From the NCBI GenBank assembly GCA_049115635.1, contig JAGDZT010000002.1, forward strand, positions 366,568 to 430,567: a stretch of DNA of 64,000 bases. The letters run 5' to 3'. Below the pieces are notes generated by a model that worked only from the letters and a program-made list of their open reading frames with translations, searched no databases and was not told where the DNA came from. Below, in pieces: positions 1 through 64,000 of this stretch; position 1 is the first letter of the stretch; the number at the start of each line of letters is the position of its first letter. The translations under genes were made by a program, and so were the position numbers. This DNA is from Flavobacteriaceae bacterium. GTDB taxonomy: Bacteria > Bacteroidota > Bacteroidia > Flavobacteriales > Flavobacteriaceae.

Positions 1-47
1 AACGGTAGAAAACGTAAAAAGTTTCTTAATAAGATTTTCAATTATTT

Positions 48-542
48 ATGATTACAATAATTGCTGCCATAGGAATGCGTAATGAGTTAGGAAAAGACAA
101 CGATCTTATCTGGCATCTACCAGCAGACTTAAAAAGATTTAAAAAAATAACCACAGGTAATTATATTATCATGGGTAGAAACACTTTTGAGTCTATAGGG
201 AAACCTTTGCCCAACAGGACTTCTGTTATTATTACAAGAAATATGACTTACAGGCAACCTGGTTGTTTGGTTGTACATAGTATAGAAGAAGCGCTAGAAG
301 TTTCAAAAAATCAACATGAAGTTTTTATTATCGGAGGTGCCGAAATTTATAGGCAGTGTATAGAAAAAGGACTTGCAGATAAATTAGACATCACTCAGGT
401 GCATCAAGAATTTGAAGCTGATGTGTATTTTCCAGAAATAAAAGAGGAATCATGGGAACTAATCTCCAAAGAAGATTTTAAAGCTGATGAAAAAAACAAA
501 CACGATTACAGCTTTTTATCATACAAAAAGAAAACTATCTAA
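48..542 (+). CDS. folA: Dihydrofolate reductase
   Basis: IIAA, LIWHLPADLKRFK, IMGRNTFES, GKPLPNR, IIGGAEIY and ADVYFP motifs. Confidence 0.97.
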   Translation: MITIIAAIGMRNELGKDNDLIWHLPADLKRFKKITTGNYIIMGRNTFESIGKPLPNRTSVIITRNMTYRQPGCLVVHSIEEALEVSKNQHEVFIIGGAEIYRQCIEKGLADKLDITQVHQEFEADVYFPEIKEESWELISKEDFKADEKNKHDYSFLSYKKKTI

Positions 543-972
543 CATTATCTCCTGAGTACCCGGGGACTAATCTCATTCTGTATTTCCGTTGTGCAAATTC
601 AAAATAATTAAATAACTTATAATTTACCTCATAGCCATAATCAATATTAGCGTCATAATAAATATGGTTTTGATATATACTCTCATTAAATCTAGGAGTG
701 TTTCTAGCCCTATAATTCCAAGCAATTACATAGTTTCTATTCTTTAACTCTAAATATGTTTGATTATGAAATCCAGGAGGCTTTGCAATAGAATTTAAAT
801 AAGCATTAAAGCCTATGTCCATAATTATAATTTCATATTCTAGGCTATCATTGGCAATGACAACAGGTTCTTCTTTTTTAGTGGGATTCTTTACTTTAGA
901 AGAACTACATGCCCAAACTAATAAAGCTAGGCAAAAAACGCTTGTTATTTTAAGTATAGTTCTCATAATCAA
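535..972 (-). CDS. DUF6146-like lipoprotein
   Basis: Lipobox LVWAC; YEIIIMDIGF and DYGYEVNYKLFNYF segments typical of this Bacteroidetes family. Confidence 0.75.
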   Translation of the reverse strand: MIMRTILKITSVFCLALLVWACSSSKVKNPTKKEEPVVIANDSLEYEIIIMDIGFNAYLNSIAKPPGFHNQTYLELKNRNYVIAWNYRARNTPRFNESIYQNHIYYDANIDYGYEVNYKLFNYFEFAQRKYRMRLVPGYSGDNVR

Positions 973-1079
973 ATAGTTTTATAATTATAAAGTTCTTAAA
1001 AAAAATATGAATATTACTATCAGAATAAAATTTTAACGTTTTGTTTGGAAGACTTATCTTTAAGACTTAAATAATAAAC

Positions 1080-2396
1080 ATGAAGATTTTCACTTTACTT
1101 TTCTTTTTTCTTTCCGTAAGTTTTGGCCATTCTCAAATTTTAAAAGAAAGAGAAAGAGCACTCTTAAAAGATGAACTTTTAGAAGATAGATTCAATAATT
1201 TATTGCCTAAATTAATGGATAAAACTGGTATAGATATGTGGTTGCTTATCTCTAGAGAATATAATGAGGACCCAGTGCTTAAAACTATGCTGCCAGCAAC
1301 ATGGTTAAACGCTAGAAGAAGAACTATTATCGTTTTTTATCGTAACAAAGAAAAAGATATTATAGAAAGATTAGCAATTGCAAGATATAATATAGGGAAG
1401 AGTATTAAATCTGCCTGGAATAAAGAGAAGCAACCCGATCAATGGAAAGCTCTCGAAGAAATTATAAAAACAAGAAATCCAAAAAAAATAGGAATTAATA
1501 CCTCTAGATTTTTTCCCTTAGCTGATGGTTTAGTTAAAACGGATTACGAAGAATTAAAGGAGAATATGTCGCCTGAGATTACTTCAAAATTTGTTTCTGC
1601 AGAGCAACTAGCCATAGCTTGGATTGAAACTAGAACTGAAAAAGAAATGAAACTTTTTCGTCAGTTAGTAAAAATCACACACGAGATTATAGATGAAGCG
1701 TTTTCTGACAAAGTAATACAACCTGGAAAGACAACAACAGATGACGTGGTATGGTGGATGAGACAAAAAGTAACGGACCTAGGGTTAGAAGCCTGGTTTC
1801 ATCCGACGATAGATATTCAAAGAACAAAAGAAGAACTAAAATCACATATTTACTCCTTTACCAAAAGAGAAAAAGAAAAAACAATTCAAAAAGGAGATTT
1901 GCTACATTGTGATTTTGGAATTACATATATTGGATTAAATACAGATTGTCAGCAGCATGCATATGTATTAAAAAAAGATGAAAAAAAAGTCCCTTCTTTT
2001 TTGCAAGAAGCATTTAAAAAGGGGAATAGATTACAAGATATACTTACCAAGAATATGAAAGCAGGTAAAACAGGAAATGAGATCTTGTTGAACTCGTTGT
2101 CCGAAGCAAAATCAGAAGGATTAAAACCAGCTATTTATACCCATCCTTTAGGGAAATATGGACATAGTGCAGGAACAACTATTGGTTTGTGGGACTCGCA
2201 AGAAGGGGTTCCAGTAAGAGGCGCGTATGCATTGCAAAAAAATACGACTTATGCCATTGAATTAAATGTTACAGTACAGATAAAAGAATGGCAAAAAAAC
2301 ATTAGAATTATGTTAGAAGAGGCAGGCTTTTTTGGGGATAACTTTTTCGAATATGTAAACGGGAGGCAAACAAAAATAAAACCTATAAAAATATAA
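1080..2396 (+). CDS. M24 family metallopeptidase (Xaa-Pro aminopeptidase-like), secreted
   Basis: Signal peptide; metal ligands in HCDFG..TD, GHSAG, IELN and LEE. Confidence 0.85.
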   Translation: MKIFTLLFFFLSVSFGHSQILKERERALLKDELLEDRFNNLLPKLMDKTGIDMWLLISREYNEDPVLKTMLPATWLNARRRTIIVFYRNKEKDIIERLAIARYNIGKSIKSAWNKEKQPDQWKALEEIIKTRNPKKIGINTSRFFPLADGLVKTDYEELKENMSPEITSKFVSAEQLAIAWIETRTEKEMKLFRQLVKITHEIIDEAFSDKVIQPGKTTTDDVVWWMRQKVTDLGLEAWFHPTIDIQRTKEELKSHIYSFTKREKEKTIQKGDLLHCDFGITYIGLNTDCQQHAYVLKKDEKKVPSFLQEAFKKGNRLQDILTKNMKAGKTGNEILLNSLSEAKSEGLKPAIYTHPLGKYGHSAGTTIGLWDSQEGVPVRGAYALQKNTTYAIELNVTVQIKEWQKNIRIMLEEAGFFGDNFFEYVNGRQTKIKPIKI

Positions 2397-2398
2397 TA

Positions 2399-2962
2399 AT
2401 GATTAAGAATAGATGCTTTTGGGTAAGCGATGATCCGCTATATATTGAATATCATGATAAAGAGTGGGGTGTTCCTGTTTACGATGATGCTACTCTTTTT
2501 GAGTTTTTAATTCTGGAAACTTTTCAAGCAGGTTTAAGTTGGATTACAGTACTTAAAAAAAGAGAAAATTTTAGAAAAGCTTTTGATAATTTTAATTATA
2601 AAAAAATAGCCAAATATCCTGAATCAAAATATGAATCGTTACTACAAGATTCAGGAATTATCAGAAATAAATTAAAGATTAGAGCTACCATTTCTAATGC
2701 GCAAGCTTTTATGAAAGTCCAAGAAGAGTTTGGTTCTTTTTCTAAATACATCTGGGGTTTTACAAACGGAAAGCCAATTACAAATACCTTTAAAAAAAAA
2801 GAAGAAGTTCCTGCAACAACACCATTGTCTGACATGATTTCTAAAGATCTTAAAAAAAGAGGTTTTAAGTTTGTTGGTTCTACTGTAATCTATGCACACA
2901 TGCAAGCTACTGGAATGGTAAACGATCATACTACAGATTGTTTTAGATATCAGGAGGTTTAA
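2399..2962 (+). CDS. tag: DNA-3-methyladenine glycosylase I
   Basis: RCFW, YHDKEWG, LETFQAGLSW, IIRNKLKI, GFKFVG and NDH..C motifs. Confidence 0.97.
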   Translation: MIKNRCFWVSDDPLYIEYHDKEWGVPVYDDATLFEFLILETFQAGLSWITVLKKRENFRKAFDNFNYKKIAKYPESKYESLLQDSGIIRNKLKIRATISNAQAFMKVQEEFGSFSKYIWGFTNGKPITNTFKKKEEVPATTPLSDMISKDLKKRGFKFVGSTVIYAHMQATGMVNDHTTDCFRYQEV

Positions 2963-3003
2963 AAATAAAATGTACTTTTATATAAAATAAAATCAACCAT
3001 AAA

Positions 3004-5028
3004 ATGAAAATTAAACAACTATTTGTTGCGCTGGTATTTAGTGGAATGCTTGTTTCTTGTAGCGCTGATAAAAAAGAAGGAAATGAGGTAAATGATGACA
3101 AACTAAATAACGTTGTAGAACAATTTGCAGATATTAGAGTGCTACGGTATCAAATCCCCGGATTTGATGAGCTTACGCTAAAAGAAAAAAAATTGGTCTA
3201 TTATATCACTCAAGCAGGACTTGCGGGCAGAGATATTATGTGGGATCAGAATTACCGACATAATCTAGAAATAAGGAATGCCCTAGAAAGTATCAATGCT
3301 AACTTTTCTGGAGATAAAGCCTCAGATGATTTTAAAGCTTTTAAAACCTATTTAAAAAGGGTATGGTTTTCTAATGGAATCCATCATCATTACTCTAACG
3401 ATAAAATCAAACCAGAATTTAATAAGTCATATTTTGAATCGCTTTTAAAAGATTCGAATACCGTCTTATCCGCAGAAGCGATTGATGTTATATTTAATGA
3501 TGCAGATAATAAGAAAGTAAATAAAAAAGAAGGAGTTGATAATGTTTTAGCTTCTGCTATTAATTTTTATGGACCAGATATTACAGATAAAGATGTAGCA
3601 ACATTTTATAAGACTGCCTATAAAGGACCAAAAGGAATGCCTGTAGAAGCTGGTTTGAACTCTAAATTAGTAAGAGAAAACGGAAAGTTAGTAGAGAAAG
3701 TATGGAAGTCTGGCGGAATGTACGGAAGTGCTATTGATCAAATTATCGGCTGGTTAGAAAAAGCAAAAGGTGTAGCAGAAAATGAAAAGCAAGAGAAAGC
3801 ATTAGGACTATTGATTGAGTATTATAGAACTGGAAGCTTAGACGTTTGGGATCAATATTGTATTGCTTGGGCTACTTCTACAGAAGGAAATATCGATTGG
3901 ATTAATGGTTTTATAGAAGTATATAACGATCCAAAAGGATATCGAGGTTCTTACGAAACTATTGTAGAAATTAAAGACTTTGATATGTCTCGAAAAATGG
4001 CTGCGTTATCTAAAAATGCACAATGGTTTGAAGATAATTCACCTTTACAAGAAGAGCATAAAAAGAAAAATGTAGTGGGGGTTTCATATAAAACAGTCAA
4101 TGTAGCTGGCGAAGCTGGAGATGCCTCTCCTAGTACACCTATTGGAGTAAATCTGCCTAACAATAATTGGATTCGTCAACAACATGGGTCTAAGTCCGTT
4201 TCCTTAGGAAATATTGTAGCAGCCTATAATAATGCTGGAGGTAGCGGAAGATTAAAAGAGTTTGCACATGACCAAGAAGAGATAGATTTAGAAATGCAAT
4301 ATGGGCAAGTAGCGGATAAATTGCATACAGCACTGCATGAAGTTGTTGGGCACGCTTCAGGATTAATTAATGAAGGAGTTGGTCAACCAAAAGAAACTTT
4401 ACAAAACTATGCTTCTACCATGGAAGAAGGTAGAGCAGATTTAGTAGGGTTATATTATTTAATGGACCCAAAAATGCAAGAACTTGGACTCACAGATGAT
4501 TGGAAAAAACTTGGAATGGCTGCTTATGATGGATACATTAGAAATGGATTAATGACTCAGTTAATCAGAATTAATTTAGGTGATGATATTGAAGAAGATC
4601 ATATGGTAAATCGTCAATGGGTTTCGGCTTGGGCATTTGAACAAGGTAAGAAAGATAACGTAATTGAAAAGGTTACTAGAGATGGAAAAACATACTTTAA
4701 AATTAATGACTATGATAAATTGCGTGTCATTTTTGGTCGTTTGCTAAGAGAAGCACAGCGCATTAAATCTGAAGGAGATTTTGAAGCTGCTAAAGCTTTA
4801 GTAGAAGGTTATGGTGTAAAAGTAGATCAACAAATTCATAAAGAAGTATTGGCTCGTAACAAACAGTTTACAGCTGCTCCGTATAGTGGTTTTGTAAATC
4901 CGGTATTAAAACCTGTTATGGATGCAGATGGTAACATTACAGATATTACCATAAATCATGTTAAAGATTTTGAAGAGCAAATGTTAAGCTATGCTAAAAA
5001 TTATAGCTTTTTAAAAGCGAAAAAATAA
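3004..5028 (+). CDS. Dipeptidyl peptidase III (M49), lipoprotein
   Basis: HEVVGH hexapeptide, EEGRAD, GVNLPN; lipobox LVSC. Confidence 0.93.
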   Translation: MKIKQLFVALVFSGMLVSCSADKKEGNEVNDDKLNNVVEQFADIRVLRYQIPGFDELTLKEKKLVYYITQAGLAGRDIMWDQNYRHNLEIRNALESINANFSGDKASDDFKAFKTYLKRVWFSNGIHHHYSNDKIKPEFNKSYFESLLKDSNTVLSAEAIDVIFNDADNKKVNKKEGVDNVLASAINFYGPDITDKDVATFYKTAYKGPKGMPVEAGLNSKLVRENGKLVEKVWKSGGMYGSAIDQIIGWLEKAKGVAENEKQEKALGLLIEYYRTGSLDVWDQYCIAWATSTEGNIDWINGFIEVYNDPKGYRGSYETIVEIKDFDMSRKMAALSKNAQWFEDNSPLQEEHKKKNVVGVSYKTVNVAGEAGDASPSTPIGVNLPNNNWIRQQHGSKSVSLGNIVAAYNNAGGSGRLKEFAHDQEEIDLEMQYGQVADKLHTALHEVVGHASGLINEGVGQPKETLQNYASTMEEGRADLVGLYYLMDPKMQELGLTDDWKKLGMAAYDGYIRNGLMTQLIRINLGDDIEEDHMVNRQWVSAWAFEQGKKDNVIEKVTRDGKTYFKINDYDKLRVIFGRLLREAQRIKSEGDFEAAKALVEGYGVKVDQQIHKEVLARNKQFTAAPYSGFVNPVLKPVMDADGNITDITINHVKDFEEQMLSYAKNYSFLKAKK

Positions 5029-5045
5029 ACTTAATTACACATCGA

Positions 5046-5080
5046 TACAAAACCGATTCTTTTTTAGAATCGGTTTTGTA
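5046..5080 (+). terminator. Intrinsic terminator after DPP III
   Basis: tacaaaaccgattct-ttttt-agaatcggttttgta inverted repeat followed by T run. Confidence 0.85.
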
Positions 5081-5103
5081 TTTTTATACGAGAAAATTAA
5101 TTC

Positions 5104-6021
5104 ATGGCAAAGAAAGTTAAAGACCCAGGATTTGGATATAGTTCTTTTAAAAATGCAAAAAGCATTATTAATAACGATGGAACTTCTAATGTTGTACATC
5201 TGAATAGAAAGAAGAGTCTAGACGATTTATACACCTATTTTACAGAAATTTCGTGGATTCGTTTTTTTGCATTGGTGATTAGTTTATACACTCTATTAAA
5301 TATCTTTTTTGCCTTTATTTATGTGGCTATAGGTATTGAGCAAATTACCCCATCAAAAGGAACTTTCTGGGAAGATGTACTTAATGGGTTTTTCTTTAGT
5401 GCTCAGACGCTAACAACAGTAGGTTATGGTGGAATTGCACCTCAAGGACTTTTAGCAAATATTATTGCCGCTTTTGAAGCGATGATTGGATTGTTAGGTT
5501 TTTCTTTTATTACAGGACTTTTATATGGACGTTTTTCTAAACCAAGAGCAGCCATAAAGTTTAGCGAAAAATTTATAGTTAGAGATTTTAAAGATCAAAA
5601 AGCATTGATGTTCAGACTGATGAACAGTAGAAAAACAGTCATGATAGAACCAGAAATTACGGTTATGTTATCAATTACAGATAAAGAAGCGTCTGGTGAT
5701 TTTAAACGTAATTTTTATCAATTAAAACTTGAACGAAATAAAATTATGTATTTACCAACTATATGGACTGTAGTGCACCCAATAGTAGAAGAAAGTCCCT
5801 TATACAAGTATCTAAACACAGATCTTGAAAAATTGGATGCAGAATTATATATTTTGCTCAACTATCATGAAGAATCCTTTGCTCAGAAAGTTTACAATAT
5901 TCATTCCTATAAGTTTGATAAATTGGTTAAGGATGTTCAATTTGAGCCTTCTTTTACTTTTGATGAAGAAGGAAATACAGTATTAGATCATGATAAATTA
6001 AACAATGTAAATCCGATGTAA
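5104..6021 (+). CDS. Inward-rectifier (KirBac-like) potassium channel
   Basis: Two TM helices around TLTTVGYG filter; RFSKP, FSEK and LMFRLMN cytoplasmic Kir domain. Confidence 0.9.
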   Translation: MAKKVKDPGFGYSSFKNAKSIINNDGTSNVVHLNRKKSLDDLYTYFTEISWIRFFALVISLYTLLNIFFAFIYVAIGIEQITPSKGTFWEDVLNGFFFSAQTLTTVGYGGIAPQGLLANIIAAFEAMIGLLGFSFITGLLYGRFSKPRAAIKFSEKFIVRDFKDQKALMFRLMNSRKTVMIEPEITVMLSITDKEASGDFKRNFYQLKLERNKIMYLPTIWTVVHPIVEESPLYKYLNTDLEKLDAELYILLNYHEESFAQKVYNIHSYKFDKLVKDVQFEPSFTFDEEGNTVLDHDKLNNVNPM

Positions 6022-6022
6022 A

Positions 6023-6214
6023 TCAGTTGCTTGTAAAGTAGCGTAATATCACAAAAATAGCAATGATTAATGTTCCGTATAGGGCAACTTTTATTCCTGC
6101 ATTCTTATAAAAACGTTGATGATTTTTTGCATCTTTTCTATAACTGAAGATCATCAAGGCTATAAAAGCTACAACAAAGAAAATCATAAAAATTATTCTA
6201 CCAGTGGTGAACAT
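6023..6214 (-). CDS. Small two-TM hypothetical membrane protein
   Basis: Two hydrophobic stretches; ATG at 6214 (MFTTGRII) preferred over 6232. Confidence 0.7.
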   Translation of the reverse strand: MFTTGRIIFMIFFVVAFIALMIFSYRKDAKNHQRFYKNAGIKVALYGTLIIAIFVILRYFTSN

Positions 6215-6245
6215 AATTTGTATTTTTAGCAAAATTACAAATTAA

Positions 6246-6968
6246 ATGCAAACAGCCCTTGTTTTTGGAGCAACTTCTGGGATTGGAAAATCATTAACAG
6301 AGAAATTGATTGATGATGGCTATAAAGTAGCAATAACCGGTAGGAGATTAGAGAAGCTTCAAGAGTTAAAGAAAGTATATCCAGAACAAATAATTGTCAA
6401 GCAAAACGACATTCAGCAACTAGAAGAAGTAGAGAAGGTTTTTAATGAAATCGTAACTGAATTCGGACACATAGATTTGGTTATTCAATCTTCTGGAGTG
6501 GGGTTTATCAATCCAACATTAGCATGGGATAAAGAATCCCAAACGATACAAACCAATATAGCAGGAGTTACCAAGTTATATACGCTAGCCTATACTCTCT
6601 TTAAAGCACAAGGTTTTGGACATCTTGTAGGGATTACCTCGATTGCTTCCCTCAGAGGAAGTAGAGCGGCACCAGTATATTTTGCCTCCAAAGCGTATCA
6701 GAAATCTTATTTAGAAGGCTTGTATATCAAAACAAAAACAATAAAAACCAAGCAAGTATTTATTACGGATATTAGACCAGGATTTGTAGATACGGCAATG
6801 GCTTTGGGAGACGATATTTTTTGGATGGTTTCTCTAGAAAAAGCGACCAAACAAATCTACAGAGCCATTAAAAAGAAAAAAAGAGTTGCCTATATTTCTA
6901 AACGCTGGGCATTAATTGCTTTTGTGTTAAAAATAGTGCCAGCTTGGCTTCTTAAAAAAGCAACCTAA
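6246..6968 (+). CDS. SDR family oxidoreductase
   Basis: GATSGIG Rossmann motif, YFASK catalytic motif, IRPGFVDT. Confidence 0.95.
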   Translation: MQTALVFGATSGIGKSLTEKLIDDGYKVAITGRRLEKLQELKKVYPEQIIVKQNDIQQLEEVEKVFNEIVTEFGHIDLVIQSSGVGFINPTLAWDKESQTIQTNIAGVTKLYTLAYTLFKAQGFGHLVGITSIASLRGSRAAPVYFASKAYQKSYLEGLYIKTKTIKTKQVFITDIRPGFVDTAMALGDDIFWMVSLEKATKQIYRAIKKKKRVAYISKRWALIAFVLKIVPAWLLKKAT

Positions 6969-6970
6969 AC

Positions 6971-7654
6971 ATGATGCAAAAAAAGAACTTGATTGTTTTT
7001 GATATCGATGATACGCTTACTAAAAGTGAAGATCAGCATCAAACAGCTTATGTAAATACTATGTTGCACTTTGGAATTACAGATATTGATATGAATTGGA
7101 AAGACTATACCCATCATACAGATAGCTATATCTTAAAAGAAAATTATGAGCGTAACAAAAACAATGCTTTTGATTTTACTTTTATACCAAGTTTTGAAAA
7201 TAAAATGACCCAGTCTATATTATCATTACCTGAAACTAAAGAAATTCCAGGCGCAAAAGAAATCGTTAAGTTTTTTACCAATGAAACAGATTATGGAGTT
7301 TGTTTTGCAACAGGATCTTTATTAAAACCTGCTTTTGTAAAATTACAACAAGCAGAGATTCCATTTTTACCAGAATTAGTGGTCGCCTCTAATACAATGT
7401 ATGAAAGAGAGAAAATTGTAAAAAATGCAATAGATAAAGCTAAATATTTTTATAAAGTAGATACATTTGAAAACATCATTTCAATAGGAGATGGAATATG
7501 GGATTTAAAAACAGCAAGAAACTTAGGCCTTCATTTTTTAGGAATAAGAGAAAAGAATTTAGTAGATTTTCAACAAGAAAACATAAAGAGTCATATCAAT
7601 GATTGGATGGCATTTGACTTTCATAAAATAAAAAAACAATTAGAAATTATATAA
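6971..7654 (+). CDS. HAD family hydrolase
   Basis: FDIDDTL motif I, ATG motif II, IGDGIWD motif IV. Confidence 0.92.
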   Translation: MMQKKNLIVFDIDDTLTKSEDQHQTAYVNTMLHFGITDIDMNWKDYTHHTDSYILKENYERNKNNAFDFTFIPSFENKMTQSILSLPETKEIPGAKEIVKFFTNETDYGVCFATGSLLKPAFVKLQQAEIPFLPELVVASNTMYEREKIVKNAIDKAKYFYKVDTFENIISIGDGIWDLKTARNLGLHFLGIREKNLVDFQQENIKSHINDWMAFDFHKIKKQLEII

Positions 7655-7663
7655 CATAGAAGA

Positions 7664-8050
7664 ATGAAAAAAAGAATCGCAGCAGTACACGAATTTCATA
7701 CCGCTTTTAAATTAGGAATTAAAGAGACACCCACAGCAAATATTGGAGCAGATAGAAATATGCTTCGTTTTAATTTGATGAAAGAAGAGAATGAAGAGTA
7801 TTTAGAGGCTGCAGAGAATAACGATTTGGTTGAGGTTGCGGATGCTTTAGGTGATATGCTATACATTTTATGTGGCACCATTATAGAACACGGAATGCAA
7901 GACAAAATAGAGGAAGTTTTCAATGAGATTCAACGGAGTAATATGAGTAAGTTGGGTGAAGATGGAAAGCCTATTTATCGCGAAGATGGAAAAGTACTAA
8001 AAGGACCTAACTATTTTAAACCGAATATTAAAGCAATTCTAGAGAGTTAA
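7664..8050 (+). CDS. Nucleoside triphosphate pyrophosphohydrolase (MazG-like/PRA-PH)
   Basis: EENEEYLEA, EVADALGD, SNMSKL, DGKVLKGPNY. Confidence 0.9.
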   Translation: MKKRIAAVHEFHTAFKLGIKETPTANIGADRNMLRFNLMKEENEEYLEAAENNDLVEVADALGDMLYILCGTIIEHGMQDKIEEVFNEIQRSNMSKLGEDGKPIYREDGKVLKGPNYFKPNIKAILES

Positions 8051-8102
8051 TATGTTATTTAGCAAAGAGTTCGAATTTTTTTCTAAAAAAAACATATAAT
8101 TG

Positions 8103-8120
8103 CCTGCCTTGTAGGCTAGG
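8103..8120. repeat. Degenerate REP-like palindrome
   Basis: cctgcct-tgt-aggc(t)agg; same CCTGCC..GGCAGG type as 18421-18435. Confidence 0.45.
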
Positions 8121-8302
8121 TAAATACAATGATGTTACTGTATTATAAATAATTATTTATGTAAATCATAAAATTATTAAATAATAATATATGATAAAAA
8201 TTACAGAGCTTTGTCATGCAAATCGATATAAAGGTTGGTTCTGATTATTATGCCAACATTTAAAAAATATTGCTAAGAGATTGATAATATAATTGCTATA
8301 AG

Positions 8303-8340
8303 AAAGGCTTTTCCGCGTTAAAACGGATTAGCCTTTTTTT
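8303..8340. terminator. Probable terminator between convergent genes
   Basis: aaaggct..ccg / cgg..agccttt imperfect stem flanked by A and T runs. Confidence 0.5.
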
Positions 8341-9275
8341 TATAACTTGTAGTTTGTGCCTTGTTTTGCAAACCGAAACCCTTCTTTTTCTAAAGTAGCT
8401 TTCTCTTTTGCATTGGGTTGCAATGTAGGATTGGTGTGGTTAAAGTGAATAAAAATAACCTTGTTTTTTGTCTCGGTAGAAGCATTTTTAAATAAAGCAG
8501 CTGTCTCTTCGATAAAAGGATGTGGAATTTCAGACATCGGTCTATTTATCTCACCATCTTTAAAGAAGGTTGCATCTAAAAAAGCATAATCTACTTTTTC
8601 AACTTCAGCTACTATATCTTTTTGCCAAGTACTCCATTTATTAATATCCGGAATAAACAAAGCTGTTTTGTGTTTTCCCTCTATGCGATATCCTACAGTC
8701 TCAGAAAACTCATCACGATGTGGTACTAAAAAAGGAGTCACTTTTAAAGAAGTATTTAAAACAATAGTGCTATCATGCTGTAAGTCTGAAAAGAGAATAT
8801 TCTCTAAAGCTACTAACTGACTCCAGGGACCATTATTTTGTAAGTAGCTTTTCATTTTTGGCATCGCATATACTTTAGTTCCTTTTTTGCCTAAAGCTTC
8901 TCTGCCAAAATACATGAGACCAGTATAATGCCCAATATGTGCATGAGTTAAAAATACACCATCAATTAGTGTTTCTTTCTTCACATGCTTTTCTAAATCG
9001 GCAAGTTGAGTAGAAATATCTGGCGTAGCTTCAAACAGCCATTTTTGTTGAGCAGTCTTATCAACCAAACCTAAAGAAACGACACGTTGTTTTTTATGTG
9101 TTCCATTATAAAAATTTGCACAACATTTTTTTTGACAACCAATTTGAGGGTAACCAGCATCTTGTGTGATTCCTAAAATAGTAAGGTATTGCTCAGAAGT
9201 TTTAGTCGGTGATTTTTCGGGAGTTGTAGAGCAACTCCATATGATGATTAAGAAAAATAGACAACACTTTTTCAA
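8340..9275 (-). CDS. PqqB-like MBL-fold metallohydrolase, lipoprotein
   Basis: ILG..QDAGYPQ, FEATPDI, THAHIGHYTG, VPHRDE, PHP and IHFNHTN; lipobox WSC. Confidence 0.85.
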   Translation of the reverse strand: MKKCCLFFLIIIWSCSTTPEKSPTKTSEQYLTILGITQDAGYPQIGCQKKCCANFYNGTHKKQRVVSLGLVDKTAQQKWLFEATPDISTQLADLEKHVKKETLIDGVFLTHAHIGHYTGLMYFGREALGKKGTKVYAMPKMKSYLQNNGPWSQLVALENILFSDLQHDSTIVLNTSLKVTPFLVPHRDEFSETVGYRIEGKHKTALFIPDINKWSTWQKDIVAEVEKVDYAFLDATFFKDGEINRPMSEIPHPFIEETAALFKNASTETKNKVIFIHFNHTNPTLQPNAKEKATLEKEGFRFAKQGTNYKL

Positions 9276-9278
9276 TAG

Positions 9279-10337
9279 TTAAGCTTTATAACACCATCCA
9301 TGAATGTCTTCTGCACCCGTATTATACTGTATGTCCATTAACCTTTCTTTAAAGAAACTTGCGTAAGAATTTTCTAATTTAGGCAGTTCAAAAGTTTCTC
9401 CTCCATGACCAAATCCAGCAATTGGGTTGATAACAGCAGCAGTCCCTGATCCAAAAATTTCTTTTAAACTCCCATCCTTGGCAGCTTCTTTAATTTCAGA
9501 AACACGTACTCTACGAATCTCAACTTCCATATTATTGTCTTCAGCTAATTGAATGACACTTTTTCTTGTAATACCATCTAAAATTCGGTCGTTACTAGGA
9601 GCAGTAATTAGTGTGTCATTTATTCTAAAGAAGATGTTCATCGTACCAGCTTCTTCTAGATATTCATGTGTACTAGCATCTGTCCAAATAATCTGTTGGA
9701 AACCTTCCTTTTGAGCGAGGCCTGTTGGATAGAATTGTGCGCCATAATTTCCAGCAGCTTTAGCAAATCCAACACCTCCATCAGCAGAACGACTATACTT
9801 TTCAGAAAATAGTACTCGCACTTCTCCTTCATAATAAGATTGTGCTGGAGAGCAAATAATCATAAACTTGTATCTGTTGGCAGGAGAAGCCGAAATAGCA
9901 CCTTCTGTAGCTATTGCAAAAGGTCTTATATATAAAGAATTTCCATGCCCTTTTTTAATCCAATCCTTTTCTAAATGTAATAAGGTTTTTAATCCATCAA
10001 AAAAGTACTCTTCAGGAAACTCAGGAATCGCTAATCTTTTAGAAGAAATATTAATTCTTAAAAAGTTCTCATGAGGTCTAAACAATAGAATATTATCGTC
10101 CATGTCTTTATACGCTTTCATTCCTTCGAAAACGGCCTGACCATAATGAAAAACTCGTGCCGAAGGATCTAACAGTAAAGGACCATAAGGTTTAATAACA
10201 GGTTCTTGCCATTTTCCATCTGCATACTCACATTCGAACATATAATCTGTGAAAATTTTACCAAAAGGTAAATGATTAAAATCTACGGAATCTATTTTAG
10301 AGGTTTTCACTTTTTCTACTCGAATATCTGTATGCAT
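9279..10337 (-). CDS. ilvE: Branched-chain amino acid aminotransferase
   Basis: FHYGQAVFEGMKAY, LYIRPF, AKAAGNY (PLP Lys), EEAGTMN, ILDGITR, GSGTAA. Confidence 0.97.
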   Translation of the reverse strand: MHTDIRVEKVKTSKIDSVDFNHLPFGKIFTDYMFECEYADGKWQEPVIKPYGPLLLDPSARVFHYGQAVFEGMKAYKDMDDNILLFRPHENFLRINISSKRLAIPEFPEEYFFDGLKTLLHLEKDWIKKGHGNSLYIRPFAIATEGAISASPANRYKFMIICSPAQSYYEGEVRVLFSEKYSRSADGGVGFAKAAGNYGAQFYPTGLAQKEGFQQIIWTDASTHEYLEEAGTMNIFFRINDTLITAPSNDRILDGITRKSVIQLAEDNNMEVEIRRVRVSEIKEAAKDGSLKEIFGSGTAAVINPIAGFGHGGETFELPKLENSYASFFKERLMDIQYNTGAEDIHGWCYKA

Positions 10338-10359
10338 AATAACCCTGTTTTTTGTTTTG

Positions 10360-10367
10360 CAAAGCTA
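10360..10367 (-). promoter_or_regulatory. Bacteroidetes sigma70 -7 box for ilvE
   Basis: TAGCTTTG on the minus strand fits TAnnTTTG, 23 nt before the start. Confidence 0.6.
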
Positions 10368-10422
10368 CAAAATTTGTAGCTCATTTTTAAGAACATAAGC
10401 CCCTCATTTTAAATCTAAATTC

Positions 10423-10430
10423 TATCTTTG
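10423..10430 (+). promoter_or_regulatory. Bacteroidetes sigma70 -7 box for DUF4920 gene
   Basis: TATCTTTG, 24 nt before ATG 10455. Confidence 0.65.
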
Positions 10431-10454
10431 TAGTAACGATTTAAATATTTAATC

Positions 10455-10961
10455 ATGAAAAAGTATATACTAGTCATTGCAGTTTTAGGACTTTCTTTAA
10501 CTGCGTGCAAAACATCAACTTCTGATAAGAAAGAAGTGAAAAAAGAAAAAATAGCTTTGGATTATGATGCTTTTGGAGCAGAGATTACTGCAGAGAAAGC
10601 AATGACTTCTGCAGAGATGCTTACCAAATTCAAAAGTTTACAATTAGAAGACTCCGTTGAAGTAAAATTTGCTTCTAAGATTAATGAAGTTTGCTCTAAA
10701 AAAGGATGTTGGATGAAACTTAATTTAGGAGACAGTACTGAAACAATGGTGCGCTTTAAAGATTACGGTTTCTTTATGCCTCTAGATTCAAAAGATAGAG
10801 AAGTTATTGTAGAAGGAATTGCAAAAGTGAAAAAAACTTCTGTAGCAGATTTAAAGCATTATGCTGAAGATGCTGGTAAAAGTAAAGAGGAAATCGCCAA
10901 AATTACAGAACCTAAGTTAGAGTACACATTTGAGGCTAGTGGAGTTTTGATGAAAAAATAA
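10455..10961 (+). CDS. DUF4920 lipoprotein
   Basis: Lipobox LTAC; VCSKKGCWM, VRFKDYGFFMP, HYAEDAGKS. Confidence 0.9.
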   Translation: MKKYILVIAVLGLSLTACKTSTSDKKEVKKEKIALDYDAFGAEITAEKAMTSAEMLTKFKSLQLEDSVEVKFASKINEVCSKKGCWMKLNLGDSTETMVRFKDYGFFMPLDSKDREVIVEGIAKVKKTSVADLKHYAEDAGKSKEEIAKITEPKLEYTFEASGVLMKK

Positions 10962-10980
10962 GTATTCAATAAGTAAATAG

Positions 10981-11020
10981 AATAATGGTGTCTGAACGTA
11001 GTTGAAGACACCATTATTTT
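10981..11020 (+). terminator. Terminator hairpin with REP-like loop
   Basis: aataatggtgtct / agacaccattatt 13-bp stem then T run; the ctgaacgtagttgaag core resembles ctgagcgtagtcgaag at 55125. Confidence 0.75.
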
Positions 11021-11034
11021 TTTAAGGCCAAGCA

Positions 11035-11697
11035 ATGAAACGTGAAATTATAACTACTTCTGATGGTTCTACAACCATACATCTTCCCGATTGGGATGAG
11101 CAATATCATTCTAAACATGGAGCGATACAGGAAGCAATTCACGTATTTATAAGAAGCGGTTTAGATCTCTTAGACCAAGAAACAATTGATATTTTAGAAA
11201 TTGGATTTGGAACTGGATTGAATGCTTTTATTTCTTTATTAGAAGCTCAGAGAAGAAATTTTAAAGTTGATTATGTTGGTATAGAGGCTTATCCTGTAGC
11301 GATAGAAGAGGTGCATAAGTTGAACTATGTCTCAGAACTTAAAGCAGAAAAATTCGGTAGAGAGTTTTATGAACTACATACAATTCCATGGGAAGAAAAA
11401 CAGAAAATTTCTAATAATTTCTCACTTATTAAAAGAAAGCAATTTTTTAAAGATATTGACGATGTTAATGCATTTAATCTCATCTATTTTGATGCTTTTG
11501 GAGCGAGAGTGCAACCAGAGTTATGGACAGAAGAAATTTTTCAGATAATGTATAATGCTCTTAGAGAAAAGGGAATTTTAGTAACCTACGCAGCTAAAGG
11601 TAGTGTAAGAAGAGCAATGCAGGCTGTTGGCTTTACCGTGGAAAGACTACCTGGCCCACCAGGAAAACGCGAAATGTTAAGAGCAATTAAAATTTAG
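11035..11697 (+). CDS. mnmD: tRNA mnm5s2U methyltransferase (stand-alone MnmD)
   Basis: T.DGS.T, YHSKHGAIQE, LEIGFGTGLN, YFDAF, PGPPGKREM. Confidence 0.93.
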   Translation: MKREIITTSDGSTTIHLPDWDEQYHSKHGAIQEAIHVFIRSGLDLLDQETIDILEIGFGTGLNAFISLLEAQRRNFKVDYVGIEAYPVAIEEVHKLNYVSELKAEKFGREFYELHTIPWEEKQKISNNFSLIKRKQFFKDIDDVNAFNLIYFDAFGARVQPELWTEEIFQIMYNALREKGILVTYAAKGSVRRAMQAVGFTVERLPGPPGKREMLRAIKI

Positions 11698-11784
11698 CAT
11701 AAGCCTATTAGATTTGGAATAATTTTTGAAGACTACTGTACCTAGATTACCTAAATTTTTATCTTAGCAAAAAATAGTACAACA

Positions 11785-11922
11785 ATGGAATTTAAAAGGA
11801 AATTTGGAAAACGTAAACAATCCAATCCTAAAAGAGGGCTGATACTTGTTATTTTATTAATTATTGTATTGTTACTTTGGTATAATGCAGAGGGCGTTAT
11901 GGAAAAATTATTCAGCAAATAA
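11785..11922 (+). CDS. 45-aa single-TM small protein (absent from ORF track)
   Basis: ATG 11785 to TAA 11922: MEFKRKFGKRKQSNPKRGLILVILLIIVLLLWYNAEGVMEKLFSK; A-rich leader; fills the gap exactly. Confidence 0.7.
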   Translation: MEFKRKFGKRKQSNPKRGLILVILLIIVLLLWYNAEGVMEKLFSK

Positions 11923-13062
11923 TTATTTCTTAAAGTGTCTGCCTTTCCATGTATAACCAGTACATATTGTTAATAGTACTATAAATACACTCAGAAAAGG
12001 ATATACAATTCCGTTCACAACATCGATTTTTATTCTTTTTTCTTTCTCAAAAAAGAAGTTAAATTTTTGTAATAAAAAGCTGTCAATCAAAATCTTAATC
12101 GTAAAAGAAATGATAAAAACAAGCAGTGATAGCTTGCCAAACAGGAAAAGAAAACTACTTATTACAATAACTAAATTCATTAGAAAAACAAGAACTCCAA
12201 CAAATTTTGTGTGAATCAGTTGATAGTTAGTAGCTTTTGAGGCCCATCGAATTCGTTGCTCAATAAACCCTTTCCAACTTTTTGCTGGAAACGTAGTAAC
12301 TAGTGCTTCTACTGATTTTAAAAAGTGAACTTCATTGGTATATTGTTGATGCATTTTTTCAAATAAAAACACATCGTCACCACTTGCGATAGTATTATTG
12401 CCTTCAAACCCATTTACTGCATAGAAAGCGGTCTTGGTATATGCCAAGTTTGCTCCATTACACATCATCGGTTTTTTAATCCCGAAACTGCCTATAGTGG
12501 CTGCTTGTAAAGTATGAAACTCGGCTAACTGAAACTTTTCTAATAGAGTATGATTGATTTGATACTTTACTGGACCAGCTATCATAACCGCCGTGTTTTG
12601 TTGAATAAAAATATTATAAGAGTTTAACCAATTCTTTGGAAGCATACAATCTGCATCTGTGGTAATTATCCACTCATGTGTTGCAAGCTCAATTGCAGTT
12701 TGAATGGCGTCCTTCTTTGGTGAATTTGAGACTCTTTTATTTTTAATAATATGAATGGTAGGTAGCACAGAGTTTAGATCCGTTTTTTTAAAAGAATCTT
12801 CTATTATTCTTACAGAGTTATCAGAAGAATCATCATCTACAAAAATAAACTCAACATACTCTTTAGGGTAGTTTAATTTTTTAATAGAATCTAACAATAG
12901 AGGGAGGTTCTTAGCTTCATTTCTAAAAGGAATAATGACCGTAAAAGGCGTTTTTAATATAGTATTCGAAAAGTTGAAAGTTGAGACTTTATCAAAACCA
13001 ATTAGCAACCATAGCATGCATAGACAGTATATAAAAAGTACGATCCCGATTGCAAACATCAT
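11923..13062 (-). CDS. Family 2 glycosyltransferase, membrane-anchored
   Basis: IIPFRNE, VDDDSSD, TTDADC, GANLAY, SGDD and QRIRW motifs. Confidence 0.93.
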   Translation of the reverse strand: MMFAIGIVLFIYCLCMLWLLIGFDKVSTFNFSNTILKTPFTVIIPFRNEAKNLPLLLDSIKKLNYPKEYVEFIFVDDDSSDNSVRIIEDSFKKTDLNSVLPTIHIIKNKRVSNSPKKDAIQTAIELATHEWIITTDADCMLPKNWLNSYNIFIQQNTAVMIAGPVKYQINHTLLEKFQLAEFHTLQAATIGSFGIKKPMMCNGANLAYTKTAFYAVNGFEGNNTIASGDDVFLFEKMHQQYTNEVHFLKSVEALVTTFPAKSWKGFIEQRIRWASKATNYQLIHTKFVGVLVFLMNLVIVISSFLFLFGKLSLLVFIISFTIKILIDSFLLQKFNFFFEKEKRIKIDVVNGIVYPFLSVFIVLLTICTGYTWKGRHFKK

Positions 13063-14012
13063 TCTTGAATAGGTTTAAATGTCAAAACAAAATAACTTCC
13101 AATAATTGCAGGCAGCGCAAAATTTAACATCCACATAATTGTGGTAATTGATATAATAGATATCGTATCAACTTCAAAAAAAGAAAAAACGAATATAGCT
13201 ACAGACCCTTTTAAGATAAAATCAAACAAGGAAAGCATAGGGATCATAGACGCAATCAAATACATGGAAGAGATTCCTGCCAAAGCATCCCAATAAGAAA
13301 TATCAATATTAAAAATCAATAATAAAACATAAAACTGGTGTGAAAAAACAAGGTATCTAAACAAGGATAAGAGCATCACTTTTGCATTAGATTTTATATT
13401 GATTAGTTTAAAACGAGTAATAATCGCCCCTAGCCATATTTTAAAACGAGTATTTATTTTGAATAGAATCAGTAAGCTAACAATTGTAATTACAATTAAA
13501 TAAAACATATACATAACTCCTTTAGAAACTAAACCGTCTAACTCTATACCTGCGTAGAACAATCCAAGCCATCCTAAAAAGAGTGTAAAAAAGAGTTGAT
13601 AAAAATTACCGATAAAGTTTAAAACTAAGATACTTTTTCTTTTAGGCTTCCTGTAATACAATGCTTTGGCTCCATAATCGCCAATTCTGTTTGGAGTAAT
13701 TAGTGAAAAAGTAAGTGATGATAAACTTTGTTTAGTTGCATTTTTAAATGAAATAAATTCGATTTTTTGTGTTAGAACTTGCCATTTTTTAATTTCTAGA
13801 AACCAATTAATGAGTGTAAAAATGAGTAAAAAAGCAATGTTTTTTAACGAAATCACTTCATTTTTGACTAAAATTAGCCAAAAATCATTGATTTTTAACT
13901 CTTCACTATTTACAATAACATCGTAAATAAAGAAACTGCAAACAATAACAATAGCTACTTTTAAGACAAGCCACAAGAATTGATTAGATTTGTATGATAA
14001 CGAGTTCAACAC
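13059..14012 (-). CDS. Lysylphosphatidylglycerol synthase TM-domain (flippase-like) protein
   Basis: LNWFLEIKKWQ and TPNRIGDYG motifs, multiple TMs; start placed near 14012 to avoid overlap with ruvC. Confidence 0.8.
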   Translation of the reverse strand: MLNSLSYKSNQFLWLVLKVAIVIVCSFFIYDVIVNSEELKINDFWLILVKNEVISLKNIAFLLIFTLINWFLEIKKWQVLTQKIEFISFKNATKQSLSSLTFSLITPNRIGDYGAKALYYRKPKRKSILVLNFIGNFYQLFFTLFLGWLGLFYAGIELDGLVSKGVMYMFYLIVITIVSLLILFKINTRFKIWLGAIITRFKLINIKSNAKVMLLSLFRYLVFSHQFYVLLLIFNIDISYWDALAGISSMYLIASMIPMLSLFDFILKGSVAIFVFSFFEVDTISIISITTIMWMLNFALPAIIGSYFVLTFKPIQE

Positions 14013-14031
14013 AAAACAAAGAACGTAAAAA

Positions 14032-14583
14032 TTGAGTGTAGAAAAAATCATTTTAGGAATTGATCCTGGAACAACCATAATGGGGTTTGGATTAATAAAA
14101 GTTGTGGGTAAGAAAATGGAGTTCATTCAGATGAACGAATTACAGCTTAAAAAATATGATGATCATTATGTAAAGCTCAAACTTATTTTTGAACGTACTA
14201 TTGAATTAATTGATACTCATCATCCAGATGAAATTGCCATAGAAGCACCCTTTTTTGGAAAGAATGTTCAATCAATGTTAAAACTAGGAAGGGCACAAGG
14301 AGTTGCCATGGCGGCTGGGCTATCTAGACAAATTCCTATTACAGAATACCTGCCTAAGAAGATTAAAATGGCTATAACTGGAAACGGGAATGCTAGTAAA
14401 GAACAGGTAGCTAAAATGCTACAAAGTTTATTAGACTTAAAAACGCTGCCTAAAAATTTAGATGCTACCGATGGTTTGGCTGCTGCAGTTTGTCATTTTT
14501 ATAATGCAGGAAAAATAGCCACTGGAAAAAATTATACTGGCTGGGATGCCTTTGTAAAACAGAACCCGAAAAAAGTAACATAG
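14032..14583 (+). CDS. ruvC: Holliday junction resolvase RuvC
   Basis: [37 protein letters not shown]; TTG start. Confidence 0.97.
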
Positions 14584-14584
14584 A

Positions 14585-15328
14585 ATGAGTATTCAAAATC
14601 ATTGCGAAAACTGTCAGAATGAAATTCAAGGGAATTTTTGCAGTTATTGTGGACAAAAAAAAGGCATAGGTAAAATCACTTTCAAAGAAACCTTTCACGA
14701 TTTTGTAGAGATGGTGTTTTCTGTGAATGCCCCATTAATGAAGGCATCAAAACTGTTGGTAACAAATCCAGGAAAATTATTCAGAGAATATTTATCTGGA
14801 AAAAGGAAAACGTATTATAAGCCAGTTTCATTTTTTATTATTTCTACCATAGTATATTTAGTAATAAGATCTTTAATTAATTACAACCCAATGGCTAACG
14901 CAAATATAGGCACTGTTCCTAAAGATTTTGAAGTTACACTGTTTATGAAAGCAGGCCAGTATATGGTCACAAACATCAACAATATTATGTTTCTGTTTGT
15001 ATTTACATTAGGCTTGTTTTTTAAATTCTTGTTTTACAAAAGAAATAGTCTTGCTGAGTTTATAGCTATTTCTTTTTATCTCGTTGGAGCATATACACTT
15101 ATAGGAACGTTAATTATGTTTTACCTTAAGTATAGTGGGTCTGGACAAAACTATATACCTGTACTCGTTTTTTTATTTTATATTTTATATGCTTTTTCTT
15201 CTTATTTTAAGAGTAAAAGTTTTCTAACAATACTTAAAATTATGGTAGCCTACATTCTTTCTTTTATATTTTATGCAATGTTAGGATACGGATTGTCTTT
15301 CTTAATAGTTTGGTTAAAAAGTTTATAA
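14585..15328 (+). CDS. DUF3667 membrane protein
   Basis: CENC..FCSYCGQ zinc ribbon, PGKLFREYLSGKR..Y.KP, TM helices. Confidence 0.85.
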   Translation: MSIQNHCENCQNEIQGNFCSYCGQKKGIGKITFKETFHDFVEMVFSVNAPLMKASKLLVTNPGKLFREYLSGKRKTYYKPVSFFIISTIVYLVIRSLINYNPMANANIGTVPKDFEVTLFMKAGQYMVTNINNIMFLFVFTLGLFFKFLFYKRNSLAEFIAISFYLVGAYTLIGTLIMFYLKYSGSGQNYIPVLVFLFYILYAFSSYFKSKSFLTILKIMVAYILSFIFYAMLGYGLSFLIVWLKSL

Positions 15329-16459
15329 TTGGCAGGAATCTACATCCATATTCCGTTTTGTAAGCAAGCTTGTTTCTATTGTGACTTTCATTTTTCTACA
15401 TCTTTAAAGAAAAAAGATTCGCTTATACATGCCTTGATAAAAGAAATTAAACTGCGAAAAGACGAACTTCAAAACGAGCAGATTGAAACCATCTATTTTG
15501 GTGGAGGTACTCCGAGTATGTTATCGCAATCTGAGATTGATAAAATTATACAGGCAGTGTACCAAAATCATAAAGTAATTGCTACTCCAGAGATTACGTT
15601 AGAAGCCAATCCAGATGATTTAACGGAAGGTAAGATATTAGAACTTTCCAAGAGTAAAATTAATAGGCTAAGTATTGGAATACAATCTTTTTTTGAAGAG
15701 GATTTAAAGCTTATGAATCGTGCGCATAATGCCAAAGAAGCAAAAGATTGCCTATCAGTGGCGATTCGACATTTTGAGAACATCTCGGTGGATTTAATTT
15801 ATGGAATTCCAGATTTGACTAACGAGAAATGGATAGAAAACATCCAAACAGTATTGTCTTTTGGAGTGCCACATATCTCGAGTTATGCCTTAACGGTAGA
15901 GCCTAAAACTGCCTTAGCGTCGTTTATTAAAAAAGGGATTATCAAAAATGTAGATGATGCTCAAGCCGAGGAACAATTTCATTTGCTAATAGATGCCCTA
16001 GATGAACATGAATTTGTGCATTATGAATTGTCAAATTTTGGAAAGGAAGAATTCTTTAGTAAAAATAATTCAGCCTATTGGCAAGGGAAGTCGTATTTAG
16101 GAATTGGGCCATCAGCCCATTCTTTTAATGGTAAAAAGAGAGGTTGGAATGTGCGAAATAATGCAAAATATATAGCATCATTAGATGAGAATCTGCTTCC
16201 GATTGAAGAAGAAATACTCTCTAAAACAGATCGATATAATGAGTATGTCATGACAGGCTTAAGGACCATTTGGGGGGTATCATTAGAAAAGGTTAAAGTT
16301 GATTTTGGTGAAAGCTACCATCGTTATCTTTTAGAGCAAGCAGATAAATATATAATCCAACAATTGTTGTATATTGATGAGGAAAAGTTAAGAACAACCA
16401 AAAAAGGAAAATTTTTATCAGACGGGATTGCCTCAGATTTGTTCAAACTAAATCTTTAA
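15329..16459 (+). CDS. hemW: Radical SAM heme chaperone HemW
   Basis: YIHIPFCKQACFYCDF, YFGGGTPS, TLEANP, HNA, YELSNF, YLGIGPSAH. Confidence 0.95.
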   Translation: MAGIYIHIPFCKQACFYCDFHFSTSLKKKDSLIHALIKEIKLRKDELQNEQIETIYFGGGTPSMLSQSEIDKIIQAVYQNHKVIATPEITLEANPDDLTEGKILELSKSKINRLSIGIQSFFEEDLKLMNRAHNAKEAKDCLSVAIRHFENISVDLIYGIPDLTNEKWIENIQTVLSFGVPHISSYALTVEPKTALASFIKKGIIKNVDDAQAEEQFHLLIDALDEHEFVHYELSNFGKEEFFSKNNSAYWQGKSYLGIGPSAHSFNGKKRGWNVRNNAKYIASLDENLLPIEEEILSKTDRYNEYVMTGLRTIWGVSLEKVKVDFGESYHRYLLEQADKYIIQQLLYIDEEKLRTTKKGKFLSDGIASDLFKLNL

Positions 16460-16474
16460 ACATATAAATACATT

Positions 16475-16545
16475 TGTCATTTTGAGTGGAGTCATAAAAT
16501 CTAAAAAAGGAGATTTCTCAGTCGTTCTACTTCTTCGAAATGACA
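16475..16545. repeat. Decayed REP/BIME-like element
   Basis: Terminal inverted repeat tgtcattt / aaatgaca with inner aaatct / agattt arms. Confidence 0.65.
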
Positions 16546-16566
16546 GTTATAACAAGTTCAGCATAA

Positions 16567-17316
16567 ATGATAGCAGAAATAAAAGCCAACTCAAAAAAAT
16601 ATACAATTGATTTAAAAAAACCGATTGATATTTCTATCGCCTTAGATCCTTCAAAACAAAATGTAAACGCTTGGTATATAGGTCCGCCTAAAATATATCC
16701 AGTAGCTACAGAAGAATGGGTAGGTAGCGTGGCGCAAGGATTCGATGTAAATTTTAATATGATAGAATTCAACCCACACTCACATGTAACACATACAGAA
16801 ACGGCTGGGCATATTACCGAGAAGATACATTCTATTAATCAACATTTAAAACAATACTTTTTTCTAGCAGAAGTAGTAACTATTGCTCCAGAAGCAAAAG
16901 ATGATGATTTCTTTATTTCTAAAAAACAACTTCAATATGCATTAGGGAATAAGAAAAGAGAAGCTATTGTCATTCGTACACTTCCTAATCTAGAAGATAA
17001 AAAGGCGATGCAATATTCTAATACCAATCCACCATATTTACTAGAAGAAGCAGCCATTTATTTACGTGAGAAAGGCATCAAACATTTATTGGTGGATTTA
17101 CCATCTGTAGATAGAGAAAAGGACGGTGGAAATTTATTGTCGCACAATGCTTTTTGGAATACTGCTGGGAAGTTACGATTAGATGCGACGATTACAGAAT
17201 TTATATTTGTGCCTAATAGCGTAGAAGACGGCACCTATTTTTTAAACCTAATGATTGCCCCTTTTGAAAACGATGCGAGTCCTAGTAAGCCAGTCTTGTA
17301 TGAAGTTTTAGAATAA
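16567..17316 (+). CDS. Cyclase family (kynurenine formamidase-like) protein
   Basis: NPHSHVTHTE (variant of HxGTHxD), HLLVDLPSVD, TITE. Confidence 0.85.
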   Translation: MIAEIKANSKKYTIDLKKPIDISIALDPSKQNVNAWYIGPPKIYPVATEEWVGSVAQGFDVNFNMIEFNPHSHVTHTETAGHITEKIHSINQHLKQYFFLAEVVTIAPEAKDDDFFISKKQLQYALGNKKREAIVIRTLPNLEDKKAMQYSNTNPPYLLEEAAIYLREKGIKHLLVDLPSVDREKDGGNLLSHNAFWNTAGKLRLDATITEFIFVPNSVEDGTYFLNLMIAPFENDASPSKPVLYEVLE

Positions 17317-17319
17317 AAA

Positions 17320-18120
17320 TTAGTTTTGATCTAAGCCGTTCCAATCATATAAGCCATACCAATACCAATTTTTCTCACTACAGCTTAGATTTACATTTCC
17401 ATAATTCGTTTTTATACCTTCATCAAAATCATATACTTTGAAGAAATAAGTACTATCTAGTTTTAGATTGTTAATGATTCGTTTAATTGAATCTAGGTCT
17501 TTCTTGGAGATGGATTTATCTACTACTAAAGTAATAGGATGTGTATTCTTATTAATATTTAAAGACATATAATCATTTAATAGAGAGGTAGCATAATCAT
17601 TGTTGGTTTTTAATGTTTTATTACTACTCCCTTTTATTGTTACTGCTCCATTTTGCCAACCGATGTATATTTCAGGGTATTCATAGTCTTTTATTTTTAT
17701 TAACGAAGTAAGTTGATTTACTTTCGGTAGATCTATCTTTAGATTGTACTCTTTTAAATAATGTTTCCAGAAATCGTCAACTTTTAAAAGTAAATGTTCT
17801 AAAGTATCACCTTCCACAATAACATAAATTGAATCTTTAGCAGAGTTGAACCTGTAGTCAAAATAAGAATATTCGTTATAACCTGGAATACCTTTGCTTT
17901 TAGGATAATGAAAGTAAATTTTTGATGAATCTACCGTCCATGTTCCTACAAATTTCTTGCAATAGGACCAAGATACTACTGAGTCTTGATAGAACTGTAT
18001 TTGATTGTGAAATCCAGTAGGTCTATCATCCCAAATACCTATAAAATTTTCTTTAGAGTATTTATTTGAGCAGTTATAAAAACTAAAACAAACAAAGATT
18101 AGGATTATTATCTTTTTCAT
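17320..18120 (-). CDS. Hypothetical lipoprotein
   Basis: Lipobox FYNC; C-terminal LVVDKSI segment loosely ExbD-like. Confidence 0.7.
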   Translation of the reverse strand: MKKIIILIFVCFSFYNCSNKYSKENFIGIWDDRPTGFHNQIQFYQDSVVSWSYCKKFVGTWTVDSSKIYFHYPKSKGIPGYNEYSYFDYRFNSAKDSIYVIVEGDTLEHLLLKVDDFWKHYLKEYNLKIDLPKVNQLTSLIKIKDYEYPEIYIGWQNGAVTIKGSSNKTLKTNNDYATSLLNDYMSLNINKNTHPITLVVDKSISKKDLDSIKRIINNLKLDSTYFFKVYDFDEGIKTNYGNVNLSCSEKNWYWYGLYDWNGLDQN

Positions 18121-18156
18121 AATTGACGCATAGATTTACTCTAAAATTACTTAATT

Positions 18157-18303
18157 TTAAATAAACCTAGCCCCTAATGCTATATATAGCACAATCAACA
18201 TAATCGCTATCGTAACTTGTAAGAACTTTAACGTTATTTTTTTCAATAACTTATTTCCAATATATGCACCAGAGATCGCAGCTAAGGTGACCCAAACAAC
18301 TAA
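18157..18303 (-). pseudogene. 3' remnant of a membrane-protein gene, probably TauE/SafE sulfite-exporter family
   Basis: Start-less frame LVVWVTLAAISGAYIGNKLLKKITLKFLQVTIAIMLIVLYIALGARFI* resembles TauE C-termini (GAYIG.KL pattern); the upstream part is replaced by palindromic DNA. Confidence 0.65.
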
Positions 18304-18535
18304 AACATAATATCATACAAAACCGAGTTTGAAAGCGATACGAGTCCGAGTAAGCTAGTCTTGTATGAAGTGATGGGGTAGTTTCGTTATCGTGTCTCGT
18401 GGAATGACTAGTTGCGCTTGCCTGCCGAAGGCAGGTGTTTCAACACCTAATTTAGCAAATACAAACCGAATAGAAAATCCGCGAGGATTTTCGTAAGTTG
18501 GCTATAATTAGCAATGAATTATACCCATTATTAGG
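18304..18535 (-). repeat. Composite palindromic attC-like/REP element
   Basis: Nested inverted repeats: tcatacaa/ttgtatga (18313-18369), cctgcc/ggcagg (18421-18435), aggtgtt/aacacct (18433-18448), gaaaatcc/ggattttc (18473-18492); GC-richer than flanks. Confidence 0.7.
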
Positions 18536-18550
18536 TTTAGTTATTTGAAT

Positions 18551-19777
18551 TTATTCACCTTTCAATTTTGTTAAGCCCTTTAAAGTAGTTAAATACTTAC
18601 TAAGATTCAATCCATAATCAAGTATTGTATCGTCGCTCATTTCAGATGTTTTAAAACCTAAACCACTAAAATATTTTTTAATTATTAAGATAGATTTTGG
18701 TTTCCATGTTTCAGGATAAAACTCTTTAATATTATTAACTTGTGCATTTATTGCTAATTCCATTTGCACTACAATCTTACTTAAATCTTTGTTGACAAGA
18801 TTGTTTTTTTTGTTTCTCCATTTTTGATGTTCATAGTTTTCTGAACTAGGATAAATTTTATAAATAACTCTGGGATTTAACTCATCATTTTCTTCCTCAA
18901 CATCTTCATCACACATGTAAAAATTTAGATTTAGTTTTGGTATTTCTTTTTTATAACCCTTAATTTCATCTACAAGTAGCCCTGTCATTTTTTCCAAAGT
19001 TTTTAATCGAAGTTTAGCATATGTTTTACCATAATAATCTACTTGTTTATTATTATAATCTATAGGCTCGATGTAAATGTATGTAGGTTCAATAACTTCA
19101 ACAGTGTTTCCAACTTTTCTAGTTCGTTTAATATTAGGATGAAAATATTTTGCAAATTTCATTTTCACATTATTAAATTTATAACAATGCTTGTTAACTG
19201 TAGAGTTACCATTGTATTTTTTTCTGATATTCATTGACCTTTGAGTATACTTCCAACCTGCTTTCTTTTTATTTTCATTAGTTGCTCTTAAACGTTCTAC
19301 TTTGTCAGTTTTATAAGAGGGTATTCCAATTGTTTGGTGAAGTATCTGTCCGTCACAATTGTGGCAGTATGCTTGAGCTATGCCAAATGAAGTATAGATT
19401 TTAATAAATGAGTCAGGAGATGAGTCATTGTATTCAAAGGCATTTTTCGGATCAACATAAAAGCTTGATACACCAGATTTACTACCTCCTTTAGGGTTGT
19501 AAATAACATTACCTCCCCGCTTCATAAAAGCAAATGAAGCTTCATCATTTTTACCAACACCAAAGAAATATTCCTTTTCACCTGGTTTAATTGGATACCA
19601 ACCTTTATAAGTGTCTGATTTATGTATATACTTATTCGAAGGATGATAGCCATAAGCAACATAAACTGTTTCATCTCCAGTATTTTCAAGATATACTTCA
19701 ATTACTTGACTGAATGAATCTACAGGCATTAACATAAAAAAATAAAGTGCTAATAGTATTATATTTAGTTTTTTCAT
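18551..19777 (-). CDS. Secreted hypothetical protein with N-terminal DUF1036-like domain
   Basis: Signal peptide; N.GDETVYVAYGY...GWYPIKPGE resembles DUF1036; remainder unrecognised. Confidence 0.65.
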   Translation of the reverse strand: MKKLNIILLALYFFMLMPVDSFSQVIEVYLENTGDETVYVAYGYHPSNKYIHKSDTYKGWYPIKPGEKEYFFGVGKNDEASFAFMKRGGNVIYNPKGGSKSGVSSFYVDPKNAFEYNDSSPDSFIKIYTSFGIAQAYCHNCDGQILHQTIGIPSYKTDKVERLRATNENKKKAGWKYTQRSMNIRKKYNGNSTVNKHCYKFNNVKMKFAKYFHPNIKRTRKVGNTVEVIEPTYIYIEPIDYNNKQVDYYGKTYAKLRLKTLEKMTGLLVDEIKGYKKEIPKLNLNFYMCDEDVEEENDELNPRVIYKIYPSSENYEHQKWRNKKNNLVNKDLSKIVVQMELAINAQVNNIKEFYPETWKPKSILIIKKYFSGLGFKTSEMSDDTILDYGLNLSKYLTTLKGLTKLKGE

Positions 19778-19846
19778 GATGTTTTATTTTTATTCTTTCT
19801 AGCTGTTTTTAGGAATTATTCAATTAGTCTTTAATCTGCGATATTG

Positions 19847-21172
19847 TTAATACTTCCATTCTTTATACTTATTCCTGAGCTTTTGAGCTATCTTTTCCAA
19901 TTCAATATTTTGACGTCTTACAGAGTAATATGCTTTATAATAAGCAGGTCTTTGGTTAACTATTTTATTTACATAGTAATAATAAAAAAGAGCACTTTCA
20001 TACTTAGATTTAGGTTTTCTATTAGCTTTTGCAGACAGTTGAAAAGATTTTAATATGTTAGATCTAAGCTTTTTGAACTGCCCAGTAAAATGTATATCAT
20101 TTAGTTCATTATTAATTTTACCATCTGATCCATATATTTTTAAGTCTGAATTAGATACCTTAATTAGTAATCTTTTATAAGGTAATGGATTTTTGGTTTT
20201 TGATTTGTAGACTTCTAATAAAGTATAGGGATAAGTATCAATTTCGTTTTTAAATTTTAGGAATCCTTCATCATTCATCGTTCTCAAATATACTTCGCCG
20301 TGATAAGGACTATTTTCAGGATATTTTACTAAAAGTTCAGAATTTTCATACCTTAATCTATCACTGTATTCTTCATTAGAAAATTCATCTTTCCAATTGT
20401 ACTTTTCTTTTAAAAAAATGAATTTTAGTGTATCATCAGTAATATATAAGTCTCTAGAAATTATATGCGGTGTAGCTCTATAATCGATAAAACGTGGCAT
20501 CCATTTCTTTAATTCCTGCGAGTTTCTTTTATTCTTTTCACTAAGCTTAGTTATTAAATCTTCGTATTTTCCACGATCTCCAAACTTGTTATCAGCATAT
20601 TCTTTAAGACTTTTAAGCTCTTTGGTCACATCGCTACTAATATTTTTACTTTTTAGATACTTCTCAAAAGTAATATCTGGGATAGGATTGAAAAAACTAG
20701 TAGAAATATTTATTCCTTCATGTATTTTGTTTTTTTCTGTAGAAATAATTTTAAGGCCATCATTTTTGAAAACATAATTATCGCTTTTATAATTATAAAC
20801 ACAACATAAAGATTTAAAATTAGTAGTCGATTGATAGGAGTCAACAGTTTTCTTTACTCTTGAGTTAGCATATCTTCTGTTTGTTAAGACTCCTGTATCA
20901 TAAATAAATTCTTTGATTTTCTTCTTTTTATAAGTTTCAGTATATTTTATAAATTGAATAAATTTTAAATCTCCTTCAGTCTCTTCATATGTCAAATAAT
21001 ATATACCAATATCTACCTTTCTGTTTTTAGGCTTTGCCCCCTTTTTCTTAGATATTGCTATCATGGTTTTTCCCTTGAATTCAAATACAGATATTTTTTT
21101 TTGAGCATTTAATGCTGCTAATGATAAAAATAATGTAATAAGAGTTAAAAATATTTTCATGGCTTTTTTCAT
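19847..21172 (-). CDS. Secreted Lys/Tyr-rich hypothetical protein
   Basis: Long ORF with signal peptide (ATG 21172 or 21160); no family recognised. Confidence 0.7.
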   Translation of the reverse strand: MKKAMKIFLTLITLFLSLAALNAQKKISVFEFKGKTMIAISKKKGAKPKNRKVDIGIYYLTYEETEGDLKFIQFIKYTETYKKKKIKEFIYDTGVLTNRRYANSRVKKTVDSYQSTTNFKSLCCVYNYKSDNYVFKNDGLKIISTEKNKIHEGINISTSFFNPIPDITFEKYLKSKNISSDVTKELKSLKEYADNKFGDRGKYEDLITKLSEKNKRNSQELKKWMPRFIDYRATPHIISRDLYITDDTLKFIFLKEKYNWKDEFSNEEYSDRLRYENSELLVKYPENSPYHGEVYLRTMNDEGFLKFKNEIDTYPYTLLEVYKSKTKNPLPYKRLLIKVSNSDLKIYGSDGKINNELNDIHFTGQFKKLRSNILKSFQLSAKANRKPKSKYESALFYYYYVNKIVNQRPAYYKAYYSVRRQNIELEKIAQKLRNKYKEWKY

Positions 21173-21184
21173 TTTTGTAATTAT

Positions 21185-21245
21185 TGCCAACTATATTGAT
21201 ATGATGAGTTTCAATTCATGATATCAGACGATAACGAAGTTAGTA
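21185..21245 (-). other. attC-like site
   Basis: Minus strand TACTAAC...tgatat.atga/tcat.atatca...GTTGGCA; 61 bp, just upstream of the next start codon. Confidence 0.5.
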
Positions 21246-21274
21246 GAAAATAAAATAAGAATCAAACGATATAA

Positions 21275-21772
21275 CTAATGCTTTAAATACTTTTTAGGAA
21301 TGCCTGCTTTACCATTCGAACTCATGGTCCAAACCATATTCGCAATCCACCAACGCCCGCCTGAATAAATAAGTTGATAACTATTCACACCCCAAGCTTC
21401 TTCTCCTTCTGAATCTTTACCATAAAAACTCTGAATGACTTGAGCAATTCCGTTGTATTGCTCAACAATTTCACCTTTCCCAGTTTCAAAATAACCGTTG
21501 GAATAATATGTGTCAGCTAGCGTTTCAATAAACTCGTTTAAACTCATGGTTTCATGGAGCTTCTTCCCATTTTCTTCTCCCACAACTGTAAAATGTGCAG
21601 TAGGAAGAAATAAGGTTCTAAAATAGGCTGTATCTATTTGTTGCCCTTTTTTAATAGAAACTACTTTTTGAGTTTCCTCTACTAAGCTCTTTACATCTTG
21701 AAAGACTTTTTTGTTTTGAGCTGTTATATGCAATGACAAACTAATACTAAGTAATAAGATAATTTTTTTCAT
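21275..21772 (-). CDS. NTF2-like secreted hypothetical protein
   Basis: Signal peptide; LFLPTA, GVNSYQL and RWWIANMVW pattern. Confidence 0.7.
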   Translation of the reverse strand: MKKIILLLSISLSLHITAQNKKVFQDVKSLVEETQKVVSIKKGQQIDTAYFRTLFLPTAHFTVVGEENGKKLHETMSLNEFIETLADTYYSNGYFETGKGEIVEQYNGIAQVIQSFYGKDSEGEEAWGVNSYQLIYSGGRWWIANMVWTMSSNGKAGIPKKYLKH

Positions 21773-21869
21773 AATCGTTTGGTTTGAGCTTAAAATTAGA
21801 AAAGATTCTTACCTTGAGGGCAAGAATTTGTTAATTAACAAGATTTTAAAATAGTGTTCACATATTTTT

Positions 21870-22826
21870 ATGAAGTCAAAAAATAAGGGAAAACCTTTAT
21901 GGTATCGTGCTTTAATAAGCCTATTGGTATTGCTTCTATTGCTAGGAGTATTGGGCTACTACTCAGACATTCCTGTAGAAGAATTACAAAAAAACTATGC
22001 AGACAACGCTTCACAATTTGCAAAGTTTGAGAACGGATTTAAAGTACATTATAAAGATGAAGGCAAAGGAATGCCCATTGTTTTAGTGCATGGTACCGCA
22101 TCGTCATTACATACCTGGGATGCTTGGGCTAACGAGCTTAAGAAAGAATATAGAGTTATTCGGATGGATATTCCAGGCTTTGGATTAACAGGACCCAATC
22201 CGGAAAGAGATTATAGCATAAAAAAATACACTCAATTTTTAGATGAATTCCTAACTAAAATTGAAATCGACAGTATGTACTTAGTTGGAAACTCTTTAGG
22301 TGGAAATATTGCATGGAATTATACTGCTGAACATCTTTCGAAAGTAAAGAAATTAGTATTGGTAGATGCCAGTGGCATTCCTACAGGAAAAGAGCAGCCC
22401 TGGATTTTTAAACTGGCTAAGACACCTATTCTAAATAAATTATTCTTAGGCATTACGCCAAAATTTATCATTAGAAAAAACTTAGAACAAGTATATGTAG
22501 ACCATCATAAAATTACAGATGAATTGATTACAAGATATCATCAACTTGCCTTAAGAGAAGGAAACCGACAGGCTTTTATAGACAGAGCGAATATCGATTT
22601 TAAAAAAGGAGATACGTTACGCTTAAGTAAAATAAAAACGATTGAAACTAAAACTTTGGTTTTGTGGGGCGAGAAAGATACTTGGATTCCTCTAGATAAT
22701 GCACATAAATTTATGAAGTTACTTCCCAATGCAGAGCTCACTGTGTTAAAAGAAACAGGGCATGTTCCAATGGAAGAAAATCCTATAGTGAGTTTACAAA
22801 AAACCTTAGTGTTTCTTAAAAAATAG
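21870..22826 (+). CDS. Alpha/beta hydrolase
   Basis: HGTASS, DIPGFG, GNSLGG nucleophile elbow, WGEKD, GHVPMEE; N-terminal TM anchor. Confidence 0.93.
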   Translation: MKSKNKGKPLWYRALISLLVLLLLLGVLGYYSDIPVEELQKNYADNASQFAKFENGFKVHYKDEGKGMPIVLVHGTASSLHTWDAWANELKKEYRVIRMDIPGFGLTGPNPERDYSIKKYTQFLDEFLTKIEIDSMYLVGNSLGGNIAWNYTAEHLSKVKKLVLVDASGIPTGKEQPWIFKLAKTPILNKLFLGITPKFIIRKNLEQVYVDHHKITDELITRYHQLALREGNRQAFIDRANIDFKKGDTLRLSKIKTIETKTLVLWGEKDTWIPLDNAHKFMKLLPNAELTVLKETGHVPMEENPIVSLQKTLVFLKK

Positions 22827-22828
22827 CA

Positions 22829-23548
22829 TCATTTTTTAGAGCTAAATTGTTTCGCTATCTCCATGCAAAATTCGCCATCTTTTTTCTTAATTAAAAACGT
22901 ACTATGGTCTATTTTAGAGGGCAATTCATGTAATAAACTTGCCGCAAAAACGGAAGCAGTTAAATAAGCTCCTAGTTGATTAGGATGACTCCCATCTGGA
23001 GTATATAAGCTAATATTTGGACGTAACTTTTTAGCCATTGCCCAAGCATTACCCACAGGAACTAATGTGGCCTTATTTGCAGTTGCTATTTCTGTATACA
23101 CTCTAGTAATATCCTTTTGACGCTCAGGTGTTTTTTTACGGGCCCAAGTCATATAAAAATAAGGTTCTGCATTATGCTTCTTGATGTAATCTGAAAACAA
23201 TTTAGAATATTTTTTAAGTGTATCAGGGCGTTTTAAAGCAGCCATACTTTGTCCTTGAAGGACAACAATATCAAAAGCTCCGTTTTTAATAATTTCTTTA
23301 GTCTTCATTCCGCGTTGTCCCAACCAATGTTCTCTTAATCTAGCACCTCCTGGTGCACTCATTTGTGTAGTGATTTTTGTTTGAGTGTTCTTAGAAAAAG
23401 CACTAAGCATTTTGGGCATCTCTTGAAAATAGGTATAACTATTTCCAACAAATAATATATGAAGTGTATCCTTTTTTGTTTGCGAAAAAAGAGATGCACT
23501 TAGAAAAAGGACAATAATTGATAAGATAAACTTCTTATAGTTATTCAT
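22829..23548 (-). CDS. SGNH/GDSL-type hydrolase (DUF4886-like)
   Basis: VGNSYT block I, VVLQGQS, DGSHP catalytic D-x-x-H; signal peptide. Confidence 0.85.
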   Translation of the reverse strand: MNNYKKFILSIIVLFLSASLFSQTKKDTLHILFVGNSYTYFQEMPKMLSAFSKNTQTKITTQMSAPGGARLREHWLGQRGMKTKEIIKNGAFDIVVLQGQSMAALKRPDTLKKYSKLFSDYIKKHNAEPYFYMTWARKKTPERQKDITRVYTEIATANKATLVPVGNAWAMAKKLRPNISLYTPDGSHPNQLGAYLTASVFAASLLHELPSKIDHSTFLIKKKDGEFCMEIAKQFSSKK

Positions 23549-24218
23549 CTGATGTTGCCATTTTATCTATTTCTTCTTGTGTAAAAGCTCTGAAAGAAAA
23601 TTTATATCCTTCATAAGCAGCAATTCCATAAAAAACGATATCCATAACGCTAAAAGATTCGGCCATTACAGGAAATAATAGAGAATAATCAATTTGAGTA
23701 AGGGCTTCAAAATATGTTAGATTTTCATATTCAGCAGCAAAGCCTATAATACTTAACAAGTTGCCTAAAACACAACTTAATATAGCCACAATTGCTCCAG
23801 TAATACCAAAGATTTGATCCACTCCTTTTCCAAAGTATCGCATAGAATATCCTACCCCTGCACCAATAGCAATAGCCATATATCCAATCTGATATTGAGT
23901 AGCAACTGTAATAGCTGCCCATAAAGCAGCTCCGATGAGCCCAACTATAATTCCAGAAAACAAAGCAGCTTGAAAGTTTTGTTCTAACCTAAACGTATCT
24001 AAAAACTTCTCAGAAACACTGGCTATAATTTTATGGTTTTGTTCAACAATAGCTTCTTCTGATATAGTTTCTTTTACGTGCTCATCTAAGTTAAAGCTTG
24101 GACATTCGTCTTTAAAATCTGGTTTTCTACTAGTTAGATTACACAAGATTCCTTGTTGTAAATCCATTTTTCGGTTGGTACATTTTTTACAAAATGTAAG
24201 TTGCTGATCTAATGTCAT
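23541..24218 (-). CDS. Hypothetical membrane protein with Cys-rich N-terminus
   Basis: CKKC...C...C N-terminal motif plus 4 Gly-rich TM helices. Confidence 0.75.
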   Translation of the reverse strand: MTLDQQLTFCKKCTNRKMDLQQGILCNLTSRKPDFKDECPSFNLDEHVKETISEEAIVEQNHKIIASVSEKFLDTFRLEQNFQAALFSGIIVGLIGAALWAAITVATQYQIGYMAIAIGAGVGYSMRYFGKGVDQIFGITGAIVAILSCVLGNLLSIIGFAAEYENLTYFEALTQIDYSLLFPVMAESFSVMDIVFYGIAAYEGYKFSFRAFTQEEIDKMATSDE

Positions 24219-24307
24219 AGCTTTTTTTTAAGTTAGTTATGAGCAAGATATATTTTTTGCTTAGAAATAACAAATGGAGAAGCTATCTTTACCAATAAAT
24301 AAATCAC

Positions 24308-24700
24308 ATGAATATAGAACAACTTCGTAATTACTGTATTACAAAAAAAGGAGTCACAGAAGAATTTCCTTTTGATAATGATACACTTGTTTTTAAAGTA
24401 ATGGGTAAAATGTTTGTGATAGTTCCCTTAGATAGATGGGAAAAAGGAGAAGAGCTCACTGTTTTAAAATTAGATCCAGATTGGGCTTTAGAACTTAGAG
24501 ATGCTTATGATGGAATTATCGGCGGGTTTCAACAAGGGAGAAAACCTGATGCAAAATATGTGAATGTAAAGCATTGGAATACGATTAAAAATAACAAAGA
24601 CGTATCGGATCAATTTTTTAAGGAATTAATTACGCACTCATACGATACAGTGGTAAAAGGCCTCACCAAAAAAGTGAAATCTGAATTGAAGAACCTTTAA
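24308..24700 (+). CDS. MmcQ/YjbR family DNA-binding protein
   Basis: EEFPFD, FKVMGKMF, KHWNT, SYDTV. Confidence 0.88.
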   Translation: MNIEQLRNYCITKKGVTEEFPFDNDTLVFKVMGKMFVIVPLDRWEKGEELTVLKLDPDWALELRDAYDGIIGGFQQGRKPDAKYVNVKHWNTIKNNKDVSDQFFKELITHSYDTVVKGLTKKVKSELKNL

Positions 24701-25539
24701 AGTTTTAATCGATACTTGGTTGGAGAAACTTCTTTAAGTTTTTTAAACTGTCTGTTAAAATTCGAGATATTTTGAAACCCTACTTTCTCGGCAATCTCAA
24801 CAATAGATAATTCACGATTACTTAACAACAACTTGCTAGCATTTTCTATCCTAAGCTCATTTAAAAACTGAACATAGGTTTTATTTGTTCTTTTTTTAAA
24901 ATACTTACAAAAAGCATTTTTTGTCATTGCAGCTACTTCAGCGATTTTGGATAAAGAGATGGTTTCATGAAAATGCTCCATAGTAAAACTCATTATATCT
25001 TGCATTCTTTTTCCTTCGTTAGCAGAATAACTTTTCCGATAATTATAAGAAGACAAAGCTTGTTTCTTTGCTTTAGTAAATGTTTTTAATATCTGCAGAA
25101 AGAGAATAAAGCGCTCTAGTTGATTACTCTTTTTAATGTTAAGAAAAGAATCCGCTAATAATTTTTTGTGAGACAATACTTTAAAACCATTGTCAATTTT
25201 ATGGAAGAAAGATTTGACCTCTGATAATTCTTCTAAATCAAAGAAACTGTTGCCAAATCCATTTTTAGTGAAAAACAATGTCAACATATGAGACTTTACA
25301 GAAGCGTTCTTTTCACTCTTAAATAGATGTGGTAGGTTTCCTCCAATAGCCAAAATATCTCCCTTTCGATAATGAGAAATGGTATCACCCACAATCAAAG
25401 TACCTTCGCCCTCTAGAATATAGCTCAACTGAATTTCCTGATGTTGATGTAACTTGTCATAGAAGATATACTCATAATCCTCTTGATAAATTAGAGCATC
25501 ATTTGTGGGTTTCGGTATTTCAAAAGGTAAGGCCTTCAT
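24697..25539 (-). CDS. AraC family regulator, likely of the hydroxyproline operon
   Basis: Cupin N-terminus (LHQHQEIQL), C-terminal double HTH (FCKYFKK, GFQNISNFNRQFK); divergent from operon. Confidence 0.93.
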   Translation of the reverse strand: MKALPFEIPKPTNDALIYQEDYEYIFYDKLHQHQEIQLSYILEGEGTLIVGDTISHYRKGDILAIGGNLPHLFKSEKNASVKSHMLTLFFTKNGFGNSFFDLEELSEVKSFFHKIDNGFKVLSHKKLLADSFLNIKKSNQLERFILFLQILKTFTKAKKQALSSYNYRKSYSANEGKRMQDIMSFTMEHFHETISLSKIAEVAAMTKNAFCKYFKKRTNKTYVQFLNELRIENASKLLLSNRELSIVEIAEKVGFQNISNFNRQFKKLKEVSPTKYRLKL

Positions 25540-25719
25540 ATTGTCAGTTGCAAATTATTAGTTTTCACACGCTCATCCTATATTTAAAATTATGTAAATA
25601 ATATTCAATATAATGATATTTAATTAAAAATAAGATAATATAGTATCAATAATGGATAAACAAAGAATACTCAATAGATAATAGAGCACTTAATTTTATA
25701 CTTTTAAAAAATACAATCA

Positions 25720-26634
25720 ATGAGTATAGCATGGAAAGGCATAATGCCAGCAGTAACAACAAAGTTTTCTAAGGATGATACTTTAGATTTAAAGATGTTT
25801 GAAACAAATATTAAAGTTCAATTAGACGCGGGAGTGCATGGGATTGTTTTAGGCGGAACATTAGGAGAAGCAAGCACTCTACTAGAATCAGAAAAGAGAT
25901 TATTAACAACTTGCACAGTAGATATCGTACAAGGTAAAGTTCCAATACTTATGAATATTGCAGAGCAATCTACAAAGGGAGCCATAGATGCGGCTCAAAA
26001 AGCAGAAGAGGACGGAGCCAATGGATTAATGATGTTGCCTCCAATGCGATACAAAGCTGGAGACAGAGAGACTGTTGAATACTTTAAGGCAGTTGCTAAT
26101 AGTACTTCGTTGCCAATTATGATTTATAATAATCCTGTTGATTATAAAATTGAAGTCACTTTAGATATGTTTGAAGACTTATTGGTATGTGAAAATATAG
26201 AAGCGGTAAAAGAGAGTACTAGAGATATCTCTAATGTAACACGAATTAAGAATCGATTTGGAGATCGACTAAAAATTATGACTGGGGTTGATACGGTTGC
26301 TTTAGAAAGTCTCTTGATGGGAGCAGACGGATGGATTGCAGGCTTAGTCTGTGCATTTCCAGCTGAGACAGTAGCAATTTATGAATTACAAAAAGCAGGT
26401 AGAATTCAAGAAGCTATCGAAATTTATCGTTGGTTTTTACCATTGTTAGAGTTAGATATTAATCCTAAATTAGTGCAGAATATTAAACTTGCCGAAGTCC
26501 ATACAGGCATTGGTACTGAAAATGTACGTGCGCCAAGATTACCATTATTTGGAGAAGAGCGAGCACATGTTTTAAAGGTGATAGAAGAGGGGTTGAGAAA
26601 CAGACCTATATTGCCAGACTATAAAAATCTATAA
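25720..26634 (+). CDS. DapA-family protein, likely pyrroline-4-hydroxy-2-carboxylate deaminase
   Basis: GTLGE, YNNP, AVKES Schiff-base Lys, TGVD; operon context. Confidence 0.88.
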   Translation: MSIAWKGIMPAVTTKFSKDDTLDLKMFETNIKVQLDAGVHGIVLGGTLGEASTLLESEKRLLTTCTVDIVQGKVPILMNIAEQSTKGAIDAAQKAEEDGANGLMMLPPMRYKAGDRETVEYFKAVANSTSLPIMIYNNPVDYKIEVTLDMFEDLLVCENIEAVKESTRDISNVTRIKNRFGDRLKIMTGVDTVALESLLMGADGWIAGLVCAFPAETVAIYELQKAGRIQEAIEIYRWFLPLLELDINPKLVQNIKLAEVHTGIGTENVRAPRLPLFGEERAHVLKVIEEGLRNRPILPDYKNL

Positions 26635-26635
26635 G

Positions 26636-28219
26636 ATGATTACTGGAAAAAATTATATTGGAAATGAATTGTCAGCAAATGGAATAAAAACCTATAAGAC
26701 ATTTAACCCGATAACAAATACTGAAAATAAAACGGTATTTACAGAAGCAACTTCTGAAGAAATTAATGAAGCAATCTCTCTAGCAACTCTTGCATTTAAA
26801 GAGTTTAGAAATACCTCTGGAAAACAAAAAGCTGCTTTTTTAAATGCTATTGCAGATGAAATTTTAGCTTTAGATGATTTATTGGTGCAAACATATTGTT
26901 CTGAAACAGGATTGCCAGAAGAAAGAGCAAAAGGAGAAAGAGGAAGAACTGTAGGGCAATTACGATCCTTTGCAACCTTGGTTGCAGAAGGGTCTTGGGT
27001 AGAGGCAGTAATAGATACCTCTATACCAGATAGAACTCCCATGCCAAAATCAGACATTCGTAAACTATTTGTGCCTTTAGGGCCTGTAGTTGTTTTTGGA
27101 GCAAGTAATTTTCCTTTAGCCTATTCTACAGCTGGAGGAGATACCGCTGCTGCACTTGCAGCTGGGTGTCCAGTAATTATAAAATCGCATCCAATGCATG
27201 CGGGTACAGGAGAATTGGTTTCAAGTGCAATTATAAAAGCCGCCAAAAAAACAGGAATGCCAAATGGCGTATTCTCTAATTTAAATAGTAGCGGAATAGA
27301 GGTAGGGCAACAATTAGTACTGCACCCTGAAGTAAAAGCAGTAGGTTTTACAGGAAGTATTAAAGGAGGAAGAGCTTTATATGACTTAGCAGCACAAAGG
27401 AAAGAACCTATTCCGGTTTTTGCAGAAATGGGAAGTATTAATCCCGTAGTAATTTTGCCAGAAGCATTAAAAGTTAGAGGAGACAATTTAGCAAAGACAT
27501 ACGCAGGTTCTATTACTTTAGGAACCGGTCAGTTTTGTACCAATCCAGGGTTAATTTTAGGAATTAAAAGTGATGAATTAACTGATTTTGCAAATGCTCT
27601 TGGAAGAGAAATTTTAACGATTCAGCCTTCTGTAATGCTCCACCCAAATATCATAAGAGCTTATGAGAACTATAAGAGTAAAGCCATGTCGCAATCAAAT
27701 ATAGAAATTGTTGCTACTTATGAGGATGAGGTACATGATAATTTTGCAAGACAGGTAATTATTACTGTTGATGGGAAAACATTTTTAGAGAATTCTACTT
27801 TACATCACGAAGTATTTGGACCTTTTTCATTAATTGTACAATGTGAAAACAAAGAAGAATTAGAAGCCATTATTACTGGCTTAGAAGGACAGTTAACGGG
27901 TACTATCATTTCAGAAAATAAGGAAGCTAATCAGTATTCAAAAGTGATAGCAGCATTACAAAATAGGGTTGGTAGAATTATCTTTAATGGAGTCCCAACT
28001 GGGGTAGAAGTATGCCCGTCAATGCTACACGGAGGACCTTATCCAGCATCTACCGACAGTCGATTTACTGCTGTAGGGATTCATTCTATTAAACGTTGGG
28101 TACGTCCATTTAGCTATCAAGATTGGCCCAATGATTTATTGCCAGATGCATTAAAAAACGAAAATCCATTGCAAATCTATAGGAATATTAATGGAGAGTT
28201 AAGTACTAATAACATTTAA
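26636..28219 (+). CDS. NADP+ aldehyde dehydrogenase (alpha-ketoglutaric semialdehyde dehydrogenase type)
   Basis: FGASNFPLA, GFTGS, AEMGSINP, GQFCTNPG, EVFGP, NGVPTGVEV, HGGPYPA. Confidence 0.92.
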   Translation: MITGKNYIGNELSANGIKTYKTFNPITNTENKTVFTEATSEEINEAISLATLAFKEFRNTSGKQKAAFLNAIADEILALDDLLVQTYCSETGLPEERAKGERGRTVGQLRSFATLVAEGSWVEAVIDTSIPDRTPMPKSDIRKLFVPLGPVVVFGASNFPLAYSTAGGDTAAALAAGCPVIIKSHPMHAGTGELVSSAIIKAAKKTGMPNGVFSNLNSSGIEVGQQLVLHPEVKAVGFTGSIKGGRALYDLAAQRKEPIPVFAEMGSINPVVILPEALKVRGDNLAKTYAGSITLGTGQFCTNPGLILGIKSDELTDFANALGREILTIQPSVMLHPNIIRAYENYKSKAMSQSNIEIVATYEDEVHDNFARQVIITVDGKTFLENSTLHHEVFGPFSLIVQCENKEELEAIITGLEGQLTGTIISENKEANQYSKVIAALQNRVGRIIFNGVPTGVEVCPSMLHGGPYPASTDSRFTAVGIHSIKRWVRPFSYQDWPNDLLPDALKNENPLQIYRNINGELSTNNI

Positions 28220-28228
28220 ACAAGAACT

Positions 28229-29962
28229 ATGAACTATTATAAAACTGTATTGACCTTACTAATTTGTGTAACGATTATGAGCTGCAATCAGGAATATAAA
28301 AGTAGTTCATCAAGGCAACTAGCTAATTTGATTGATAGTTATGAAGATCATAAAGGATATGATAGAGAAGCATATCCTTTAGGTCTTTTTACAAGACAAT
28401 ATTATCAATCTGAAGCCGAATTTGCCCAATTAAAGTTAGACGAGCTTTCAAAAATTGATGTTAATGGTTTAAAAGAGACCGAAAAAATATCAGCAGAACT
28501 ATTAAAATTTATATTAGAAGATAAAATCAATTTTTATAAGTTCGAAAGGTTTCTAAACCCACTACTGTCCGATTCAGGATTTCATAGTAATCTCAATTAT
28601 CAAGTAAGACCTTTGTCTAATTATAATTCAGTTAAAAATTATCTAGACAAACTAAATGCTATCCCAGAATTTGTCAAGCAACATTTTGTGAATTTAAGAG
28701 AGGGGTTGTCAAAAGGTGTTTCTCAGCCTAGAGTAATTTTTAAAGGATATGAATCGACGTATAATGATCATATTGTTTCCAATTATCGAGATAGTTTTTT
28801 CTACTCACCATTTAAAGATTTACCCCAGAGTTTAACACAAGATGAAAAAGATTCAGTACTTAGAGTCGCTAAAGATGCGATAGAGAATAATGTGATTCCA
28901 CAATTTAAGAAAATTAAAATCTTTTTTGAAACAGAATATCTACCAAAAACAAGAACAACTTTAGGAGTTTCTGAAACACCTAAAGGAAAGGAATACTATC
29001 AAGACCGAATCAATTTTTATACAACTAGTACAAAATATACCGCTGAAGATATTCATCAGATCGGACTTAAAGAAGTGGCTCGGATTAAAGCCGAAATGGA
29101 AAAGATTATCAAAGAAGTTCACTTTAAAGGAAGTTTCGCCGATTTCTTAAAATTTTTGAGAACAGACGAGCAGTTTTACGCAAAAACACCTAAAGAACTT
29201 TTAATGATAGCTAGAGATATGGCAAAAAGAGCAGATGCACAATTGCCTAGGTTTTTCAATACTTTACCAAGAAAGCCATACGGAGTAGCACCAGTCCCAA
29301 ATGCCATTGCACCTAAATATACTGGAGGACGCTATGTAGGAACCTATAAAGAAAGTACAGAACCAGGTTATTATTGGGTAAATACTTACGATTTGCCTAG
29401 CAGAACCTTATATACCTTGCCATCATTAACAGTTCATGAGGCAGTTCCTGGTCATCACTTACAAGGCTCTCTAAATAATGAACTTGGAGATAGCATCCCT
29501 CGTTTTAGACACAATTTATATCTATCAGCTTATGGAGAAGGTTGGGGATTGTATTCAGAATTTTTAGCAGAAGAAATGGGAATGTACACAACACCATATG
29601 AACACTTTGGGAAATATACTTACGAAATGTGGCGTGCCTGTAGGTTAGTAGTAGATACAGGTATTCATGTGAAAGGTTGGTCTCGACAACAAGTAGTAGA
29701 TTTTATGAGCTCAAATACAGCCTTATCCATGCATGAAATTAATACTGAGACTGATCGATACATTTCTTGGCCAGGTCAAGCTTTGTCTTATAAAATTGGA
29801 GAACTAAAGATAAGAGAGCTTCGTAAAAAAGCGACTTCTAAACTAGGAAGTAAATTTGATATTCGTGAGTTTCATGAAGTTATTTTGGAGCAAGGAACGG
29901 TTACATTATCTATTCTAGAAACAAGGATTAATAACTACATAGATAAAAAACTAAATGAGTAG
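28229..29962 (+). CDS. DUF885 family lipoprotein
   Basis: Lipobox IMSC; HEAVPGHHLQ, EGWGLYSE, WRACRLVVDTGIH, E..RY..WPGQA..YKIG. Confidence 0.92.
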   Translation: MNYYKTVLTLLICVTIMSCNQEYKSSSSRQLANLIDSYEDHKGYDREAYPLGLFTRQYYQSEAEFAQLKLDELSKIDVNGLKETEKISAELLKFILEDKINFYKFERFLNPLLSDSGFHSNLNYQVRPLSNYNSVKNYLDKLNAIPEFVKQHFVNLREGLSKGVSQPRVIFKGYESTYNDHIVSNYRDSFFYSPFKDLPQSLTQDEKDSVLRVAKDAIENNVIPQFKKIKIFFETEYLPKTRTTLGVSETPKGKEYYQDRINFYTTSTKYTAEDIHQIGLKEVARIKAEMEKIIKEVHFKGSFADFLKFLRTDEQFYAKTPKELLMIARDMAKRADAQLPRFFNTLPRKPYGVAPVPNAIAPKYTGGRYVGTYKESTEPGYYWVNTYDLPSRTLYTLPSLTVHEAVPGHHLQGSLNNELGDSIPRFRHNLYLSAYGEGWGLYSEFLAEEMGMYTTPYEHFGKYTYEMWRACRLVVDTGIHVKGWSRQQVVDFMSSNTALSMHEINTETDRYISWPGQALSYKIGELKIRELRKKATSKLGSKFDIREFHEVILEQGTVTLSILETRINNYIDKKLNE

Positions 29963-30965
29963 AAGTGTTTTTGAATGTATAGATGGACATACTTGCGGAA
30001 ATCCTGTAAGAGTCATTAAAACTGGACATCCAAACTTGGTGGGCGAAACGATGAGTGAGAAGCGCCAGCATTTTATTAAAGAGTACGATTGGATTCGAAC
30101 AGGATTAATGTTTGAACCTAGAGGTCATGATATGATGAGCGGTTCTTTTTTGTATCCTCCTCTTAATCCAGCAAATGATTTTGCTATTCTTTTTATAGAA
30201 ACTTCAGGATGTTTGCCTATGTGTGGGCACGGTACCATTGGTACCATTACCATTGCTATTGAAGAAGGTTTAGTAACTCCAAAAATCCCTGGTAAAATTA
30301 GAATGGAAGCCCCAGCTGGATTGGTAGAAATTGATTATCAGCAGACAGGAAAAAAAGTAGATTGGGTAAAGCTAACCAATGTAAAAAGTTATATGGCAGC
30401 AGAAGGGTTAACAGTAGATTGCCCAGAATTGGGAGCGCTTACTTTTGATGTAGCTTATGGCGGAAATTATTATGCCATTTTAGATCCTCAACAGCACTTT
30501 TCTGGAGTTCAGGACTTTACAGCAAGTAAGATCATTCAATTTTCTCAGATAATAAGGGATCGTATCAACAAGAAATACCCAAATATGTTTATACATCCAG
30601 AAAATGAAACAATTAGAAATGTCACACATTTACTATGGACAGGAGATACATTAGAGGAAACATCCTCAGGCAGAAATGCTGTTTTTTATGGAGAAAAAGC
30701 TATTGATCGTTCACCTTGTGGAACAGGAACTTCAGCTAGATTAGCTCAGTTACACGCTAAAGGAAAGTTAAAAAAGGGAGAAGCATATATTCATGAAAGT
30801 TTTATAGGAAGCACTTTTGTGGGTTGTGTAGAGGAAGAGACTACTTTAGATGGAAGACCAGCGATTATTCCAAGTATAAAAGGATGGGCAAAAGTATATG
30901 GATATAATACCATTATTATAGATGATGGAGATGATCCGTATGCACATGGTTTTCAAGTAATTTAA
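29955..30965 (+). CDS. 4-hydroxyproline 2-epimerase (proline racemase family)
   Basis: HTCGNPVR, LMFEPRGH, MCGHG and DRSPCGTG (Cys/Cys catalytic pair). Confidence 0.93.
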   Translation: MSRSVFECIDGHTCGNPVRVIKTGHPNLVGETMSEKRQHFIKEYDWIRTGLMFEPRGHDMMSGSFLYPPLNPANDFAILFIETSGCLPMCGHGTIGTITIAIEEGLVTPKIPGKIRMEAPAGLVEIDYQQTGKKVDWVKLTNVKSYMAAEGLTVDCPELGALTFDVAYGGNYYAILDPQQHFSGVQDFTASKIIQFSQIIRDRINKKYPNMFIHPENETIRNVTHLLWTGDTLEETSSGRNAVFYGEKAIDRSPCGTGTSARLAQLHAKGKLKKGEAYIHESFIGSTFVGCVEEETTLDGRPAIIPSIKGWAKVYGYNTIIIDDGDDPYAHGFQVI

Positions 30966-30971
30966 AGAAAA

Positions 30972-32219
30972 ATGTCAAAACAAGTTGTTATTATTGGAGG
31001 CGGAATTATCGGGTTATGTACGGCCTATTATCTTCATAAAGAAGGACATAAAGTAACAGTTATTGATAAATCAGATTTTTCTAGTGGCGCTTCTTATGTA
31101 AATGCGGGTTATATTACACCAAGTCATATTATTTCTCTGGCAGCTCCGGGAATTATTACTAAAGGCCTAAAGTGGATGTTAAATCCTGCGAGTCCTTTTT
31201 ATGTAAAACCAAGAATGGATCCAGATTTCTTAAAATGGGGATTGGCATTTAAACGCTCTGCAACAAAAAAGAAAGTCGCTGCTTCGATTCCCGTAATAAA
31301 AGACATTAATATACTAAGTAGGGAACTCTACGAAGATATGAAAGCATCAGGAGATTTTAAATTTCATTACGAACGTAAAGGATTGCTAATGGCGTATAAA
31401 AATGAAAAAGTAGGAAAAGAGGAATGGGAGGTAGGACAAAAGGCTATTGACTTAGGATTGAATGTTGAACATTTGAATGCAAAGCAGGTTTTAGAATTAC
31501 AACCTAAAGCTAATTTGGATATAAAAGGAGCTGTATATTTTCATTCTGACGCACATATGACTCCAGAAAGTTTTATGAAAGAGATGCTAGCCTACTTAAA
31601 ATGTCAAGGCGTAAGAATCTTAGCCAACGAAGAAGTAGTTGATATCACAATTTCTAATACATCTATTTCTAAATTAATAACTAATAAAGGAGCCCTTTAT
31701 GCAGATGAAGTGGTTTTGGCGGCTGGAAGTTGGAGTCCTTTATTAAGCAAAAAATTAGGAATAAAAATGTTGTTACAAGCAGGGAAAGGGTATCGTATTA
31801 ACGTCGCTAGAGAAACTAATATTACTATACCCACTATCTTATGTGAAGCTAAAGTAGCTGTAACTCCAATGGATGGATTTACGCGCTTTGCAGGCACCAT
31901 GGAAATAGCTGGGATAAATCATAAAATTAATACAGTAAGAGTGCAAGCCATAGCAAAAGCTGGAGAGAATTATTTTAAAGGACTACAGATTACTCAGCAA
32001 GAAAAAATAGATGCTCAATGTGGCTTACGACCAGTTACCCCAGATGGGGTTCCTTATATTGGTAGGACTTCAAAATGGAAAAATTTAACAATTGCTACTG
32101 GTCATGCAATGATGGGCTGGAGTATGGGACCTGCTACTGGAAAATTGATTACCCAAATTATTGAAGACCAAAAAACGTCTTTAGACTTAGAACCTTTTAA
32201 TGTAGAAAGAAGGTTTTAA
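30972..32219 (+). CDS. FAD-dependent D-amino acid dehydrogenase, likely D-hydroxyproline dehydrogenase
   Basis: GGGIIG, ASYVNAG, GKGY, GLRPVTPDG, GHAMMG; operon context. Confidence 0.88.
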   Translation: MSKQVVIIGGGIIGLCTAYYLHKEGHKVTVIDKSDFSSGASYVNAGYITPSHIISLAAPGIITKGLKWMLNPASPFYVKPRMDPDFLKWGLAFKRSATKKKVAASIPVIKDINILSRELYEDMKASGDFKFHYERKGLLMAYKNEKVGKEEWEVGQKAIDLGLNVEHLNAKQVLELQPKANLDIKGAVYFHSDAHMTPESFMKEMLAYLKCQGVRILANEEVVDITISNTSISKLITNKGALYADEVVLAAGSWSPLLSKKLGIKMLLQAGKGYRINVARETNITIPTILCEAKVAVTPMDGFTRFAGTMEIAGINHKINTVRVQAIAKAGENYFKGLQITQQEKIDAQCGLRPVTPDGVPYIGRTSKWKNLTIATGHAMMGWSMGPATGKLITQIIEDQKTSLDLEPFNVERRF

Positions 32220-32258
32220 TAATGGTTATAGATGCTCACAAGTCAATTACAATTATCC

Positions 32259-33050
32259 TTAACGATTTCCTTGACTAGCATTAAACTTGTAGAGTACAAC
32301 TTCAATGTTTTCATCTCGCAACACCTTAAAATTTCTTTTAAATAGTATCATAGAACGCTTTAAAGTATATAAACTCTTTATTTTAGGAGGACTGTTAATG
32401 ATCCATGTAATAATTTTTGAATTTGGAAAATTCTCTTTTAGAAAAGTATAATCTTTAATGTGAGAAGAGATAAAATCTATACTACCAGAAGAAGTCAAAT
32501 CATTTATAAATTCAGATTGAATGATTAAATCTTCTTTGCTGAAACTGGATATATTAATTGGTAAATAATAAGATGTTTTGAAGCCCTTTTTTGAAAATAG
32601 ATCTAATAAAACAGGTTCAGTAGATTCAACAATAATGTTTGTAGGATTAATACTTAATGTTTTCACAAGGGTATCTAATTTGTTTGCAGCTTGCTGATGA
32701 TTACTTGTATTTAAATTCTTAAAATCGAGCCAAATACCAAAGTCTTGATATTCTTTTTTTGAGCTTAAAAAGTCAAATAACGTTAAGTTAATAGATTCCG
32801 CAGGAGGATGATTAACATCAAAGTTATTCTCTAAGGTATTATACACTATGTCAAGCTCTACTCCAGAAAAAACTGTACGAGCCTCTTCATATTTTTCTAT
32901 ACTATTAACCCTATGTGCCCATATTTTAGATGAAAACCAAAATTTAAAAATTTGATTTTGAAAAGCTAGAGTCAAATAGAATAGTAGTAAAAAAAAGACT
33001 ACTACAAATAGTTTGATCTTATTTTTTTTTATGATTGAAAAAAACGTCAT
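32259..33050 (-). CDS. Membrane-anchored GDPD/PLC-like phosphodiesterase-fold protein
   Basis: WAHRVN, GVELD, DVNH resemble the GDPD HR/ExD/H pattern; N-terminal TM. Confidence 0.55.
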   Translation of the reverse strand: MTFFSIIKKNKIKLFVVVFFLLLFYLTLAFQNQIFKFWFSSKIWAHRVNSIEKYEEARTVFSGVELDIVYNTLENNFDVNHPPAESINLTLFDFLSSKKEYQDFGIWLDFKNLNTSNHQQAANKLDTLVKTLSINPTNIIVESTEPVLLDLFSKKGFKTSYYLPINISSFSKEDLIIQSEFINDLTSSGSIDFISSHIKDYTFLKENFPNSKIITWIINSPPKIKSLYTLKRSMILFKRNFKVLRDENIEVVLYKFNASQGNR

Positions 33051-34602
33051 AGTCTATATGATTTAAAATAAATCTATTTTTTGGGATGAAATTTTTATTG
33101 ACAACACTTTTAGTAGCATCAAATTCTTTAAAAGTAATGCTAGAAAGATCGCTTAAGGTATATAATAGGTTTTCGGTTGAATATTTACGATTTGTATCAA
33201 AAATAAATTTATGATTATCAAGTTTGAATTTTTCAGAAGACCAAAGGATAAATGGGATATCATACATTGGTTTAGACCCTTTGGTTTCTGTATGGCAAGC
33301 CATGTTCATTGTCTCATAAACATCTTCACCATGATCAGAAAAATAAAGAGCATAAGATTTCGAACGAGTTAGTTTTACTTCTTCAATAATTTTAGAAACT
33401 ATAAAATCATTATATAGTATAGCATTATCATAAGTATTAATTGTTTCGTAAGCTTTTTCATGCATAAACTTGGTTGTAGGGTTTTTATCAAATTTTTGAA
33501 AAGAAACAGGATACCTTTTGTTATAAGCACCGTGAGTTCCCATCAGATGAATAACTATAAACTTTTTACGTGCTTTTTGTTTTAATATATTTTTTAAAGG
33601 ACTTAAGATTTTTTCATCTAAAGATATATCTGAAGTGTTAACGAAAATTTGCTCATCACAATTGTTTGATATAATGGTTGTTAAAGTTTCAACAATACCT
33701 AATGGTTTTTGATTAGATAACCAATATGTTTTAAAACCAGCTTTATTGAATAATTGAATTAGTGTTCCATCATATTTTTTATTTGGACTCTCATGAGAAG
33801 CTAATGTCAACACTTTTTCTAAGGAAGGAATTGTATGTGTATGTGGTGAAATAATATCATTGTATATGGTTAATTCTTCTTTAAGACTATCTAGCTTGGG
33901 ATTGTTTTTTCTGTCATAACCATATAGTTGCATATGAGTTCGCGTGGTCGATTCCCCTATAATCAAAACATAAACCTCCTCATCTGTACCATCAGTATGC
34001 TTTACTTCAGAAAAATTTCCACCAAATTTATCACAAGTAATTTCATTAAATTTTTCCTTATCATATTGATATTTCTTAACTGCTCTATATATAGCATGTG
34101 GAAACGTACTCTCTCGTATTTTATAATTTGATAGTAAAATCAAAACGACTAATACATACAAAAACGTATACCTTAAGCTTTTTCTACTTTTTACATTTTT
34201 TATCATTAAAAAAATACTTGTAGAAGCAACTATCACTAATAAGGTTAAAATTAATGTGACGTTAAAGTCAAAATACATTGACAAAAACTCAAATGTCTCG
34301 CTAGAGTTTGAGTCAAAAATTATAAATATGGTAGATGACTTTATATGATCATTAAATAGATAAAAATGTGTTATTTGAATAAACATTATAATGTTAAATA
34401 AAATAACACCAGTAATCTCTAAGAAGGAATTTATTTTTTTGTGTCTGAATAGACTACAGCATAAAATAATTGTAAAAGACAAAAGGATGTCACCAAAAAG
34501 TATGAATACATCTAACGCACTCTTATAAATAATAATTGATAGTAGAATTGGAAACCAAAACCCTATTCGTACTAATGCTTTTAGAAAAATTTTATTTTTC
34601 AA
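33019..34602 (-). CDS. Phosphoethanolamine transferase (EptA/CptA family)
   Basis: About 5 N-terminal TMs; LIIGES, T..SL, HLMGTH, SDHGE; TTG start. Confidence 0.9.
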   Translation of the reverse strand: MKNKIFLKALVRIGFWFPILLSIIIYKSALDVFILFGDILLSFTIILCCSLFRHKKINSFLEITGVILFNIIMFIQITHFYLFNDHIKSSTIFIIFDSNSSETFEFLSMYFDFNVTLILTLLVIVASTSIFLMIKNVKSRKSLRYTFLYVLVVLILLSNYKIRESTFPHAIYRAVKKYQYDKEKFNEITCDKFGGNFSEVKHTDGTDEEVYVLIIGESTTRTHMQLYGYDRKNNPKLDSLKEELTIYNDIISPHTHTIPSLEKVLTLASHESPNKKYDGTLIQLFNKAGFKTYWLSNQKPLGIVETLTTIISNNCDEQIFVNTSDISLDEKILSPLKNILKQKARKKFIVIHLMGTHGAYNKRYPVSFQKFDKNPTTKFMHEKAYETINTYDNAILYNDFIVSKIIEEVKLTRSKSYALYFSDHGEDVYETMNMACHTETKGSKPMYDIPFILWSSEKFKLDNHKFIFDTNRKYSTENLLYTLSDLSSITFKEFDATKSVVNKNFIPKNRFILNHIDYDVFFNHKKK

Positions 34603-34803
34603 TGGTATTGGTTTAGGATATCATTTGTTAACTTTCTCGGTGTCAAAAAAGATTTTTACATATATATTTTGCCTTCAAATTACGGTTAAAATGTTTGAAT
34701 ATGGCTAGTTGTATGTTTGTATTAAGACATACGCAACTAAATTAATAAAAGAAAATGAACCAAAGTAGCGTTTCACTAGTAATTAATAATAGAATTATAG
34801 GCG

Positions 34804-35424
34804 TCAGTTTTTTCTTAAAACAATGAGCCTATCGGTTAGAATATCTATTTCAAGTTTGTTTTTATTCGCAATATATTCGATTGTTTCTTTTCTATATATA
34901 AAAACATGAGTAGGATCTTTTCGATAAAACCACGTATCGAAATCCATTTGGTCATTATATAATAATGTCATTATAAGTAAACTTCCATTTGTGTTTAATA
35001 TAGATGTTAGCCTATCAATTTCCATTTTTGGATGATAAAAATGTTCAAATACTTCACAACTAACAATATAGTCGTACATCGAATTCAACGTTTCTTTATT
35101 TGGAGCAAAAAACGGATCGTATTGAACAATACTATAGTCTTGTTTTATAAGCATACTTGAAATAACAGGACCAGTACCGCTTCCAAAATCTAACCCTGTA
35201 TGCTTTGGTGAAAATTTTTCTAGTACATAATTTGTAATAGGTTGTGTAAAATCTTGATATCGAATGTCATTTACATCATTATTATGAATCTCATACCGTG
35301 CTTTTTCTTCGTCGGGTTTTAAGTAATATTTTTCATCTTTTACAATTGCTTTACATACATCGCAATCATAATAATATGCGTCTTTTTTAGCTGTAAGAGT
35401 CGAATCGCAAAGTGTACAAATCAT
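34804..35424 (-). CDS. Class I SAM-dependent methyltransferase with N-terminal zinc ribbon
   Basis: CTLC..CDVC, LDFGSGTG, YDPFF, EVFEH, YRKDPTH. Confidence 0.9.
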   Translation of the reverse strand: MICTLCDSTLTAKKDAYYYDCDVCKAIVKDEKYYLKPDEEKARYEIHNNDVNDIRYQDFTQPITNYVLEKFSPKHTGLDFGSGTGPVISSMLIKQDYSIVQYDPFFAPNKETLNSMYDYIVSCEVFEHFYHPKMEIDRLTSILNTNGSLLIMTLLYNDQMDFDTWFYRKDPTHVFIYRKETIEYIANKNKLEIDILTDRLIVLRKN

Positions 35425-35508
35425 TTTGTTTTAATTACTTGTTATTAAAGGCAAACGCTTAAAATTAAAGATAAGCATTTGCCCATAGATACCATTACTT
35501 GAAATATA

Positions 35509-36336
35509 TTATTGTCTTTTATCTATTGATTCATCTACAATTGCATTAGCTGGTTTTATCATTCTTTTTTCATCAAATTTGTTGTTGATGCTATAATTAT
35601 AGATTGCATGATCTCCATAAAGCTTTTTTAAATCTAAACTTTTAGTAACCATCAACATTGGGAATTTTAACCCATTTATATCTCCTGTATAACTATTTAT
35701 TCTAAGCATTGGTCCAAAAACTTCTTGATTTTTTGGCACTCGTAATACATCTAATAAAGGTCCATAGCCAACAGTGTACTCATACCCATTTAGAATATAG
35801 GTTTGTGAATCTATATAAAGAATAAAAGTATCTTTTGCAGATTTTCCTAGTGTAGGAGATTCAGTAAAACTCATTTTTATTTTGTAGACTTCATTTTTAA
35901 AAGCGGGATGCTTTAATTTAGTAACATCGCCCAGTATTACTGTATTGTCTTGTGTTAACCAAGGTAAATTTACATAGTAATAATATACTGAGTGTTGGTG
36001 GTTTGGTGGATTCCCAGACCGCCAGTTGGTAGTCCATACTTTATTCCCATCATAAGTTATTTTTGAGCCAAATAAAGGCCAATCCTGATATGATCTTCTT
36101 TTTTGCATATCGATTGTTTGATTCGCTACCCAAAACCTTACAAAACCTAAAGATTCACTATGCATAGTATTTGTAAAGCTTAGTGTTTTAAGGCTCTTCC
36201 ATTTTTCATAACCTCCATGTGCTTTAATCATTTTTTGTATGACTTCTTTTGTTTCTTTCGATGCATACTTTTTTTGGCTAAAGCTATTTCCGATAGCTAA
36301 TAAACCAACCATTACTGTTAAAATTAGTGTTCTCAT
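35509..36336 (-). CDS. DUF6503-like secreted protein
   Basis: Signal peptide from ATG 36336; KMIKAHGG..W, YVNLPW, LYID. Confidence 0.7.
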   Translation of the reverse strand: MRTLILTVMVGLLAIGNSFSQKKYASKETKEVIQKMIKAHGGYEKWKSLKTLSFTNTMHSESLGFVRFWVANQTIDMQKRRSYQDWPLFGSKITYDGNKVWTTNWRSGNPPNHQHSVYYYYVNLPWLTQDNTVILGDVTKLKHPAFKNEVYKIKMSFTESPTLGKSAKDTFILYIDSQTYILNGYEYTVGYGPLLDVLRVPKNQEVFGPMLRINSYTGDINGLKFPMLMVTKSLDLKKLYGDHAIYNYSINNKFDEKRMIKPANAIVDESIDKRQ

Positions 36337-36360
36337 TTTTTTATTTTTATGATTTAAGGT

Positions 36361-36368
36361 CAAAATTA
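36361..36368 (-). promoter_or_regulatory. -7 box for the DUF6503-like gene
   Basis: TAATTTTG on the minus strand, 24 nt before ATG 36336; no TTTG at the -33 position. Confidence 0.55.
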
Positions 36369-36475
36369 TAGAGCAAAGAGGTTTATTAAAAGTCTTTTGT
36401 TGTGAGCAACATTTAAAGATGTTAATGACAATTTCAAATGAGGTTCACAAAACATTATTTCGCTACTTTTATCGT

Positions 36476-37558
36476 ATGAAGATTTTAAGACGACATAAAA
36501 CAGGTATTCCAAAAAAGTATATCTATTTATCAGCGCTTCTTTTTAGTATAGTAGTTATTATACAAATTCTCAGTACTGAACAAAATAGGAGTTCAGAAGT
36601 CTTATTGCGCCATATTGTTTTATTTGTTTCTGTTTATTTTATGTGGGCTTTACTTCTAGATTACATGACTGCTCTTATAAAGCCATTTAATAAAGAGAAG
36701 CCTGTTTTTTATCAAGTTACAGAACGATTGATTTCCTCCTTTATACTTGTCTTGTTTAATTTAGTAGTAACCAATATTATATATTATATTATTCTCATAA
36801 GTTTTTGGAACTTTACAATTACTGAGGCCTATTTAGATTTTCAACCTTACATCATTAAATCAATTATTATAAGGTTTTTGGATGTTATTATTATAGGTAT
36901 AATACTTAAGTTTATTGATGCCTATCAAATGTTACAAGAGCAAAAGTTAAAGATGGTAACCTTAGAGAATAAATTACATATTTCTCAGCTAGAAACCTTA
37001 AGAAATCAATTAGATCCCCACTTTTTATTTAATACACTTCATACTTTGAATACCTTGATAGGATATGATGATAAAAAAGCTAGATCAATGATCATTAAAG
37101 TTACAAATCTGTTACGTAAGATTTTGGATAAAAGAGAAAAGCAACTCATTACTTTTGATGAGGAATTGGAATACTTTACAAACTATTTAGAAATAGAAGA
37201 AGAACGTTTTCATGACAGGCTTGAGGTTGCTTTAGAAATCGCAATTGAGACTAGAGAAATTATGGTTCCCACTCTAATGTTACAGCCTTTAATTGAAAAT
37301 GCTTTTAAACATGGGATAGGACAAATAGAAGGGAAGGGAATCATTACCTTGACGGCTTTTATAAGAGAAGGTGTCTTTATTATAAGCTTATCTAATACAA
37401 TACCAGACAATGAATTATCTATTGTATACAATTCAACAAAAGTTGGTTTAGAAAACTTAGAAAGTAGATTACAACAAGTATATGGAGAAAAGTACCTTTT
37501 TTCTACAAAAAAAGAGAAAGACAGTTTTATTGCAACCATAAAAATTAATCATAAATAG
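36476..37558 (+). CDS. LytS-type sensor histidine kinase
   Basis: TM helices; NQLDPHFLFNTL, EIEEERF, LQPLIENAFKHG, VGLENL; ATG 36476 preferred over 36419. Confidence 0.92.
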   Translation: MKILRRHKTGIPKKYIYLSALLFSIVVIIQILSTEQNRSSEVLLRHIVLFVSVYFMWALLLDYMTALIKPFNKEKPVFYQVTERLISSFILVLFNLVVTNIIYYIILISFWNFTITEAYLDFQPYIIKSIIIRFLDVIIIGIILKFIDAYQMLQEQKLKMVTLENKLHISQLETLRNQLDPHFLFNTLHTLNTLIGYDDKKARSMIIKVTNLLRKILDKREKQLITFDEELEYFTNYLEIEEERFHDRLEVALEIAIETREIMVPTLMLQPLIENAFKHGIGQIEGKGIITLTAFIREGVFIISLSNTIPDNELSIVYNSTKVGLENLESRLQQVYGEKYLFSTKKEKDSFIATIKINHK

Positions 37559-37563
37559 TAATT

Positions 37564-38319
37564 ATGCGATTATCTGTTTTAGTAGTTGATGATGAACCAC
37601 ATGCAAGAAGGCACATAAAAGGTCTAATTTCTAAAGACAAAGATATAGAGGTAGTTCATGAATGTAAAAATGGGAAGGAGGTTCTAAATTTTTTAAAGCA
37701 TAAAGAGCCAAGTGTTATTTTTTTAGATATCAATATGCCAGGGATTAGCGGTATAGAAGTAGCAAGTAAATTAAAAGCATCAAAATCTCTCATTATATTC
37801 TCAACAGCATATGACCAATATGCACTTAAAGCTTTTGAGTTAGAGGCTTTTGATTATTTATTAAAGCCTTTTGAAGATGATCGATTTTTTGAGGTGTTAA
37901 ATAGAGTAAAAAACGAAGTTGAAAAGCAGCAGCAAGCAGAGTTTAGTCAAAAATTCACATCGTTATATCAAGAGTATAACAATACAGTAACACCTCATTT
38001 AACAGAGTTTGTGGTAAAAGAAAAAGGTTTTGAACACAAAATACATGTTGAAGATGTTTTGTACATAGAAGCCAGTACTATCTATGCTGTTTTACATTTA
38101 GAAAACAGAAAAATATTGTACAGAGTTGCTTTAAATTTATTAGAGCAACAGTTACCCAGTAACTTTATTAGAGTACATCGATCGTTTATTATCAATAAAA
38201 GCTTTGTAAAACAAAACAAGTATTTAAACAACAATACGTTTATGATAACCATTACTAATGATGATGTTATCATCTCCAGTAGAAAGTATAAAGACAGTAT
38301 TTCTAAAAGACTACATTAA
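37564..38319 (+). CDS. LytTR family response regulator
   Basis: VVDDE, FLDINMP, TAY, YLLKP; C-terminal FIRVHRSFIIN. Confidence 0.95.
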   Translation: MRLSVLVVDDEPHARRHIKGLISKDKDIEVVHECKNGKEVLNFLKHKEPSVIFLDINMPGISGIEVASKLKASKSLIIFSTAYDQYALKAFELEAFDYLLKPFEDDRFFEVLNRVKNEVEKQQQAEFSQKFTSLYQEYNNTVTPHLTEFVVKEKGFEHKIHVEDVLYIEASTIYAVLHLENRKILYRVALNLLEQQLPSNFIRVHRSFIINKSFVKQNKYLNNNTFMITITNDDVIISSRKYKDSISKRLH

Positions 38320-38348
38320 ACTTCTGGTCTTTTTCTATATTTCTGAGT

Positions 38349-39800
38349 CTACTTAACCTTTTTACCTATAGCATTAGAATATCTAACTCCTGAAATGTTG
38401 CCATCTTCAAGACGGAAAGTATAATAGACACCAGATTGTTTATTAAAAAATTTGTTATCTTCTTCGGGGAGCAACTGTATTATTCTATCTCCGAAAGGAC
38501 CACCTGTGAAATCTAGCCCATTACCATCTTCATTTATAACTAAAGTAGCATCACCATATTTTCCGAAGTTGTAAGTTCCTTGAAACTTTGAAATTTTATC
38601 TACAGTTTGTTCTCTTATAATTCTTGTTCTAGGGGATACTCCAGGTAAGTTGTATTCTTGAACAATACTTAATAGCACTTCTCTAAAAATAGTACGACTG
38701 TTATCAGAATTTACCATAATTACATATGCTACTGGATGATTTTTCCAACCTACTATTTGAGCTCTAAAACCTTTGTCAGCTCCAAAGTGAACAAAGGTGT
38801 GGTCTTCAACAACAATACCTAAGCCATAACTATCAGTGCTAACTGTAAGCATTTCATTTATTGTGTTCGCTTTTAATAACCCGTCTTGTTGTGATTGATA
38901 AACTTGCATAACCTCTTTTGCCCACATCACTAATTGAGAGGGAGTAGTCCATAGCCCTGCTGCTGCCATTTCTGGATATACATGCCACTTTCCTTTAACT
39001 TCAGACCCGTCAGAATAATGACCGGTAGCTGCTATGTTATGATACTTTTCAGGAAGTGGATTTTCATAAGTACTTTTTGTCATGCCCAAAGGATTCAGTA
39101 TATCTTCTTGCATAATATCTGAAAATTGTTTTTGCTCAATATCTGAAATCATTTGTTGCATTATGGTATAGCCTCCACCAGAGTATCGCCAACTTTCTCC
39201 TGGCTTTTTGTAAACGCGAACAGAATCTGTATTTCCTTTACCATCTAAGATCTCAGCAGTAGTTGGAATATTCTTTCCTCTTTCATAACCCGGAAACCCC
39301 CAGACTGTTAAACCAGACGAGTGATCTAATATCCTACGGGTCGTTACTTTTTCTTCAGTCGTAAACTTATTATCAGGCAATTTCCAGTTTACTAAATAGT
39401 CGTTAATATTGGCATCTAAATCAAGAGCTCCATTTTCATAAAGCTGAAGAGCTTTTGTGGCAGCCACAGGTTTACTTATGGATCCAGCTTGGAACATGGT
39501 CTCAGTAGTCACCTTGCGATTCTCGGTAGAATCTGCAATTCCATATCCTTTAGCCCATTCAATTAACCCATTATTGATTACCGCAATACTTAGCCCTGTA
39601 ACTCCCAATTCTTTCATTCGGTCTTCAATATTATAATTTTGTATTTCTTGAATACTGTCTTTATGTATTTGAACATTGGGTTGAAGGCCATTTTCTAGCC
39701 TAAAAACTCTTTCTTCTAAAAGTTGTTTGTCTTTTTTGGATGTATTAGAGCAGTTGATTAAGATGAAAAGGATGGGCAGGTATAAGAAGAGTTTTTTCAT
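38349..39800 (-). CDS. Serine hydrolase (beta-lactamase class C/S12 family), lipoprotein
   Basis: GSISKP (SxxK), LDHSSG, YSGGG, AAAGLW; lipobox LINC. Confidence 0.92.
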   Translation of the reverse strand: MKKLFLYLPILFILINCSNTSKKDKQLLEERVFRLENGLQPNVQIHKDSIQEIQNYNIEDRMKELGVTGLSIAVINNGLIEWAKGYGIADSTENRKVTTETMFQAGSISKPVAATKALQLYENGALDLDANINDYLVNWKLPDNKFTTEEKVTTRRILDHSSGLTVWGFPGYERGKNIPTTAEILDGKGNTDSVRVYKKPGESWRYSGGGYTIMQQMISDIEQKQFSDIMQEDILNPLGMTKSTYENPLPEKYHNIAATGHYSDGSEVKGKWHVYPEMAAAGLWTTPSQLVMWAKEVMQVYQSQQDGLLKANTINEMLTVSTDSYGLGIVVEDHTFVHFGADKGFRAQIVGWKNHPVAYVIMVNSDNSRTIFREVLLSIVQEYNLPGVSPRTRIIREQTVDKISKFQGTYNFGKYGDATLVINEDGNGLDFTGGPFGDRIIQLLPEEDNKFFNKQSGVYYTFRLEDGNISGVRYSNAIGKKVK

Positions 39801-39872
39801 TATAGATTGAGTTTAGTTTCAATCTAATGACAAGCGGACTGTATAATTTGTTACAGTTTTTATGTTTTTACT

Positions 39873-40484
39873 TTATATTTTTAATACAGCACCAATATTA
39901 AAACTCATATAAAAATTCTTCCCCTTTCTTTGTTCAGTAGTGTCTGTTAATCCAATTAGATTAGAATTTTCAACAACGATTAAAAATTTAGGTGATATTT
40001 TAAACTCATATCCAATGCCTCCGTTAATTCCAAATTGAGTAGAATTCGCCAAGTTATTTATATCAACAAGCCCATTTCCGTCATTGTAATTTGCTTTAGC
40101 ACTGGTTAAAAATCCAATACCTATTCCATAATTCACGTACCAGTTTCGTTTTGTTCCGAAATAATAATTCATAGTCAGAGGAATAGTGATATAATTTGTT
40201 CTTTCGGAATATTCGTTTGTAAAAATTAAAAAATCAACATTATTAGTCCCCATTTTTTGATATAGCAAACCTGTGCGTACACTCCATCTATTATTAAGAA
40301 AGTAATTTCCATAAATTCCAAACTGAACTCCCGAAACAGATGTTGAGTTCATAAGGAAAGAATTTAATTGGTAAGAAGTACTATAGCCAATAATCGGTGT
40401 TAATTCGATATTTCCTTTTTCTCTCGTTTGACCATTGCACCATAAACTACTTAACAATAGTCCAAAGCAAATTAAATGTTTCAT
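39873..40484 (-). CDS. Outer-membrane beta-barrel (porin family) protein
   Basis: Signal peptide; alternating aromatic/Gly strands (GLLY.KMG, YITIPL, GIGY.F). Confidence 0.85.
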   Translation of the reverse strand: MKHLICFGLLLSSLWCNGQTREKGNIELTPIIGYSTSYQLNSFLMNSTSVSGVQFGIYGNYFLNNRWSVRTGLLYQKMGTNNVDFLIFTNEYSERTNYITIPLTMNYYFGTKRNWYVNYGIGIGFLTSAKANYNDGNGLVDINNLANSTQFGINGGIGYEFKISPKFLIVVENSNLIGLTDTTEQRKGKNFYMSFNIGAVLKI

Positions 40485-40526
40485 ATTTTATTTTTCAGTA
40501 CGCTTAAAATACTTTTTAGATATTAG

Positions 40527-43500
40527 CTATTCATGACAACTACATGTAGGGGTAGTAAAGCTCATTGTCTTTACATTAAAAGGAACCCCTTGGTTATACT
40601 TTCCGTTTTCCCAATAGAATTTTGTTCTTTTTTTGTCGTAGTTTCCTATTTCGTTCATGGTAGAGATGTCATATAAACGGCCATTTACCATGGTATGGGT
40701 AATGCTATTAGAATTACGAATGTTCTCTAATGGGTTTTTATCGAGTATAATTAAATCTGCCAATTTGCCTTCGACTAAAGAACCTAATTCATCTCCCACA
40801 CCAATATATTCTGCCCCATTAATCGTTGCTGCTTTTAAAGCCTCTAAATTAGACATGCCTCCCTGTTGTAGCATCCATAATTCCCAATGCGCGCCCAAGC
40901 CTTGTAACTGTCCATGTGCACCTAAATTAACTTTTACACCTAATTTAGAAAGATCTGTTACCGTTCTAGAGGTTAACATGTGTCCATTGTAATATTCCTC
41001 ATCTGGAATCATAGTCCTATGACGTGAACGTCCATCTACTACATGTCTTGGCGTGTACTTTAAAAGTGTTTTATTTTCCCAAACATTGCTATTCTGATAA
41101 AAGAAAAACTCACCATTCATACCTCCATAATTCACAATTAGCGTAGGCGTATATCCAGTCTGGCTATTTTTCCAAAGAGATAAAACATCTTTGTACACTG
41201 GGTTTACAGGAATATTATGTTCAATACCCGTATGGCCATCAAAAATCATACTCATATTGCCATAAAAATTAGAACCTCCTTCTGGAACTACATTAACACC
41301 CAACTCTCTTGCGGCTTGCATAATTTGCTGACGCTGATCTCTTCTTGGTTGATTATAACTCTTTACAGATTTAGCACCAAATGCTTTGGTTCTTTCAATC
41401 GCAAAACGTGCATCGTCTAAGTTGTTTACTACCGCTTTAAAATCACCTTCGGCACCGTATAGGATAAATCCAGTAGAGAATAATCTTGGACCAACTGTGG
41501 CACCGCTACGTTGCAATTCTTCTAAAGTAAATGCGGCCTGAGTATGTACAGATGGATCGTGAGAAGTAGTCACTCCAAAAGCTAAATTCGCATAGAATTG
41601 CCAGTGTTTCTGAGTACTCAATCCATTTCTAAAAGCACCAACATGTGCATGTACATCTACAATACCTGGCATGATGGTTTTACCCTTCATGTCGTATACT
41701 TTAGCATCAGCAGGAACCGTAATGCTATTTGAAGCCCCAATTTTTTCAATCTTGTTTTTATACACGATAATCGTTCCTTTTTCTATCACCTTATCGTTAT
41801 CCATGGTAATCAAACGCGCGTTCGTAAATGCTACTCTTCCGTCTGGAACATCAGTAGCCACTTCTAAATTAATTGCGATACTTGTGGCATCTGTAGAAGC
41901 TAAATTTGTTTTTGCAAATGGATCTGTAGTATTGTTAACAACATCTTTTGTAAAATAAGCACCTCCTAAGGTCCAATGGACTTGTTTATTACTTGCGGCC
42001 CAATGCAGGTTGATACCAGCTTTTTTTGACAAGCTCTCTACCTTAAAAGATTTGGTATTTGCATCAATATTAATTTCTTTCCCATTATGTATAAAAGGAG
42101 CAACATATACTTTGTGTAAATGAATAATTGCTACCCACTTATTATCAGGGCTAGGGACAATTCTGTTTGCTAACTTAGATTTGAAATGAGTTTTTTCATC
42201 TTTTCCATTTAGGTCAACGCTTTTTAAACGCTTGGTTAAGTTTCCAAAGAATGAGCCTCCCGTTTGAAAGAAGAGACGTTTGTCATTTGCCGAAAACATT
42301 GGGAATTCACCGCCCTCAGAAATTAGTTTAGGATAGGAACCTGTATAACTCATTATGTAGATTCCTGTTTTTTTTGTGTAATCAAAACCTTGATCTCCAT
42401 TTCCGCCTTGTTTTCTGTATGCAATTTTACTTCCCGAATGGTCATAGACTGGAGTTCTATATATTCCTCGTTCTTTGGTGAGTTTTTGTAAGCTAGAACC
42501 GTTTAAATTAACCTTATAAATGGCACCTAAATTCTCATCGTTCCAAGTAACAAACAATACAGATTTTCCATCAGGAGAAAAACTTGGGTCCGCCTCAAAA
42601 TCGGTTAGTTTTGTAATTCTTGTAGGAGTTCCGTTTGGCAAACTTTTTTTATAGATATGTCCTAAAGATGTAAAGATGATTGTTTTTCCGTCTGGTGAAG
42701 TTTTGGCATCTTTAATCATTTTAGAGTTAAATTTCTCGGTAAAAACTTTTCGTTTTACACGATGTGTTTCCGCAAGTTTGATATCCGTATCAACCTGAAA
42801 AGGAATGTTAGTTACCATTTTAGAATCTAGATTGATGTTATGAATTTTTCCAGCACTCCAGAACACAATGTCTTTATTATTTGGCATCCAGCTAAAATGA
42901 GGATATACCCCAAAAACTGCCCAAGCCTCCTGTTGATCTTTATCTAACTCACGGTATATAGGTGTTTCTTCTCCAGTTTCTAAGTTGTGAATATATAAGA
43001 CTGTTTTTTCTCGAAGTCTTTTTATAAAAGCTAATAATTTTCCATCTCTTGAAACTACGGGTCTTGCTGCTCCTCCTGGTCCTCCTGTAATTCTTTTTAT
43101 TCTTCCTGTTTTAAAATCATATCTATTAATCACATAAATCTGTTTGTTAGGGTCTTTGTTATACTGAAAAAAACCTCCAGGATACATATCTTCTGCATAG
43201 TACAAATATTTTCCATCTGGAGAAACCGATGGGTCATTTACATCTTGTTGGTCATTTTTTCGTTTTGTCAACTGTAAACCAGCACTGCTAGAAAATGCAT
43301 ATTGCCACATTTCTCCTGCACCAACAGAACGTTGTGAGGTATAATGTTTACGAGCAATTAACGATTTGCCATCAGGTGTCCATACCGCATTGTTAAGAAG
43401 ACGGTACTTTTCTTTGGTAATAGACTTTGCATTTTTTCCATCAGCAGTCATAACCCAAATATTATTTCCACCTTCCAAATCACTTGTAAAAGAAATGTAT

Positions 43501-43811
43501 TTTCCATTTGGACTAAATCGTGGTTGCACTTCATAGGCTAAACCTGTTCTTAAAGGAGTGGCTTTCCCTCCAGTAATAGGCATAGAATAAATATCACCTA
43601 ACATATCAAAGACAATAGTTTTTCCGTCTGGACTCACATCTAAGTTCATCCATGTGCCTTCTTCAGTTTGTAAATTAAAAGTTTTGTATTTCCAGTCTTT
43701 ATGAGGATTGTTTACATCCCATTTGGTTTTTTTCTTGGCTTCTTTTTTTTGAGAAAAGATAGCTGTAGGAAATATAAAAAGGAGTACTAGCGTAAGAAGT
43801 GTATGCTTCAT
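40527..43811 (-). CDS. Amidohydrolase with TolB/PD40 beta-propeller
   Basis: Repeated SPDGK motifs; MPGIVDVHAH and ADLIILD amidohydrolase motifs; signal peptide. Confidence 0.92.
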   Translation of the reverse strand: MKHTLLTLVLLFIFPTAIFSQKKEAKKKTKWDVNNPHKDWKYKTFNLQTEEGTWMNLDVSPDGKTIVFDMLGDIYSMPITGGKATPLRTGLAYEVQPRFSPNGKYISFTSDLEGGNNIWVMTADGKNAKSITKEKYRLLNNAVWTPDGKSLIARKHYTSQRSVGAGEMWQYAFSSSAGLQLTKRKNDQQDVNDPSVSPDGKYLYYAEDMYPGGFFQYNKDPNKQIYVINRYDFKTGRIKRITGGPGGAARPVVSRDGKLLAFIKRLREKTVLYIHNLETGEETPIYRELDKDQQEAWAVFGVYPHFSWMPNNKDIVFWSAGKIHNINLDSKMVTNIPFQVDTDIKLAETHRVKRKVFTEKFNSKMIKDAKTSPDGKTIIFTSLGHIYKKSLPNGTPTRITKLTDFEADPSFSPDGKSVLFVTWNDENLGAIYKVNLNGSSLQKLTKERGIYRTPVYDHSGSKIAYRKQGGNGDQGFDYTKKTGIYIMSYTGSYPKLISEGGEFPMFSANDKRLFFQTGGSFFGNLTKRLKSVDLNGKDEKTHFKSKLANRIVPSPDNKWVAIIHLHKVYVAPFIHNGKEINIDANTKSFKVESLSKKAGINLHWAASNKQVHWTLGGAYFTKDVVNNTTDPFAKTNLASTDATSIAINLEVATDVPDGRVAFTNARLITMDNDKVIEKGTIIVYKNKIEKIGASNSITVPADAKVYDMKGKTIMPGIVDVHAHVGAFRNGLSTQKHWQFYANLAFGVTTSHDPSVHTQAAFTLEELQRSGATVGPRLFSTGFILYGAEGDFKAVVNNLDDARFAIERTKAFGAKSVKSYNQPRRDQRQQIMQAARELGVNVVPEGGSNFYGNMSMIFDGHTGIEHNIPVNPVYKDVLSLWKNSQTGYTPTLIVNYGGMNGEFFFYQNSNVWENKTLLKYTPRHVVDGRSRHRTMIPDEEYYNGHMLTSRTVTDLSKLGVKVNLGAHGQLQGLGAHWELWMLQQGGMSNLEALKAATINGAEYIGVGDELGSLVEGKLADLIILDKNPLENIRNSNSITHTMVNGRLYDISTMNEIGNYDKKRTKFYWENGKYNQGVPFNVKTMSFTTPTCSCHE

Positions 43812-43897
43812 GGTTGATTTGTTTTAAAAAGATGAGATAAATATAAGCGTTTAATTTTATTCCGTTTAATTTGTAAATTCGTAGAAGACATAAAAAA

Positions 43898-45520
43898 ATG
43901 ATAATACAAGGAAAGATAGTTGATATTTTAAATAGACAAATTTTTAAAGGCGAGTTAGTACTTAAAAATGGAAAGATTGTAGAGTTACGCAAGTCAGATC
44001 ATAATATCGAACATTTTATTCTTCCTGGATTTATAGATGCACATATTCATATTGAAAGCTCGATGTTAGTCCCATCTGAGTTTGCAAAAATTGCGGTAAC
44101 ACATGGTACTGTAGCTACGGTTTCTGACCCTCATGAAATAGCAAATGTATTAGGTGTTGCTGGTGTTGATTTTATGATTGAAAATGGAAAAAAAGTGCCA
44201 CTAAAATTTAATTTTGGAGCACCTTCTTGTGTGCCTGCAACTTCCTTTGAAAGTGCTGGAGCTATTATTGATTCTGATGATATTCAAAAGATGATGTCGA
44301 ACCCAGATATTAAATATTTAGCTGAAATGATGAATTACCCTGGGGTTTTATTTGATGATGAAGAGGTGATGAAGAAAATAGCTTGGGCTAAGCATTATCA
44401 AAAACCTATAGATGGTCATGCGCCAGGTGTACGAGGCAATGATATTACCAAATATATTGGAGCTGGAATTTCTACAGACCATGAGTGTTTTACTTATGAT
44501 GAAGCTTTAGAAAAGTTGCAAAAAGGAATGAAGGTAATTATTAGAGAGGGTAGTGCAGCTAAAAACTTTGATGCTTTAATAAATTTACTCCCTGAGTATT
44601 ACGAACGTATGATGTTCTGTTCTGATGATAAACATCCAGACGATTTATTGTTAGGACATATCAATCAGTTATGTGCTAGAGCAGTTGCCAAAGGAGTAGA
44701 TGTTTTTAAAGTATTGCAAGCAGCTTGTATTAATCCAGTAAAACATTATAAGTTGGATGTTGGTTTGCTGCAAGTAGATGATATTGCAGATTTTGTTGTT
44801 GTAAATAATCTACAAGATTTCAATGTTTTGCAAACCTATATTGATGGTAAATTGGTTGCTGAAAAAGGAGTGTCTTTTGTTAAGCATGTAGATTTTGAAG
44901 TGTTGAATAACTTTAATACAAGTAAAAAGAGGGTATCTGATTTTGAGTTTCATTCAGCTTCAGAAAAAATCAGAGTGATTGAGGCTTTGGATGGAGAATT
45001 GGTTACTAATGAGATTGAATGTGATTCTTTAATAATGGACGGTAACTTAGTTTCAAATATAGCACAGGATATTTTAAAGATGACAGTCGTTAATCGTTAC
45101 CATAATTCTGAACCTTCAATTGCATTTATCAAAAACTTCGGAATAAAAGAAGGCGCTATTGCAAGTTCTGTAGGACACGATTCTCATAACATTATTGCGG
45201 TAGGGGTTTCTGATGAGATGATTTGCAAAGCTGTAAATCTAATTATTGAAAACAAAGGAGGTGTTTGTGCTGTAAATGATAGTGCTGAAAAGATTGTTTC
45301 TCTTCCAGTAGCAGGAATTATGAGTGACCAGTCTGCTAAAGAAATAGGGAGATTATACGCTGAGCTGGATAAGATGGCTAAAGAAATGGGAAGTACATTA
45401 CGAGCTCCATATATGACTTTGTCTTTTATGGCACTGCTAGTTATTCCTTCTTTAAAATTAAGTGATAAAGGGTTGTTTAACGGAAATGCTTTTACATTTA
45501 CTTCTTTAGAAATCAAATAG
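43898..45520 (+). CDS. ade: Adenine deaminase
   Basis: [41 protein letters not shown]. Confidence 0.96.
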
Positions 45521-45522
45521 TT

Positions 45523-46026
45523 TTATCGATTTGTAAATAAACTAATTTCTTCTTCCTCTACGTTAAGCTTAATGTATTTTTGAAAACGAAAACCTAGTTT
45601 TTTTAAGAGCTTATGCGAATTGTCATTGTCGTTATTAGCAATGGCTAAAACAGTAGTGAACTTTAATTTTTCTGTACCATAAAATAATAAAGCTTGAGTG
45701 CTCTCTAAGGCATAACCTTTATTTCTTCCTTTTGGTAGAAAAGCAAAACCAATATCAACAAATTCTAAGTCATCTCTATCAACAAAACCAGAGATGCCTA
45801 GAGACTCATCGGTATTTTTATCAACAACTTTATAAAACCCAAACCCCCAATTTTTATAGCTTGGAATAAGCCTTTCGGTTAAATAATTTTCAGCATCTTG
45901 TAGGGTGTGAATTTTTCTATCTCCAATAAATCGCTTCCAATCTTTATCATTCATCAACTGAAAGATAAAAGGTGCGTCATTCACAGATAGTTCTGTAATT
46001 AAGAGACGTCTTGTTTCTAAAATCAT
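45523..46026 (-). CDS. GNAT N-acetyltransferase (RimJ/RimL-like)
   Basis: ETRRL, DIGFAFL, GYALE, LLKKLGF. Confidence 0.9.
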   Translation of the reverse strand: MILETRRLLITELSVNDAPFIFQLMNDKDWKRFIGDRKIHTLQDAENYLTERLIPSYKNWGFGFYKVVDKNTDESLGISGFVDRDDLEFVDIGFAFLPKGRNKGYALESTQALLFYGTEKLKFTTVLAIANNDNDNSHKLLKKLGFRFQKYIKLNVEEEEISLFTNR

Positions 46027-46196
46027 AACAAAATATTAGCAGAATAAAAATAGCAGAATTTTGCGAAAATTCAACTATTCTTAATGATAGATTTTATTTT
46101 TATTTTTTTCATAATATAACGGGCTGATTATTCATTTCTTTTTAACGATTTATTTTATAGTTATCTCTACATTTATCTGCTTAAAGTTTAGGCAAA

Positions 46197-47204
46197 ATGA
46201 AATACCCAAAAAGAGTAGTTGTAGGAGATATAACGGTAAGAGATGGATATCAGCATGAAGAAAAGTTTATCCCTACAGAAGCAAAGTTATGGATGCTAGA
46301 ACAGTTATTATTAAGTGGCTTTAAAAACATTGAGGTGACTAATTTTGGAAATCCTAAAGGAATGCCTCAATTTTCTGATGCCGACATTTTATTTAAAAAA
46401 ATTAGAACCTCTAAAAAAGTAGCTCATTTATTAGAGGAAGCTTGCTTGACGGCAATTACCATAAGAGAGAAATCTGTAGAAAGAGCAATACAAGCCAAGT
46501 TAGAAGGCTATGGTCCAGATAGAATTTTACTGATGGTTTCTACAAGTGAGTCTCATCATAAAAAGAATTCTGGATTATCTTTAAAAGAATATTGGAAAAT
46601 GGCCGAGCAGGAGATTAAAAAAGCTCATGATGCCGGAATTAAAGTAAACGGAACAGTAAGTACCATTTGGGGATGCCCAATAGAAGGACCTACAGATTTA
46701 AATAAAGCAATTGACTTTACACAAAGATGGTTTGATATTGGAGCAGATGATGTAGAGCATGCAGACCATGATGGTTCTGCTTCGCCAGATAGAGTATATC
46801 AATATTATTCTATGCTTCAAGAGAAAGTAGGAATGACAGACAAGCAGATTGTACATTTTCATACCACCAGAGGATGGGGAATGGCAAATGTTTTGGCTGC
46901 TTTACAAGCAGGAATGACACATTATGAATCTACAATGGGAGGTATTGGAGGTCAGCCAGCAAACTTCGTAGATGGGATACCAGTTTCTGGTACAGGTTCT
47001 TATTATTATAAAGACCCTAATTTAGTAGGATTGGTTTCTACTGAAGATTTAGTAGTAATGATGGATGAAATGGGTATTGAAACCAATTTAGATATTGATA
47101 AAGTACTAGAAGTTGGTGAAATGAACGAGCGAATTGTTGGCAGAAGATTACGCTCTGAAGCCATAAAAAATGGACGTATTCCTAAATCTTTAACAGGGAG
47201 ATAA
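46197..47204 (+). CDS. HMG-CoA lyase-like DRE-TIM metallolyase
   Basis: TVRDGYQHE, GCP, HFHTTRG, GGIGG, STEDL. Confidence 0.85.
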   Translation: MKYPKRVVVGDITVRDGYQHEEKFIPTEAKLWMLEQLLLSGFKNIEVTNFGNPKGMPQFSDADILFKKIRTSKKVAHLLEEACLTAITIREKSVERAIQAKLEGYGPDRILLMVSTSESHHKKNSGLSLKEYWKMAEQEIKKAHDAGIKVNGTVSTIWGCPIEGPTDLNKAIDFTQRWFDIGADDVEHADHDGSASPDRVYQYYSMLQEKVGMTDKQIVHFHTTRGWGMANVLAALQAGMTHYESTMGGIGGQPANFVDGIPVSGTGSYYYKDPNLVGLVSTEDLVVMMDEMGIETNLDIDKVLEVGEMNERIVGRRLRSEAIKNGRIPKSLTGR

Positions 47205-47252
47205 TTTGTTGTGTTCTCAGAATAACTGTATCATTGTACCTCTAAATTATCG

Positions 47253-47834
47253 ATGATGAGTTTACTAATAGAGTTACAAAATAGAAGCGGAAATAAATGT
47301 GAATTTTGCGCTACTACTATCGGCTTAAGTATTTATGAAGTTCCACCAATTTCTACAGGCGGAGTAGATGGAAGTGTTTTAACTTGTGCTACTTGTAAAG
47401 ATCAAATCGAAAACCCTGACAATACCGATGTAAATCATTGGAGATGTTTAAACGATGCTATGTGGAGCGAATATAGCGCTGTAAAAGTAGTTGCTTGGAG
47501 AATGCTATCTAGATTAAAGTCTGAGAGTTGGCCACAAGATTTATTAGATATGATATATTTAGAAGAGGATGATCTACGTTTTGCTCAAGCTACTGGAGAA
47601 GGTCTAGATGAAAGTGAAAAAATTATTCATAGAGATGTAAACGGAACTATTTTAGAAGCTGGCGATTCTGTAGTACTTATTAAAGACTTAAAAGTAAAAG
47701 GTTCTAGTATGATTGCAAAGCAAGGAACCGCAGTTCGTAGAATTTCTTTAGATCATGACAACGCTAAATATATAGAAGGAAAGGTTGGAGCTACACAGAT
47801 TGTAATTATTACAGAATACGTTAAAAAGATCTAG
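47253..47834 (+). CDS. PhnA/YjdM-domain zinc-ribbon protein
   Basis: CEFC..CATC; D.NG..LEAGDSV.LIKDLKVKG. Confidence 0.9.
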   Translation: MMSLLIELQNRSGNKCEFCATTIGLSIYEVPPISTGGVDGSVLTCATCKDQIENPDNTDVNHWRCLNDAMWSEYSAVKVVAWRMLSRLKSESWPQDLLDMIYLEEDDLRFAQATGEGLDESEKIIHRDVNGTILEAGDSVVLIKDLKVKGSSMIAKQGTAVRRISLDHDNAKYIEGKVGATQIVIITEYVKKI

Positions 47835-48935
47835 TTATAATAACTTTTGTTGCTTTTTAAAAAAGGCATCTGCTTGTAATTGCATCAATTCATTTGCTTT
47901 TTGACGCTTGTAATTATACAATTCTTCATCTTCTTTTAAATCAGTATATACTTTGCTATTTACAACAACATCCGTTTGTAACATAACCTCTCGTTGCTGT
48001 ACTTTTTGAGCTACCCAAGTTCTTACAGCTGTCTCTTCATCTTCTAGTTTATAATCATATTCACCTTTAGGAGAGATAAGCTTTGCAAAAATAGGAGAGG
48101 TTTCAATGGCTAGAAATAATAGAAAAATAAAAAATGAGGGAAGCCATGGTAATTTTCCTAAAGCGTTAATTCTAGCCATAAAACCATCAAAATTTGAAAT
48201 AATTGGTTGTGTAGTTAGCTCAGTTTTTTTCTGATCAGATTGGAGTTGTGCAATAGCAATTTCATTATTTTTTATTTTTTCAGCATTTTTCTGCTTTAAC
48301 TGATTTAGTTCTAATAAAGCGGCATCATGTTTCTCTCTTTTTTCTTTGTAAACAGGCCCTTTGCCTAGCAATAGAGTTCCTTTTCTCCCTTCTGCTTCAG
48401 AAATGTAAGTTTCGTATAAATCATTAACTTCTTTTTCTTTAACAGTAATTTCTGTTTTAAGTGCAGCAATACCATTATTTAACTTTGTAATTTCTGGTTC
48501 AAACTGTTTTGCTATTTGATCTTTGTTCTCTAGTGTCATTTGATTTTTCTCCGTTAGCAATACTTGATTAATTTCTTTTTCAAATATTTTCAACTCTAGA
48601 GGTTTAGAGATAACCATCGCTATAATTAAGGCTAAAATAATTCTAGGAGTTGCTTGTAGAAACTCTTTCCATTTTGAATCTTGTTTTTTAATAGTCGAAA
48701 CTATATATCTGTCTAAATTAAAGATAAGAAGCCCCCAAATTAATCCAAAAAACACAGCAGTGTATGCATTGTCAAAAACAGTATATAAAGCATAACTGGC
48801 AGCTAGTGTAGCCATAATAGCAGTAAAGAATACTGTGGCTCCAATGCCTACATATTTATTTTGCTCACCGTTAGAGCAGTTTGTAATTAAGTTTTGGTCA
48901 GCACCAGAGCAAAGGAGAAAGAATTTTTTAAGCAC
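47835..48935 (-). CDS. DUF4407 membrane/coiled-coil protein
   Basis: IFNLDRYIV, PRIILA, KPLELKIF, EAEG..GT...G.GP, IET.P; GTG start. Confidence 0.88.
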   Translation of the reverse strand: MLKKFFLLCSGADQNLITNCSNGEQNKYVGIGATVFFTAIMATLAASYALYTVFDNAYTAVFFGLIWGLLIFNLDRYIVSTIKKQDSKWKEFLQATPRIILALIIAMVISKPLELKIFEKEINQVLLTEKNQMTLENKDQIAKQFEPEITKLNNGIAALKTEITVKEKEVNDLYETYISEAEGRKGTLLLGKGPVYKEKREKHDAALLELNQLKQKNAEKIKNNEIAIAQLQSDQKKTELTTQPIISNFDGFMARINALGKLPWLPSFFIFLLFLAIETSPIFAKLISPKGEYDYKLEDEETAVRTWVAQKVQQREVMLQTDVVVNSKVYTDLKEDEELYNYKRQKANELMQLQADAFFKKQQKLL

Positions 48936-49006
48936 AAGAATCTATTTTGGGATTGGTTATAAAGCTATAACGTGCTTGTAGATAATTTGTTACTTAATAA
49001 AAAGTT

Positions 49007-49048
49007 AAAAACACAATCTCTGGTGTGTATTAGAGATTGTGTTTTTTT
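49007..49048 (-). terminator. Intrinsic terminator
   Basis: aaaaacacaatctct / agagattgtgttttt 15-bp inverted repeat. Confidence 0.85.
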
Positions 49049-49124
49049 AAAACTGAGAAAAAACTAAATTATAATTATTTTAATAACGACTATAAGATGT
49101 ATTTTATTATGCTTTAATTCTATT

Positions 49125-50465
49125 TTATAGTTCTAAACGTTTCTTAATAATTTCCTTCAATTCTTTAATAGATTTATTCCTAGCAATTATTTTCCCAGAT
49201 GCGTCTATTAATAATGTGCTAGGGTATTCGGTGATTCTCAATTTTTCAATCATAGAGTTTTTACCTCTATTTTTACTATTAACAAATAATTGATCCCAGT
49301 TCATTTCATTTTCTTTGGTAAATTTCTTTACTTTTTCAAGATTTCTATCATAAGAGATGCTTATCATTTTAAAGCGTTCGTTTTTGCCAATTTCACGATG
49401 TAAGGTTTTTAGATCTGGTAAAGCTTCTATACAAGGCTGGCACCAAGTGCCCCAGAAATCTAATAAAATTAACTTGTCTTTATAGCTATCAATATTAAGT
49501 AACGTACTATCTAACCTTCTTCCTTTTAAAGATGGAATATATAATCCTTCATTAATTCCTATAGGCTTATTGTTTACCCCTTTATAAGATAAAAACAAGG
49601 AATCTCCAAAAGTTGATATTTTTCTAAACTCAAAATCTTTTCCATTAAAATTGATGATGTCTTTGGTTTTATACGGAATATAATTTTTAGATTCTAAAGG
49701 AAATTTTTCTTCATTTTTAGCCATATATAGCTTTGTCTTTTTATCAGAATACTCTACACCAGTAAATCCATTAGCAATGGCTAAGTTGTATTTTATTCCA
49801 TCTACTTCAATGTTCCCTTTTTTAAATTCTGGAATACTAATGAATAGCGAATATTTTTTTTCTAGCTTGTTTTTACTCATAGAAAAACTCATTCCCATTG
49901 AACCTTTATATGGACTAGGTTTTAATAAGACTTTTCTAGATTCTATTTTTTGACCATGATAGTATTCGAAACTTGCTTCAACCGTGGGTAATTTTTCTAA
50001 GATCTCTTTTTGATTTTCTACGGGTAAAGGAAAATCATAAGTCAATATTTTTTCATTCCTAAAGTCTTCATCATTATCAGTGTCAACGATAATTATTCTT
50101 TGACCTTCATTGATGGTGCCAACAAGAATTAAAATTTCAGTATCTACATAACGAGTTGATAGTTTTGTAGTATCTATTTTATATCGTTTGGCTATTTTGG
50201 CAAAGCTTTTATTTGCTTTCTTATATTTGTAAAACAACGATTGAAATCGCTGTAAAGAGTAAGACCTAACTACATACTCTTTGATAGTTGTTGGAACTCC
50301 TTTATGTTCTATAGAATCTCTACTAGGCATAATTATAGCTTTTCCTGGTAAAAAATTACTATATCCTGTTTCTGATGTCAAAGCTACTTGTATATCTTTT
50401 TGCTCTTCAGAACAAGAAGATATTACAAATAAGATTAGTAGTATAAAAAGAATATTACGTATCAT
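49125..50465 (-). CDS. TlpA-like thiol-disulfide oxidoreductase lipoprotein with long N-terminal extension
   Basis: Lipobox ISSC; C-terminal LDFWGTWCQPC, YPST.LID. Confidence 0.88.
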   Translation of the reverse strand: MIRNILFILLILFVISSCSEEQKDIQVALTSETGYSNFLPGKAIIMPSRDSIEHKGVPTTIKEYVVRSYSLQRFQSLFYKYKKANKSFAKIAKRYKIDTTKLSTRYVDTEILILVGTINEGQRIIIVDTDNDEDFRNEKILTYDFPLPVENQKEILEKLPTVEASFEYYHGQKIESRKVLLKPSPYKGSMGMSFSMSKNKLEKKYSLFISIPEFKKGNIEVDGIKYNLAIANGFTGVEYSDKKTKLYMAKNEEKFPLESKNYIPYKTKDIINFNGKDFEFRKISTFGDSLFLSYKGVNNKPIGINEGLYIPSLKGRRLDSTLLNIDSYKDKLILLDFWGTWCQPCIEALPDLKTLHREIGKNERFKMISISYDRNLEKVKKFTKENEMNWDQLFVNSKNRGKNSMIEKLRITEYPSTLLIDASGKIIARNKSIKELKEIIKKRLEL

Positions 50466-50560
50466 TTTATTAGCAGTGTTTTATATAAATATATGGATGA
50501 AATATGAAGAGGTTAATGGGTGTAGTATCCCAATAAACCTTGGGTTTATTAGGATGTAAA

Positions 50561-50587
50561 AAAAGCCATTTATAAGAAATGGCTTTT
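50561..50587 (-). terminator. Intrinsic terminator after M56 gene
   Basis: aaaagccattt-ataag-aaatggctttt. Confidence 0.8.
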
Positions 50588-50601
50588 ATAATACATACAT
50601 T

Positions 50602-52311
50602 TTAAAGAGCGTTAGAATTTGAGAATGTATTTAAAACTTCGAGATTTTTTTTGATTTCTCTTTTCTTTTTATAATTCTTCGAACTGTTTAATTTCTCTAT
50701 AGTGTTATTATTTGCGTAAGCATTAATTTTTAATAAAGCTTTTTTAGTAGCAGCATTCCCGTATTTTCTGTTTTTTGTGCTGATATCTACTTTTATAAAC
50801 TTATTTTTATCTTTCTGAACTTCGATGTCTTTTACGGTACTCGATTTTTTATAAAAATATTTTTTAGCTTTTTTTGCAGATATTTTCTTGCCATTTAAAT
50901 AGAAAGCAGCTTTATCTTTTTTGAGTTGCTCATAGTCTAGCTTCAAAAATACTTTTGAGCGGTCTTCTTTCTCCTGAATAACTTGTATTCTATCAATCAC
51001 TACTGGAGATTCAATTACTTCTTCAACCTCTTCTAGTTCTTCAACTTCCTCAACTTCTTCTACTTGTGGTACTTCAATAATCTCAATTACTTCTTTTTTT
51101 AAGGGAGGACGAGGTGAGCTTTTTACGAGTTTTACTTTTGCATTGGAATTTTTTCTTCTGATTACTTCAATTTTAGTAGGCTTGGGTGGAACTTTTTTTT
51201 CACGAACTACTTTTGCTTTAGGAGATTTTTTGCCAATCACTACTGGAGGAGGTAAAACATCATTAATATTCTTGACTGCTTTTTTCTGTTTGGCAGACAT
51301 TAAACTATGTAAGTGCCTTAGTCTTTTTAGATCTTTGAATTTGAATGATTGCTTTTTTTCAGCAATTTTTAATAAAGCCTTGTATTCTTTCATCTGAGCG
51401 TCTGTAGCTTTTTTAAGCTCTACAACTTCAATAAGTTTTGTTTTTTTCTCTTTAGTTTGCGCTTCGACACGAGTTGCAAATAAAAATACTAAACCAGCAA
51501 TAAATGGTATTATAGCTAATTTCTTTATTAAGATATTAGTCTTTGAGTTAGGTGTTTTCATCATTAATAATCTTTTTTTTGTGAGTGAATAATTCAAATT
51601 ACTGGCCAAGTAATATTCGTTTTTCCAAGCGGCTTTATTTAAGAGTAAAGATTGATACTTGGAGATATTGTTATGTGATGCAATGACCTTGTCATCAGCT
51701 AAAAATTCATGGTTTAATTGTATGGCTTTCTTTATCATAAAAAATAAAGGATTGAACCAAAAGATAATTTGCAAAAGTTCTATTATTAAAACATCGATAG
51801 TATGTTTTTGCGTAACATGAGCCAATTCATGTGTAAATAGTTCTTCTTCTATTTCTTGGGATTGATATTCGTCTTTATTAATAAAAATATAGTTCCAAAA
51901 TGTATGCGGAAGTATTGCATCTTCTACAGGGATAAAGTTTGCATGCTCGCTTTTTATAACCTCATTGACTTTAATTTTATGAATTATGCTATATAAGTTT
52001 TTTATAAAACGAATTAAAAAAGTTAAAGAAACTAGCATGTAAATAGCAATCAAACCATTTTGAATAGTGAAATAGCGTTCAAATAAACTTAGATTTTCAA
52101 TAGTAATTGATCCTATGTATTCTTTTGAAGAACTTACTGCCTCTAATGCTTCAACGTAAATAATAACACTAGGAGCAACAAAAGAAAAAAGAACGCTTCC
52201 TAATAAATAGAAACGATTGAATCTGTGCATCTTCTCTCTTTCTAATACCAAATGATAAAAAGCGAGTAAAAATGCCAAGCATAAACCAGATTTTAGTAAG
52301 TAGAATGTCAT
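50602..52311 (-). CDS. BlaR1/M56 family peptidase
   Basis: HELAH..Q.HTID, FWFNP, HEFLAD, KKRL.MM; 4-bp overlap with BlaI. Confidence 0.92.
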   Translation of the reverse strand: MTFYLLKSGLCLAFLLAFYHLVLEREKMHRFNRFYLLGSVLFSFVAPSVIIYVEALEAVSSSKEYIGSITIENLSLFERYFTIQNGLIAIYMLVSLTFLIRFIKNLYSIIHKIKVNEVIKSEHANFIPVEDAILPHTFWNYIFINKDEYQSQEIEEELFTHELAHVTQKHTIDVLIIELLQIIFWFNPLFFMIKKAIQLNHEFLADDKVIASHNNISKYQSLLLNKAAWKNEYYLASNLNYSLTKKRLLMMKTPNSKTNILIKKLAIIPFIAGLVFLFATRVEAQTKEKKTKLIEVVELKKATDAQMKEYKALLKIAEKKQSFKFKDLKRLRHLHSLMSAKQKKAVKNINDVLPPPVVIGKKSPKAKVVREKKVPPKPTKIEVIRRKNSNAKVKLVKSSPRPPLKKEVIEIIEVPQVEEVEEVEELEEVEEVIESPVVIDRIQVIQEKEDRSKVFLKLDYEQLKKDKAAFYLNGKKISAKKAKKYFYKKSSTVKDIEVQKDKNKFIKVDISTKNRKYGNAATKKALLKINAYANNNTIEKLNSSKNYKKKREIKKNLEVLNTFSNSNAL

Positions 52312-52682
52312 TTTTTATTCTCTTTGATTTGTTTATCAATAATTTTACGTAGTTCTTCTAATTCAGCATTGGTAAGATCTGTTTCTTTAGTGAAAAAAGA
52401 GGCAAATTGTGAGGCTGAATCATTAAAGAAATTTTTAATTAACCCATTAACATGTCTAGAGAAATAATCTGACTTTTTAACTAAAGGATAGTATTCTCTA
52501 GATTTACCAAGGGTCTTATAATTAATAAAACCTTTCTGTGTCATTCTTTTTAATAAGGTAGCAACAGTCGTGGTTGCTGGTTTTGGCTCTGAAAAATCAT
52601 CCAATAAATCTTTCATAAAAGCTGTATTTCGCTTCCATAAATATTGCATCAGTTGTTCTTCAGATTTAGATAATTGCACCAT
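52308..52682 (-). CDS. BlaI/MecI/CopY family repressor
   Basis: LSKSEEQLMQYLW, TTVATLLKR, REYYPL, FASFF; ATG 52682 preferred. Confidence 0.95.
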   Translation of the reverse strand: MVQLSKSEEQLMQYLWKRNTAFMKDLLDDFSEPKPATTTVATLLKRMTQKGFINYKTLGKSREYYPLVKKSDYFSRHVNGLIKNFFNDSASQFASFFTKETDLTNAELEELRKIIDKQIKENKK

Positions 52683-52695
52683 CTTAATATTTTTT

Positions 52696-52746
52696 ACTCT
52701 ACAAATATAGAACAAAAAACTTTAACTCTACAAGTGTAGAGTTAAA
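52696..52746. promoter_or_regulatory. Two BlaI/CopY-type operators
   Basis: tttaactcTACA-ag-TGTAgagttaaa (52721-52746) and ctcTACA-aa-TATAga (about 52697-52711); TACAnnTGTA is the family motif. Confidence 0.85.
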
Positions 52747-52802
52747 AAATTGTTAATCCCATTTTATTATCTTTGATGTTATCAATAATGATACCCAGAT
52801 TT

Positions 52803-53429
52803 ATGAAAAAAATAGCATTTCTTTTTTTAGTTATAGTAGTAAGCGCTTGTAGTAAAAAAGTATTTAATGAAAAATGGACCACAAAAAAGGCTCCAGAAAC
52901 TTTTAAAGCTCGTTTTGAAACGACACAAGGTAATTTTGACATTGAGGCAAAAAGGGCATGGTCGCCTCAAGGAGTAGATCGTTTATACCAGTTAATTAAG
53001 CGTGGGTTTTATACAGATATGGCTATTTATAGAGTAGTACCTAATTTTGTAGCTCAATTTGGAATTCATAAAGATTCACTGGTAAATAAGGGTTGGAACA
53101 CTATTAAAATTGATGACGAGCCTGTACTCCAAAAAAATGATTCTATGACCATTGCTTTTGCTAGAGGAGGTGTTAAGACAAGGGGGACTCAAATTTTTAT
53201 CAACCTAAAAGAAAATCATCGTTTAGATACATTGGATTATGCAGGCGTAAAAGGATTTCCTGTAATAGCAAAAGTTACTAATGGAATGGAAAACGTATTG
53301 AAATTTTATAATAAATACGGAGATAAATTAGGAAGGAAACAAGGAGAAATTCATAAATCTGGATATTCTTTCTTAAAGAAGAATTACCCTGAAATAGATT
53401 ATATTAAGAAAGCATACTTTATAAAATAA
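52803..53429 (+). CDS. Cyclophilin-type peptidyl-prolyl isomerase, lipoprotein
   Basis: YRVVPNFVAQFG, TQIFINL, LD...F; lipobox VSAC; ATG 52803 preferred. Confidence 0.92.
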   Translation: MKKIAFLFLVIVVSACSKKVFNEKWTTKKAPETFKARFETTQGNFDIEAKRAWSPQGVDRLYQLIKRGFYTDMAIYRVVPNFVAQFGIHKDSLVNKGWNTIKIDDEPVLQKNDSMTIAFARGGVKTRGTQIFINLKENHRLDTLDYAGVKGFPVIAKVTNGMENVLKFYNKYGDKLGRKQGEIHKSGYSFLKKNYPEIDYIKKAYFIK

Positions 53430-53457
53430 AAAAGAGCCGCAAAAGCGGCTCTTTTTT
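53428..53457. terminator. Bidirectional terminator
   Basis: aaaaaagagccgc-aaaa-gcggctctttttt between convergent genes. Confidence 0.9.
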
Positions 53458-54844
53458 ATGTAGACAATTCCGTAAAATATTGATAGAAATACGGAATAGT
53501 TTCAATTCCTTTTAAGTAGTTAAAGATCCCAAAATGCTCATTAGGAGAGTGAATGGCATCACTATCTAAACCGAATCCCATTAAAATAGTTTTACTCTTT
53601 AATTCATCTTCAAATAAAGAAACAATAGGAATACTTCCTCCACTTCTTTGCGGAATAGGTGTTTTTCCAAACGTTTGCTCATAAGCTTTACTGGCAGCTT
53701 TGTATGCAATAGTATCTATGGGTGTAACATACCCTTGCCCGCCATGATGTGGATTTACCTTTACGGTTACAGAAGCGGGTGCAATGGCTTTAAAATGCTT
53801 AGAAAATAATTCTGTGATTTCTTTCCAATCTTGATTTGGAACAAGTCGCATAGATATTTTAGCATAAGCTTTAGAGGCAATGACTGTTTTTGCACCTTCG
53901 CCAATATACCCTCCCCAAATACCGTTCACATCTAAGGTAGGTCTAATAGAGTTTCGCTCATTGGTAGTAAATCCTTTTTCGCCATATACATCGTCTATAT
54001 CTAAGGCTTTTTTGTAGTTTTCTAAAGAGAAAGGCGCTTTTCCCATTTCATCTCGCTCTTCTCTAGAGAGCTCTTCTACCTTATCATAGAAGCCAGGAAT
54101 GGTAATATGATTGTTCTCGTCATGTAAGGAGGCAATCATCTTGGTTAAAATATTAATAGGATTCGCAACTGCTCCACCATATAATCCAGAATGTAAATCT
54201 CTATTCGGTCCCGTAACTTCTACTTCTACATAGCTTAATCCACGTAAACCTGTAGTTATAGATGGAATATCATTGGCAATCATTCCGGTATCAGAAATTA
54301 AAATGACATCATTGGCTAGTTTCTCTTGGTTTCTTTTTACAAACCAGCCTAAGCTTTCTGAGCCTATTTCTTCTTCTCCTTCAATCATAAATTTTACATT
54401 ACAAGGAAGATTTCCTGTAGCCGTCATATACTCTAATGCTTTTACATGCATATACATTTGACCTTTATCATCACAAGCTCCACGGGCAAAAATTGCACCC
54501 TCTGGATGTATATCAGTTTTCTTTATTACAGGCTCAAAAGCTGGAGAATCCCATAGATCTAGAGGGTCTGCTGGTTGTACATCATAATGACCATATACTA
54601 AAACCGTTGGTAATGAGGAGTCAATAATTTTTTCTCCATAGACTATAGGATAGCCTGGTGTTTCGCAAATTTCTACTAAATCGCAACCAGCTTTCTCTAG
54701 GCGTTCTTTAACAGCATTTGCTGTATTTAATACGTCTTGATGATAAGCTGAATCTGCACTTACTGAGGGTATTCTTAATAACTCTATAAGTTCATTAATA
54801 AAGCGATCTTTATGATTTTCGATATAGTTTTTTATGTCTGACAT
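53456..54844 (-). CDS. M20 family dipeptidase
   Basis: YGHYDVQP, RGACDDKGQ, EGEEE, DLHSG, HSPNE. Confidence 0.95.
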   Translation of the reverse strand: MSDIKNYIENHKDRFINELIELLRIPSVSADSAYHQDVLNTANAVKERLEKAGCDLVEICETPGYPIVYGEKIIDSSLPTVLVYGHYDVQPADPLDLWDSPAFEPVIKKTDIHPEGAIFARGACDDKGQMYMHVKALEYMTATGNLPCNVKFMIEGEEEIGSESLGWFVKRNQEKLANDVILISDTGMIANDIPSITTGLRGLSYVEVEVTGPNRDLHSGLYGGAVANPINILTKMIASLHDENNHITIPGFYDKVEELSREERDEMGKAPFSLENYKKALDIDDVYGEKGFTTNERNSIRPTLDVNGIWGGYIGEGAKTVIASKAYAKISMRLVPNQDWKEITELFSKHFKAIAPASVTVKVNPHHGGQGYVTPIDTIAYKAASKAYEQTFGKTPIPQRSGGSIPIVSLFEDELKSKTILMGFGLDSDAIHSPNEHFGIFNYLKGIETIPYFYQYFTELST

Positions 54845-54893
54845 GATTTGTTTTTAAGTCTACTCAAAAATAGTAAAAATCCTAAGAAAGGGC

Positions 54894-54923
54894 TTTGCGA
54901 ATTCAGACGAATGCTTATATTTG
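54894..54923 (+). promoter_or_regulatory. sigma70 promoter of tRNA-Leu
   Basis: TTTG-N18-TATATTTG. Confidence 0.7.
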
Positions 54924-54958
54924 CAGTCCGAAATCATAAAAATTGATTTTGGTTAGTT

Positions 54959-55040
54959 GCAGGCGTGGTGGAATTGGTAGACACGCTAGACTTAGGATCT
55001 AGTGCCGTGAGGTGTGAGAGTTCGAGTCTCTCCGCCTGTA
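54959..55040 (+). tRNA. tRNA-Leu (anticodon UAG)
   Basis: GCAGGCG/CGCCTGT acceptor stem, TGGTAGAC D-loop, ctaga-cttagga-tctag anticodon arm, long variable arm, GTTCGAG T-loop; CCA not encoded. Confidence 0.97.
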
Positions 55041-55046
55041 CAGAGT

Positions 55047-55079
55047 AAAAAAGCTCTTCATTTCTGAAGAGCTTTTTTT
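55047..55079 (+). terminator. Terminator after tRNA-Leu
   Basis: aaaaaagctcttca-tttc-tgaagagctttttt. Confidence 0.9.
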
Positions 55080-55122
55080 GTGGTCAATATTTTGAAGATA
55101 GATAGGAAAGATGAGAAGTTTA

Positions 55123-55143
55123 TCCTGAGCGTAGTCGAAGGGA
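55123..55143. repeat. REP-like element
   Basis: tcctgagcgtagtcgaaggga; same core as 10992-11007; Flavobacteriaceae REP type (from recall). Confidence 0.65.
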
Positions 55144-55160
55144 GTCTCTCCGCCTGTACA
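55142..55160 (+). repeat. 19-bp direct repeat of tRNA-Leu 3' end
   Basis: gagtctctccgcctgtaca identical to 55024-55042. Confidence 0.95.
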
Positions 55161-55163
55161 AAC

Positions 55164-55196
55164 AAAAAAGCTTCTCAAAACTGAGAAGCTTTTTTT
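55164..55196. terminator. Second terminator after the duplicated tRNA end
   Basis: aaaaaagcttctca-aaac-tgagaagctttttt. Confidence 0.9.
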
Positions 55197-55214
55197 ATTA
55201 AATTAGATTCGTCT

Positions 55215-56957
55215 TTAAGAACTTTTCTTAGATGCGATTCCTCCTTTAGCACTATCTACAGTTACCGTAAATTTTGAATTCCCTTTTACAATCCACCGAA
55301 CTTTTACAACATTGTTGCCAGGAATGTTAGCAACCTTAAGTTTAGAAGGGTTTATTTTTTGTTCTTTGGTTACATTAAAATCTTCGTTTGCTACAATCAT
55401 ACCCGCAATTACTTTTATTCCAGAAATACTTATAAAATCTGGTCTAGTAATTTTATATTTTAAATCTTGACTTGCATGAGTAGGCATTAAACGATCATTT
55501 CTAATCACTGCAGTTACTTCTTTTAATCCACCTTTTAACTTTTTTACTTTGATTTCTGCTACAGATAAATGTGGCATGTGGAATGCATGATAAAATGTAA
55601 AAGCCATATTTCTATGCGCCTCTTCTTCTAACATAAAACCTGGAGTAGCTCTTCCAAAGTTTTTCTTAAAACCTCCTATTTCAATTTCTCCATAGGTAGG
55701 ATGATTGAATTTCTTCCAAGGTGTAAAAGCGTCATATAATAATAAGTCCTTATCAAAATCGTAGGATTGATTTCTGTCTCTTTTTTTGTTTTTATAGTAT
55801 GCAAATTGAGCAAAAATCTCATTGGTAAATGTATATACGCCTCTGCTTCCGTAGAACCAATCCAACTCGCCTCCAAACACAGAGTACAAGTCTTTATAGA
55901 CAGTTAAATAACGATAACCCGGAATCATTTTTTCTCCTTTTTTACCAATAGCATCATAGATTCTAATATCTTGTCTATTATAGGTAGAAATGTCTTCTTT
56001 AGCCCCAGGGCCTCTCAAAATCATTCCTCCAGAGTTATGATAACTTTGCGCTCCAGCAATATTAGGATGTTTTAAAACAAAATCTGCAACTGCTCTAGTT
56101 TCTGGTGCCGAGAAAGGATATTTATAAGCACCTCTTTGTATATAATCTGGCTGCCATTTCCATCCCCAATCTCTATTTGGGTCATAATATCCATGAGTAT
56201 CCTCATTGATTCTCCCATCATTATCATTATCAATTCCTTCGCTTCCTAAATATTCATATCGTTGTGCTGTAACAATATCATCTGGTCCTACTTGAATCAT
56301 TCTTCTAGGATCTTTAGGGTCAATTACCATATTTCCATACGGACTTTTACGACGCATTCTAGTAATAGAACCGTCGCCATCTAAATCGTCATATCCATCT
56401 TCATCAAACAAACCATCTCTATCATCATCTAAAGCAATCATACCTGCTCTAGGGCTATGAGGGGTATTCCCTTTTTTCATATAATTATTACGCGCGTCTG
56501 GATTGATTGTTGGGACAATGTAAAAAATACGATCGTTTAACATGTTAGTGACATACTCGTTTTTTCCGTAATTTTCTGTTAAATACCAAGCAGTATAGGT
56601 GCAAATTTCACCTCCTTGGATTTCGTTTGAGTGAATATTTCCATCGACATAAAAACCAGGTTTTCTATCCGCTGTTCCTTTTTTATAATTCGTAATGGCT
56701 AACATCCAAATGTCTCTACCTTCCGTTGATTTTCCAATGGATTGCATTTTAGCTAAATCAGGATAGGCTTGAACAATTTTTCTACCTAATGTAGCAAGAC
56801 CTTCTGAGGTATAATATCTGTTAAAAGCAATTTGAACTTTTGGATTTACTGGAGACCCAGTAGCTTTAAAAATTTCGTCACTTTTTTGTGCGTTGATTGC
56901 TAATGGAAAAATAAACAAAAGCAATAATGATTGGATGGTATATTTATATAGTTTCAT
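55215..56957 (-). CDS. M14 zinc carboxypeptidase, secreted, catalytically intact
   Basis: HSNE, NPD.R, NRDW, YHNSGG, TNE; DxDxDG calcium-type loops. Confidence 0.92.
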   Translation of the reverse strand: MKLYKYTIQSLLLLFIFPLAINAQKSDEIFKATGSPVNPKVQIAFNRYYTSEGLATLGRKIVQAYPDLAKMQSIGKSTEGRDIWMLAITNYKKGTADRKPGFYVDGNIHSNEIQGGEICTYTAWYLTENYGKNEYVTNMLNDRIFYIVPTINPDARNNYMKKGNTPHSPRAGMIALDDDRDGLFDEDGYDDLDGDGSITRMRRKSPYGNMVIDPKDPRRMIQVGPDDIVTAQRYEYLGSEGIDNDNDGRINEDTHGYYDPNRDWGWKWQPDYIQRGAYKYPFSAPETRAVADFVLKHPNIAGAQSYHNSGGMILRGPGAKEDISTYNRQDIRIYDAIGKKGEKMIPGYRYLTVYKDLYSVFGGELDWFYGSRGVYTFTNEIFAQFAYYKNKKRDRNQSYDFDKDLLLYDAFTPWKKFNHPTYGEIEIGGFKKNFGRATPGFMLEEEAHRNMAFTFYHAFHMPHLSVAEIKVKKLKGGLKEVTAVIRNDRLMPTHASQDLKYKITRPDFISISGIKVIAGMIVANEDFNVTKEQKINPSKLKVANIPGNNVVKVRWIVKGNSKFTVTVDSAKGGIASKKSS

Positions 56958-56968
56958 CTTTCTTACGT

Positions 56969-58594
56969 TTATTTTAATTGAATAGTTGTAGTATCTATAC
57001 CGGTATGAGAGGTTCCAGCTTCTAAACTTACGGATCCTTTCCCTTTAATTAGCCAAGAAAATTGTACTGAACTATCTCCATCAATACTATTAACTAACGT
57101 TATTTTCTTTCCAGAAATTAACTCTTGATTTTTATTCAAATTGATGGCGACTTTAATTTTTCTTAACCACCTAGAGCGTTTTCCCATATCTGTATGTGTA
57201 GGTAATAATCCATTGTTATGAATATCGACCGTAATTCTAGTAATCCCATTATCAACAGATTCTGTTTTAACATTCTCTATGACAATATTTGGTTGCATTT
57301 TTGAGAGGGCTACTATAAAATCGGTATGTTTTTTACTAATACCTTCTACCATTCTATATGGAGGGTTATACATGATATAAGGTGAAATTCCACCTACTTC
57401 TACTTTCTGATTAGGGAAATCTGGATGGTTGATTGCTGTCCATGGAACAAAAGCATTATTGATACCTTCTTTATCTGCCCATTGTAAGAAATTAGCATAT
57501 TTATTTTTTGCAGCTTTGGTAATTGAATCTCCTTTAAATTTTGGAGCCCACCAGCCTGGAGTGCTTAAACCTAGTTTTCCAAAATGAAAATACGACCATT
57601 CAAAAAAACTACCTCCTTTTCCGGTATTAACAGGCGCACCTTTTGTTTTGGTAATTTTATTATATTTTCCGGATAAGAATTTATTTAAGCTAGCATCTCC
57701 TTTTAAAATACTTGTGACAACTCTTTTTCTAGCTCCGCTAGGATTAAACTTTAATGGTTTGGATAAATTGTTTTCTGGCCCAAATGTAATGATTGCAAAA
57801 ATGTTCCACTGCTGGTATAAGAAATCAAGTAAGGCCCTGTTTTCTTTTTCTGATACAGCATGCTCACCAGCACCTGGCTTAAAGTATGGATACTTAAAGC
57901 TAAAGTTTTTATTGAATTGAACGCCTCCTTTACCATCTTCATTAAATGCTCCATCTTTGTCATTGTCGATTCCTTCACTCATTACTTTATAAGCCCCTAA
58001 CTGACCTTTATTTTTACTAGCAGGAACAACAATACGTTCATCCTCTTTTAGTTTGATGTAATTTCCAGTTGGATCCTCAATTCGTATTAAAGTAATCAGC
58101 CCATCATTGTTTAAATCCTCAAAAGGATCTTCGTTTATAGTTCCGTCTCTATCATCATCTGTATCACGAGCATTCCCATTTTTGTAATGCTTTAGAGACG
58201 AAAAATAGTTTTCAGTAGCATTTGGGCTCATATTTGGAAAAATATAGAAGGTTGTTGTTTCTAAAATAGCAGCATGATTTTTTACAATATTCTCTGCAAT
58301 AGAGACAGCCATTTCTGGGCCTAAAATATGCTTGCCGTCTACACCACTTACAATGGCAATAGCAGGTTTGTTTTTTGCATCTCCTTTAGATAGTGTTAGC
58401 GACCAAATAGTATGACCCCCAACGGTTTTTGTAAGTGCTCCTAATTTACAAATAGCTGAATTTGAATTTTGTAAATTTTTAAGTCTTTGGGATAATTTAC
58501 TGTAATTACTATAATCGGATTGTGCCGATAGTTGTAATGAAGTAAAACAAATGAGAATCCCAGCTATGAGGGGTATTTGTTTCTTTTTAAACAT
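56969..58594 (-). CDS. M14-fold protein with degenerate active site
   Basis: Same architecture and DDDRDG loops, but DGKH replaces HxxE, NK replaces NR, TFGP at the second His, STPG at the catalytic Glu. Confidence 0.8.
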   Translation of the reverse strand: MFKKKQIPLIAGILICFTSLQLSAQSDYSNYSKLSQRLKNLQNSNSAICKLGALTKTVGGHTIWSLTLSKGDAKNKPAIAIVSGVDGKHILGPEMAVSIAENIVKNHAAILETTTFYIFPNMSPNATENYFSSLKHYKNGNARDTDDDRDGTINEDPFEDLNNDGLITLIRIEDPTGNYIKLKEDERIVVPASKNKGQLGAYKVMSEGIDNDKDGAFNEDGKGGVQFNKNFSFKYPYFKPGAGEHAVSEKENRALLDFLYQQWNIFAIITFGPENNLSKPLKFNPSGARKRVVTSILKGDASLNKFLSGKYNKITKTKGAPVNTGKGGSFFEWSYFHFGKLGLSTPGWWAPKFKGDSITKAAKNKYANFLQWADKEGINNAFVPWTAINHPDFPNQKVEVGGISPYIMYNPPYRMVEGISKKHTDFIVALSKMQPNIVIENVKTESVDNGITRITVDIHNNGLLPTHTDMGKRSRWLRKIKVAINLNKNQELISGKKITLVNSIDGDSSVQFSWLIKGKGSVSLEAGTSHTGIDTTTIQLK

Positions 58595-58733
58595 AATAAC
58601 AAGTGAATTAAGTTGGTTTTAGTCCAATTTTTAAATAGGGATTTGAAGGTAAGGAAACCTTACTGTAAATTAATTGGTGTCTAAAAAATTAAGATTTTTT
58701 TAACAGTTGTTAAAAGCAATTAATTACACTTTT

Positions 58734-59183
58734 CTAGTTGTTTCTTTTCATTTGAATCACTTCAAAATCAGCTGTTTTTTCCATACCATCAAAAAGATGT
58801 TGAAACTTATCAGGAAGCCCTGTTAGTTTTCTTTTTTTTAAATCTAACCATGCCCCATAAACCTCAATAATAGCGGCTACTTTCCCAGCTTGATTAATAA
58901 TTTCATGACGAATTTTCCAACGTTCTCCGTTCTCTGACATGCCAGATAATTTTGCATTCCCAATTATATTTTCTCCCGTATGAATTTCTTTTCTAAAAGA
59001 AGTGTTTTCAGTAAATAATATAGGGCCTACGCCTTCTTTTGCAAAATCCTCTACAGGACAATTTGCATGTGCAAAATATCGAATACGTACTTCCGCGGCA
59101 TAATCATTATAAGCTGTATGACGCATATGTCTGTTTGGGTCAAAATCCGACCATTTTGTAGTAAATGTTACTTGGTAACTCAT
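58734..59183 (-). CDS. Acyl-CoA thioesterase (4HBT hotdog fold)
   Basis: DFDPNRHMRH..Y, GPILF, WLDLKKRK. Confidence 0.9.
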   Translation of the reverse strand: MSYQVTFTTKWSDFDPNRHMRHTAYNDYAAEVRIRYFAHANCPVEDFAKEGVGPILFTENTSFRKEIHTGENIIGNAKLSGMSENGERWKIRHEIINQAGKVAAIIEVYGAWLDLKKRKLTGLPDKFQHLFDGMEKTADFEVIQMKRNN

Positions 59184-59187
59184 AGTA

Positions 59188-60267
59188 TTAACTTTTTACA
59201 TCTAAGGCATCACGTAATGCATTTCCAATCAACATAAAAGCCATTACTAAACTCATAATAGCTAGACCAGGAATTAATGCAAGATACGGTTTACCTAATA
59301 TAATATAATTATAATGATTTTTTATCATAGCGCCCCAAGATGGAGTAGGTGGCTGAGCACCAATTCCTAAAAAGCTTAACCCGCTTTCTATAAGGATTGC
59401 TGCGGCAAAATTTGCAGCAGAGATTACAATCACTGGCGCTAATATATTTGGTAAAATATGTCGAAAAATGATTCTGAAATTAGAATATCCTAAAGCCCTA
59501 GCTGCTTCTACATATTGGAGTTGCTTGGTGCCCATTACCTGACCTCTAACTACTCTAGCAACTTCTACCCACATGGTTAGTCCTACGGCGATAAAGACTT
59601 GCCAATACCCTTTACCTAACGCTAGAGTAATTGCAATTACTAATAGAAGCGTTGGGATAGACCAAGTGATGTTAATCAGCCACATAATAAAGGTATCAAT
59701 CTTTCCTCCAAAATAACCAGCAGTGGCGCCAATAGAAATTCCAATAAATAACGAAATAAAAACGGCAATGAATCCTATGAAAAAAGAAATACGGGTTCCA
59801 ATAATTAACCTGCTTAAAACATCTCTCCCATATTTATCTGTCCCAAAATAGAAGGTTTTAGTTTGAATATATTTTTCTGGTAGGTTGTTTATGCGAGTAA
59901 GAGAGATTTCTTTAGTCAGCCCGTCTGCATAGTTTATATAAGAAAGTTGCTCTCCAATGATAGTGTAAGATTTTATTGGAATTTCGGTATCTGTATTTTG
60001 CTTCCCGTTTTTTAAAATAGATAGCCATGATTGATCTATTTCATTTTCAGATGGAATGGTTAACATTAATGTAGAAAAACCAGGTTTTTTAGAATGAATT
60101 TCTAAATGCATTTGATTTGCATTGCTACTGTTATCTGGTGCTAAAGCATATCCAAATATAGCAATCATACCTAAAAAAATAACAAAAATTAGACTAGCAT
60201 AGCCAATCTTACTTTGCTTAAATTTTTGAAAAGCTAATTGAGAAAGAGATTTGGATTGTTCAGACAT
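59188..60267 (-). CDS. ABC peptide transporter permease (OppC/DppC type)
   Basis: GTDKYGRDVLSRL, YVEAARALG, HILPN, SFLGIG..PP.PSWG. Confidence 0.93.
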   Translation of the reverse strand: MSEQSKSLSQLAFQKFKQSKIGYASLIFVIFLGMIAIFGYALAPDNSSNANQMHLEIHSKKPGFSTLMLTIPSENEIDQSWLSILKNGKQNTDTEIPIKSYTIIGEQLSYINYADGLTKEISLTRINNLPEKYIQTKTFYFGTDKYGRDVLSRLIIGTRISFFIGFIAVFISLFIGISIGATAGYFGGKIDTFIMWLINITWSIPTLLLVIAITLALGKGYWQVFIAVGLTMWVEVARVVRGQVMGTKQLQYVEAARALGYSNFRIIFRHILPNILAPVIVISAANFAAAILIESGLSFLGIGAQPPTPSWGAMIKNHYNYIILGKPYLALIPGLAIMSLVMAFMLIGNALRDALDVKS

Positions 60268-60272
60268 CTTTA

Positions 60273-60303
60273 CAAAAGTAAAAAACCTGATAGGTTACAC
60301 AAA
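60273..60303 (-). promoter_or_regulatory. Consensus sigma70 promoter overlapping upstream terminator
   Basis: TTTG-N19-TACTTTTG on the minus strand, ending 5 nt before ATG 60267. Confidence 0.65.
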
Positions 60304-60317
60304 CTTATCAGGTTTTT
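60281..60317 (-). terminator. Terminator after S41 protease
   Basis: aaaaacctgata / tatcaggttttt inverted repeat. Confidence 0.8.
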
Positions 60318-60337
60318 TAGCGATGATTATTAATACT

Positions 60338-62452
60338 TTAATTCTTTACGATTTCATTTTTAGATTTTAACCTCAATGCACTTAAAACATTTAATGCTTC
60401 ATTAACATACATATCTTTTGCAAGGTTTTGATGCCATCTTTCTCTTTTTAACTTTAAATCGGCGTTGTTATCTAAAGAAGCTAACTCATATTTAGGGGAG
60501 GTAAATGTTAAGTCAGATTTAAATTTGAAAACAGATTTAAATTTCTCGGCATATTTTTCTCTTATAGATAAATCTTTCGTGTATGTTTTATAGTTTAAAG
60601 AATAAGACGTATCGTCTTGTTCTTCCTTTAACCATTTTGCATATTCATTTACTAACATAAACTTGCTATTACTTGCAATTCTTTCTTTACTGTTGTTTAC
60701 TACATCTGAAAAGTTATCATAAGTATTGGTTTTTACATATTTTGCTTGTGATACTTTATCCCATGCCAAAGCGCCTTCCATATCTCGTTCTCCAAATTTC
60801 ATATAACTATATCTACTTGGCATTGCAATATCTGAATAGACTCCTTCGGCTTGTGTAGAGCCTCCATTTACTCGATAAAATTTTTGAATAGTCATCTTTA
60901 AAAAACCAATATCTTTATTATAATTAGGATAGAATTGATTCATCGGGATTACTTGTTGTACTGTACCCTTTCCATAAGTTTGATTTCCCCCTAAAATTAC
61001 AGCTCTATTGTAGTCTTGCATGGCAGCTGCTAAAATTTCTGATGCAGAAGCAGATAGTTCATTTACTAAAATAACCAGTTTACCTTCCCATTGTGTTTTA
61101 GGATCTTTATCATTTCGTACAATTGGGTCTTCTCCTCTAAATTTTACTTGAACTACTGGCCCTTCTTTTATAAATAAACCAGCAATTTCGATAGCAGTTT
61201 TTAAAGATCCACCACCATTATTTCTAAGGTCAATTAAAAGACCATCTACATTTTCTGCTTTGAGCCTTTCAATTTCTTTTTCCATATCCTTAGCAGAATC
61301 ACTTTGGGTTATATCGGTAAAATCAATATAAAACTTAGGAAGATCAATGATGCCGTATTTTTTTCCATTTTTAATTACCACAGAAGATTTAACAAATGTT
61401 TCTTCTAACTCAACCACATCTCTAATTATAGAAATGACTCTAGTGGAACCGTCAATTTTTTTCTTAACAGTTAATTTAACTTCGGTCCCTTTAGGACCTT
61501 TAATAAATTTAATAGCATCATCTAATCGCATTCCAACAATGTCTAAAGGATCTTTGTCTGCCTGAGCAACTTTTAAGATAATATCACCAGCTTCTAATTC
61601 TCCTTGTTTCCATGCTGGTCCGCCAGATACTAATTCAACAATATGAGTATAGATTCCTTTCTTTTGTAATCTAGCCCCAATACCTTCTAATTTTCCAGAC
61701 ATATCTTGATCAAAACGCTCTTTTATCCTCGGAGCCATATAAGAAGTATGCGGATCAAACCCACCAACAACAGTATTTAAGAAGGTAGAAAACCAATCTT
61801 CATGTTCTAATTCTTCTATTCTAATATACAACTCATTCATGTTTTTAAGAACTTCAGCTCTTGCTTCTTTTTCTAAAACTTTAAATGGTGCTTTTTTATA
61901 ATTTTTATCTTTCTTTGCTTTTTCGTTTTGTAATTCTTCTTTTTCTTGAATTTTACTAATGGTTTGTAGTTTTAACTGCTTTCTCCAATAATCGATTAAT
62001 TGATTTTCATTTTCTGCAAAAGGAACTTTATCAAAATCAATATTGATACTTTCTTTTTTATTATAATTAAAAGGCTCCTCTAAAAGTTTTCCGTAATAAT
62101 TTTTTGCAGATTTTATTTTCTGAATAAAACGGCTATAAACAAGATTGTAAAAACTTAAATTATTTTCTTTTAATTGGTTGTCAATTTGATATTTATACTT
62201 AGAGAACTTTTTAATATCCTGTTGGGTAAAGTATCGTTTAGAGGGGTCTAATCCATCAATAAAATTTTTGAAAACTAATTCTGAAAAATCATCATTTAAG
62301 TCTTTCTCAACAAAATGTCCACGAGTAAGCATATTTTTTAATACATAGATAATTATTTTATCTTTTTCTGGATCGTTACTATTGTTGGCTTGAATATTTG
62401 TTCCTAGTAGTAATAAAAAGGCTAGGAAAGGGATGATAAATTTCGTCTTCAT
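60338..62452 (-). CDS. Carboxy-terminal processing protease (S41A, Prc/Tsp type)
   Basis: DPHTSY, GIGA, PDZ domain, DLRNNGGG, SASASEI, YGKGTVQ. Confidence 0.95.
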   Translation of the reverse strand: MKTKFIIPFLAFLLLLGTNIQANNSNDPEKDKIIIYVLKNMLTRGHFVEKDLNDDFSELVFKNFIDGLDPSKRYFTQQDIKKFSKYKYQIDNQLKENNLSFYNLVYSRFIQKIKSAKNYYGKLLEEPFNYNKKESINIDFDKVPFAENENQLIDYWRKQLKLQTISKIQEKEELQNEKAKKDKNYKKAPFKVLEKEARAEVLKNMNELYIRIEELEHEDWFSTFLNTVVGGFDPHTSYMAPRIKERFDQDMSGKLEGIGARLQKKGIYTHIVELVSGGPAWKQGELEAGDIILKVAQADKDPLDIVGMRLDDAIKFIKGPKGTEVKLTVKKKIDGSTRVISIIRDVVELEETFVKSSVVIKNGKKYGIIDLPKFYIDFTDITQSDSAKDMEKEIERLKAENVDGLLIDLRNNGGGSLKTAIEIAGLFIKEGPVVQVKFRGEDPIVRNDKDPKTQWEGKLVILVNELSASASEILAAAMQDYNRAVILGGNQTYGKGTVQQVIPMNQFYPNYNKDIGFLKMTIQKFYRVNGGSTQAEGVYSDIAMPSRYSYMKFGERDMEGALAWDKVSQAKYVKTNTYDNFSDVVNNSKERIASNSKFMLVNEYAKWLKEEQDDTSYSLNYKTYTKDLSIREKYAEKFKSVFKFKSDLTFTSPKYELASLDNNADLKLKRERWHQNLAKDMYVNEALNVLSALRLKSKNEIVKN

Positions 62453-62655
62453 AAATCTTCTGTCGTTTTAAAAAGTTAATAATTACATTTACGAACTATG
62501 CTAAGGTACTAAAATGATGCCAAATTTTTTTGACTGAATTATTTAATATTTGACCTATACAATGTTACTTAAAATAGCTAGAAAATAATCTTTATAAAAT
62601 GTTAAAATAAGTTCGATATATTTCGCTTATTTTTGTTAGAAATATATATTTAACT

Positions 62656-63426
62656 ATGAGTAAAAGACCATTAATTTTAGTTACAAATGACGATGGAATT
62701 ACGGCGCCAGGTGTGCGTTCTTTGATAAGAATAATGAATAAGATTGGAGATGTTGTTGTAGTGGCTCCTGATAGTCCGCAAAGCGGAATGGGGCATGCCA
62801 TTACTGTTGACAATGTGTTGCACTGTAATCCCATAACAGTAGATGATGGACCACAAATAGAATATAGTTGTTCTGGAACGCCAGCAGATTGCGTAAAAAT
62901 GGCTATCAATGAGATTCTAAATAGAAAGCCAGACTTATGTGTGTCTGGAATCAACCATGGTTCAAATTCATCGATTAATGTTATTTATTCAGGAACGATG
63001 AGTGCTGCAGTAGAAGCTGGTATAGAAGGTGTTCCAGCAATTGGGTTTTCTCTGTTAGATTTTAAGTGGCATGCAGATTTTAAGGCATCTGAAGAATTTA
63101 TTAAAAAGATTACATTAAGCGCTCTAGAAAACGGAATTCCTGAAGCTACCGTACTCAATGTGAATATTCCTAAACTTGAAAAAAAGGACATTAAAGGAAT
63201 AAAAATTTGTAGACAGGCAAATGGTTACTGGAAAGAAGATTTTGATAAACGAACAAGTCCTTTTGGTAAAGAATATTACTGGTTATCGGGAGAGTTTATC
63301 AATAAAGATAAAGGAGAAGATACCGATATTTGGGCCTTAGAAAATGGATATATTTCAGTAGTGCCTGTTCAATTTGATTTAACAGCACATCATATGATTC
63401 AAAAAATTAACTCATGGGACCTGTAA
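62656..63426 (+). CDS. surE: 5'/3'-nucleotidase SurE
   Basis: LVTNDDG, QSGMG, GTPADCV, SGINHG.N, YSGT..AA. Confidence 0.97.
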   Translation: MSKRPLILVTNDDGITAPGVRSLIRIMNKIGDVVVVAPDSPQSGMGHAITVDNVLHCNPITVDDGPQIEYSCSGTPADCVKMAINEILNRKPDLCVSGINHGSNSSINVIYSGTMSAAVEAGIEGVPAIGFSLLDFKWHADFKASEEFIKKITLSALENGIPEATVLNVNIPKLEKKDIKGIKICRQANGYWKEDFDKRTSPFGKEYYWLSGEFINKDKGEDTDIWALENGYISVVPVQFDLTAHHMIQKINSWDL

Positions 63427-63701
63427 AAAAAGGAATTCTAATAGGCTTTTTAGTTTCGTTGTTTTCTACAGCCTGTGGAGTGTATTTGTACCTACAATAT
63501 TTTTCAAAATATAGTTTTGATGTTACATTGAATATGATAAAGGAAGGAGATTTGTATGGACAAGTTTTATCCTTAGCCGCCCTGCCCAACCTATTTGTAT
63601 TCTTTATTTTTATAAAGAAAAAGCAAGACTATAGAGCCAGAGGAGTTTTAATTGCTTCTATTTTAACGGCTTTAGTTACCTTTGTATTGAAACTATTTTA
63701 A
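63414..63701 (+). CDS. Small multi-TM hypothetical protein
   Basis: Three hydrophobic segments; sits between surE and lpxB. Confidence 0.75.
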   Translation: MGPVKKGILIGFLVSLFSTACGVYLYLQYFSKYSFDVTLNMIKEGDLYGQVLSLAALPNLFVFFIFIKKKQDYRARGVLIASILTALVTFVLKLF

Positions 63702-63725
63702 GAAATTAGTTTTCATTAATACTAT

Positions 63726-64000
63726 ATGAAATACTATATCATAGCTGGCGAAGCATCTGGAGATTTACACGGCTCTAATTTGATAAAAGCATTGTTTGCA
63801 AAAGACAAAGATGCAGACATTAGATTTTGGGGAGGTGATTTAATGAATGCTGCTGGTGGGACTTTAGTAAAACACTATAAAGAGTTAGCATTTATGGGTT
63901 TTATTGAAGTGTTAATGAATGTTTCTACCATTTTTAAAAATATTTCTTTTTGTAAAAAAGACATTGCAAGCTTTAATCCAGATGTAATTATTTTTATTGA
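63726..64000 (+). CDS. lpxB: Lipid-A-disaccharide synthase (partial, runs off window; absent from ORF track)
   Basis: MKYYIIAGEASGDLHG, WGGDLM, LAFMGF.EV, PDVIIFI. Confidence 0.95.
   Translation, partial: MKYYIIAGEASGDLHGSNLIKALFAKDKDADIRFWGGDLMNAAGGTLVKHYKELAFMGFIEVLMNVSTIFKNISFCKKDIASFNPDVIIFI

Follow-up and report, generated by a model that had tools for sequence, protein, structure and literature searches.

The whole stretch of DNA analysed here, referred to as the window, comprises 64 kb of contig C2 (C2:366568-430567) and carries two co-oriented genes on its minus strand. The first (19847-21172) encodes a protein of 441 aa, or of 437 aa if translation starts at the next ATG, and the second (18551-19777) encodes a protein of 408 aa; both have a signal-peptide-like N-terminus. 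The GC contents of the two genes, 26.3% and 28.6%, respectively, are lower than those of the window (32.1%) and of the core genes that flank them (34.3%). A Pfam search detected no family in either protein. The 441-aa protein is an ORFan: among 5.8 billion proteins its only close relative was itself, and its own genome holds no paralogue. The 408-aa protein had no close relative among the 5.8 billion proteins and 0 matches across 200 genera of Flavobacteriaceae. Its distant relatives, 20 representatives with 26-45% identity, align only with the N-terminal ~160 aa, a domain of unknown function that matches no Pfam family in any of the 20 and is fused in them to TPR, ankyrin or Fib_succ_major domains. 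These observations bear out the original prediction of co-oriented, AT-rich orphan genes for secreted proteins, and we consider with good confidence that the two genes constitute a decayed mobile cassette of Polaribacter, lodged at a small palindromic landing site.

In relatives, the region 18391-21190 is missing and the flanking cyclase and hydrolase genes adjoin each other, so that the two genes are not conserved and syntenic. The relatives that carry the cyclase/hydrolase locus are other species with ~70% identity, too diverged for an orthologous empty site to be recovered at the nucleotide level. On the 5' side of the left arm of the palindromic site lies a resident gene for a 165-aa exported protein (21275-21772, minus strand), which is outside the cassette and has a paralogue at C3:110127 (35% identity) as well as a relative elsewhere in genome G009. 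The opposite flank has been rearranged. A 266-aa lipoprotein-like gene (17320-18120, minus strand) matches no Pfam family and does not stand beside the cyclase gene in relatives. Between it and the cassette we observed a pseudogene remnant on the minus strand (18157-18309), the C-terminal 50 aa of a membrane protein of the TauE/SafE type (PF01925, matched at positions 195-236 of the 237 in the profile, E=0.0038), of which the genome holds no full-length paralogue. Next to this is a plus-strand relic of a cyclase 3' end (18328-18381), which reads FESDTSPSKLVLYEVMG and ends in a TAG stop codon at 18379-18381. The relic matches the present cyclase 3' end (17263-17306) at 40 of 44 positions in direct orientation, and this 44-nt direct repeat brackets the segment 17307-18327. 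The TauE fragment and the 3' end that the cyclase gene now has probably arrived together with the 266-aa gene in a later replacement event.

We then considered the spacers at the gene boundaries, each of which had been proposed to be palindromic. Two of the three proved to be sites, and these are of two kinds; a repeat common to all three was sought and none was found. No tRNA or tmRNA was detected at the locus by ARAGORN. Rfam at gathering thresholds reported only a tRNA-Leu located elsewhere in the window, and at E<=1 it gave nothing beyond a chance miRNA match in the region 17900-21500.

The terminal spacer, predicted to span 18304-18535, holds a genuine element confined to 18391-18540 on the minus strand, with its last G at 18391; the stretch 18304-18381 was rejected as part of it, as the cyclase relic occupies 18328-18381 and the TauE/SafE fragment reaches to 18309. 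A covariance model recognised the element at 18383-18540 with 84 bits (E=4.5e-18), and its fold z-score is -4.4. It belongs to a family of ~140-nt attC-like elements with 22 copies in this genome, each directly 3' of a co-oriented ORF, so that the sequence of the terminal spacer recurs in the genome and does so at cassette boundaries. The window copy is 83-91% identical to the others and is decayed. Its 5' box reads C-TAAACCT-AAT (18540-18530), in which AAC has become AAT; in the model alignment both the R box and the L stem contain non-standard pairs, and the outer stem is absent when the element is folded alone. A central hairpin, GAAAATCC/GGATTTTC, is retained at 18492-18473. Inserted within the element is a small nested hairpin, CCTGCCTTCGGCAGG (18421-18435, minus strand), which is found in 8 of the 22 genomic copies and is missing from the rest at the equivalent position; four of its six strict genomic matches fall within long elements.

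Of 149 sites across the family, 148 carry AAC and 144 carry GTT, in agreement with the original prediction that the sites deviate from classical attC models while carrying AAC/GTT cores. The stems covary, with one pair occurring as GC 29, AU 24 and CG 8 times. Folding of the consensus revealed a marked strand bias: -27.1 kcal/mol for the bottom strand versus -2.1 for the top, with 264 G.T versus 19 A.C among the non-Watson-Crick cells of the bottom strand. No regular extrahelical bases were seen, and the long element had no match in phages.

Comparison of neighbouring elements uncovered a crossover signature. The 5' box, comprising the 7 nt before AAC, was complementary at six or seven of seven positions to the 7 nt after GTT of the preceding site in 82 of 111 cases (7/7 in 57, 6/7 in 25; mean 5.51). 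The mean was 2.70 for the element's own 3' box and 2.61 for random pairs. Since the complementarity is to the neighbour and the own 3' box is at the random level, crossover at G|TT is indicated, as in integrons, and the bases after GTT are therefore a property of the next cassette. This box rule fails within the window, where the unit's boxes, GGCAATA and TAAACCT, agree at only 3/7 positions. When the locus was searched for a cassette start that could pair with the 5' box of the long element (GTT/ATT-AGGTTTA), the single exact match was TTAGGTTTA at 17243-17251, which lies inside the present cyclase gene on the wrong side of the unit and was left unexplained.

The first spacer extends from TAAC to GTT, as originally noted, but is not the attC site of the upstream gene. 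It is instead a member of a short-palindrome family and appears to be the left part of a landing site (21191-21245, minus strand), consisting of (C)TAAC, an R-like arm TTCGTTATC, the spacer GTC, the stem TGATATCATGA/TCATCATATCA, the spacer ATATA and a final G, with the crossover point between 21191 and 21190. The right part, AT-AACGAAA at 18382-18390 on the same strand, is complementary to TTCGTT-AT(C) at 21238-21230 of the left part, and the two are linked by an exact inverted repeat of 11 nt; a repeat as long as this arose in 3 of 5000 shuffles (p ~6e-4). The covariance model aligned 21191-21245 as a minimal site devoid of the central 80 positions (12.8 bits, E ~1 over 128 kb), and the spacer, when folded alone, did no better than its shuffled versions (z -0.6 and -1.4). 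The short site has an ATC/GAT core and is distinct in kind from the long element, which it resembles in layout (R arm, 3- and 5-nt spacers, stem). Between its halves lies the inserted unit (18391-21190, minus strand), which comprises a TT-GGCAATA start, the two ORFan genes, the long element and the final G.

The short-site family has 11 members from this genome and metagenomic loci, with a conserved block from TAAC to (G)TT. A pattern scan of metagenomes returned 46 stretches, mostly chance 18-mers, among which 10 stretches were true members representing seven distinct sites. Empty sites (L138, L142 and L130/L109) lie between convergent genes. Two occupied sites (L151 and L143), at loci different from the empty ones, each carry one cassette and its long element between housekeeping genes, in the order short left part...G|TT-N7, ORF, long element, G|AT-AACGAAA or G|AT-AATGAAA. 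The 3' end GAT-AACGAA-ACC is present in the empty L138 and L142 and again after the long elements of L151 and L143. In both occupied sites the box rule is perfect (7/7), and their junctions are those of the window, so that the 5' boundary of the window unit, where the rule fails, was assigned by analogy with them. This genome has only two copies of the short site, the second of which (C3:609262-609315) shows no recognisable right junction, and no copy of the site was found in 1.2 Mb of recombinase loci.

The decayed sites, the failure of the box rule within the unit and the adjacent rearrangement scars could also be explained if the locus were a truncated longer array, comparable to a CALIN, that had lost its recombinase and other cassettes and had never been inserted at a landing site. 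We consider this unlikely: the unit fits exactly between the two parts of the short palindrome, two unrelated metagenomic loci show a site split in this way around a single cassette, short sites that are still whole occur at other loci, and the window holds no remnant of a recombinase. The notion of a decaying cassette array can thus be retained as regards its integron-like nature and its decay, but the array remnant is better replaced by one insertion of one or two cassettes.

No tyrosine recombinase (PF00589) is encoded in the 64-kb window, as had been noted; the matches on contig C2, at 13, 195-197 and 210 kb, are all outside it. The first of these is a candidate trans-acting recombinase of the kind that had been envisaged, an Xer-like protein encoded at C2:13159-14322, on the same contig and 352 kb ahead of the window start. 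It heads an intact array of six elements (C2:281-13131); a Pfam search with nine proteins of the array gave TIR_2, PD40 and esterase, or no family. An attI-like site, CCATATAACCA|GTT, lies 33 nt past the recombinase stop codon and is complementary to the box of the first element. Such sites, ATATAAC(C/A)(A/C)|GTT-N7, were found 18-69 nt past the approximate 3' end of the recombinase gene in ~30 of 43 loci, and the box rule is obeyed in ~30 of the 43 and in this genome. At 80 loci from many genera of Flavobacteriaceae, a search covering 322 kb downstream and 686 kb upstream of the recombinase yielded 134 element copies downstream and co-oriented with it, 0 antisense and three upstream. The recombinase scored 208.9 bits against the NCBIfam integron-integrase model TIGR02249 (cut-off 265), in two stretches. 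Its residues 100-269 and 290-363 align with residues 12-181 and 245-318 of VchIntIA (2A3V), with 20 residues replacing the 63-residue IntI-specific segment, and its best PDB match is XerA. Judged from its sequence, it lacks the IntI-specific domain and is not a true integron integrase. It is linked to the sites by association, and the long elements and related sites would be its substrates. The system was also found on some plasmids; homologues of the recombinase on Bacteroides and Parabacteroides plasmids are only 32% identical and may not be rAID recombinases.

That the long element always follows gene ends and forms a strong GC-rich hairpin would also suit a mere REP-like or terminator-type repeat, in which case the island would have arrived by homologous or illegitimate recombination, with no site-specific insertion; a scar of such recombination is present at the locus in the old cyclase end and the TauE remnant. 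The REP-like reading is less likely still, as it leaves unexplained the box complementarity that is specific to the neighbour, the strictly polar arrangement of the elements downstream of a single recombinase family, the attI-like site under the same box rule and the conserved G.T asymmetry of the antisense strand. REP- or MITE-type repeats, moreover, enter intergenic DNA in both orientations, duplicate their target site and have no ends particular to a neighbour, whereas 100% of the elements share the orientation of the upstream ORF and of the recombinase, and each has end boxes that fit the cassette next to it. Least probable of all is that the short palindrome serves merely as a bidirectional terminator and adjoins cassettes by chance, which its empty copies between convergent genes and its own fold, no better than shuffles, would allow, but which hardly accommodates three independent occupied copies cut at the identical G|AT position, a TT-N7 cassette start and an AT-AACGAAA remainder after the long element in every occupied copy, and a layout that mirrors the long element.

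The middle spacer (19778-19846, minus strand), predicted as a site at ~19850-19798, had to be rejected as such. It contains no recognisable site, is single-copy, is less structured than shuffles (z +1.05) and gave no model match at E<=10. A middle attC-like site may once have stood here and left this spacer as its scar, a loss that would account for the mismatch between GGCAATA and TAAACCT in the window unit.

Collectively, these findings suggest an integron-like capture system in this genome, and the window most likely shows one of its cassette units inserted at a short palindromic site. We propose that an Xer-like recombinase gene is followed by an attI-like site and co-oriented cassettes, each closed by a ~140-nt attC-like element, with recombination crossing over at G|TT on a folded antisense (bottom) strand, as in integrons. 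The original landing site would have lain between the convergent cyclase and 165-aa genes, and its intact palindrome can be reconstructed as ...ATATCA-ATATA-GAT-AACGAAAC. The unit 18391-21190, with its two ORFan genes and one long element, would have entered this minimal attC-like site at G|AT, splitting it into 21191-21245 and 18382-18390. The insert has since decayed, in that AAC changed to AAT, stems broke and the nested hairpin came in, probably along with the loss of a middle site. The new cyclase 3' end, the lipoprotein gene and the TauE fragment would have arrived in a subsequent replacement, which left the 54-nt relic of the old cyclase end. Of this picture, the element family, its association with the recombinase, the crossover signature, the strand bias and the split site were observed directly, and the catalysis, the single-stranded substrates, the order of events and the lost middle site are proposed from them. 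The locus is thus a fossil, which records history, not activity.

As a broader and still tentative proposal, marine Flavobacteriaceae could run a second, non-IntI kind of integron, in which an Xer-like recombinase uses folded bottom strands and seeds off-array cassettes into ATC/GAT mini-palindromes scattered in intergenic DNA. Single ORFan cassettes like that of the window would then be products of active genome-wide capture, and the system, together with rAID-1, would be an independent invention or a sister lineage of classical integrons. Integrons are the textbook gene-capture device; a shared cassette grammar with a different recombinase, widespread in abundant marine bacteria, would make such capture broader than the IntI family. 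It would also explain the origin of many flavobacterial ORFan exported proteins, and the short landing site offers a concrete target for cassette insertion outside arrays.

Among known systems, the pdif modules of Acinetobacter plasmids likewise consist of gene modules between short Xer-type tyrosine recombinase sites. These sites are 28-bp double-stranded dif-like sequences in alternating orientation, served by the housekeeping XerC/XerD, and the modules differ from the present system in having no hairpin element, dedicated recombinase or one-directional array. The recombinase-associated acquired interbacterial defence arrays (rAID-1) of gut Bacteroidales (Ross et al. 2019, bioRxiv 10.1101/471110) occur in the same phylum. 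In the parts of that source available to us, they are defined by a 5' XerD-like recombinase with >44% identity to B. fragilis BF9343_RS08045 and by immunity-gene content, and intergenic motifs are reported, with a crossover point, strand bias and landing sites going unmentioned there. The present system shares with them at least two co-directional downstream low-GC genes and repetitive intergenic sequences (the six-element array; window genes at 26-29% GC versus 34% for core genes). Its marine Flavobacteriaceae hosts set it apart from the description of rAID-1, and the cargo identified in it comprises an esterase and a TIR-domain protein besides ORFans and genes of a similar sort.

Integron surveys that relied on IntI and attC models report almost nothing in Bacteroidetes (bioRxiv 10.1101/2022.02.28.482270). 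The present system differs from classical integrons in its Xer-like recombinase, with 20 residues where the IntI segment has 63 and an extra ~90-aa N-terminal part; in a recombinase gene that reads toward the array; in its 10-bp R box; in a strand bias that appears to come from conserved G.T positions, not from regular extrahelical bases; and in a structured mini-site as the off-array target. The attI-like site, unlike that of most integrons, lies downstream of a co-oriented recombinase gene. Classical integron cassettes can insert into the genome at 5'-GWT-3', leaving single attC sites, and the isolated cassettes at such secondary sites, termed SALIN, resemble the present insertion (bioRxiv 10.1101/2022.09.11.507474). 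The window, where a long and a short site occur and PF00589 is matched nowhere in 64 kb, can be likened to a SALIN or CALIN by analogy, since its sites are not classical attC sites. The nearest classical forms are sedentary chromosomal integrons, with their long homogeneous attC sites, and SALINs at genomic GWT sites. In common with classical integrons, the system has cassettes that share one orientation, look promoterless and end in an imperfect palindrome with conserved AAC...GTT, a G|TT crossover whose R' remainder is part of the next cassette, a bottom strand that is predicted to fold and an attI-like site adjoining the recombinase gene.

The two co-oriented, AT-rich orphan genes of the original prediction were confirmed at the locus. 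A 441-aa gene (19847-21172, minus strand) and a 408-aa gene (18551-19777, minus strand) have GC contents of 26.3% and 28.6%, compared with 32.1% for the whole window and 34.3% for flanking core genes. Pfam assigned neither protein to a family, and a search of 5.8 billion proteins gave no close relative of either one; the 408-aa protein found no match across 200 genera of Flavobacteriaceae. All-against-all HMMER comparison gave the latter 20 distant representatives that have only the N-terminal ~160 residues in common, a part that is joined in other proteins with TPR, ankyrin or Fib_succ_major domains. On either side lie a 165-aa exported-protein gene (21275-21772, minus strand) and a 266-aa lipoprotein-like gene (17320-18120, minus strand); Rfam families and tRNAs were absent from the locus. 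In at least five Polaribacter species a cyclase gene and an alpha/beta-hydrolase gene are adjacent, co-oriented and a few nucleotides apart, and other species carry different genes after the cyclase, indicating that 17317-21869 is lineage-specific and that the two orphan genes are not conserved and syntenic in relatives. No nucleotide-level empty site was recovered from these relatives at their divergence.

Of the nested palindrome predicted after the last gene (18304-18535), the first ~140 nt proved to be a structured attC-like element with 22 copies in the same genome (iterated nhmmer), while the rest of the 232-nt stretch is not part of it. Each of the 22 copies comes immediately after an ORF's stop codon, in the same orientation as that ORF, and many of the copies form one-directional rows, on contigs C2 (281-11923), C1 (416-432 kb), C6 (0.8-2.4 kb), C7 and C12. 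Between species the element is 85-93% identical, compared with about 70% for core genes. Aligned copies share two boxes, C-N7-AAC on the 5' side and GTT-N7-A on the 3' side; of 149 copies, 148 have the AAC and 144 the GTT. Folding of the bottom strand, a check proposed at the outset, gave a consensus of -27.1 kcal/mol for the antisense and -2.1 for the sense strand in a 62-copy alignment (-6.1 and 0 with DNA parameters). Over 31 pairs, the non-Watson-Crick cells of the bottom strand comprised 264 G.T versus 19 A.C, with G.T near-invariant at three positions and covariation in several stem pairs. The layout, consisting of R box, asymmetric internal loop, 16-bp stem and variable distal part, is much like that of classical attC; regular extrahelical bases were not seen in the fold.

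With a covariance model built from this alignment, the copy in the window (18383-18540) scored 84 bits. As the predicted decay would have it, AAC has become AAT, GAT stands in place of GTT and several stem pairs are broken; a fold of this copy by itself lacks the outer stem. The model found no attC-like element in two further low-GC stretches of the composition profile (33000-37000 and 49000-53000, 25-30% GC). Eight of the 22 copies, including that of the window (18421-18435), carry a GC-rich 15-20-nt hairpin (CCTGCC-N-GGCAGG) at the same or nearby positions, inserted twice in one copy, which behaves like a tiny mobile palindrome targeting long elements. A few plasmids of Bacteroidota carry the element: Tenacibaculum (four places in one record, T. 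finnmarkense CP116298.1), Flagellimonas and Persicobacter (five places). Such plasmids could carry cassettes from species to species; the element was absent from the phage collection searched.

Integron cassettes recombine at G^TT, so that the rest of R' ends up in the cassette that follows. Within single elements, the N7 before AAC was complementary to the element's own 3' N7 at a mean of 2.70 of 7 positions, compared with 2.61 for random pairs. Against the N7 after the preceding site's GTT, which forms the first bases of the element's own cassette, the mean rose to 5.51, with 7/7 in 57 and 6/7 in 25 of 111 cases. This complementarity with the preceding site is the classical mark of integron cassettes. 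The same box rule located an attI-like site, ATATAAC(C/A)(A/C)^GTT-N7, in about 30 of 43 loci, 18-69 nt downstream of the approximate 3' end of the recombinase gene. This genome has CCATATAACCA^GTTGTGCATAA, matching CTATGCACAAC of the first element. A repeated module (C2:9114, 7923 and 263; C1:431139; C4:481114) begins at G^TT with GAAGCACATTCAGCAAAGCTGAAC and includes, ~70 nt further along, GTCCTTC-AAC-AGACCTGCTAAACC. It looks like a second attC-like subtype with the 3' end GTTTAGCAGGTCT^GTT, present also in L061, L080 and C17. The C4 copy is preceded by an attI-like CCATATAACTA^GTT, with no recombinase match nearby.

No tyrosine recombinase lies within the 64-kb window, as the original prediction stated, and a candidate for the co-occurring recombinase that had been postulated is present on the same contig, 352 kb before the window start. 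This 387-aa protein (C2:13159-14322) heads the C2 row, which begins directly after it in the same orientation. It falls just below two NCBIfam cut-offs (213.8 bits against 220 for XerA, 208.9 against 265 for integron integrase), and its best structural relative by sequence is XerA. Homologues of 54-78% identity occur in Polaribacter, Tenacibaculum, Winogradskyella, Algibacter, Bizionia, Lutibacter and many more genera. Across 80 fetched loci, 134 long elements lay downstream of the recombinase, all co-oriented and none antisense, and three lay upstream despite twice as much upstream DNA searched. The product of one cassette in the recombinase-headed array (C2:10322-11770) is 482 aa long and contains a TIR_2 domain (Pfam E=1.4e-8); this is a candidate defence gene in cassette form. 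Elsewhere, a 495-aa large serine recombinase with Resolvase and Recombinase domains (C1:432293-433780) ends inside a long element and heads a four-element row, with two tyrosine recombinase genes nearby (C1:435-446 kb); this region may represent a mobile element that either inserted into a cassette array or has one as cargo.

The spacer TACTAAC...GTTGGCA (21245-21185, minus strand) belongs to a real family of short sites, but matches the long-element model only weakly (12.8 bits, aligned as a minimal site whose core is ATC). Its TTCGTTATCGT (21238-21228) forms an exact 11-nt inverted repeat with ACGATAACGAA (18393-18383) at the very end of the long element, a length reached in 3 of 5000 shuffles. 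In a second copy in the genome (C3:609262-609315), TAAC and GTT mark the exact limits of conservation. After that GTT follow a 422-aa ORF and a C5 DNA methyltransferase-like gene, and C3:609262-611690 may be a restriction-modification cassette; neither an attC-like site nor an AT-AACGAA right junction was found there. The spacer proposed between the two orphan genes (about 19850-19798) was rejected as a site, being single-copy, unstructured and unmatched by the model.

A scan of metagenomes for an 18-nt pattern gave one real family, that of the short site, among hits due mostly to chance. Intact sites (L138, L142, L130/L109) read TAAC-TTCGTTATC-GTC-TGATAT-loop-ATATCA-TTAAA-GAT-AACGAA-ACC, a mini attC-like palindrome with its own boxes complementary to each other. 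In L151, together with L118, the short site is cut after the G of GAT and followed by TT-N7, one signal-peptide ORF and a long element (nhmmer E=4.5e-23) ending G^AT-AACGAAA, with a perfect box match (GTAGTGT with ACACTAC-AAC). L143 has the same arrangement (E=3.9e-28, end G^AT-AATGAAA; AGCATCA with TGATGCT-AAC, 7/7). Since the window junctions, ATATCA-ATATA-G^TT-GGCAATA at 21191/21190 and CAC-G^AT-AACGAAA at 18391/18390, are those of L151 and L143, and the joined flanks resemble empty sites, unit 18391-21190 appears to have been integrated at a short palindrome that lay between the cyclase gene and the 165-aa gene, which converge. The unit departs from the box rule (GGCAATA against TAAACCT, 3/7); given its two ~1.3-kb genes, the simplest reading is that it would comprise two cassettes, with loss of the site between them at the rejected spacer. 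The window locus is a fossil; the evidence for the system is wholly comparative.

Three nucleotides after junction 18391/18390 lies the stop codon of a relic cyclase 3' end (18328-18381), which reads FESDTSPSKLVLYEVMG up to that stop and is identical at 40 of 44 positions to 17263-17306. The 44-nt direct repeat brackets 17307-18327, a segment including the final 50 codons of a TauE/SafE-type gene (18157-18309), and would reflect a later replacement in which the cyclase end was overwritten and the lipoprotein gene acquired. Within the present cyclase gene, TAAACCTAAT (17243-17252, plus strand) repeats the 5' box of the long element, TAAACCT-AAT, without mismatch, 1.3 kb from it and on the other strand; with a chance expectation of about 0.02-0.06, it may be chance or a trace of rearrangement.

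The flavobacterial system, of which we found no description in the literature, has the same grammar as integrons. Aligned to the solved structure of VchIntIA, its recombinase matches on either side of the IntI-specific segment, where it has 20 residues versus 63; because this segment is the defining feature of the integrase, we do not class the system as an integron. For Bacteroidetes, IntegronFinder 2.0 reported no more than In0 elements and a single integron, in Salinibacter (bioRxiv 10.1101/2022.02.28.482270). Integron cassettes insert at genomic targets 5'-GWT-3' (bioRxiv 10.1101/2022.09.11.507474), and insertion by attC x attC or at attG parallels that of the window unit at a short palindrome. 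Among described systems, rAID-1 of gut Bacteroidales comes closest, combining an XerD-like recombinase with low-GC genes that all point one way and have repetitive sequences between them (bioRxiv 10.1101/471110).
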